DNA from: a virus
Taxonomy: Duplodnaviria > Heunggongvirae > Uroviricota > Caudoviricetes
IMG/VR virus record: IMGVR_UViG_3300017747_002194
Span: 64,001 to 91,443 of that record
Direction: 5' to 3' (one strand)
DNA: 27,443 nucleotides
Shown here: positions 1-27,443 of the stretch, one piece after another
How positions within the stretch are numbered: the first letter of the stretch is position 1
Layout: each line of letters opens with the position of its first letter
The notes under the pieces: model-generated
Seen by the model: only the letters and a program-made list of their open reading frames with translations
Told to the model about the DNA's origin: nothing
Database searches by the model: none
Position numbers and translations under genes: made by a program

Positions 1-424
1 CTGTACCAAAAGCTGGTGTAAAGTTTGCTAATTTAATAAAATCATAATTAGTCTTTAACCCGCTTTCAATAGTATATTTACCTTGAGTTTGATTAAAATA
101 ATAAAATTCTAATCCATTAGCTAAAGCTGCTAAAGCTCCAAATTGATTAAGTGCAGCTCCTGCATCAGCAATTTCAAATACTATTGTATTAATATAAACA
201 TCATATTCTCTAGCTGCTATATAAAAATCTTGTTGATTTACACTACCATTAATTACCATACTTGTAGTACCTGAACCATTTAGTTTCATATACTCAGCTA
301 TAGGTAGAGTAATCTGCTCAGCTTCTTTTGGAGGTTGAGGAATTACATAGACATTAATAGACCCATCATCTTGGATAGATAAAGTATGTCCTTGCTTCTG
401 ATCGTGTAGACTAGTTTTTAACAT
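1..424 (-). CDS. Partial CDS (runs off the window start); probable virion/tail-associated protein
   Basis: Not in the ORF track. ATG at 424 overlaps the upstream TAA (TAATG). The frame is open to base 1: MLKTSLHDQKQGHTLSIQDDGSINVYVIPQPP...NGSVNQQDFYI...FGALAALANGLEFYYFN...PAFGT. Function inferred from position only. Confidence 0.75.
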   Translation of the reverse strand, partial: MLKTSLHDQKQGHTLSIQDDGSINVYVIPQPPKEAEQITLPIAEYMKLNGSGTTSMVINGSVNQQDFYIAAREYDVYINTIVFEIADAGAALNQFGALAALANGLEFYYFNQTQGKYTIESGLKTNYDFIKLANFTPAFGT

Positions 425-1029
425 TATACTTGACCTTCTTCAGTTTCTAAATAACAAGCTATTGCAAACTCAACTTGCATTGAAGTATTACCTGTCGGAG
501 TTTTAAAATTAATTCCAATACTAGATCCTTTAGGTAAAGTAATTGAACCTGCACTGATAGCTATTCTTTGAGTAGCTGTAGCTAATATACTTTCTAAAGC
601 TTTAGTTCCATCTGTAAAAGTTAATCCGTTAGCTCCTTTATAAGCAGTAACATCTAACGTTCTTGATGAACCGAAGTTTCTATTAGCATTGATTTCAACT
701 GCTGTAGCCCCACTTACAATAGTTCCTGCTGTTGGATTTCTCAATACTGAAACGATGATATTACCACTACCGCCAGTACTAGCTCCTGTTTGATAAAATA
801 TATTAGTAATTACTAAAGGATAATCTTCATTGTTTTTAACATACATTGCAGCGTTAGTTGTTGCAGCATTAGTTAATTCAAATAATCCTGTATTTAAATT
901 AAATGAAGTCCCACCTTGTGAACTATATGATTCTCTATCAGTACTTATTGAATCAACATGTGCTCTACCAGCAACGTCAACTTTCATTCCATAGGATTTA
1001 CCTGTACCATCTTGTATTATCTCTGCCAT
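424..1029 (-). CDS. Putative virion/tail protein, paralog of 1038..1619
   Basis: 201-aa Gly/Thr/Ser-rich beta-type ORF in the tail region; shares DGTG..KV, Y.KN, NPT.GT..SGA, N.NFGS, YKGA, TDG and I.LPK motifs with the neighbouring ORF. Confidence 0.7.
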   Translation of the reverse strand: MAEIIQDGTGKSYGMKVDVAGRAHVDSISTDRESYSSQGGTSFNLNTGLFELTNAATTNAAMYVKNNEDYPLVITNIFYQTGASTGGSGNIIVSVLRNPTAGTIVSGATAVEINANRNFGSSRTLDVTAYKGANGLTFTDGTKALESILATATQRIAISAGSITLPKGSSIGINFKTPTGNTSMQVEFAIACYLETEEGQV

Positions 1030-1037
1030 ATTATTTA

Positions 1038-1619
1038 TTATTTAAAGTGAACATTAACCTCCATACATACTTCTGAAGCTATAGTAGGTTTTACTAAAAA
1101 TGCAACACTTTTATTTTTAGGTAAAATAATTGCATCATTATAATCAGCTATTGTATGTCCTGGTATATGTGTTGTAAATTGAGTAAACCAACTACCATCG
1201 GTGACAGTTGTAGAATCTGCTCCTTTATAACATATTCCATGAAAAGAGTTTGCAGATCCAAAGTTAGAGTTTTCAGAATATCCTGCTGAAGCTCCACTAA
1301 TCAAAGTTCCTGTAGTAGGATTTTTAATTACTTTACACTGAATATCATGCATATCCATAGTCCCTGATAGTGTACCACATAATCTAATATGTTCAATAAA
1401 CATATCTCTACCTTGAGAATCAGTGTTTTTAATATATAAAATACCACTGAATCCAGCAGTTGTAGTTATTGAAATAAATCCTGTAGCTAATACATAAGCT
1501 TCTCCTTCATCAAGTGAAACTTCTGAAATTTCAGTTCTAATAACAGCCGAAGTGTATAATTGATTATGATCATTTACCTTAGCTTTATTACCTGAGCCTG
1601 TGCCATCTTCTAATATCAT
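1038..1619 (-). CDS. Putative virion/tail protein, paralog of 424..1029
   Basis: 193-aa ORF; ATGA overlap with the upstream gene; collinear motifs shared with 424..1029. Confidence 0.7.
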   Translation of the reverse strand: MILEDGTGSGNKAKVNDHNQLYTSAVIRTEISEVSLDEGEAYVLATGFISITTTAGFSGILYIKNTDSQGRDMFIEHIRLCGTLSGTMDMHDIQCKVIKNPTTGTLISGASAGYSENSNFGSANSFHGICYKGADSTTVTDGSWFTQFTTHIPGHTIADYNDAIILPKNKSVAFLVKPTIASEVCMEVNVHFK

Positions 1620-2005
1620 TGGTATATTTTTTTAAGTGTTTTATTTATTTGTTGTAATTCCTCATAAATCAAATTAAGTAATTCTATTTGAGTATACAAA
1701 TTAAGATTTGAAATATCTTGTTTAGTTTCAGAACTAGCTCCTGTAGGTAATGGTAAATCAACAGCACTAATTGGCTGTGTATGAGCACTACCATCTACTA
1801 ATTGAGTATCTGAAGGTTTAGTCCTTTCAGCTAATGTAGCATCTTTACTTGCACCTACAGGTAGAGCAGGATTACCACTACGCAGTGTTAAAGTTTTAGC
1901 ATAGGTTCCTACCCATACTAATCCATTATCCTGAATATATAGTTCACCTTGTCTAGCACTTCTACTAGAATTTATACTACTTATTTCCTGTGATGTATAA
2001 GCCAT
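1616..2005 (-). CDS. Hypothetical protein (late module)
   Basis: 129-aa ORF coupled to both neighbours (TAATG at 2005, ATGA at 1616-1619); amphipathic helical C-terminus. Confidence 0.65.
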   Translation of the reverse strand: MAYTSQEISSINSSRSARQGELYIQDNGLVWVGTYAKTLTLRSGNPALPVGASKDATLAERTKPSDTQLVDGSAHTQPISAVDLPLPTGASSETKQDISNLNLYTQIELLNLIYEELQQINKTLKKIYQ

Positions 2006-2202
2006 TACTTCTTAGTTTTAAGATCAATCCACTCTTTTCTCCACTTCCAAATAGTATAAGCCATAGTAATCCCAAGACCTATAATACCTAGGAAATCTTT
2101 ATATTGTGCTAATGTGTAACTTCCTAATAACATAAGTGCTGAGTCAAATAGGTCTAATGCTTTTGATAATTTTTGATGTAAGATGTCTAAAAAATGTTTC
2201 AT
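2005..2202 (-). CDS. Small membrane protein, holin candidate
   Basis: 65 aa with hydrophobic segments (SALMLLGSYTLA; FLGIIGLGITMAYTIW) and a basic C-terminus (KWRKEWIDLKTKK); in the late operon. No endolysin seen in the window. Confidence 0.45.
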   Translation of the reverse strand: MKHFLDILHQKLSKALDLFDSALMLLGSYTLAQYKDFLGIIGLGITMAYTIWKWRKEWIDLKTKK

Positions 2203-2239
2203 TTATATAATATTTTATAATTCTATTTTTCTACTACTA

Positions 2240-2443
2240 TTACTCATTTATAGCTAATAAAAGCTCATCACTATTTTTATATACAATACTATTTAATTCA
2301 GTATCATCCGCCAAAAAACAAAAGCAAATATTGTTTTCCATATTAACGTGTACTGTATTATTATCTATTTTTTCACTTGACAAATAATTATATTCATTAC
2401 CTTTGAACATGATTAAATTATTAATTTTAATTAAAATCTCCAT
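2240..2443 (-). CDS. Hypothetical protein
   Basis: 67-aa ORF starting 1 nt after the upstream stop, co-oriented with the operon. Confidence 0.55.
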   Translation of the reverse strand: MEILIKINNLIMFKGNEYNYLSSEKIDNNTVHVNMENNICFCFLADDTELNSIVYKNSDELLLAINE

Positions 2444-2444
2444 T

Positions 2445-3380
2445 TTATTTTGTCATTTTTCTTGATGAAACCAAAAATTGATCTCCTGTATTTCCTAAAG
2501 TAATTGCAAAAATTATCCAAAGCGAACCAAGGTTAACTGTAGCATCTGTATAATTTGAAAACACACCATAATCATTAAGTAAAGAACTTGCTGCACCTTT
2601 TACTCTAATTGATGTGCTAGATTTAACTATTAATTGTCTTCTAAAATCTGCTATATTAAGTCCGCTAAATCCGTAAGTATAAACACCAATAACTGTTGCT
2701 CCTGAAAGAGAGTTTGAAGAGTTTAAATAATACCTAACAGTGGCAGCTGTTGAGCCACTAACACGAACAACGTCGGAAATAATTTCTGCAATATCGCCAC
2801 TATATAATTTATTAGAAATATCTTCACTAAATACTATTGTATTAGTAAGAGTACCTGTATGTGTTGCTGTATCTGTTGCTGTTTTAAATAAAATTTCAAC
2901 TCTATTATCTAACTGCGCTTGAGCATCACTTGTTAAATTCTTAATATAAGCAGATCCTTCTGCTACAGTTTCAATAATATTATCATAAGTTAAATTACTA
3001 TAATTAATAGCTTTAATCTTAATAGAATATATTAATGCTACATTAGTATCTGTATAAGTTCCTGATGCTACCCAAGCTCCTGTAGTTTCATTTAAACTAG
3101 CAGTTACTATTGTACCACCAGATGTTTGAGGGCTTTCAAAAGTCGGTTTATTTGAGCCATCAATCTTTGAAAGAACGCAGTTACCCGATAACCCAAATTC
3201 CCCTGCATTGATAGTTGCTCCTGTTGGAAGCGTGAGGCTTCCGCTTGCTCCTGAGATAATCTCATAATATGTAACCTTGTATTCATTGTCTTCTAAAACT
3301 GTTACTCGTGCTGGTATAGAAGGATCTCCTGCACCACCACTTGTAAATATTCTTTTATTTTGTTTTAATGTTGAACTCAT
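2445..3380 (-). CDS. Putative tail fibre/virion structural protein
   Basis: 311 aa, Thr/Ser/Gly-rich and beta-strand-like; C-terminal domain TATHTGTLTNTIVFS...SGD...; located in the tail module. Confidence 0.6.
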   Translation of the reverse strand: MSSTLKQNKRIFTSGGAGDPSIPARVTVLEDNEYKVTYYEIISGASGSLTLPTGATINAGEFGLSGNCVLSKIDGSNKPTFESPQTSGGTIVTASLNETTGAWVASGTYTDTNVALIYSIKIKAINYSNLTYDNIIETVAEGSAYIKNLTSDAQAQLDNRVEILFKTATDTATHTGTLTNTIVFSEDISNKLYSGDIAEIISDVVRVSGSTAATVRYYLNSSNSLSGATVIGVYTYGFSGLNIADFRRQLIVKSSTSIRVKGAASSLLNDYGVFSNYTDATVNLGSLWIIFAITLGNTGDQFLVSSRKMTK

Positions 3381-3382
3381 TA

Positions 3383-3724
3383 TTAGTTAAATTTACCATC
3401 TAAATATGCTTTCATTATAATGTAAGCACAATAAGAATCAAATGAATTTATATTTTTTTCTCTCATTGCGTTAAAATCATTTAACAAACCTTTCCAATAA
3501 TCATATTCTCCAATTCCTTCTAGTATGTTAGAATTATCCAAAGTTATTAAAAAAATATCTTTTGTCAAAATATTTGTAGCAATAAAATCATTAGTTTCTT
3601 TATTATAGTAATTTAAATTACAATCTAATAAAATAGTTTTATCTACTTTATTATCTACAAACTTAACAAATTCTATTTCTCTTTTAAGTCCTGATTTAGG
3701 ACAAATATCGTCTTTTACTATCAT
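3383..3724 (-). CDS. Hypothetical protein (possible fibre assembly chaperone)
   Basis: 113-aa charged ORF between two fibre-like genes; TAATG overlap at 3724. The chaperone role is positional inference. Confidence 0.55.
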   Translation of the reverse strand: MIVKDDICPKSGLKREIEFVKFVDNKVDKTILLDCNLNYYNKETNDFIATNILTKDIFLITLDNSNILEGIGEYDYWKGLLNDFNAMREKNINSFDSYCAYIIMKAYLDGKFN

Positions 3725-5199
3725 TACTCGTGGTATAAGTTAGGTGAAACTACAAATTGTAATACTTGTGAAGCTGTAGCAGCACCAGATAATATCTTTA
3801 CAATAACACCAACAAATTCACCTGGATTAACTACAACAGGTGCTTCAAAATCAAAGTTACAAGTCATAGGAGCTGCTTGTCCAATTACAGCTGAAACAGG
3901 TATTGTTAATACACCTAAAGGTTGTACACGTCTAATCTTAGTAGTACCTGTAGCAAATGAAGCTGATTCTGTAGTAGCTAAAGAAGCTGCTGTTGAACCC
4001 CATGCAAGAGCTACTGCATACGTTGTAGGAACAGTTGCAGAGTTAGCTGCACCAGCATTTACTAAATCAACTGCAATACCTCTAACAAACATTGTTCTAG
4101 CAGTTTGGTTAACACCACCTAATGGGTTTTGGTAGCTTGAGATAACAATATCTGTAGCAGATGTAGCAGCAGCATTTAATTGAAATATACCTCCTAAGAA
4201 AGCTCCTAATGCAGCAGTAGTATTTGTACCAGCAGCCGCAGTTGGTAAAGTTGTATTAGCCCATTGTATTTGTTGAGCACCATTGGTATAAGTACCACCA
4301 TCCAATGTTTGTAATCCTAAACCAGAACCTGCCATTTGACTAGCCCAAGTTTTATTAGTTGCAATATCCATTAAAGTAACTGTAACATCACTCACTTTAA
4401 CAATCATATTTGGAGAAGAACCTACTAAAGCAGCATTGTATTTAGTAATAAATAATGGTAATGTTGTAGATAAGAATGCTTGTCCTTGAGCTACAGGTAA
4501 AATTTGTTCACCATATAATACATCATCAATCCAATATTCAACTTCTCTTTCACCAATCACCATTGCATATTTAGCATTACTATTTAAAGGAATATCTGCA
4601 ACAGTAGCTATTAGTGTTGTTTTAGCAACTACACCACTATTATATCTAATACACCCTTTTAATCCATCTGAAGTTAATTCAAACCATACTCCATCTGCAG
4701 GTTCAGCAGCAGCTACAGCTACACCTAATCCTGCTAAAAATACTTCATTAACTGTAGGTAACATTGTAAATGAACCTGTTAATTCAACACATACAGGAGC
4801 TGTACCTATTAATGGAAAGTATCTCCAAGATTGTAAAAAAGCATAGTTACCTGAAACAGTTGATGTACCAGCAGCATTTACATTTAAAAAACCAGCTGAC
4901 TGAGTCATGGTCATAGTAGTAAATGCGTGTTTCCATAAACCTGTATTCTGTGTAGTAGCATTGAAAGTATGTGTAAATAACACAGTATCTACACCAACTC
5001 TAGTTCTATAATCTTGAGAAATTTCACCTGATTTTAAATAAGGAGTACCTGTTTTTGTACCAGGATCATTTTCTTGAAATGCTCTTACAACACCTACATT
5101 AGTAGGATTTGTCGCAGCATCAGTTTCTAAAACTACTTTAGCTGCATTAAAACTATTTACTTCTTGTTCATACGTTGAACCTTTAACTCTTATACTCAT
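3724..5199 (-). CDS. Putative tail spike/fibre (virion structural) protein
   Basis: 491 aa, Ala/Thr/Gly/Val-rich with few charged residues and predicted all-beta modules; TAATG-coupled on both sides. Confidence 0.6.
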   Translation of the reverse strand: MSIRVKGSTYEQEVNSFNAAKVVLETDAATNPTNVGVVRAFQENDPGTKTGTPYLKSGEISQDYRTRVGVDTVLFTHTFNATTQNTGLWKHAFTTMTMTQSAGFLNVNAAGTSTVSGNYAFLQSWRYFPLIGTAPVCVELTGSFTMLPTVNEVFLAGLGVAVAAAEPADGVWFELTSDGLKGCIRYNSGVVAKTTLIATVADIPLNSNAKYAMVIGEREVEYWIDDVLYGEQILPVAQGQAFLSTTLPLFITKYNAALVGSSPNMIVKVSDVTVTLMDIATNKTWASQMAGSGLGLQTLDGGTYTNGAQQIQWANTTLPTAAAGTNTTAALGAFLGGIFQLNAAATSATDIVISSYQNPLGGVNQTARTMFVRGIAVDLVNAGAANSATVPTTYAVALAWGSTAASLATTESASFATGTTKIRRVQPLGVLTIPVSAVIGQAAPMTCNFDFEAPVVVNPGEFVGVIVKILSGAATASQVLQFVVSPNLYHE

Positions 5200-5762
5200 T
5201 ATATTATTTCTTTATAAGTTATTTTATATCTTCCCCAAGTTAAATTATGAGCAACTGCTATAATATCAAAACTTGTATTAGGAACTATGTTATATACTGA
5301 AGCTATTATATTTTCTAAATAAACATCTTCTCCATCATGATCAGTACCATCATTTTCTACTGTACATACAAATTTAGTTGTAGATAATACATTTAAGTTT
5401 GGTACAGTAGTTACTACTAAATCATTCTCACTAAGTATACCATCTTTACCAAAATCAATATTTATTGTACCTGATATTAATTCTAATTTAGTTATAATAC
5501 TAGTTTTAGTTTCATCACCAGTATTAGTCCCGCTAGTGTTTTGAATAACAACTAATTCTGCATCAGTTACATAATTTCTATCAGTACTAGGATCAACATC
5601 TGCAGTAGTTGCTGTATCATCTAGTTTACCATCTAAAGCTGTTTGTAAATCAGTTTGATCAGATAATGTACCAGTAATAGCTCCCCAAGCAGCTGCAGCT
5701 CCTCCACCACTAGCAATTGTACTAGTGAATAGTTTGAATCTTTTTAATAAGTTATTACTCAT
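5199..5762 (-). CDS. Putative fibre-like virion protein
   Basis: 187 aa; contains WGAITGTLSDQTDLQTALDGK and VTDAE...SGTNTGD segments of the kind common in phage fibre shafts. Confidence 0.6.
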   Translation of the reverse strand: MSNNLLKRFKLFTSTIASGGGAAAAWGAITGTLSDQTDLQTALDGKLDDTATTADVDPSTDRNYVTDAELVVIQNTSGTNTGDETKTSIITKLELISGTINIDFGKDGILSENDLVVTTVPNLNVLSTTKFVCTVENDGTDHDGEDVYLENIIASVYNIVPNTSFDIIAVAHNLTWGRYKITYKEII

Positions 5763-5770
5763 TATAGTTA

Positions 5771-6124
5771 TTATTTATAATATTGTACATTTAATTTATG
5801 TGTACCAGCACCAACTTGAATAGCTCTAAAGTTAATTAAGTTAGGTCTACCAGTTACATCAAAAGCATCTAAATTACTTCTTCTAATACCTGTACTAGCT
5901 GTTGGTAATGTACCTTCACCTAATTCCAAATATCTTACTGCAGGAGTAGTAATACTAGATTCTACTTCAATTAATGCATATTTTGCATCTGCAGGAATTG
6001 AAGCTAATGATACAGCTGTTCCAGCTACAGTTAATTGCTCATAACCACAAGCTATTAAATTATATTTATTGAGTCTTACCAGTTCTGATAAGTAACTCTT
6101 GGATTGATTTCCAAATTCACTCAT
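5771..6124 (-). CDS. Small virion-associated protein
   Basis: 117-aa ORF, beta-rich pattern (YEQLTVAGTAVSL...VRY...PTASTG...FRAIQ...LNVQYY), within the structural operon. Confidence 0.6.
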   Translation of the reverse strand: MSEFGNQSKSYLSELVRLNKYNLIACGYEQLTVAGTAVSLASIPADAKYALIEVESSITTPAVRYLELGEGTLPTASTGIRRSNLDAFDVTGRPNLINFRAIQVGAGTHKLNVQYYK

Positions 6125-6136
6125 TTTATTTAAATT

Positions 6137-6754
6137 TTATTGGTTTAATTGACATTCACAGATATCACATGCATTCATTACATATGCTACCATTTGATTA
6201 AATTGATCTTCTGTTATACAATTTGTTGGTGTACAAACACCTGTTTGATATATTGCTATATCTAGACTACTATTTAAAATCCCTATAGGATATATATAAA
6301 CTGAGTAGTTAATTTCAGTAACATCACAAGATGCTTCTAATTCTAAATAAGAATATCTAGGATTACTAGTATCAGGATCTTCCCAATAGTAATAGTCTAT
6401 AATATTTGGTATAGTATCTAATATATCTCCTATAATTTCAAATCTAGTTTTAACTCCATCTCCTACTGCACTATATTCTACACCATTAACAGTGATTACA
6501 TATAATCTATTAGGATTAGATATCGCTCTAAATATAGCAGCATCATATAATGATTTATATCTAAATTTACTATTTGTAGCATCAATCTTATAGCAACGTA
6601 ATGTATCTATATAATCATTAAGTAATTTAAGTTTAACTAACTCAGAATCAGCACAAGTATTACCTATAGAATACATCTTAGATAATTTTGCAGATAATTC
6701 TGACACACAACAAAGTGCATTAGTTAATACTATATTTAAGTTTGTACTAGTCAT
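6137..6754 (-). CDS. Cys-rich virion protein, tail-hub-B-like
   Basis: 205 aa with Cys-rich helical termini (ALCC...C...LRCY; CTPTNCITEDQFNQMV...CDICEC) flanking a Tyr-rich middle. Resemblance to Crassvirales tail hub proteins is recalled, not searched. Confidence 0.45.
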   Translation of the reverse strand: MTSTNLNIVLTNALCCVSELSAKLSKMYSIGNTCADSELVKLKLLNDYIDTLRCYKIDATNSKFRYKSLYDAAIFRAISNPNRLYVITVNGVEYSAVGDGVKTRFEIIGDILDTIPNIIDYYYWEDPDTSNPRYSYLELEASCDVTEINYSVYIYPIGILNSSLDIAIYQTGVCTPTNCITEDQFNQMVAYVMNACDICECQLNQ

Positions 6755-7338
6755 TATAGATTATATTTATATAAACTGCATTTTCTTAATACTAATTGAT
6801 TAGCACTAGCTGAAGCATCATTTTGACCTGTTACTTCAAAAGTATGAGCTGATGTTAAATTTAAAGTAGAACTTGTTACTGAAAGTAAACTAATAGACAT
6901 AGCTCCTAAAGCATTAATAGTTTTTTGTTCAATAGTCCATAATTGATTAGTTGCATCAATTCTAGATATTTTAACTGTTATAAAGTTTAAAGTATTTTCA
7001 GCACCTGTTATAGCTAAAGTAACAATTTTAACCCCTAATTTAATTCTTAATGTTGTAGCATCATTAGCTGTATAAGCATAATAGATATAAGCTTCTAATT
7101 CATCTCCGTTAGTACTTAACTCTCCTGCACTTAAATTATAAGTATATAAAGTTTTTTCTAATAGATCTGCATCAGTACCTACACCTGTTAAGTTATTATA
7201 TGAACCAAGTATTACTACACCATTTGCTCCATTTGTTCCATTACTACCATTAGAGCCAGCAGCACCAGTTGCTCCTGTGGCTCCAGTAGCTCCTGTTGGA
7301 CCTACAGGTATTGTTATTTCATTACAATCTGTACACAT
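6754..7338 (-). CDS. Collagen-like (Gly-X-Y) fibre protein
   Basis: N-terminal CxxC (MCTDC), about 10 Gly-X-Y triplets (GPTGATGATGATGAAGSNGSNGTNGANG), then a beta-sandwich-like C-terminal domain. Confidence 0.7.
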   Translation of the reverse strand: MCTDCNEITIPVGPTGATGATGATGAAGSNGSNGTNGANGVVILGSYNNLTGVGTDADLLEKTLYTYNLSAGELSTNGDELEAYIYYAYTANDATTLRIKLGVKIVTLAITGAENTLNFITVKISRIDATNQLWTIEQKTINALGAMSISLLSVTSSTLNLTSAHTFEVTGQNDASASANQLVLRKCSLYKYNL

Positions 7339-7370
7339 AAGTTATATATTTAATATAGTGTTTTTATTTG

Positions 7371-7943
7371 TTATTTGCAAGTTTTACACCCATTATTTAA
7401 GCATAATTTATCTACTATTTTCTTAATAGCGTTAAAATTATCCACATCTCCACAAGCTGCTGCTTTTTTAAGAGATTCTAATTGAGTCCAAGCAAGGATA
7501 TAATCCTTATAGGATTGAGTTTCTTTACAACAATCACATGTTTCTACATTAGGTTGCATTTGTTTAATACAACATTCTGAATTACAGTAGAAATATTTAT
7601 AGATTGTTTTAGTGTAAGTATCTACACCATCACTTACTGTATATACAAATAACCATTCTCCATCTTCAATAGATGTAGGACTACCTATACTAGATAATGG
7701 AATATCATAGTATTGTGATGTATTATAAGTAGGGAATAAAGATGTAACAAATAAATCTAAAGTATAAGTAACTCCATCAGGATTAGTTATAGTTAATGTA
7801 GCACTAGTCATAGCACTATCTAAAGGGTTAGGGGTACCATAACCTGTAGTATTACTTGAGTTATAAACACCTGTAGTTTCAGTAAATCTTATTTGAGAAC
7901 AAGAGTTAATTACACAGGTTGAAAAATTAAGTTGTAATGCCAT
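7371..7943 (-). CDS. Cys-rich virion protein, tail-hub-A-like
   Basis: 190 aa: Ig-like N-terminal half, Cys-rich helical C-terminus (CNSECC...CDCC...ACGD...LCLNNGCKTCK); follows the auxiliary-capsid-like gene. Family resemblance is recalled, not searched. Confidence 0.5.
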   Translation of the reverse strand: MALQLNFSTCVINSCSQIRFTETTGVYNSSNTTGYGTPNPLDSAMTSATLTITNPDGVTYTLDLFVTSLFPTYNTSQYYDIPLSSIGSPTSIEDGEWLFVYTVSDGVDTYTKTIYKYFYCNSECCIKQMQPNVETCDCCKETQSYKDYILAWTQLESLKKAAACGDVDNFNAIKKIVDKLCLNNGCKTCK

Positions 7944-7962
7944 TGTTTTGTTAAATTTTAAG

Positions 7963-8011
7963 TAAAAAATAAAGCCCCTGGAAACTTTAAGGAAAGAAAA
8001 ACCAGGGGCTT
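7963..8011 (-). terminator. Rho-independent terminator after the 8081..9355 gene
   Basis: 10-bp perfect stem AAGCCCCTGG/CCAGGGGCTT (7972-7981/8002-8011) with a 20-nt loop, followed on the minus strand by TATTTTTT. A second hairpin TATACCA/TGGTATA lies at ~8042-8059. Confidence 0.85.
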
Positions 8012-8080
8012 ATTATACTAATTAAGGCTTTAAAAGTTTGATATACCAGTCTTTGGTATAATAAGTTAGCTTTCTAAGGA

Positions 8081-9355
8081 CTAGAATGCTAATGTTGCAG
8101 GAGCAGCTGGAGTGCTAGCTAACCAAGTATTTAACTTAGAGATCAATGAAGCACCTTCAGTTGAACTTGTAGTTAAAGAAGCGGCAGCTGAAGTAGTCCA
8201 TGCAGCAGCAGTATTAATTGCTGGAGTAGCAACGTAAATAGATTTTTGAGCTAATGCTTGAACATCTGCACCAGATGTAAAAGTATTATCAGCAAATGTT
8301 AATACAATTACTGAGTAGAAACAACGTACTTTAGCTTTATCACCAGCAGTAATAGTAGCAGATAATGGAGTAGTTAACCATACAGAAGTACCAGCAGCAT
8401 TCATATATTTAACTTCATAATTAGCACCATCTAATTCTACTAATTCACCTACGCGGATAAATCCTGAGATATCAGCAGCAAAAGTTACTTTATCTTCTGA
8501 AATAGTTCCTGACACGTTTACACCTGTAGCACCAGATAAAATAGCTGTAGAGCTTACTTTTAATTTAGGTGTTTGAGCAGGCCATAGTCTACGGTTAGAT
8601 AAACCTTCGTATTGGTATTCAAAGTTCTCTTTATTATACACTTGATTATAAGTACCAGTTCCATAAGAATTAGCTACAATTTGAGTACAAGTAGTAGTAG
8701 TTCCAAACCCTGTTGAGTCATCAACATGAACTGAGAAATATACACGATTTTCTTTGTAAGTACTAGATTGGAATTGTTCAATGTCTTTAGCAGTGATTTC
8801 AACACCATAATTAGTTGCGCCTGTTAAACCATAAACACCAGTACCATCACCTACAACAATTGCAGAAATTAATGTTTTAAATCCACCATTATTAATAATA
8901 GCAGCTGCTTGAGTAGCGATACTTAATTGACTAGCTGTTGCAGAAGAAATAAAGTTAATTCTTAATACTTCAGGTCTTTCAGAATATAAAGATTTATCAT
9001 TCTTAAAACGAATACTTGCTGTATAATCTGAATCATTATTTACTTCAATAGAACCTGTAGCAGTTTTACGATTATATCCTAAAGCCCATACTTCACGAGT
9101 TGCTGGTTTGTAAGCTTCTGCACGAGCAGATACCACTGAGCGACCATTAATCCACATAGATTTTTTGAATGTTCCATCAGAATAAGTTTCTGAAAATTGA
9201 ATAGAATCAGCAGCTCCACCAGCTGAATAAGCTGAAGCTAAGATAGCTTGGTTAGAATTAAATAATCCTAATTTACCTACTGTTAGTGTGTTTACATCAG
9301 CTTCTAATGCTGAACCATTACCCACAAAAATGTTTGTTACTTTATGAATTGACAT
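8081..9355 (-). CDS. Abundant virion structural protein, probable auxiliary capsid protein of crAss-like phages
   Basis: 424 aa, Ala/Thr/Ser-rich; three genes downstream of the MCP-adjacent gene and followed by a strong terminator; central Ig-like segment. Identity inferred from synteny. Confidence 0.55.
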   Translation of the reverse strand: MSIHKVTNIFVGNGSALEADVNTLTVGKLGLFNSNQAILASAYSAGGAADSIQFSETYSDGTFKKSMWINGRSVVSARAEAYKPATREVWALGYNRKTATGSIEVNNDSDYTASIRFKNDKSLYSERPEVLRINFISSATASQLSIATQAAAIINNGGFKTLISAIVVGDGTGVYGLTGATNYGVEITAKDIEQFQSSTYKENRVYFSVHVDDSTGFGTTTTCTQIVANSYGTGTYNQVYNKENFEYQYEGLSNRRLWPAQTPKLKVSSTAILSGATGVNVSGTISEDKVTFAADISGFIRVGELVELDGANYEVKYMNAAGTSVWLTTPLSATITAGDKAKVRCFYSVIVLTFADNTFTSGADVQALAQKSIYVATPAINTAAAWTTSAAASLTTSSTEGASLISKLNTWLASTPAAPATLAF

Positions 9356-9397
9356 TTGTTTTAAATTTTATAATTTATTATTTAAGATATTATTTGA

Positions 9398-9871
9398 TTA
9401 AAGTACTACGAAATGAATTTTAACTACATCGTTTAATACTGTAGCTGCAGGAGCACCATTACCAATCTTGATTTTAAAAGATCCTGAACCAGGAGTACCC
9501 TCAGTCATTACAATTGGATTACCTGTTTTACCAGAAGCGTATTCTGGTGTAAGTAATATAACTGAACTTGTTGTTACATAACTATTAGTTACTGTAAAAG
9601 GACCACTTGTAGAACCACCTGCAGTTGTTAAACTTACAGTTGTAATTACACCTGAAGCAGCATTAACAGTTACTCCTGTTGTAATATTAGTTGCTTGTGT
9701 TACTGTACCTTTAGTAACAGTTACTTTATCAGCTGTAACTAAGTCAGATGTAAATGATGTTGAAAAACCATTAACTACATTAATTATAGCGTCAATTGTA
9801 CTAGATAGTATTTTAACATTTGGGATTTTAGCTCCTAAAAAATACTTGTTTGAAATTAATTCTATTGCCAT
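9398..9871 (-). CDS. Putative head fibre/capsid decoration protein
   Basis: 157 aa Thr-rich; VTQATNITTGVTVNAASGVIT...FTVTNSYV...VILL module typical of phage fibre tips; located in the head module. Confidence 0.5.
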   Translation of the reverse strand: MAIELISNKYFLGAKIPNVKILSSTIDAIINVVNGFSTSFTSDLVTADKVTVTKGTVTQATNITTGVTVNAASGVITTVSLTTAGGSTSGPFTVTNSYVTTSSVILLTPEYASGKTGNPIVMTEGTPGSGSFKIKIGNGAPAATVLNDVVKIHFVVL

Positions 9872-9885
9872 TTAATTTAAATTTA

Positions 9886-10563
9886 TTATTCGTTTGTATT
9901 ATTAATCAAAGGATTGAATGATTGAGTTCTCTTACCTTCTATTCCTTCTAAAGCTATAGATACTGCTTGATCAATTATTTCTGAATGCATATGTTCAGAG
10001 AGGATAAATGTAATACCTGTTGTTATACTAACTTTAGGTGGCTGCATAATATATCTCATTCTGTAATCTACTATAGTACAAGATGATATTAATTCAACTC
10101 TGCCATTCTCCATTAATCTAAGAACTTTAGTTTCAGTAGGTTGTTTAAAAGGATCTTTAATTACTTTTGAAAACTCTGAATGGCTGATCGGAATAACTTC
10201 TACTAATTGAGTTACCGGTGATCCACATATTGTACATGTGATATTGCATCTTTCTTGTACAGTGAACCAGTGGTCTGTTGGTAAAGTTAAAAATCTTGCA
10301 GATGTGTCAATATTATCTGAAGCGTAAGCTAGAGGTGTTAATACCGCATTAACTGTAACATTTTTTAAGTCATTAGTTCTTTTTTCAGTTTCTTCAAAAG
10401 ATTGTCTTTTAACATTGTTAAAACCATACCTTTGTTTAATAATTCTTTGTTGAGCGTTATTAAGAATTAAATCTATCTCTTCTGGTAAGAAGTTAGGATA
10501 GTTTAAAGCATCCAACTTATCCAGTCTAAATTTAAATTCTTGATGTGCTTCTGCAATAGTCAT
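9886..10563 (-). CDS. Head-tail ring/neck protein (crAss-like conserved gene)
   Basis: MT..E.H.EF...LDK.D...YP.F.PEEID..LN.AQ N-terminus and terminal L.EH.H.EIID.AV..ALE pattern of crAss-like ring proteins; second gene after the MCP. Confidence 0.7.
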   Translation of the reverse strand: MTIAEAHQEFKFRLDKLDALNYPNFLPEEIDLILNNAQQRIIKQRYGFNNVKRQSFEETEKRTNDLKNVTVNAVLTPLAYASDNIDTSARFLTLPTDHWFTVQERCNITCTICGSPVTQLVEVIPISHSEFSKVIKDPFKQPTETKVLRLMENGRVELISSCTIVDYRMRYIMQPPKVSITTGITFILSEHMHSEIIDQAVSIALEGIEGKRTQSFNPLINNTNE

Positions 10564-11360
10564 TATTCAACTTTTGATTTTTTAGGTTTCAACTTTCCTT
10601 CTAAGGCTAATTTAACTGATTGGTTTTTTAAGTCTGATAAGTAACCTACTACTTCATCTGTAGAACTACCTAAAAGATCCTCACCATTGTAGAAGTAAGT
10701 TCCTTTCTTCTTAATGATATCTTTCTCAATTAATGCTGCTAATAAAGCTCTAACTGGAGTATCTTTAGCACTAGTTAAACGGATAAACTCTTTAGGATCA
10801 GATTTAACATTTTTGTATAACTCTGTCTTAACCATAGTCTCAGACATATTGTCTACACCCTTCTTACCATAGATTCTTAAAATACCTTTTCTCTCTTCTA
10901 CAGTAAGCTTAGTAAATGCTTCCATAGCTTCAAATTCAAAGTTGATTTTAGCATCTTCAATTTTACTAGCTGCTTCAGGATCATAGATATAGAACTTAGC
11001 TGTAGAGTTTCCTTCAACTGCATGTTCTGTTCTAGCAATCCAATCATGCTCTTGCAACATTCTGAATTTTAATTCATCATATGCATTAACAATATTGAAA
11101 ATTGTTAATTTATCATTTCTCAATCTAACTTCCATATCTCCCCAAAATTCAGCATTACGCTTACTTAAGGTTCCTTTAGGTAAGTTAAGTTCAGCTTCAA
11201 AAGCTGCTTCATCTGCAGGAGTTAATCCTGTTTTATATAATCCGGTGCTACTTAATTGAGCTCCCATGATTACAGTTAATGTCTTATTATAGTAAGACTG
11301 ACCTGAGAATTTGTTACGTATGATAGGTCGAATAACATACTGTCTGTTAGTAATTTCCAT
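10563..11360 (-). CDS. Conserved crAss-like protein immediately downstream of the MCP
   Basis: 265 aa; syntenic position after the MCP; C-terminal AL.....I..KG..YFY.GE.LLG.S.DEV..YL...KNQ motif. Confidence 0.65.
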   Translation of the reverse strand: MEITNRQYVIRPIIRNKFSGQSYYNKTLTVIMGAQLSSTGLYKTGLTPADEAAFEAELNLPKGTLSKRNAEFWGDMEVRLRNDKLTIFNIVNAYDELKFRMLQEHDWIARTEHAVEGNSTAKFYIYDPEAASKIEDAKINFEFEAMEAFTKLTVEERKGILRIYGKKGVDNMSETMVKTELYKNVKSDPKEFIRLTSAKDTPVRALLAALIEKDIIKKKGTYFYNGEDLLGSSTDEVVGYLSDLKNQSVKLALEGKLKPKKSKVE

Positions 11361-11390
11361 TGTTTTTTAATAATTGCCTTTATTAGTTTT

Positions 11391-11424
11391 AAAAAAAAGG
11401 AGTGTTTGGGTAGAGTACACTCCT
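11391..11424 (-). terminator. Rho-independent terminator after the major capsid gene
   Basis: 8-bp stem AGGAGTGT/ACACTCCT (11398-11405/11417-11424) followed by a run of T on the minus strand (A8 at 11391-11398). Confidence 0.85.
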
Positions 11425-11444
11425 AAGAAACTCTTTATTGTTGA

Positions 11445-12896
11445 CTAGCTAATGCTAGATGCATCTAAAATTAATTGAGCAGCATCTGATGGGTCACGTA
11501 ACATGATACCACATTCTGTCATTGCTTCAAATGTGTAACCATCTACTGAACTTGCAGATGAACCATTCTTCTTAGGTCCATAAGGTCCGTACATTCCCTC
11601 GATGTAAGTTGTTACCATCTCACGATCTTTAGAGTATACTTTTTGGATATTTGGTTCTCCTTTGTTATAAGATTTAAAGTTTAAGAAAGTTGCTTTGTAA
11701 GACTCAGCTGGTTTACCAGTTTGAGGATGTAACAAACGATTTCTTACTGTATCATTATAAGGCTTATACTCTTTTAAAGTGATCTTATCACCATTTAAAC
11801 CTGTATAAGTCATAAACTGACCATGTAATTCTAAGTTTTGTCCTTGACCAGCAATAAACTTACTATCTACTAAGTTAAAAGCAGAAGCTGAACGTTTCAT
11901 AGCTTGATCAAATAAATTCATGAATTCACGACCACATAATGCTACATATTCACGAGGACCATCTTCAGTACCATTGTATGCTAAATCTCCCATGAAATCA
12001 CGAATAGTTTTCTCATTTAAAGTAGTATACAAACGTTTATTACCTGGAGCAATTTGATTCTCTAATCCAGCACCTGAATAAATAGTATTACCAGAAGCAC
12101 CTTTTAAATCAGTTGTACCATTAGCTTTAATGTTAGATTCACCAAACATTAACATAATTTCAATCTCATCCATGAATTGTTTCCAGAATTCCCACTCAGC
12201 ATATTTTACCCAAGTGTTAGTTTTCTCATTAGTTTCAGGATTTAACATTGAAATAACCATTACACGGCTATGAGCAGCACCAGTAACTGAATATTTCTTA
12301 CGTAATGTAGACATGTAGTTTTCTAACATCATTGGTGTAGCATAATGAGTTTCACCAGATGTACGAGAGTGGTCATGTTCTACGATGTTGTATTCTTTAG
12401 ATACCTCTTTACCAACAGCAATTAAAGCTGAAGGGATAGATTTAGTAGTATCAGCTGTTACCAATTGACATACTAAGATATAATCCATACCATCATAAAT
12501 TGGTTCAGAAATTACACGAGCTTTATAATCTGGATTATCAAATAATAAAACGTCACCTTCTGAGAACCATTTCTCACCTACTCCAAATTTGAAAGTAGTA
12601 GCATTGATACCTACGCTAGAAGCTGCATCAAATACTGCACGAGTGATAGAGATTGCTTTACGAGAATCTCCAATGATGTTCCAACGGTATTGGATACCAT
12701 CAATTTCTTTAGATTTACCCATTCCACCTGTTAAGAAAGAAAGAGCATTTTTATAACCATTTTGTTTGTTATAAATACGAGTAATAACTTGACTAGCAAT
12801 AGCTGGCTCAGTTAAAAAGAACGTTGACAAGTGAGAGTCTTGAGTAAGACCTGCGTGCCAGTTCATGTTAGTTATTTGTAATGGACTAATTTGCAT
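11445..12896 (-). CDS. Major capsid protein (HK97 fold, Crassvirales type)
   Basis: 483 aa; N-terminal GLTQDSHL, central SG..HYATP.MLENY..TLRK, E.EIMLMFG..N and SGAGLENQI motifs; high-expression codon bias; own terminator; follows portal and scaffold-like gene. Confidence 0.92.
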   Translation of the reverse strand: MQISPLQITNMNWHAGLTQDSHLSTFFLTEPAIASQVITRIYNKQNGYKNALSFLTGGMGKSKEIDGIQYRWNIIGDSRKAISITRAVFDAASSVGINATTFKFGVGEKWFSEGDVLLFDNPDYKARVISEPIYDGMDYILVCQLVTADTTKSIPSALIAVGKEVSKEYNIVEHDHSRTSGETHYATPMMLENYMSTLRKKYSVTGAAHSRVMVISMLNPETNEKTNTWVKYAEWEFWKQFMDEIEIMLMFGESNIKANGTTDLKGASGNTIYSGAGLENQIAPGNKRLYTTLNEKTIRDFMGDLAYNGTEDGPREYVALCGREFMNLFDQAMKRSASAFNLVDSKFIAGQGQNLELHGQFMTYTGLNGDKITLKEYKPYNDTVRNRLLHPQTGKPAESYKATFLNFKSYNKGEPNIQKVYSKDREMVTTYIEGMYGPYGPKKNGSSASSVDGYTFEAMTECGIMLRDPSDAAQLILDASSIS

Positions 12897-12932
12897 TTGT
12901 TAATTTATTATATTGTTAATAATTGTTCTAGT

Positions 12933-14081
12933 TTATAATAAGCCGTTATTTAATGCCTGCTTAAAAGCACTGAAGTTTCCTGAAGACTTCTCTTGACTGA
13001 ATGAATCAGACTGTCCAGATTTAATCTTACTTCTTCCATCTTTGAAATTAGAAAGTTTATTAGCTAAATCAGAACTTACTTTGTTCTTAACTTTAGTTTC
13101 TAATTTACTCAAATCCCAATCATTCATTGCTAAATAAGCATACATGAATTGAGCATTCTCATTAGTCTCATTATGTTTTTGTAATCCTGTTTTACCAGTC
13201 TTATCAGGTTTCATAATGAAATCCCAAAGATTATCTTTCATTTTTGGTGTTAGCTTAAACCCTTGAATCTCATCTTTAGCGTATAAACGCTCTTTGAATT
13301 CTTCATATTGTTTTTTAGCCAATTCCTTTTGTTGAGCATCATATTTTCTTTGTTGTTCAACTAATTGCTCTTGATAAGATTTTTCAGCATTTTGTAATTT
13401 AGTTAAAGCTGTTTTAGCTTTCTTTTCCAAAATACCAGAAACTTCATATGTATCAATAGTTTCATTAATATCTTCATCATCCTCACCTTGAGCTTTTAAG
13501 TATTCTTTCAATACAGCTTTATGATCAGCTTCATCTTCTAATTTAAATTCTGCCCAAGAAGATTGGTTGTAGTAGATATCCATAAATTGTTTAGGATCTC
13601 CACCAGCTTCAACAAATTCTACTAATTTATGAATATCTTCAGGTAAGCTTTGCTTATACTTTTCGACTTCACGTTCAACTGTAGAACTCATTAGTTTTTT
13701 TAGACCTTCCTCAGAATCCTCGAAAGATTCTTCATCATAGTCAACTAAACCTTTTTCACCTAACCAGCTTGCAAATACTTTGAGAGAAGAATCTTCCGCA
13801 GTAGTTGTTTCTGTAGATTCAACTGGAGTAGTTTTTTCAATTTCTTCCTCTGTTGTTTCTTTAGGTGTTTCCTTAATTTCTTTTTTAACTTCTTTAGTTT
13901 CAGTTTGTGTAGTTTCAGTTTCATCAACCTCATCAGTTAAATCAGAATCTAAAGTTGTTTTGTTTACAGAATTATCTTCCTTAAAATCATCTGTAAATTG
14001 CATTTCTAAACCTTCACCAAATGGTGTGTCAAGAATATTAAACTCTTTTAATGGAGCTTCATTTTTTGTTTCCTTACTCAT
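12933..14081 (-). CDS. Scaffold-like acidic protein upstream of the MCP
   Basis: 382 aa with an E/T/D-rich disordered N-terminus and coiled-coil C-half; sits between portal and MCP, a position conserved in crAss-like phages. Confidence 0.7.
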   Translation of the reverse strand: MSKETKNEAPLKEFNILDTPFGEGLEMQFTDDFKEDNSVNKTTLDSDLTDEVDETETTQTETKEVKKEIKETPKETTEEEIEKTTPVESTETTTAEDSSLKVFASWLGEKGLVDYDEESFEDSEEGLKKLMSSTVEREVEKYKQSLPEDIHKLVEFVEAGGDPKQFMDIYYNQSSWAEFKLEDEADHKAVLKEYLKAQGEDDEDINETIDTYEVSGILEKKAKTALTKLQNAEKSYQEQLVEQQRKYDAQQKELAKKQYEEFKERLYAKDEIQGFKLTPKMKDNLWDFIMKPDKTGKTGLQKHNETNENAQFMYAYLAMNDWDLSKLETKVKNKVSSDLANKLSNFKDGRSKIKSGQSDSFSQEKSSGNFSAFKQALNNGLL

Positions 14082-14103
14082 TTTTTGCCTTATTAATATA
14101 CTA

Positions 14104-14135
14104 TAAATATAACTGATTTGATTATTGTATGCAAA
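14104..14135 (-). promoter_or_regulatory. Bacteroidota sigmaA-type promoter for the scaffold-MCP operon
   Basis: TTTG (14135-14132), 20-nt spacer, TATATTTA (14111-14104). Shares the 15-mer AAATCAGTTATATTT with the promoter at 21809-21840. Confidence 0.75.
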
Positions 14136-14138
14136 TAC

Positions 14139-14164
14139 AAAAAGTTAGATAATCAACTAACTTT
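14139..14164 (-). terminator. Terminator after the portal-ferritin unit
   Basis: 8-bp stem AAAGTTAG/CTAACTTT (14141-14148/14157-14164), 8-nt loop, T-rich tail; abuts the next promoter. Confidence 0.6.
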
Positions 14165-14175
14165 CTATAGCTTTA

Positions 14176-14700
14176 TTAACCTTTTAATTCCTCATCAAAA
14201 AGTCTCATAGCGATCTTATCTTCACCAAAAGCTTCTAATTTATCCATATAAGTTTGTACTTTTCCTAACTCTTCTTGCTGTTCAGTTAAGTATTTTAATG
14301 CTAATTGGTATAGTAAATGATTACTATATTTCAAAGCATGTGATGCTAACTCATTGCATTGTTGAGTAACCATAATCTCATGAGCATATGATTGCTTAAT
14401 AATATCAGGTAATCCTGTAAATACTTGAGGAGGTTCTTTTAATGCTGGTAACTTAGGAGTTACTCCCATATCCAATAAGAAATCTTTAGCCCATTGAGCA
14501 TGTTTCATTTCATCTTCAGAATCTTTTAACCAGGCAGAAGCTGCTCCAGTATATCCATGGTCATTTAACCATAGAGACATTATTTGATAGAATCTACTAG
14601 AATACTCTTCCTGTTCAATTCTATAGTTTAAAATATCTATACACTCTTTTGAGGCAAAAGGATTTTTAACCCCTCCTAGTTTTACTTTAGGTACTTCCAT
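14176..14700 (-). CDS. ftn: Non-haem ferritin (FtnA-like) with intact ferroxidase centre
   Basis: Four-helix ferritin pattern: LNYRIEQE..SS..Y (E17/Y24 equivalents), DEMKH (E50/H53), YAHE (E94), YLTEQQEE (E126/Q127/E130) by manual alignment to E. coli FtnA. Confidence 0.9.
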   Translation of the reverse strand: MEVPKVKLGGVKNPFASKECIDILNYRIEQEEYSSRFYQIMSLWLNDHGYTGAASAWLKDSEDEMKHAQWAKDFLLDMGVTPKLPALKEPPQVFTGLPDIIKQSYAHEIMVTQQCNELASHALKYSNHLLYQLALKYLTEQQEELGKVQTYMDKLEAFGEDKIAMRLFDEELKG

Positions 14701-17279
14701 TATTTCTTAGTTTTAGCTGCTTTAGCTTTAGCTGCAGCAATTTTCATTTTTTCAACTTCTATTTTATTTTTCATCTCTTTTTCCTTAAGAGCATGGTCTC
14801 TCTTCTGCATTAACTCTTGAGATTTATTTTGAACTTCAATAGCTCTAATTTTCTTATTCTCAAGTTCCTGCTTCATTCTAATCTCTTTATCCTTTTGAGC
14901 TAATACTTCATCATGCTTTTTCTTATCATGGCCTAACTTAGACTGTTCTAAGAAAGCTTTAGAAGATAGCTCTTGTTGTTTTAAAGCATTAGCAGCAATC
15001 TCTGAAGGATCAGGGATACCATTAGCATTTTGATCTAAGTTCTCTTGTCTAGCAAAAACACCAATCTCAGCTACTTGAATCTTAGTCTCGTTATTAAGTT
15101 CTGCAATATATCTCTCTTGATCAAGTTTTAAATGATCTAACTCAACTTGTTCAGCATGCATTTGTTGTTGAATAGATTCAACTTTCATTTCATGCTCTTG
15201 TTGAGCTTTAGAACTTTCAGCTTGACGTTGGTAGAATTCCTCTTCCTTACGTTGTAATAATCTTACAATATCTCTAGGAGAATCATTCATTAATGTTTCT
15301 ACAATTGCAGATAAGTCTACTTTTTCAGATTGTAAAGCTACTTGAACTAATTGATCTAATTTAGCTTTTAACTCAAGATCTTTAGTATTGTTAGTTACAA
15401 AGACATTAAACTCTGAACATTCAAATTCATTTTCTTCTAAATTAAGCATCTCAATACCCATATCATCTAAGACATATTGAGCAGTTAATCCTTTTTTATA
15501 AGCAATCTTAGCTACTTCAATCATAGCTGTGTAAGCTCTACGCTTAACTTCAGCATGAGCTTCATATAAATATTCAGTAATTAAAGAAGACTGGTTTACA
15601 GATCTTTCTACATTACCTACTAATTCTGAATTATTAATAGCACCTAAACGTTGAGGAGTTACACCTGATACAAAAGCCACTTGTTGCTTAATGTAATCAA
15701 GCATGTTGATGTATTGTTGGATAGACTGACTTAAACTTAAATCAATAGCCTGGAACTGATTAAACTTATTAGCTAATTGTCCTTGGGCCATACCTTTTTT
15801 ACCCTCTTCAAAACTATTGATGAAGGCAATATTCATTTCTTTTAGATAGTACATCCATCTATCTAAGTCAATACCATGTTGCTCAGGAATCTGAGCTAAA
15901 TCCATAATAAACTTCTTACCTTGATCAGATGCAAAAGCAATCTCTAATCTGTATGAAATAATATCATATAAATATTGGTAAGGTTTTAATCTATCAATTA
16001 AACTTACTGATTGAGAGTTAGTAGCTTCATAGATAAATCCTGTATATCCTAATCTACAGAAATAAGGGTTATCTAATCTACGTCTTTGGTTAGCTTTAGG
16101 TTTAATATCTGTAAAGATATCTAATCCAATTTTAACACCTTCCCAAGCTTCATTAATCCAATACCACTCTACAACAGCATCAGGGAAAGCTTGTCTAAAT
16201 ACTCTTAAGTTAAATAACTCATCAACAATTTCTGTTTGAGGTTCACCATCTTCACTTGTCCAAGTTAATTCACCAATCTTTTTCATAGACTTCCACTCAA
16301 CTCTAGTTACTCTGATAGAATAGTTATTACTATTATTTCCATTGTAAGCATTAGTTGGTGTTACTCCTGCAAAAGCATTTTGATTATTAACTATATCAAA
16401 CTGAGGTTCAAAACCACCTGCAGTATTAAAAGAACCAAAAGTCCCTCTAGTATAATTTTCTAATTTTTCTACATCTTCTTTAGATAGAATATCTCCATAC
16501 TCATCTAAGATAGTATTGATAGCTAACATCCTCTCTTCTACTACAGCTATAGCATCATCTACAAATGTAGTATCTCCATCTAGGATCACAGTTAAATTAA
16601 CTGGATTAACTCTACGCATAGCTACTTCATCATTCTCAATACCTACCCAGTAAATCTCTTCACCAGCAACTAAAGCATCTTTCCATCCTTGAGAAAATAA
16701 TAATCTAGTATTACATTTCTTCTTAAGGACTTTAAGAATCTTATTAGCTTTAGATTCAATTATGTCTGACGGGGTATACTTTTCGTGCTTGACGATTTCC
16801 TCCGGTGGAGGCGGTGGATTGTTAGGGTCTGCATTAGGATCAATTTGATAAGCCAAACCTTGTTGTAAAGCTTCAAAAATCTTTTGTTTAATCGCTGCAG
16901 TTTTGCGGTTAATATCATCTGGTGATTCAGTAACTACTATGTGGTTATCAGGTCTTTTAGTTTCTTCACCAATAAGCAACCTAATTGGTTCAGATATAAT
17001 ATCATAATGTTGAAATCTAGCTGAAAATGTACTTGAATTACTGATACCAAGTGGATCACATATTGTTTCAATATCTTTGTGGTTAACTTTACCATTGTAT
17101 AAGTCATAGTTAATTAACTTTCTGAATCTATCAGAACGTAAATTACTACCATTTGTGTATCTATAATTTGAATAATAGTTAATGCAAGACTTACCCCACT
17201 CTTTGTCTTTTTGAGACATGGGTAACTTTTGTTGCGGTAAATTCTGACCACCTAAATTGGCGTATATATCTTGACTCAT
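14700..17279 (-). CDS. Portal protein (crAss-like, long C-terminal coiled-coil barrel)
   Basis: 859 aa directly downstream of TerL; LP.QKL...KD..W N-terminus, WINE.WEG.KIG, KP.QY.Y.I..Y.LE...A.D.G, G...QR.G motifs; Q/E/K-rich C-terminus with a DQNANGIPD motif. Confidence 0.92.
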   Translation of the reverse strand: MSQDIYANLGGQNLPQQKLPMSQKDKEWGKSCINYYSNYRYTNGSNLRSDRFRKLINYDLYNGKVNHKDIETICDPLGISNSSTFSARFQHYDIISEPIRLLIGEETKRPDNHIVVTESPDDINRKTAAIKQKIFEALQQGLAYQIDPNADPNNPPPPPEEIVKHEKYTPSDIIESKANKILKVLKKKCNTRLLFSQGWKDALVAGEEIYWVGIENDEVAMRRVNPVNLTVILDGDTTFVDDAIAVVEERMLAINTILDEYGDILSKEDVEKLENYTRGTFGSFNTAGGFEPQFDIVNNQNAFAGVTPTNAYNGNNSNNYSIRVTRVEWKSMKKIGELTWTSEDGEPQTEIVDELFNLRVFRQAFPDAVVEWYWINEAWEGVKIGLDIFTDIKPKANQRRRLDNPYFCRLGYTGFIYEATNSQSVSLIDRLKPYQYLYDIISYRLEIAFASDQGKKFIMDLAQIPEQHGIDLDRWMYYLKEMNIAFINSFEEGKKGMAQGQLANKFNQFQAIDLSLSQSIQQYINMLDYIKQQVAFVSGVTPQRLGAINNSELVGNVERSVNQSSLITEYLYEAHAEVKRRAYTAMIEVAKIAYKKGLTAQYVLDDMGIEMLNLEENEFECSEFNVFVTNNTKDLELKAKLDQLVQVALQSEKVDLSAIVETLMNDSPRDIVRLLQRKEEEFYQRQAESSKAQQEHEMKVESIQQQMHAEQVELDHLKLDQERYIAELNNETKIQVAEIGVFARQENLDQNANGIPDPSEIAANALKQQELSSKAFLEQSKLGHDKKKHDEVLAQKDKEIRMKQELENKKIRAIEVQNKSQELMQKRDHALKEKEMKNKIEVEKMKIAAAKAKAAKTKK

Positions 17280-19369
17280 TAGTTTGTACTTGCGTTAAAT
17301 TGAGAATTCTTTCTATTAAATATAAGACTTTTTTTGTAGATTCTCTCAAGGTAAGCCCCTGATGAGCTAGTCATATTTGATAGCTCTTCTACATGTATTC
17401 TATGTAATTCGTATGTTTGTAATACGCATAACATTACTGCTATGACTCTATCTGTATTTATTTCACGATCATAAGCAATAAGCTCTTTTAATAGAGGTAT
17501 TGACTTAATTGTTTGGAATCTACAAATTTTAGATCCTTCAGTTGGGCCATCTATTTCTTCATATAACCATTTCTTAAGATATAACTCACATTGATCTTTA
17601 ATACCAGATGCTCCATTAGATCCTCTGTTCATATGAATACCATAACCACGTTGAACTCTAGAATCTTTAATCATATCCTTAATAATACCTGGTTGTTCAC
17701 ACATGTACATTAATGAGTTCTTTTGTTCAAAGTACACTTTTAAACCTTTTAACTGGTTCTCGTATAATACTTTAGAGTTATAATAAATACAAAGTTTTCT
17801 ACAAACCTCATAAAACTCTTCTGCAGTATCTGGTCTAGAGGTATACTCTGCTACAATAATATCATGAGTACTGCCAGCTTTATAGAATCTTTTATAGACA
17901 AAGAAAGAACCTAGGGAACCAGATTCTGACTTATCTTGATCATAAGGGTCACACCCTGCTATGTATAAATAGTTTGGTACCTGTCCATTAACATCTTTTT
18001 CTGGATGCTCCCAAATTACAGCACATCCATTAGTTGTGAATCCTTCTCCTGATTTAGGATCTTTCCTTAAAGGAAAGTCTATTAGATGAACTAATTCATC
18101 ATTAGGTCTCCATTTAAGATCTCCTCCATCAAAGTATAATTCACCCTTTTGAGCCTGACCTCTAAGACTAGGAGTATTTTCTAAAGTACCTAACCATTCT
18201 AACATCTCTGGAGAACCAAAGACATTACCTTTATTTCTTAAGAAAGCTTCTTTCCAAGAAGTAGGGAACTGAGTAGTGATGTTATGGATAGCTTTAGGAT
18301 CTAAACCATGTTTAGCCTTAGCTCTTAAAAACTCAATATCATCTAACGCAGCTTCTTGATTAGAGTTTCCATCTTTATCAACCATAGGTTGGTTATACCA
18401 TCTAGACTCTGGATTTAAACATACACCTAAACGTCCTTTAGTAGCTGAACTGAAGAATCCTATTCTAGCATTTGGATTGAATGGATCTTCAAAAGAAAGC
18501 ATGTTATACTTATCTGGGTTAGTAAACATCTCATAGAAATACTTACTACCTGAATCCATATCTCCAGAAGAACCAAATACTAATGATACTCCAGTATAAG
18601 TAGAACCATCTTTAATCAAAGGTTCTGTATATCCATAAGTATCTGTGATATTATTAAATACACCGGCCTCATCTAGTATTAACCAGGAAGCACTTAAACC
18701 TACGGCTGCAGTAGGATTATCTTTAAAGCTGATAGATCTAACTTCTGAGTTATAACCTTTCCATACTTTAACTCCTCCTACTGTTGCCTGGTATCTAGCC
18801 TTAATAAAATCTTTAAGATCAGGATTTCTTTGTTTCCTAAATTCAGTATTAGTATTGATAAAGTTTGAATTATCAATAACCATGTTCATAGTATTCTGAC
18901 TAAATGAACTAAAGAATGCTCCAATTACTGCTTTACTATCTGGGTAGAAATAGAATTCATGTGTACATATTGCCGCTGCTTTATAAGACCAACCTTGACG
19001 GCGACCTTTAACAGCAACTAAAGATTTTTGATTTATTCTACAATATTCTACCATCCAGAAGAATTCGTAATCTAAATCTATAAACCTAGGAAAGATTTTA
19101 GATTTCTTTCCAGTCTTCTCATTAAGACCTAATATAGGACAGAAGTTTAGATAGAAGAAATGCTGTCCTGTAATCTTTTGTCCACAAGAGTTAGTAAATC
19201 CATTCAAACATTTATCTTTAACATCCTGCCAAAATTCCACATACTCTATGGTACCTGGAATAGCATTGGTGTATAAACCTGTTTTATTATATCGTTCAGC
19301 AAGATATGAAAACTCTTTAGTGTTTTTAAAGTAGTCTACACATATTACATAAGGGTTGTCTTTCAGCAT
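17279..19369 (-). CDS. terL: Terminase large subunit
   Basis: 696 aa; Walker A region KGRRQGWSYK, Walker B WLILDEAG, coupling motif FGSSG, RNase-H-like nuclease YIAGCDPY...DRVIA; uninterrupted. Confidence 0.95.
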   Translation of the reverse strand: MLKDNPYVICVDYFKNTKEFSYLAERYNKTGLYTNAIPGTIEYVEFWQDVKDKCLNGFTNSCGQKITGQHFFYLNFCPILGLNEKTGKKSKIFPRFIDLDYEFFWMVEYCRINQKSLVAVKGRRQGWSYKAAAICTHEFYFYPDSKAVIGAFFSSFSQNTMNMVIDNSNFINTNTEFRKQRNPDLKDFIKARYQATVGGVKVWKGYNSEVRSISFKDNPTAAVGLSASWLILDEAGVFNNITDTYGYTEPLIKDGSTYTGVSLVFGSSGDMDSGSKYFYEMFTNPDKYNMLSFEDPFNPNARIGFFSSATKGRLGVCLNPESRWYNQPMVDKDGNSNQEAALDDIEFLRAKAKHGLDPKAIHNITTQFPTSWKEAFLRNKGNVFGSPEMLEWLGTLENTPSLRGQAQKGELYFDGGDLKWRPNDELVHLIDFPLRKDPKSGEGFTTNGCAVIWEHPEKDVNGQVPNYLYIAGCDPYDQDKSESGSLGSFFVYKRFYKAGSTHDIIVAEYTSRPDTAEEFYEVCRKLCIYYNSKVLYENQLKGLKVYFEQKNSLMYMCEQPGIIKDMIKDSRVQRGYGIHMNRGSNGASGIKDQCELYLKKWLYEEIDGPTEGSKICRFQTIKSIPLLKELIAYDREINTDRVIAVMLCVLQTYELHRIHVEELSNMTSSSGAYLERIYKKSLIFNRKNSQFNASTN

Positions 19370-19371
19370 AT

Positions 19372-19893
19372 TTATTTATCTTCAAACATTCCAAGTTGAG
19401 CATCTCCTCTAACTTTGTTTCCAGATGATTGTTCTTTATTACAATTATCTAAAGCTGACTGTACAGCTTCTTGCATTTTAGGCATATCTATAATAGCTTT
19501 TTGAATTTTGGTAATACTATCCTCATTATATTCTACATTCTTAAAGAACTCTTCCATCTTATTTATAGATTCTTGAACAGCTCTGAATAACTTCATTGCC
19601 GGTGTAGTATTAATCTTTTCAAATACCTGGATAGCATCCTGTAATTCTTTAGTTACTTTAAACTTATCATCTCTAATAATATGATCAACAATTAGTTTAT
19701 GTCTATCTGCATTGTTATGTTGAAAAAATGGTGACTTGAATGCTGCAAAATACCATACATATGAAATCATATTATAAGCAGTAGTCTTCTCTTTAGTTTT
19801 ATCTTTTTCCCAAATAGATTTAAATGGTTCAATAGCTAAACATTCTGGAGCTATAATAATCTTACTATCTTTTAAATCAATTATTTTAATCAT
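19372..19893 (-). CDS. Probable terminase small subunit (conserved gene upstream of terL)
   Basis: 173 aa, helical; directly upstream of terL; C-terminal K.RG....G.FED tail typical of this gene in Bacteroidota phages. The TerS role is positional inference. Confidence 0.55.
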   Translation of the reverse strand: MIKIIDLKDSKIIIAPECLAIEPFKSIWEKDKTKEKTTAYNMISYVWYFAAFKSPFFQHNNADRHKLIVDHIIRDDKFKVTKELQDAIQVFEKINTTPAMKLFRAVQESINKMEEFFKNVEYNEDSITKIQKAIIDMPKMQEAVQSALDNCNKEQSSGNKVRGDAQLGMFEDK

Positions 19894-19908
19894 ACCTTAA
19901 TTAGTTTG

Positions 19909-19992
19909 CGGAAAGCTGAAGCCCTGATCTCCAATCCTTTTACAGATCCAATCCCTTAGCAGGGGATGCTAACGCTAGTTAGTTAACTTTCC
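19909..19992 (-). tRNA. trnS: tRNA-Ser(GCU), non-canonical D and T loops
   Basis: Acceptor GGAAAGT/GCTTTCC with G discriminator; anticodon arm ATCCC-CT GCT AA-GGGAT; long variable arm; T-stem TGGAG/CTTCA with loop ATCAGGG; no encoded CCA. Confidence 0.75.
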
Positions 19993-19995
19993 AAG

Positions 19996-20075
19996 TTGGA
20001 GTGGTAGGATTTGAACCTACGTAGCCTAAGCGACAGATTTACAGTCTGCTGATTTCCCAACTTACCATCACTCCA
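19996..20075 (-). tRNA. trnY: tRNA-Tyr(GUA)
   Basis: Acceptor TGGAGTG/CACTCCA; anticodon arm GCAGA-CT GTA AA-TCTGT; variable arm; GTAGG-TTCAAAT-CCTAC T arm; no encoded CCA. Confidence 0.9.
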
Positions 20076-20083
20076 ATATTTTG

Positions 20084-20166
20084 CGGAAGACTAGGGACTC
20101 GAACCCCAAAACCTTTTACAGCCAACAGTTTTCAAGACTGCTTCCTCATCCAGCCGGATGCCTTCC
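20084..20166 (-). tRNA. trnS: tRNA-Ser(UGA)
   Basis: Acceptor GGAAGGC/GTCTTCC with G discriminator; anticodon arm GCAGT-CT TGA AA-ACTGT; long variable arm; TGGGG-TTCGAGT-CCCTA T arm; no encoded CCA. Confidence 0.88.
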
Positions 20167-20168
20167 AA

Positions 20169-20573
20169 TTATTTTACTTTATAATGTTTTTCCCATATTT
20201 TTATCCACCCTTTTTCAAAGAATGGATATAATTCTCCCATAATGTGTCCTATTACATAAGCATAAGGTTCATTATCTTTTCCTTTCTGCATATAAACTCC
20301 TCTATGCTCCAATATTTTTTGAGTAAGATGTAACATTTCATGTGTTATAGTATTCCAATAATCTTTTTGATCAGTGTTATTAGAATTAATAAACATATAA
20401 AATACATTTCTTTTTAATTTTTCAGAATATTGTAAATTACATAGTCCTGCACAAACATGGCTTTCCTCAACAAGATCATATTTCTTCTTAAGCATTTTAA
20501 TTTGAGAATTAATAGTACCTATGCTTACAGAAACTAAAGCATCATATGGTTGTATAATTATTTGTTTATGCAT
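20169..20573 (-). CDS. Zincin-like metallopeptidase (HExxH)
   Basis: TITHEMLH motif with a downstream third-ligand motif NEPYAY; 134 aa; upstream of the packaging genes. Confidence 0.75.
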   Translation of the reverse strand: MHKQIIIQPYDALVSVSIGTINSQIKMLKKKYDLVEESHVCAGLCNLQYSEKLKRNVFYMFINSNNTDQKDYWNTITHEMLHLTQKILEHRGVYMQKGKDNEPYAYVIGHIMGELYPFFEKGWIKIWEKHYKVK

Positions 20574-20839
20574 TATTTCCCAAATCCTATAATTGTTATA
20601 GGTGTGTAATAAGTTTCTTTTAATGTCTGATAAGGAGTATTAATTTTATAATATTCATTATCATATTTACCAGTAGTAAATTTATGCTTAACAGTTCCTT
20701 TAGAATTTATATGTTGTTCTATCTGTAAACTTTCAATTACAAATAACTTCTTTTGAAATACTCTAATAGGAATACGACCAGTTATACTAGTTGATTCTTG
20801 GAGAGGAAGTTGAGATATATATTCTAATTCTACTATCAT
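20573..20839 (-). CDS. Hypothetical protein
   Basis: 88-aa ORF, TAATG-coupled to the downstream gene. Confidence 0.65.
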   Translation of the reverse strand: MIVELEYISQLPLQESTSITGRIPIRVFQKKLFVIESLQIEQHINSKGTVKHKFTTGKYDNEYYKINTPYQTLKETYYTPITIIGFGK

Positions 20840-20840
20840 A

Positions 20841-21047
20841 TTATTTATTCCAGAGCCCCATAGGACATTTAGAGTATTCAGATCTAGTCTTAGCGATTAA
20901 AGGGCAACCACATTGTGAGCAAGTATTATTTACATTGTAAAAACAACTTGAACAAATAACTGCTCTGTCCATAGCCATCTTTTCTACTTCTGGTTTCTCC
21001 CAAACTACATTGGTCCAACCATTTAATATTTCTTTAAGCTTGCTCAT
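20841..21047 (-). CDS. Small Cys-rich putative metal-binding protein
   Basis: R...CxxC...CxxCGC....K.R.....CP...W pattern in 68 aa. Confidence 0.75.
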   Translation of the reverse strand: MSKLKEILNGWTNVVWEKPEVEKMAMDRAVICSSCFYNVNNTCSQCGCPLIAKTRSEYSKCPMGLWNK

Positions 21048-21273
21048 CTTCTTTTAATTTTAAACGTTCAACATAATCTCTATTGTGGATAGTAGGTCTA
21101 AATTTACCTAGGTAAATTAATTGAACTACTTTACCTTCTCTATTAGACATAGTATCTCTAATTACTCTAAATTGTGAGTCACAGATTCTTTCCAGTTCAA
21201 CTTTAGACAAACCAAACTCACTCTTAATCTCATCCAATATTTCTTCATAGATATTACTTTTAGTTGAATTCAT
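21034..21273 (-). CDS. HU/IHF-like DNA-binding protein
   Basis: Helix-turn-helix body (EEILDEIKSEFGLSKVELERICDSQF) followed by V.L..LGKF.P, the HU/IHF signature. The start is placed at ATG 21273 (MNSTK) rather than 21315 to minimise overlap. Confidence 0.7.
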   Translation of the reverse strand: MNSTKSNIYEEILDEIKSEFGLSKVELERICDSQFRVIRDTMSNREGKVVQLIYLGKFRPTIHNRDYVERLKLKEDEQA

Positions 21274-21484
21274 TAGTATTGCTAGCTTTAACATTTCTAA
21301 AGTCACCTCTAACAATAATTAGAGGTTTAGATAGTGTATTATTTTTATAAAAACAAAAATCTTCTGCATCTTTTTTATTATAAAAATAACCTATAACTGG
21401 ACCACCAGAAATAGTTGAAGTAGTTATTTCTAAACTAACTGTATAATGACCACTTGTATTTTGATAACACTTATATTCTTCCAT
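21260..21484 (-). CDS. Hypothetical protein
   Basis: 74-aa ORF, TAATG-coupled to the upstream wHTH gene. Confidence 0.55.
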   Translation of the reverse strand: MEEYKCYQNTSGHYTVSLEITTSTISGGPVIGYFYNKKDAEDFCFYKNNTLSKPLIIVRGDFRNVKASNTNEFN

Positions 21485-21804
21485 TACGCAAAAGTTAGAT
21501 TAATTGAATCATGTTTTAACACATGTAAGATATTAGGATGTACTTTCAAAGTATGTTTATCTACTTCAATAAGAATCTTCTTCTCTTTTAACTTTTTAAT
21601 GTAATTATTAAAGTTAAACTTTTCCATATCTAAAGACATACGTATATCAGTTCTAGTATCTTTATCTAAAATAGAGATATGCTTATTAGCAATGATCACT
21701 AAGATCTCAATCTCTTTCTCAGTCAGATGTCCCATAATAGGATTTAACATCTGGATAAGATATTTAGTTTTTTGAGCTATAGGGAGTTTAAGTTTGAATT
21801 CCAT
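21484..21804 (-). CDS. Putative winged helix-turn-helix DNA-binding protein
   Basis: LTEKEIEILVII...IRMSLDMEKFNFNNYIKKLKEKKILIEV...LKVHP pattern (wHTH plus wing); probably leaderless. Confidence 0.65.
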   Translation of the reverse strand: MEFKLKLPIAQKTKYLIQMLNPIMGHLTEKEIEILVIIANKHISILDKDTRTDIRMSLDMEKFNFNNYIKKLKEKKILIEVDKHTLKVHPNILHVLKHDSINLTFA

Positions 21805-21808
21805 ACTA

Positions 21809-21840
21809 CAAATATAACTGATTTAGTTATTATAACCAAA
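21809..21840 (-). promoter_or_regulatory. Bacteroidota sigmaA-type promoter, 4 nt before the ATG at 21804
   Basis: TTTG (21840-21837), 20-nt spacer, TATATTTG (21816-21809), then TAGT-ATG. Confidence 0.85.
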
Positions 21841-21863
21841 TTTATTATATAACTAAGTTGATT

Positions 21864-22172
21864 ATAGATATAGTAATCCCCTTCTAGATTTTATTCTAGT
21901 GAGAGGATTAATTATAAACTTATATCTATCTGTCTTTAACCGTTCCTAATAACTAGGCCACTGCTTACTTTGATCCTGTCAATTCAGGGGGATACTTCAT
22001 ACCCTATGTAGCAGCTATAGACTTTCATTTATAACCCTTTTTGTACCTATCGGAGAAACCTCATCTGCTATAATCTCTATTATTTCAAGAGTGCGGATTA
22101 CTATCCAACTTCTAACCAGGTTTTAACTTACTGGGTGATACCCTGGTGATTAACTGTTTAAGTTAAAGTACA
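21864..22172 (-). ncRNA. Candidate structured non-coding RNA of ~310 nt
   Basis: No ORF over 60 aa in an otherwise fully packed arm; own consensus promoter; interleaved 9-bp and 6-bp helices at the 5' end, several GC hairpins and a long 3' hairpin (21864-21929). Confidence 0.55.
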
Positions 22173-22174
22173 TA

Positions 22175-22206
22175 CAAATATAGTCATTTCTAAGCACATA
22201 TCCAAA
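22175..22206 (-). promoter_or_regulatory. Bacteroidota sigmaA-type promoter preceding the ORF-free unit
   Basis: TTTG (22206-22203), 20-nt spacer, TATATTTG (22182-22175). Confidence 0.85.
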
Positions 22207-22216
22207 TTTATTTTAT

Positions 22217-22429
22217 CTATTCTTCAGTTATAGGGCTAGTTCCGGTTAATAAATAAAACTTATTAATCTTTTCAGCCATGATTAATTTCTCATTAATCTG
22301 ATCCATATCTTCATAATCTATCTTATCGTTATAGTGTTTCTTAGTTACACCCATTTTAAGGTAGATAGATCCATCAGGTAAAATACCTTTAATCTGATCA
22401 TCATTGAAATGTTTACTTTTTGTTCTCAT
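22217..22429 (-). CDS. Hypothetical protein
   Basis: 70-aa ORF, TAATG-coupled to the upstream gene. Confidence 0.55.
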   Translation of the reverse strand: MRTKSKHFNDDQIKGILPDGSIYLKMGVTKKHYNDKIDYEDMDQINEKLIMAEKINKFYLLTGTSPITEE

Positions 22430-22656
22430 TATTTTAGTTTATTTTTTATTGATTCAGCTTCTTCTGATAAAGGATGTATTCTTCTAACACAATCCTTGGT
22501 TATATGTGTATAAGATTCTCCATATAGTAATTCATCAAATATAGAACTTTTAAACCACTCATCTTTTAAAATTAATTTGAAAGTAGTACCTGTTATTCCA
22601 GGAGTTAAATTTGATTTATTCCAAAACTGTTGTTGTTCATATTCATTGTTACTCAT
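22429..22656 (-). CDS. Hypothetical protein
   Basis: 75-aa ORF overlapping both neighbours in an operon-like arrangement. Confidence 0.6.
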   Translation of the reverse strand: MSNNEYEQQQFWNKSNLTPGITGTTFKLILKDEWFKSSIFDELLYGESYTHITKDCVRRIHPLSEEAESIKNKLK

Positions 22657-22837
22657 TTCTCAAATATTTCATTAAACCTTCTTTTGTTCCACCAATACAT
22701 TTTGATATATCTATGGATATTTTTTCTTCAATACTATCAGGTAATTCTTCCCAATTAATATCTTTAGGTTTTATAACTATGTAAGGAATATTATTCCAAC
22801 TACAGTATTCTTTTATTTCTTGTAAAGTTCTTACCAT
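22649..22837 (-). CDS. Hypothetical protein
   Basis: 62-aa ORF with short overlaps to both neighbours. Confidence 0.55.
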   Translation of the reverse strand: MVRTLQEIKEYCSWNNIPYIVIKPKDINWEELPDSIEEKISIDISKCIGGTKEGLMKYLRNE

Positions 22838-23043
22838 GAAAATTGTTCTTTAGGTCCATTAATAAAATATTCAGTCAAATGCTTATTTCTAGCTTTGATA
22901 TAATCAGATCCATCTCCTTCAACTCTCATAACTGGTTTAATAATCTCAATATATTGTTCTTGAGTAAGGACATATTCCATAAATCCTACTACAATTGTAA
23001 TATGATTTTCATCTGGAGTTCTGTATTGTATTTGTAATTCCAT
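22831..23043 (-). CDS. Hypothetical protein, first gene of the minus-strand arm
   Basis: 70-aa ORF whose ATG is 4 nt after a promoter -7 element. Confidence 0.65.
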   Translation of the reverse strand: MELQIQYRTPDENHITIVVGFMEYVLTQEQYIEIIKPVMRVEGDGSDYIKARNKHLTEYFINGPKEQFSW

Positions 23044-23047
23044 GATC

Positions 23048-23079
23048 TAAAGGTAGGAATTTAGTTTAAATCTACCAAA
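23048..23079 (-). promoter_or_regulatory. Bacteroidota sigmaA-type promoter, 4 nt before the ATG at 23043
   Basis: TTTG (23079-23076), 20-nt spacer, TACCTTTA (23055-23048), then GATC-ATG. Confidence 0.7.
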
Positions 23080-23240
23080 TTTATTTGAAAATTAGGTGAC
23101 ATAGAATATAGCTTAATTGGTAAATTTTTTATAAATTTTTTGAAAAATTTTTGTGTGAGTAGAGATTTGTGGGTGCCCACCAAACCCTCCCCCACTTAAA
23201 TTTAGCAGGAAAACGAATTCCTGTGTTAAAAACTATCACT

Positions 23241-23474
23241 ATGAATTACGCAGATTTTAAAAAAGAATTAGGAGTTACTGAAATTGAATTTAAACAGTAT
23301 ACTGAAGGTAAAAGACTTACAGCTGAAATAGGTAAGTTAAAGATTGTTATGTCTAAAGATTTTGACACTGCAAAGAATTGTAGTATTAAACCTTTAGAGG
23401 TAGACGGTAAGCAAGTAGAGGATACTTTTTTACTGTATAACTTGAAAGACGCTATTAGAACTGTTAAGTTCTAG
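23241..23474 (+). CDS. Hypothetical protein, first gene of the plus-strand arm
   Basis: 77 aa from ATG 23241 (MNYADFKKELG...), preceded by TAAAAACTATCACT, nearly identical to the leader of the 24144 start. Confidence 0.75.
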   Translation: MNYADFKKELGVTEIEFKQYTEGKRLTAEIGKLKIVMSKDFDTAKNCSIKPLEVDGKQVEDTFLLYNLKDAIRTVKF

Positions 23475-23494
23475 TAGTGCCCTTCGGGGTATTA
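23475..23494 (+). terminator. cUUCGg hairpin immediately after the stop codon (terminator or RNA stabiliser)
   Basis: TAGTGCCC-TTCG-GGGTATTA, 8-bp stem with two GU pairs; no strong U-tract. Confidence 0.5.
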
Positions 23495-24084
23495 GTCTTG
23501 GTTCTTAAACAACGGAGGATTATTTAACAATTAATTAGTTGATTAACAAACAATTAAGAGTTATTTAGAACTATTTAGGTGAGTTAAGACGAGTTACACC
23601 TCACCAACCTATCTAATCCTCACTTTCTCAATTACCTCAAATACCTAATTCTCTTATATATTCATAGCTTAATCAAACTCATTATGGGAAAGTTCTTATG
23701 GATTTGTGATATCCTTAAAAGAGATAATTGTTTAACATTTGAACAAGTTAATCTTCAATTAATCACATATGCTAAACAAAATTAACTAATAATCTCCTAA
23801 CGGTGGTCGCCTGAAGATTTAACAATAAACTTGTCAGTCAAGCAAGTTATATCTTGACTATTATTAACAAGATGCAGAAATGTAAAAACGATTGGGTTGC
23901 ATAGTCACCAATATCACTGCTGTAAATTAAAGAGTCTGGTTGCTGGAATAGAGAAAACCTTAAATAACTATTCAATATTCAACAAGTTAAGGATATAAAT
24001 TGCTATTATCCGTCCTACCAAGGATATTGTCAGTAAACACGCCACTATGAAGCATGAGAGTGTGGAGTTTGCGTGAATCACTTT

Positions 24085-24109
24085 AACACTTTATGTAGAA
24101 AGTGTTTTT
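24085..24109 (+). terminator. Terminator-like hairpin
   Basis: AACACTTT-ATGTAG-AAAGTGTT followed by TTT. Confidence 0.55.
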
Positions 24110-24143
24110 AAAACTAATCACTAACCATTTAAAAACTATCATT

Positions 24144-24365
24144 ATGTTAAACACATTTCAACAACAAACTAAATCAGGTAAAGGAGTAATCAATAAAACT
24201 ACTAAATTACCTGAATTCACAAGAGACATTAATCAGCGTATGAAAGCTGTATGTAAAGAATTAGGTATTCCAACTAAATTTGTTAAAGGTAAATTAATAC
24301 CTGAATATACACATGATCAACGTTGGGCTATGATTCAAAACACAATGCCTCAATTAAATTATTAA
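24144..24365 (+). CDS. Hypothetical protein
   Basis: 73 aa from ATG 24144 (MLNTFQQQ...), preceded by TAAAAACTATCATT; the upstream GTG start is less likely. Confidence 0.7.
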   Translation: MLNTFQQQTKSGKGVINKTTKLPEFTRDINQRMKAVCKELGIPTKFVKGKLIPEYTHDQRWAMIQNTMPQLNY

Positions 24366-24391
24366 TAAATTATTAACTAAAAACTATTACA

Positions 24392-24634
24392 ATGAACAAT
24401 TTAATCTTACTTATTGGAGCTATATCATTACTATTTTATATAGGTAATGTAATAGCTGACTTCACATATGAAAGACCATTATCCGCACATGTTGGTTATG
24501 GAATTATATGTATCCTTACCTGTTATCAAATTAATATGATATTATTAATTGTAATATCATTTCTCTTCTTTATTTATTCATTATTAACTCTAGTTATATA
24601 TCTAGAATCTAAACAATCTAAACGACATGCCTAA
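24392..24634 (+). CDS. Small integral membrane protein
   Basis: 80 aa with 2-3 long hydrophobic segments and a basic C-terminus. Confidence 0.65.
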   Translation: MNNLILLIGAISLLFYIGNVIADFTYERPLSAHVGYGIICILTCYQINMILLIVISFLFFIYSLLTLVIYLESKQSKRHA

Positions 24635-24725
24635 ATTAACAACAGAAGAAAAACATTTTTATAGATTTCATCAAATATGTTTAGCAGAATTTGCTTACTT
24701 ATACGCATCAATTCTATATAGTTAA
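24627..24725 (+). CDS. Small ORF (32 aa), not in the ORF track
   Basis: MPKLTTEEKHFYRFHQICLAEFAYLYASILYS; its ATG overlaps the end of the preceding gene by 8 nt. Confidence 0.45.
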   Translation: MPKLTTEEKHFYRFHQICLAEFAYLYASILYS

Positions 24726-24919
24726 CAATATTCAATAATTAACAAGCTCTCATATAATATTATTTTAGACTTTAAAGTCATAGCTTAATTTGCTCAATGT
24801 GTTCTATACACTTTAATATTATATCATCTTGTTAGTTGTTAATAGTCTATGATAAAAGACTTTAAATTTATCATAATTCACAATAAATCAATTAAAATCA
24901 CAATTAAAAACAAGAAATC

Positions 24920-25273
24920 ATGAAAGCAATCGTAAATCCAACAACAGGTCAAGAAGAAGTAATTTTTGAAGCTAAATTATTATCTATTGCAGCTAAACCA
25001 TTAGCTAATGTAAACGGTACTGAATACCGTCCAGCATCTATTGAATTCAAAGATGCAAGTGGAAAAGTACAACAAACTAGTTGTATTGTGTATGAAAACA
25101 ACTACAACAAAGGTATGACTGTAGGTCAATCATACTCAGCTCGTGCAGTAGTAACTGATAATGGCAGTGTATTAATCACTGTATCTCACTTAACTGCAGC
25201 AGCTCGTCCAGATGAGACAATGTTCTCTTTTGGTACTGCAGTAGCAGCAGTAAGTAAACCATTAAACTCTTAA
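24920..25273 (+). CDS. Hypothetical protein (beta-rich, possibly OB-fold-like), highly expressed
   Basis: 117 aa with strong codon bias (GCA/GTA/ACT/GGT); A-rich leader containing CAATAAATCAATTAAAATCA. Confidence 0.8.
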   Translation: MKAIVNPTTGQEEVIFEAKLLSIAAKPLANVNGTEYRPASIEFKDASGKVQQTSCIVYENNYNKGMTVGQSYSARAVVTDNGSVLITVSHLTAAARPDETMFSFGTAVAAVSKPLNS

Positions 25274-25285
25274 GAGTTAATTGGT

Positions 25286-25377
25286 GTGTGGTATAGCTCA
25301 GTTGGTCAGAGCGTGTGAATAGAGAGTCTTTACTCCCGAACTCGCAAGGTATGTAGGTTCAAATCCTACTACCACAC
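25286..25377 (+). tRNA. tRNA-like gene (His-like G-1:C73 acceptor) with a 23-nt anticodon loop; anticodon not assignable
   Basis: Acceptor TGTGGTA/TACCACA; canonical TA-GCTC-AGTTGGTCA-GAGC D arm; stem TGTGA/TCGCA enclosing 23 nt; GTAGG-TTCAAAT-CCTAC T arm; no CCA. Confidence 0.75.
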
Positions 25378-25927
25378 CTTTTGTTTAGTTTTATTTGATA
25401 GTTTACCTAAACACAGTTTAAATGTTCTGTAAAAACGTTCCTTGTAGGTTAGTTGGTTAAACCTTACTTTAAAATATTGTAACTTAGTTACAGAAAATGA
25501 TAGTTAGGTGATGTATTTGGTAGTTCTTATACAGCATACTATACGTGAGGTGGTTTAATATCTTTCCACCAGTTAGTCCAAAACTAAAAGATAATATTAT
25601 ATAATTTATTGAAACAAAGTCTTACTAACTTTAAAGTAAATAAATTATATTTTATTAAAATACTTAAGTGGATAAAGGAATGTGTGTTGTAGACATTCCT
25701 CCACAAATATTAATCAAAGTTGCGTACCATGTGATGCTGATTATAACCTCGCCAAGATTAGGTTAGACTTGGCCATATTAAACAAACTTATAAGTTGTCC
25801 TTTAACTAGGCATGATAAAAGCATCTAAACAGTGTGTATATCTCAGCATGAAACTTACAATCAGGTGAGAAGCCTGTTCTTTTTAAACAATTCATTTAAT
25901 CAATAAATCAATTAAAATCAAACAATC

Positions 25928-26401
25928 ATGAAACAATCAATTCAAATTAAATTATTATTAATAGGATTAATAGTAGTTTTAGTATCAGCATGTTCTTTTG
26001 GACAACAAGGTTTTGACACTAATATGTTCAAAACTAAATCTCAATTAAAACAATTAGATAAAGGTAAAATCAAATTAGATTTATCTATTTTTGTTGATAA
26101 CCAAACAATTGAAGATACATCATACACATTAAGTATTGTAAATTACAATACAGGTATGCTAACTTCAATGCAAGTATCTAATAAATTTGTATTATATTTA
26201 GATTATTCTAATCAATATGAAGTATCAATATGTTATAAAAACTCTAATACTAAAGCAATTCTTGTAGATACAGAGGCTTTGTACGATAATTGGTACATCA
26301 TAACAAGTATTTCATTAACAAATAATTCTAAAGAAAGAATACTTGCAGGAGCTATTAGATACGATCAGAAATCTAATACATTTAAAAAGTATAAAAATTA
26401 A
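25928..26401 (+). CDS. Exported protein / probable lipoprotein
   Basis: MKQSIQIK-LLLIGLIVVL-VSAC signal with a lipobox-like Cys (SPase I cleavage near SFG-Q is also possible); 157 aa. Confidence 0.7.
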   Translation: MKQSIQIKLLLIGLIVVLVSACSFGQQGFDTNMFKTKSQLKQLDKGKIKLDLSIFVDNQTIEDTSYTLSIVNYNTGMLTSMQVSNKFVLYLDYSNQYEVSICYKNSNTKAILVDTEALYDNWYIITSISLTNNSKERILAGAIRYDQKSNTFKKYKN

Positions 26402-26405
26402 ATCA

Positions 26406-26437
26406 GGAGGCTAGATTTATTCTAGCTTCCCTTTTTT
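26406..26437 (+). terminator. Rho-independent terminator
   Basis: GGAGGCTAGA-TTTAT-TCTAGCTTCC 10-bp stem followed by CTTTTTT. Confidence 0.9.
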
Positions 26438-26471
26438 AACACCGTAATTCAAACCTCAAATTTTAAAACAA

Positions 26472-26915
26472 ATGAAAAAACAATTTCTTTTAGCAGCAAT
26501 TACAATGGTATTTGCTTCTTGTCAAAAACAAACAATTGAACCAGAACCTGTAAATAATATTCAACAAACTACTTCTTGTGGACCATTAGGAGCTTGTTGG
26601 TCAGGCACATTTCAATATGATTCTGCATTAACTAGTCAATACGTATTAACAAATCCTACAGTTCAAGATACTGCTTTATCTAATTTCTACTATACAATCT
26701 ATGGAGATAGAGATAGTTTAAGTTCTGTATCAGGTAAATGGTTTGTTCATTATACTACAGATAGTTTAACACAAACTTATACATTTCTAGTTCCTTGGAA
26801 TTTAGTATATGGTAATCCTTGGCTTTTAAAAAACCAAGATTTTGCAAGTTCTTTTTTATTAACTACAAAAACAAATAAATCATTTATAGTTAAACGTACA
26901 TCATATATGTATTAA
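26472..26915 (+). CDS. Lipoprotein with Bacteroidota-type signal
   Basis: MKK-QFLLAAITMV-FASC lipobox followed by QKQTIEPEP; CGPLGAC Cys pair; 147 aa. Confidence 0.8.
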   Translation: MKKQFLLAAITMVFASCQKQTIEPEPVNNIQQTTSCGPLGACWSGTFQYDSALTSQYVLTNPTVQDTALSNFYYTIYGDRDSLSSVSGKWFVHYTTDSLTQTYTFLVPWNLVYGNPWLLKNQDFASSFLLTTKTNKSFIVKRTSYMY

Positions 26916-26997
26916 TATTTAATCTAGTAGTTCTAAAGACTACAACTTATAAGCATAACCTAGAAAATAGGACTCGGAAAATAAGTAGATTTGATAG

Positions 26998-27069
26998 CAA
27001 GTAGTGTAGAAGTGGTTGCAAAGCCAACAAGTGCACAGTAGTTTATATTAGTAAAATATACACTACTTG
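26998..27069 (+). ncRNA. Candidate small structured RNA (three-way junction)
   Basis: Perfect 11-bp closing helix CAAGTAGTGTA/TACACTACTTG; internal TGGTT-GCAA-AGCCA GNRA hairpin and an AU hairpin; TAGATTTG element 4 nt upstream. Confidence 0.4.
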
Positions 27070-27233
27070 TAAAAACCAATGATTAAATAAATTAACAATA
27101 CATAAAACTATCAAAGTTATCAGAGTGAGATAGTCTATAATTAGGTTAAACAGCAATGTCTAAGATAGTTTAAATACAGGGGATAACCAGTCTAGAATGC
27201 TTGTATTTTTCAATAACATTAAAACAAAGTAAA

Positions 27234-27443
27234 ATGGATAAGGAAAACGGAATACCAAAAAAAATACATCTTCAAATAGGTGATGAAGTAGATTTAAATG
27301 AAGTTAATTTTAATGATTTAGACCATGAAAACGTTACATGGTGTCAAGATAGAATATTTAAAAATGATTTAGAATATATCTTTATTGATGAATATAAGTT
27401 ATTAAAAGAACAGTTTGAAGATGTAAAGAATAAAAATTTAGAA
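27234..27443 (+). CDS. Partial hypothetical protein (runs off the window end)
   Basis: Not in the ORF track; ATG 27234 after an A-rich leader; open for 70 codons: MDKENGIPKKIHLQIGDEV...VTWCQDRIFKNDLEY... Confidence 0.75.
   Translation, partial: MDKENGIPKKIHLQIGDEVDLNEVNFNDLDHENVTWCQDRIFKNDLEYIFIDEYKLLKEQFEDVKNKNLE

Follow-up and report, generated by a model that had tools for sequence, protein, structure and literature searches.

What is encoded in a 412-bp gap of a phage gene block, and what might its product do? The gap considered here (21805-22216, minus strand) lies between a 70-aa ORF and a 106-aa ORF in the last 27.4 kb of a 91.4-kb IMG/VR virus record. This whole stretch of 27,443 nucleotides is referred to as the window, and its coordinates are used throughout. 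The initial annotation had picked out the gap as a long ORF-free interval holding a structured RNA, and no other gap outside the tRNA genes is as large in the minus-strand gene block, which spans 23 kb. No ORF of at least 25 aa was found in it under translation table 11, and none of at least 60 aa under code 11 or with TAG read as Q or TGA as W, alternative codes used by some crAss-like phages. A protein-coding gene under an alternative code was ruled out, as the gap holds only a single 59-aa antisense frame with TAG as Q and frames of 30-34 aa with TGA as W. The GC content was 0.35-0.38 within the gap and the RNA, compared with about 0.25 in the flanks.

The 70-aa ORF (22217-22429, minus strand) always lies upstream of the RNA in our synteny table and had no Pfam or PHROG match above threshold. 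The 106-aa ORF (21484-21804, minus strand) is found downstream of the RNA in most relatives; it had earlier been described as a "wHTH" gene, and its sole match, to HTH_45, fell below threshold. No RNA-binding family was found among ten neighbouring small proteins compared with Pfam and PHROG. Two genes downstream of the RNA, a 93-aa ORF (21034-21315, minus strand) had sub-threshold matches to DNA-binding proteins of the HU/IHF type (Pfam Bac_DNA_binding, 20.5 bits with a cut-off of 22.4, and PHROG 379). The RNA stands at the head of a one-directional block of about 22 kb comprising small genes, tRNAs, terminase, portal and structural genes, with the phage tRNA genes 1.7 kb and the terminase and portal genes 2.5 kb downstream, and gene direction and GC skew both switch at a point about 900 bp away. 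The sole ARAGORN calls in the window were a tRNA-Tyr and a tRNA-Ser within 19995-20166, the tRNA-Ser (20083-20166) being called by ARAGORN only, while a 91-nt match to the Rfam tRNA model (25287-25377, plus strand, 48.6 bits) received no ARAGORN call.

Occurrence and conserved fold

The large terminase encoded in the window was about 35% identical to the terminases of gut crAss-like phages and of Flavobacterium, Cellulophaga and Bacteroides crassviruses, and the stretch occurs in DNA runs from freshwater metagenomes. We collected relatives from IMG/VR through the 106-aa protein (21 loci) and through the terminase (63 loci). The gap was 71-92% identical in 13 of the relatives found through the 106-aa protein, and searches with a profile and a covariance model located the RNA in more distant relatives as well, whose terminases (TerL) were 59-68% identical, giving 50 distinct RNA sequences from IMG/VR and metagenomes. 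The proposal that homologs would be conserved was borne out, with the RNA present at the same syntenic site in every relative fetched. The order was constant: the 70-aa ORF came first, then the RNA with up to two extra ORFs behind it, and next, in most relatives, the 106-aa ORF, beyond which lay the HU-like ORF, further small ORFs, tRNAs and the terminase. Complete 90-kb relatives carried exactly one copy each.

A degenerate pattern of 29 nt drawn from the RNA core matched 38 IMG/VR contigs and 30 metagenome contigs (freshwater and activated sludge), all of them from this phage group. The same pattern had no match in 185,579 prokaryote species genomes, a blastn search of 50,697 deposited phage genomes returned none, and the RNA was absent from Cellulophaga phage phi14:2. 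Within these searches the RNA is restricted to one freshwater group of crAss-like phages.

Folding of the window sequence by itself was not better than chance (z = -1.3 on either strand), and its minimum-free-energy fold was misleading, recovering only two of the helices described below (P3 and P12). Compensatory changes were already seen in plain MAFFT alignments, where UUAAC/GUUAA was replaced by UUAGU/GCUAA, CUAAC/GUUAG or AUUAC/GUAAU, CCAGG/CCUGG by GCAAG/CUUGC, CUGCU/AGCAG by UUGCA/UGCAA or CUGGU/ACCAG, and UGUAC/GUACA by UAGAG/CUCUA. We built a covariance model of 312 positions from 18 close sequences with an RNAalifold consensus and used it to realign the 50 distinct sequences; it matched the window at 21863-22172 with 329 bits. 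Across the 50 sequences, standard pairs made up 95.9% of cells, compared with 74.0% after shuffling and 33-44% in slid registers, and the covariation score was 0.534, compared with 0.173 and 0.04-0.11, respectively. Changes on both sides were observed in 55 of 66 pairs, a count which, like the other covariation counts, comes from alignments fitted to the model structure and leans towards it. The outcome with a set of 30 sequences was similar. In relatives, about twelve helices in two domains are kept by compensatory changes, in line with the covariation that had been anticipated for a genuine RNA.

Because the alignment was fitted to the model, folds made independently of it and the asymmetry between strands were also checked. 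Single-sequence energy folds of four distant members (L100, L080, L093, L016) recovered most of the consensus helices. Pairing was 91.4% on the minus strand and 86.1% when read as the other strand, an advantage due to 212 G-U cells, and the minus strand is the folded strand. Type B sequences (L003/L005, L011, L143, L125, L149), one of three RNA types (A, B and C), fit the model in the P7-P9 core only, and RNAalifold on type B alone was uninformative, as its six sequences are too alike. A column-by-column search for covariation indicative of pseudoknots or tertiary pairs gave no contiguous extra helix and was swamped by the three-clade phylogeny.

The structured RNA spans 21862-22172 on the minus strand, about 310 nt, so that RNA position n corresponds to window coordinate 22173-n. 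Its 5' limit was set by the covarying pairs of P1, whose bases must be in the RNA, and its 3' limit (~21862) by the insertions that begin there in four relatives (L007, L010, L012, L013). The 5' domain (22042-22172, RNA positions 1-131) is a four-way junction closed by P1 (1-5/127-131), which involves the RNA's own 5' end. It contains the hairpin P2 (7-11/19-23), P3 (26-31/53-58), whose large loop does not vary among members of a type, and P4 (65-69/119-123), which carries a variable insert (22055-22103, minus strand; RNA positions 70-118) delimited from the alignments. Every pair of P1, P2 and P3 showed changes on both sides, as did three of six in P4. The P4 insert is replaced or expanded by a 46-nt module of two hairpins in L015, L040, L031, L043 and L042.

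The 3' domain (21874-22035, minus strand; RNA positions 138-299) comprises P5 to P12 and holds a near-invariant three-way junction (P7-P8-P9). P5 (138-146/254-262) and P6 (151-156/244-249) stack across a purine-rich internal loop and open into a junction with P7 (159-165/205-212) and P10 (216-219/225-228). P7 bears the hairpins P8 (169-171/182-184) and P9 (185-188/195-198). Towards the 3' end lie P11 (263-270/292-299), which is weak, and P12 (274-278/285-289), together with the motif GAAGGGG (21878-21884, minus strand), invariant in types A and C and present as GAAGGGC in type B. By column conservation over the 50 distinct sequences, the most conserved core is the P6-P7-P8-P9 junction (21961-22026, minus strand), with a near-invariant hairpin loop, UAWGAAGUA, and the hairpin CCUG-AAUURA-CAGG.

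Several stems had been proposed in the initial annotation from the single sequence. All of the complementary segments that it named are present where it placed them, and about half of the stems were right. Covariation in relatives supports ACCAGG/CCUGGU (P3), GGGUAU/GUAUCC (P8), CCUG/CAGG (P9) and CCUAG/UUAGG (P10). A long 3' hairpin was correct in its inner part, which covaries as P11/P12, but not in its outer part, which is unsupported because the covarying P5 and P6 use its 5' arm as their 3' strand. The pseudoknot UUUAACUUA/UAAGUUAAA is not supported, since its 5' strand covaries instead with the partner in the local hairpin P2; the UAAGUUAA strand of the proposed pseudoknot is invariant, and the pseudoknot pairing is lost in L004 and L010. 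Two further helices were also unsupported and conflict with covarying ones: in UAGCAG/CUGCUA, the CUGCU strand covaries with AGCAG at RNA positions 208-212 (P7), the other AGCAG, that of the proposed helix, sitting in the variable insert, and GGAU/AUCC conflicts with P4.

Comparison with known RNAs

The sequence was searched against the 4,227 models of Rfam 15, with the gathering threshold of each family as the criterion. No family was found at the RNA, as had been predicted for a novel RNA, and the whole window gave two tRNA matches elsewhere. With E values up to 10, the RNA region returned four snoRNA and lncRNA matches at chance level (13-20 bits, compared with thresholds of 40-80), and an Rfam search of nine loci that included divergent members found tRNAs only. 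ARAGORN called no tRNA or tmRNA at the locus. The core of the earlier view, namely a phage ncRNA with a fold of its own that is not a tRNA, tmRNA, 6S RNA, RNase P RNA or known ribozyme, is strongly supported by the conservation, the covariation, the conserved promoter and the lack of an Rfam match.

RNase P RNA and 6S RNA had no model match and are also excluded by architecture, as the ends of this RNA are not paired together: the 5' end pairs with the middle of the molecule (P1, 1-5/127-131) and the domains lie side by side, unlike RNase P RNA, and the fold is a two-domain one with several junctions and unpaired ends, unlike 6S RNA. Group I and group II introns, likewise without a model match, were rejected because the RNA has its own promoter and sits between two complete ORFs. 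A retron or other reverse-transcriptase-associated ncRNA, including the UG27 type, was ruled out as the 91-kb genome had no match to the reverse transcriptase family PF00078. Inspection led us to drop a hammerhead-type core in the P7-P9 junction, where the core sequences are lacking, a sarcin-ricin motif in the P8 loop and a tRNA-like cloverleaf in the 5' domain. A leaderless ORF of 7 codons at the start of the RNA was also dropped, its ATG not being conserved in the other types.

A search of the literature available to us on crAss-like phages or Crassvirales together with non-coding or structured RNA found nothing relevant. Among known RNAs, GOLLD and ROOL are large orphan structured RNAs, often located in phages or prophages near tRNA genes, and GOLLD was reportedly first seen in lake metagenomes. 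They resemble the present RNA in being phage-borne, with tRNA genes nearby, an orphan function and a complex covarying fold that combines a conserved core with a variable periphery. However, they are larger (about 580-800 nt, compared with about 310 nt) and belong to another host phylum and phage group, and the RNA matches neither of their Rfam models. Species 1 and 2 (rnaC/rnaD) of phage T4 are stable RNAs encoded in a tRNA gene region. They share with this RNA an unknown function and a position near phage tRNA genes, but are shorter, at about 120-140 nt, and arise by processing of a transcript that they share with the tRNA cluster; no sequence relation to them is expected.

We conclude that this is very probably a real and new family of structured RNA, with a probability of roughly 0.9. 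As to its function, we tentatively favour a stable RNA acting in trans, which would work with a conserved partner through the invariant junction, and put this at somewhat less than even odds.

Promoters and transcription

Immediately upstream of the RNA, positions 22175-22206 of the minus strand match the pattern TTTG-N20-TATATTTG exactly, with a -33 box (TTTG, 22203-22206), a 20-nt spacer and a -7 box (TATATTTG, 22175-22182). By sequence this is a promoter of the Bacteroidota sigma-A type, and a Bacteroidota host is inferred from promoters of this type. Bacteroidota promoters are outside the coverage of the sigma-70 promoter scan. The general pattern TTTG-N19-21-TAnnTTTG had three exact matches in the window, compared with 0.9 expected by chance, and two of the three flank the RNA (22175-22206 and 21809-21840), consistent with the bracketing by promoters noted initially. 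Across 22 aligned relatives, TATATTT of the -7 box and ATT of the -33 box of the RNA promoter were invariant, and the first helix of the RNA starts 3 nt past the -7 box.

The second promoter (21809-21840, minus strand), identified by pattern match and alignments, is of the same type and serves the 106-aa ORF. In the window and most relatives this highly conserved promoter separates the RNA from the gene that follows. A distance of 4 nt lies between the end of its -7 box and the ATG of the 106-aa ORF, and the mRNA of this ORF would therefore be leaderless. An inverted repeat of 8 bp, TTAGTTAT / ATAACTAA, surrounds its -33 box (21809-21850, minus strand) and could be an operator, a candidate suggested by the sequence. 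A second copy of the extended motif of this promoter occurs at 14100-14136.

A terminator scan found no terminator behind the RNA. In three relatives an ORF starts at the 3' end of the RNA or at most about 20 nt from it (L011, L100 and L010); in L011 and L100 the distance is 10-20 nt, and in L010 a 123-aa ORF of unknown kind overlaps the 3' end. No recognisable promoter motif lay between the RNA and the closely following ORF in these three. Given the lack of a terminator and the ORFs close behind without a promoter, transcripts probably run on, which would be compatible both with a leader acting in cis and with a stable RNA released by processing. The suggestion of a "stand-alone" RNA with its own promoter therefore holds with regard to the promoter, which is exact and conserved, while the missing terminator and the close ORFs make its stand-alone character less certain.

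Four RNA-library runs were compared as contigs, from which ends, strand and level are not readable and in which uncovered parts are uninformative. One metatranscriptome run (X18) contained a 261-nt contig of a relative lying wholly inside the RNA (positions ~36-295), a weak hint of expression for which DNA carry-over is possible. A contig over the RNA in run X14 is probably DNA, and in X15 and X17 coverage is confined to the second promoter and the beginning of the following gene.

The RNA might be a cis-acting 5' leader of the late block, either a riboswitch-like sensor or a polymerase-modifying RNA like put of phage HK022, whose put RNAs modify host RNA polymerase to read through pause and stop sites. 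The RNA heads the long one-directional block and follows a strong promoter directly; this position, the lack of a terminator and the ORFs that closely follow or overlap the RNA in L011, L100 and L010 speak for a leader, and the first two features are shared with the put RNAs. However, the conserved second promoter would make the next gene independent of the RNA's transcript, and no expression platform is visible, as both an alternative terminator and a helix masking a start site are absent. The genes right behind the RNA also vary among relatives, whereas riboswitches usually keep the gene they regulate, and at 310 nt and twelve helices the RNA is far above the size of known antitermination RNAs. 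On balance we consider a leader unlikely, though it is the main rival to the trans-acting RNA.

RNA types and possible functions

The RNA types were discordant with the flanking genes and with the terminase. Compared with the window, L005 had a terminase 96% identical in amino acids and flanking genes 81-87% identical in nucleotides, but an RNA of a different type that was only 51% identical, and L006 showed the same discordance. In the opposite direction, L012 had a terminase 75% identical and an RNA 91% identical to those of the window. These comparisons suggest that recombination between phages that are otherwise close has replaced the RNA allele. The neighbouring small ORFs do not change with the RNA type, and no partner protein emerged from them.

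In a few relatives, the ORFs starting 10-20 nt past the 3' end of the RNA encode DUF559 endonucleases of the PD-(D/E)xK type (L011:1516-2070 together with L149 and L132; L125; L100:1688-2125 together with L121). The two versions are 46% identical and occur in relatives with different RNA types. Such a sporadic distribution looks like that of a free-standing homing endonuclease, and homing with co-conversion may offer a simple cause of the allele swapping; an alternative cause is selection on a 5' domain that sets specificity. Extra small ORFs of no known family also accumulate between the RNA and the 106-aa ORF, a hot spot in which they are placed before or after the second promoter (L010:2489-2860, L011:2128-2490, and in L004 and L022).

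Besides calling it a switch, the initial annotation had suggested that the RNA might serve in packaging or as a protein sponge or anti-defence RNA, and we found no features that favour any of these over the others. As an anti-defence RNA or decoy, it would be abundant and folded and would bind, or mimic the target of, a host immune or RNA-cleaving system. Its location among small, fast-changing early or middle genes, the presence of phage tRNA genes 1.7 kb away and the swapping of alleles between otherwise close phages (L005, L006) agree with such a role. The swapping is, however, explained more simply by the neighbouring sporadic endonuclease genes, no likeness of the RNA to tRNA or to any host RNA family was found, and a near-invariant core is unusual for a surface engaged in an arms race. 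We regard this role as quite improbable.

A catalytic role, in which the conserved junction would be the core of a ribozyme that processes its own 3' end or acts on other RNAs, e.g. the phage tRNAs, is rated a little lower still. The near-invariant junction and loop nucleotides within a complex multi-helix fold suit a ribozyme, as does the lack of a terminator, given that a defined 3' end would then need processing. Against it, no Rfam ribozyme model matched even with E up to 10, no signature of a cleavage site was identified, and the three-way junction is by inspection without hammerhead core sequences.

A packaging RNA comparable to the pRNA of phi29, forming a multimer on the portal and aiding the terminase motor, seems very improbable. 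The two RNAs have in common that they are phage-encoded and folded, with their own promoter and a three-way junction, and the present one has the terminase and portal genes 2.5 kb downstream. It is, however, about twice the size of pRNA, and the Rfam search, which we take to include a pRNA family, gave no pRNA match. Its loops, judged by inspection of the alignment only, are A-rich and include no complementary covarying pair. These phages also have an ordinary large terminase, and we know of no phage with this type of terminase that needs a pRNA. Least credible of all is a replication primer or origin transcript that would prime DNA synthesis by a persistent hybrid through the conserved GAAGGGG, as ColE1 RNA II does through its hybrid: the conserved G-run at the 3' end adjoins AT-rich DNA and the skew switch is about 900 bp away, but that switch coincides with the switch in gene direction, no other sign of an origin was found, and the elaborate conserved core would be superfluous for priming.

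For the stable trans-acting RNA that we favour, the following course may be proposed. Host RNA polymerase would start at about 22172 and make an abundant RNA, which would either be released by processing or remain in a longer transcript as its folded 5' portion. Its working surface would be the three-way junction of P7, P8 and P9 with the fixed loops, binding a protein or RNA partner common to all these phages or their hosts, while the 5' domain and the peripheral stems would be exchangeable modules. The RNA may then act as the component of a ribonucleoprotein in middle or late infection. A more far-reaching version, to which we give a limited chance, is that these crAss-like phages, and they alone, possess a new kind of ribonucleoprotein or ribozyme with the RNA as its working part. 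The RNA might, for instance, reprogram host RNA polymerase, or the translation and tRNA machinery, for the late programme; in that case the invariant three-way junction would be the active or binding site and the exchangeable 5' domain would set specificity.

The newness concerns the RNA family, whose functional kind could prove to be one already known. It is rare for a large folded RNA to show strong covariation yet have no assigned role, and such RNAs have repeatedly opened up new biochemistry, from ribozymes and riboswitches to RNA-only cages. The present RNA is a well-defined case: it measures about 310 nt, has 55 covarying pairs and a small invariant core, its ends and its promoter are clear, and it is amenable to in-vitro transcription, structure probing and cryo-EM without phage culture. 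The swapped RNA types in near-identical phages constitute natural experiments on the variable domain, and the carriers, the crAss-like phages, are a major but poorly understood phage order.

Follow-up and report, generated by a model that had tools for sequence, protein, structure and literature searches.

A tRNA-shaped element of a freshwater crAss-like phage in which selection appears to act on the tRNA top half

We describe a tRNA-shaped element of a freshwater crAss-like phage, whose stems are kept by compensatory change among related phages and whose anticodon loop has neither a conserved length nor a conserved anticodon. Comparison of the homologous loci indicates that selection acts on the top half of the tRNA, namely the 13-bp acceptor/T-arm stack, one unpaired C and the U-rich trailer. 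In the lineages with a complete cloverleaf the overall L-shape is kept as well, and the anticodon loop, which carries a 23-nt insert in the phage studied here, is the only part free of constraint: it can grow, shrink or vanish. We suggest, with a probability of about 45%, that the element is a processing or stability tag and sets the ends of the mRNA before it and of the RNA behind it; this role is inferred. The initial annotation of the DNA had proposed a non-decoding tRNA mimic with several possible functions. Its non-decoding character is borne out by the comparison, and among the functions listed the processing tag fits best.

The window, i.e. the whole stretch of DNA analysed here, is the final 27.4 kb of a 91.4-kb IMG/VR record with a completeness of 97%. 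Portal, large terminase and major head protein of the record match crAss-type PHROG families, and the terminase shares ~35% identity with its counterparts in crAss-like phages of the gut and in those of Flavobacterium and Cellulophaga. From ~23.1 kb onwards the window contains a plus-strand arm of small genes with long non-coding gaps between them. This arm is early-type, and the element is located in it within a structured region of ~220 nt, with the following features upstream of the conserved block described below.

24920-25273, plus strand: ORF117, small protein with an OB fold and weak similarity to SSB and PriB (ORF list, AlphaFold, Foldseek)
25258-25285, plus strand: hairpin/palindrome over the ORF117 stop codon, CCAUU..ACUCUUAAGAGU..AAUGG, adjoining G-1 (fold)
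25286-25378, plus strand: tRNA-shaped element with G-1, 7-bp acceptor stem, D arm, 5-bp anticodon stem, T arm, C73 and unpaired C74 (Rfam, covariance model, manual parse)
25319-25341, plus strand: 23-nt anticodon 'loop', made of the internal loop AUA/GAAC and an inner hairpin (25322-25327 with 25332-25337) with the cap CUUU at 25328-25331 (fold)
25378-25385, plus strand: unpaired C followed by the U-rich trailer (CUUUUGUU), conserved in relatives

The stop codon of ORF117 is 13 nt 5' of the element. No Pfam or PHROG family matches the protein. Its AlphaFold model (pLDDT 81) is mostly beta strand with an OB fold, and the best Foldseek matches, all weak, are SSB, PriB and Rim1 with E ~1e-3. We regard it as a candidate small single-strand-binding protein of the early region, on the strength of the predicted fold. 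Three true tRNA genes are encoded elsewhere in the genome.

19995-20166, minus strand: true tRNA-Tyr and tRNA-Ser genes (ARAGORN)
C1:7060-7133 of the genome: true tRNA-Met gene

The element is isolated from them: it is ~5 kb away from the tRNA-Tyr and tRNA-Ser genes, on the opposite strand and outside any tRNA cluster. The three true tRNAs encode the discriminator N73 and one C74 and no CA, and this layout is common to them and the element. Their 3' trailers are not U-rich, unlike the trailer of the element. A search of the phage genome gave no synthetase, CCA-adding enzyme or TGT. We note that the T arm of the phage tRNA-Tyr is the same as that of the element over a 17-nt match.

The cloverleaf described initially is present in all its parts. 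G-1 (25286) faces C73 (25377), and the 7-bp acceptor stem TGTGGTA/TACCACA pairs 25287-93 with 25370-76. The D arm GCTC/GAGC closes the loop AGTTGGTCA with its canonical GG, the 5-bp anticodon stem TGTGA/TCGCA (25314-18 with 25342-46) surrounds 23 nt (25319-41), and the T arm GTAGG-TTCAAAT-CCTAC has the canonical TTCRA loop. All 21 stem pairs are standard in the manual parse. The Rfam tRNA model RF00005 recognizes the element with 48.6 bits (gathering score 29; E = 1e-7 for the window) and places the anticodon loop as a 23-nt insertion; our own covariance model R1 gives 57 bits. The minimum-free-energy fold (-28 kcal/mol) is the same cloverleaf, including the G-1:C73 pair and an inner GAGU-CUUU-ACUC hairpin. 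Position 3:70 is U:A, so the element has no G3:U70. ARAGORN misses the element in its default run and, when introns are allowed, makes the mechanical call of a tRNA-Ser(AGA) with a 16-nt intron.

The element is not an assembly error, since the same sequence occurs in L021 and L022, two independent assemblies from different samples. It is present as a single copy, as our covariance model finds only the element and the tRNA-Tyr in the genome. Megablast and blastn against phage records returned no match to the region, a scan of viral contigs with the exact pattern from the D arm through the anticodon stem gave none, and we found no description of this phage tRNA-shaped element in the literature.

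The insert of the anticodon arm differs in detail from its first description. The inner GAGT-CTTT-ACTC hairpin exists; its actual length is 6 bp (25322-27 with 25332-37), with one A.C mismatch. In a close relative, represented by contigs of three RNA-library runs, the variant A25323G turns it into a perfect 6-bp stem with the CUUU cap, and the energy of the inner hairpin is -13.2 kcal/mol with this change and -6.3 kcal/mol without it. As noted initially, there is no GUG anticodon: GTG is absent from the loop in the window and from the loop of every relative, and no usable anticodon is found in the 23 nt. The bulge-helix-bulge motif is indeed missing, as the fold has a symmetric-side internal loop and a capped hairpin, not staggered 3-nt bulges. 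A K-turn was rejected for the AUA/GAAC internal loop by eye, as its G.A pairs are not adjacent to the stem. The initial annotation highlighted the structured insert and proposed a search for the same expanded arm, with covariation, in related phages; relatives with a normal 7-nt loop were to count against it. The relatives carry 7-nt loops, other inserts, or no D and anticodon arms at all, and this part of the initial reading fails by that measure. Hence, the insert is a lineage-specific hairpin extension and not the functional core.

We compared about 20 related phages, the loci of which were collected via the 117-aa protein ORF117 from IMG/VR, JGI and ENA metagenomes and Logan assemblies; a search with the conserved downstream motif added two more loci. 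The slot directly 3' of the stop codon holds one of three things: a cloverleaf, a minihelix, or a hairpin + T-run terminator. The cloverleaf elements all score 44-53 bits with the Rfam tRNA model and differ in the anticodon loop.

L025: cloverleaf, anticodon loop of 5 nt
L016: cloverleaf, anticodon loop of 7 nt, CGUUUAA
L027: cloverleaf, anticodon loop of 7 nt, CGAUUAA
L036: cloverleaf, anticodon loop of 12 nt
L012: cloverleaf, anticodon loop of 20 nt
Window: cloverleaf, anticodon loop of 23 nt
L013: cloverleaf, anticodon loop of 26 nt

The long loops are extended hairpins of mutually unrelated sequence, and from 5 to 26 nt no anticodon triplet is common to the cloverleaf relatives. U33 is almost universal in the anticodon loops of tRNAs; in both 7-nt loops it is replaced by G33. 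A decoy for anticodon nucleases, one of the functions proposed initially, is unlikely because no anticodon loop is conserved.

In the minihelix form the D and anticodon arms are missing, and an acceptor stem of 6-7 bp is joined to a T arm of 6 bp by a GG-containing linker of 11-12 nt. This form is carried by L003, L004, L015, L023, L024, L026, L028-35 and L163. The minihelix stems show compensatory changes of their own, and some of the T loops (ATCATTT, ATCGTTT) are off the TTCRA consensus. In the distant ORF117 homologues (L005, L010/11, L017, L019 and L020) the same slot is occupied by GC-rich hairpin + T-run terminators.

For the covariation analysis, a covariance model was made from three normal-length members and used to align seven cloverleaf homologues. 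In this alignment (A8), which is fitted to structure, 98.7% of the cells are standard pairs and 18 of the 22 pairs change on both sides; none of 500 shuffles reaches such values, and slid controls are ~40% paired. The MAFFT alignment of the full elements (A5) is unreliable around the variable arm, and A8 and the manual parse were used in its place. Manual segmentation, which is independent of A8, leaves 0 or 1 non-standard pair per sequence. The pair -1:73 covaries too: among the seven aligned homologues it is G:C in five, A:U in L025 and U:A in L036. In the minihelix form, every allele has A:U. The acceptor/T stack of the cloverleaf thus comprises 8+5 = 13 bp, and that of the minihelix 7+6 = 13 bp. 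In the main clade, C-TT(T/A)T follows directly 3' of every cloverleaf and every minihelix copy. What stays constant across the two forms is the 13-bp acceptor/T stack, the single unpaired C and the U-rich trailer.

In the maximum-likelihood tree of the flanking protein, carriers of the cloverleaf and of the minihelix interleave. The window pairs with the minihelix carrier L023, and L025 pairs with L003 (support 100/98). The ORF117 proteins of L013, which has the cloverleaf with the 26-nt loop, and of L015, which has a minihelix, are identical. Since the two forms interleave on the tree with near-identical flanks, we conclude that they are functionally interchangeable. In L163 (about 9040-9080) and L164 (about 9660-9695) the upstream gene is a different one with the same ..LNS-stop end. 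Given the interchange and the position of the module behind another gene, the module appears to be a recombining cassette in which either form suffices, and its reader would therefore need only the top half of a tRNA. It is also observed that the non-coding module apparently recombines as a unit that includes the last codons of the upstream gene. By eye, the relatives have a hairpin or palindrome of differing sequence over the stop codon of the upstream gene.

We suggest the following mechanism for the processing or stability tag. Host enzymes that read the top half of tRNA would dock on the element, with RNase P acting at its 5' side and RNase Z, or trimming and CCA addition, at its 3' side. 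Docking would define or protect RNA ends, and it would separate or stabilize the mRNA on the 5' side and the three-hairpin RNA on the 3' side. RNase P, RNase Z and the CCA-adding enzyme are known to accept a minihelix of acceptor stem and T arm as a sufficient substrate. This, together with the N73-C74 layout like that of the true tRNAs, is why we favour the tag. Several observations argue against it. Apart from tRNA-His, a -1/73 pair is unusual among the substrates of RNase P, the T loops of some minihelices no longer fit TTCRA, and covariation extends to the D arm and anticodon stem, for which a pure top-half tag has no need. A general punctuation system of the phage was rejected, as the element is single copy in the genome.

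RNA libraries give weak evidence on the tag. Four metatranscriptome runs of one aquatic study hold parts of the stretch, and three of them contain a single contig each, of 181-222 nt, covering about 25231-25463. The contigs derive from a relative with ~97% identity, whose sole change within a helix is A25323G. In all three runs they bridge both borders of the element and keep the insert with no joint, in libraries where DNA carry-over is possible and rare spliced forms may be missed. They read past the U-run into the conserved downstream block. Being uncut across both borders, they are not suggestive of efficient excision, which counts against the processing tag; short processed products would be lost from such libraries, and the contigs cannot reveal RNA ends, as coverage gaps and contig stops are unusable for ends or abundance.

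A conserved block of ~85 nt with three hairpins lies 3' of the U-rich trailer, at 25382-25464.

25382-25413, plus strand: hairpin H0, variable 7-bp stem with the conserved loop ..UUUGAUAGUUU.. (RNAalifold, pair counts, MAFFT alignment A3)
25421-25439, plus strand: hairpin H1, 6-bp stem with the loop CUGUAAA at 25427-25433 (alignment A3)
25445-25464, plus strand: hairpin H2 with D-arm layout, i.e. UA, 4-5 bp stem and loop AGUUGGU(U/C)A (alignment, fold)

Compensatory changes are found at 5 of the 7 pairs of H0 and at 3 of the 6 pairs of H1, which is 100% paired. For the two hairpins together, counted on a plain MAFFT alignment not fitted to structure, there are compensatory changes at 8 pairs with 96.9% of the cells paired, and 0 of 500 shuffles reach these values. 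The stem of H2 is invariant, so covariation is uninformative on it. The G.U pairs of the block are consistent only with the plus strand. The block looks like an undescribed structured RNA: its loops are conserved, it matches no Rfam family and it is single copy in the genome. It may descend from tRNA pieces. We note that the tRNA-Tyr encoded by the phage has an anticodon loop identical to the H1 loop CUGUAAA, and that 11 relatives all keep the UGU of H1. A promoter reading of the block was rejected, as no Bacteroidota-type TTTG-N-TAnnTTTG lies nearby on the plus strand, sigma-70-like sites are no commoner than in shuffles, and the block occurs once.

Among the alternatives to the tag, a possible and rather unlikely one is that the element is a matured, CCA-tailed tRNA mimic, which may carry histidine by virtue of G-1:C73. 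In that state it would serve, for instance, as a sponge or decoy aimed at a synthetase, at EF-Tu or at a defence or toxin directed against tRNAs, or it would donate aminoacyl groups outside the ribosome. The combination G-1:C73 is almost restricted to bacterial tRNA-His, and 7 of the 9 cloverleaf members (window, L012, L013, L016, L027, L164 and L098) keep it despite changes at 1:72 and elsewhere. The whole L-shape, with D arm and anticodon stem, is under selection, the window has the canonical GG of the D loop and TTCRA of the T loop, CCA is encoded in L164 and L098, and the neighbouring H1 hairpin has a tRNA-Tyr-type anticodon loop with the invariant UGU. However, the tRNA-His identity suggested in the initial annotation is not conserved, because -1:73 is A:U in L025, U:A in L036 and A:U in all minihelix alleles. 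Near-identical phages manage without D and anticodon arms, a loop that is not conserved offers no bait for anticodon nucleases, one gene copy would stand against the whole cellular tRNA pool, and the phage lacks a synthetase, a CCA-adding enzyme and a TGT of its own.

The two members with encoded CCA are observations of interest in themselves. The L164 element at 9693-9771 is a family member with a canonical-looking 7-nt loop CUUUGGG, G-1:C73 and encoded CCA; ARAGORN calls it tRNA-Gln UUG, and it lies ~130 nt upstream of the same three-hairpin block. The contig SUXH01000010 of a Bacteroidales MAG (L098) has at 7800-7885 a tRNA-like gene with G-1, C73, encoded CCA and an 18-nt anticodon loop, which ARAGORN reports as an 85-nt tRNA-Glu. 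Its acceptor AGTGGTA/TACCACT is that of L012 and L013, and its gene context is different. A scan of the genome collection by acceptor and T-loop pattern returned, besides L098, more than 120 normal tRNAs of several isotypes (Met, Cys, Gln, Glu), a result uninformative on ancestry or host. L016 is similar to phage tRNA-Lys along 47 nt, and L027 to tRNA-Thr or tRNA-Asn. We name no ancestral isotype, since these similarities are inconsistent.

We also consider it possible, though rather unlikely, that the tRNA shape is a relic and that a stable hairpin with a U-run is selected as a terminator or 3'-protective structure of the upstream gene. This reading accounts for the hairpin + T-run terminators that distant homologues have in the exact slot, for the C-TT(T/A)T behind every main-clade copy, for the replacement of the cloverleaf by a bulged 13-bp hairpin, the minihelix, and for the loss of the tRNA consensus in some minihelix T loops. 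However, D and anticodon stems, which are not needed for termination, are kept by compensatory change, and canonical D-loop and T-loop residues remain in most copies. In addition, the RNA-library contigs pass the U-run into the downstream block, and a simple terminator scan makes no call at the site.

A more far-reaching proposal, which we consider improbable, is that the swappable top-half tag links an early phage regulatory RNA to host tRNA biology. The ~200-nt unit would be CCA-tailed or histidylated and would serve as a composite decoy or sensor against tRNA-directed defences or tRNA-modifying enzymes, in which the tRNA-like part would be joined by the Tyr-type anticodon-loop hairpin with its invariant UGU and by the D-arm-like hairpin. 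If true, the unit would represent an undescribed class of counter-defence RNA in phages.

That the element is a decaying former tRNA gene, i.e. a neutral pseudogene, is very improbable, as is the single-event pseudogene offered as the alternative in the initial annotation. The loss of the anticodon, the G33 for U33 in the relatives with 7-nt loops, the insertions and deletions in the anticodon arm and the many relatives without D and anticodon arms would all agree with decay. However, over seven diverged homologues there are hardly any mismatches in 22 pairs and compensatory changes are abundant, the minihelix stems covary too, and the position of the element is kept while the flanking intergenic DNA and even the upstream gene change. 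Neutrality is disfavoured because pairing is kept by compensatory change and the C and the trailer are conserved.

Group I introns are far longer than 16-23 nt. A decoding tRNA with a short spliced intron is hardly credible: ARAGORN with introns allowed does give the tRNA-Ser(AGA) with a 16-nt intron, and short 'enigmatic' introns are known in Lak megaphage tRNAs (PMC6784885), but in our enumeration every excision of 16 contiguous nt yields a Ser anticodon, AGA or CGA, the body is not Ser-like (no long variable arm, C73), no bulge-helix-bulge is present, the insert is far below group I size and no Rfam intron family matches at the element, no anticodon is common to the relatives, neither RtcB nor an Rnl-type ligase was found in the phage genome, and the RNA-library contigs keep the insert with no joint seen. 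Two further identities were rejected. An attP core copying a host tRNA 3' end is discounted, since the 97%-complete genome has no Phage_integrase match and both acceptor strands are present. A tmRNA is discounted, since G3:U70, a tag reading frame and a pseudoknot ring are missing and ARAGORN and Rfam find no tmRNA in this phage genome.

Several known RNAs resemble the element in part. The stable RNAs C and D of phage T4 (species 1 and 2) are likewise phage-encoded, tRNA-related and non-decoding, with a role that is unknown (PMC3014915, PMC9697503), and like them the element has tRNA-like ends around a non-tRNA interior. However, the T4 RNAs are inside a tRNA gene cluster, whereas the element is alone behind a protein gene, ~5 kb from tRNA-Tyr and tRNA-Ser on the other strand. 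A further difference is that the element has interchangeable cloverleaf and minihelix alleles. Lak megaphage tRNAs (PMC6784885) and phage tRNAs with anticodon-loop mutations (PMC10264068) have altered or interrupted anticodon loops as well, but their anticodon can still be defined and they are believed to decode; in the present family no anticodon is conserved or recoverable.

Similar arrangements occur outside phages. In mascRNA/MALAT1 and menRNA/NEAT1 a tRNA-like fold with a reduced or atypical anticodon arm lies within a longer transcript and its ends are made by RNase P and RNase Z (PMC8457004). The element has the same kind of placement, 13 nt after the ORF117 stop and bridged at both borders by contigs. 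However, those RNAs are eukaryotic and nuclear, whereas the phage element, for which processing is a proposal, has no triple-helix partner. The TMERs of murine gammaherpesvirus 68 combine, as here, a viral non-decoding tRNA-like unit with conserved hairpins next to it on one transcript (PMC4337559); their transcription by Pol III, in an animal virus, and the pre-miRNA nature of their hairpins have no counterpart in the phage. TLS-His and tRNA-His minihelices are a precedent for mimicry of the tRNA top half in viral RNA (PMC8127992), and the acceptor end in this phage is of the G-1:C73 type. TLS-His stands at the 3' terminus of RNA-virus genomes and has pseudoknots, whereas here a true cloverleaf is located inside a DNA-phage transcript and the G:C pair is not clade-wide.

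Non-decoding tRNA-shaped phage RNAs have been known since T4 RNA C and D, and their function is still unknown. The present family is a natural experiment, in which near-identical phages have either the full cloverleaf with an arbitrary anticodon arm or the minihelix alone. The allele swap indicates which part is selected and restricts the candidate partners to enzymes that recognize the top half of a tRNA. The case also puts an RNA related to tRNA into the early non-coding region of crAss-like phages, which is highly transcribed and whose RNAs lack explanation. Annotations from which codon supplementation or recoding is deduced should keep such elements apart from tRNA-His, tRNA-Ser and intron-bearing tRNAs.

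In a transcription study of the crAss-like phage phi14:2, long intergenic regions of the early part gave more RNA than most genes, and these RNAs lasted throughout infection (bioRxiv 10.1101/2020.03.07.982082). We observe that this related phage (Cellulophaga phage phi14:2, NC_021806) encodes a tmRNA in its early non-coding region: at 4031-4500 ARAGORN reports a tmRNA with the tag GSSVQKLAMVA*, and Rfam tmRNA gives 46 bits, just under the threshold of 47, with E = 5e-16. The site is inside the early intergenic region reported as abundant, persistent non-coding RNA, and the feature table has no RNA gene there. The tRNA-like domain of tmRNA has the same layout as the minihelix allele, i.e. an acceptor stem, a GG linker and a T arm with no anticodon arm.

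Last, two small motifs were noticed around the module. The motif TGATAGTTT recurs in 7 genome copies with no common context. After the three-hairpin block, a GTAAC-N3-GTTAC hairpin stands at 25479-25491 of the window and recurs in L016, L026, L027, L029 and L163, with loops of 3-5 nt and a G.U variant.
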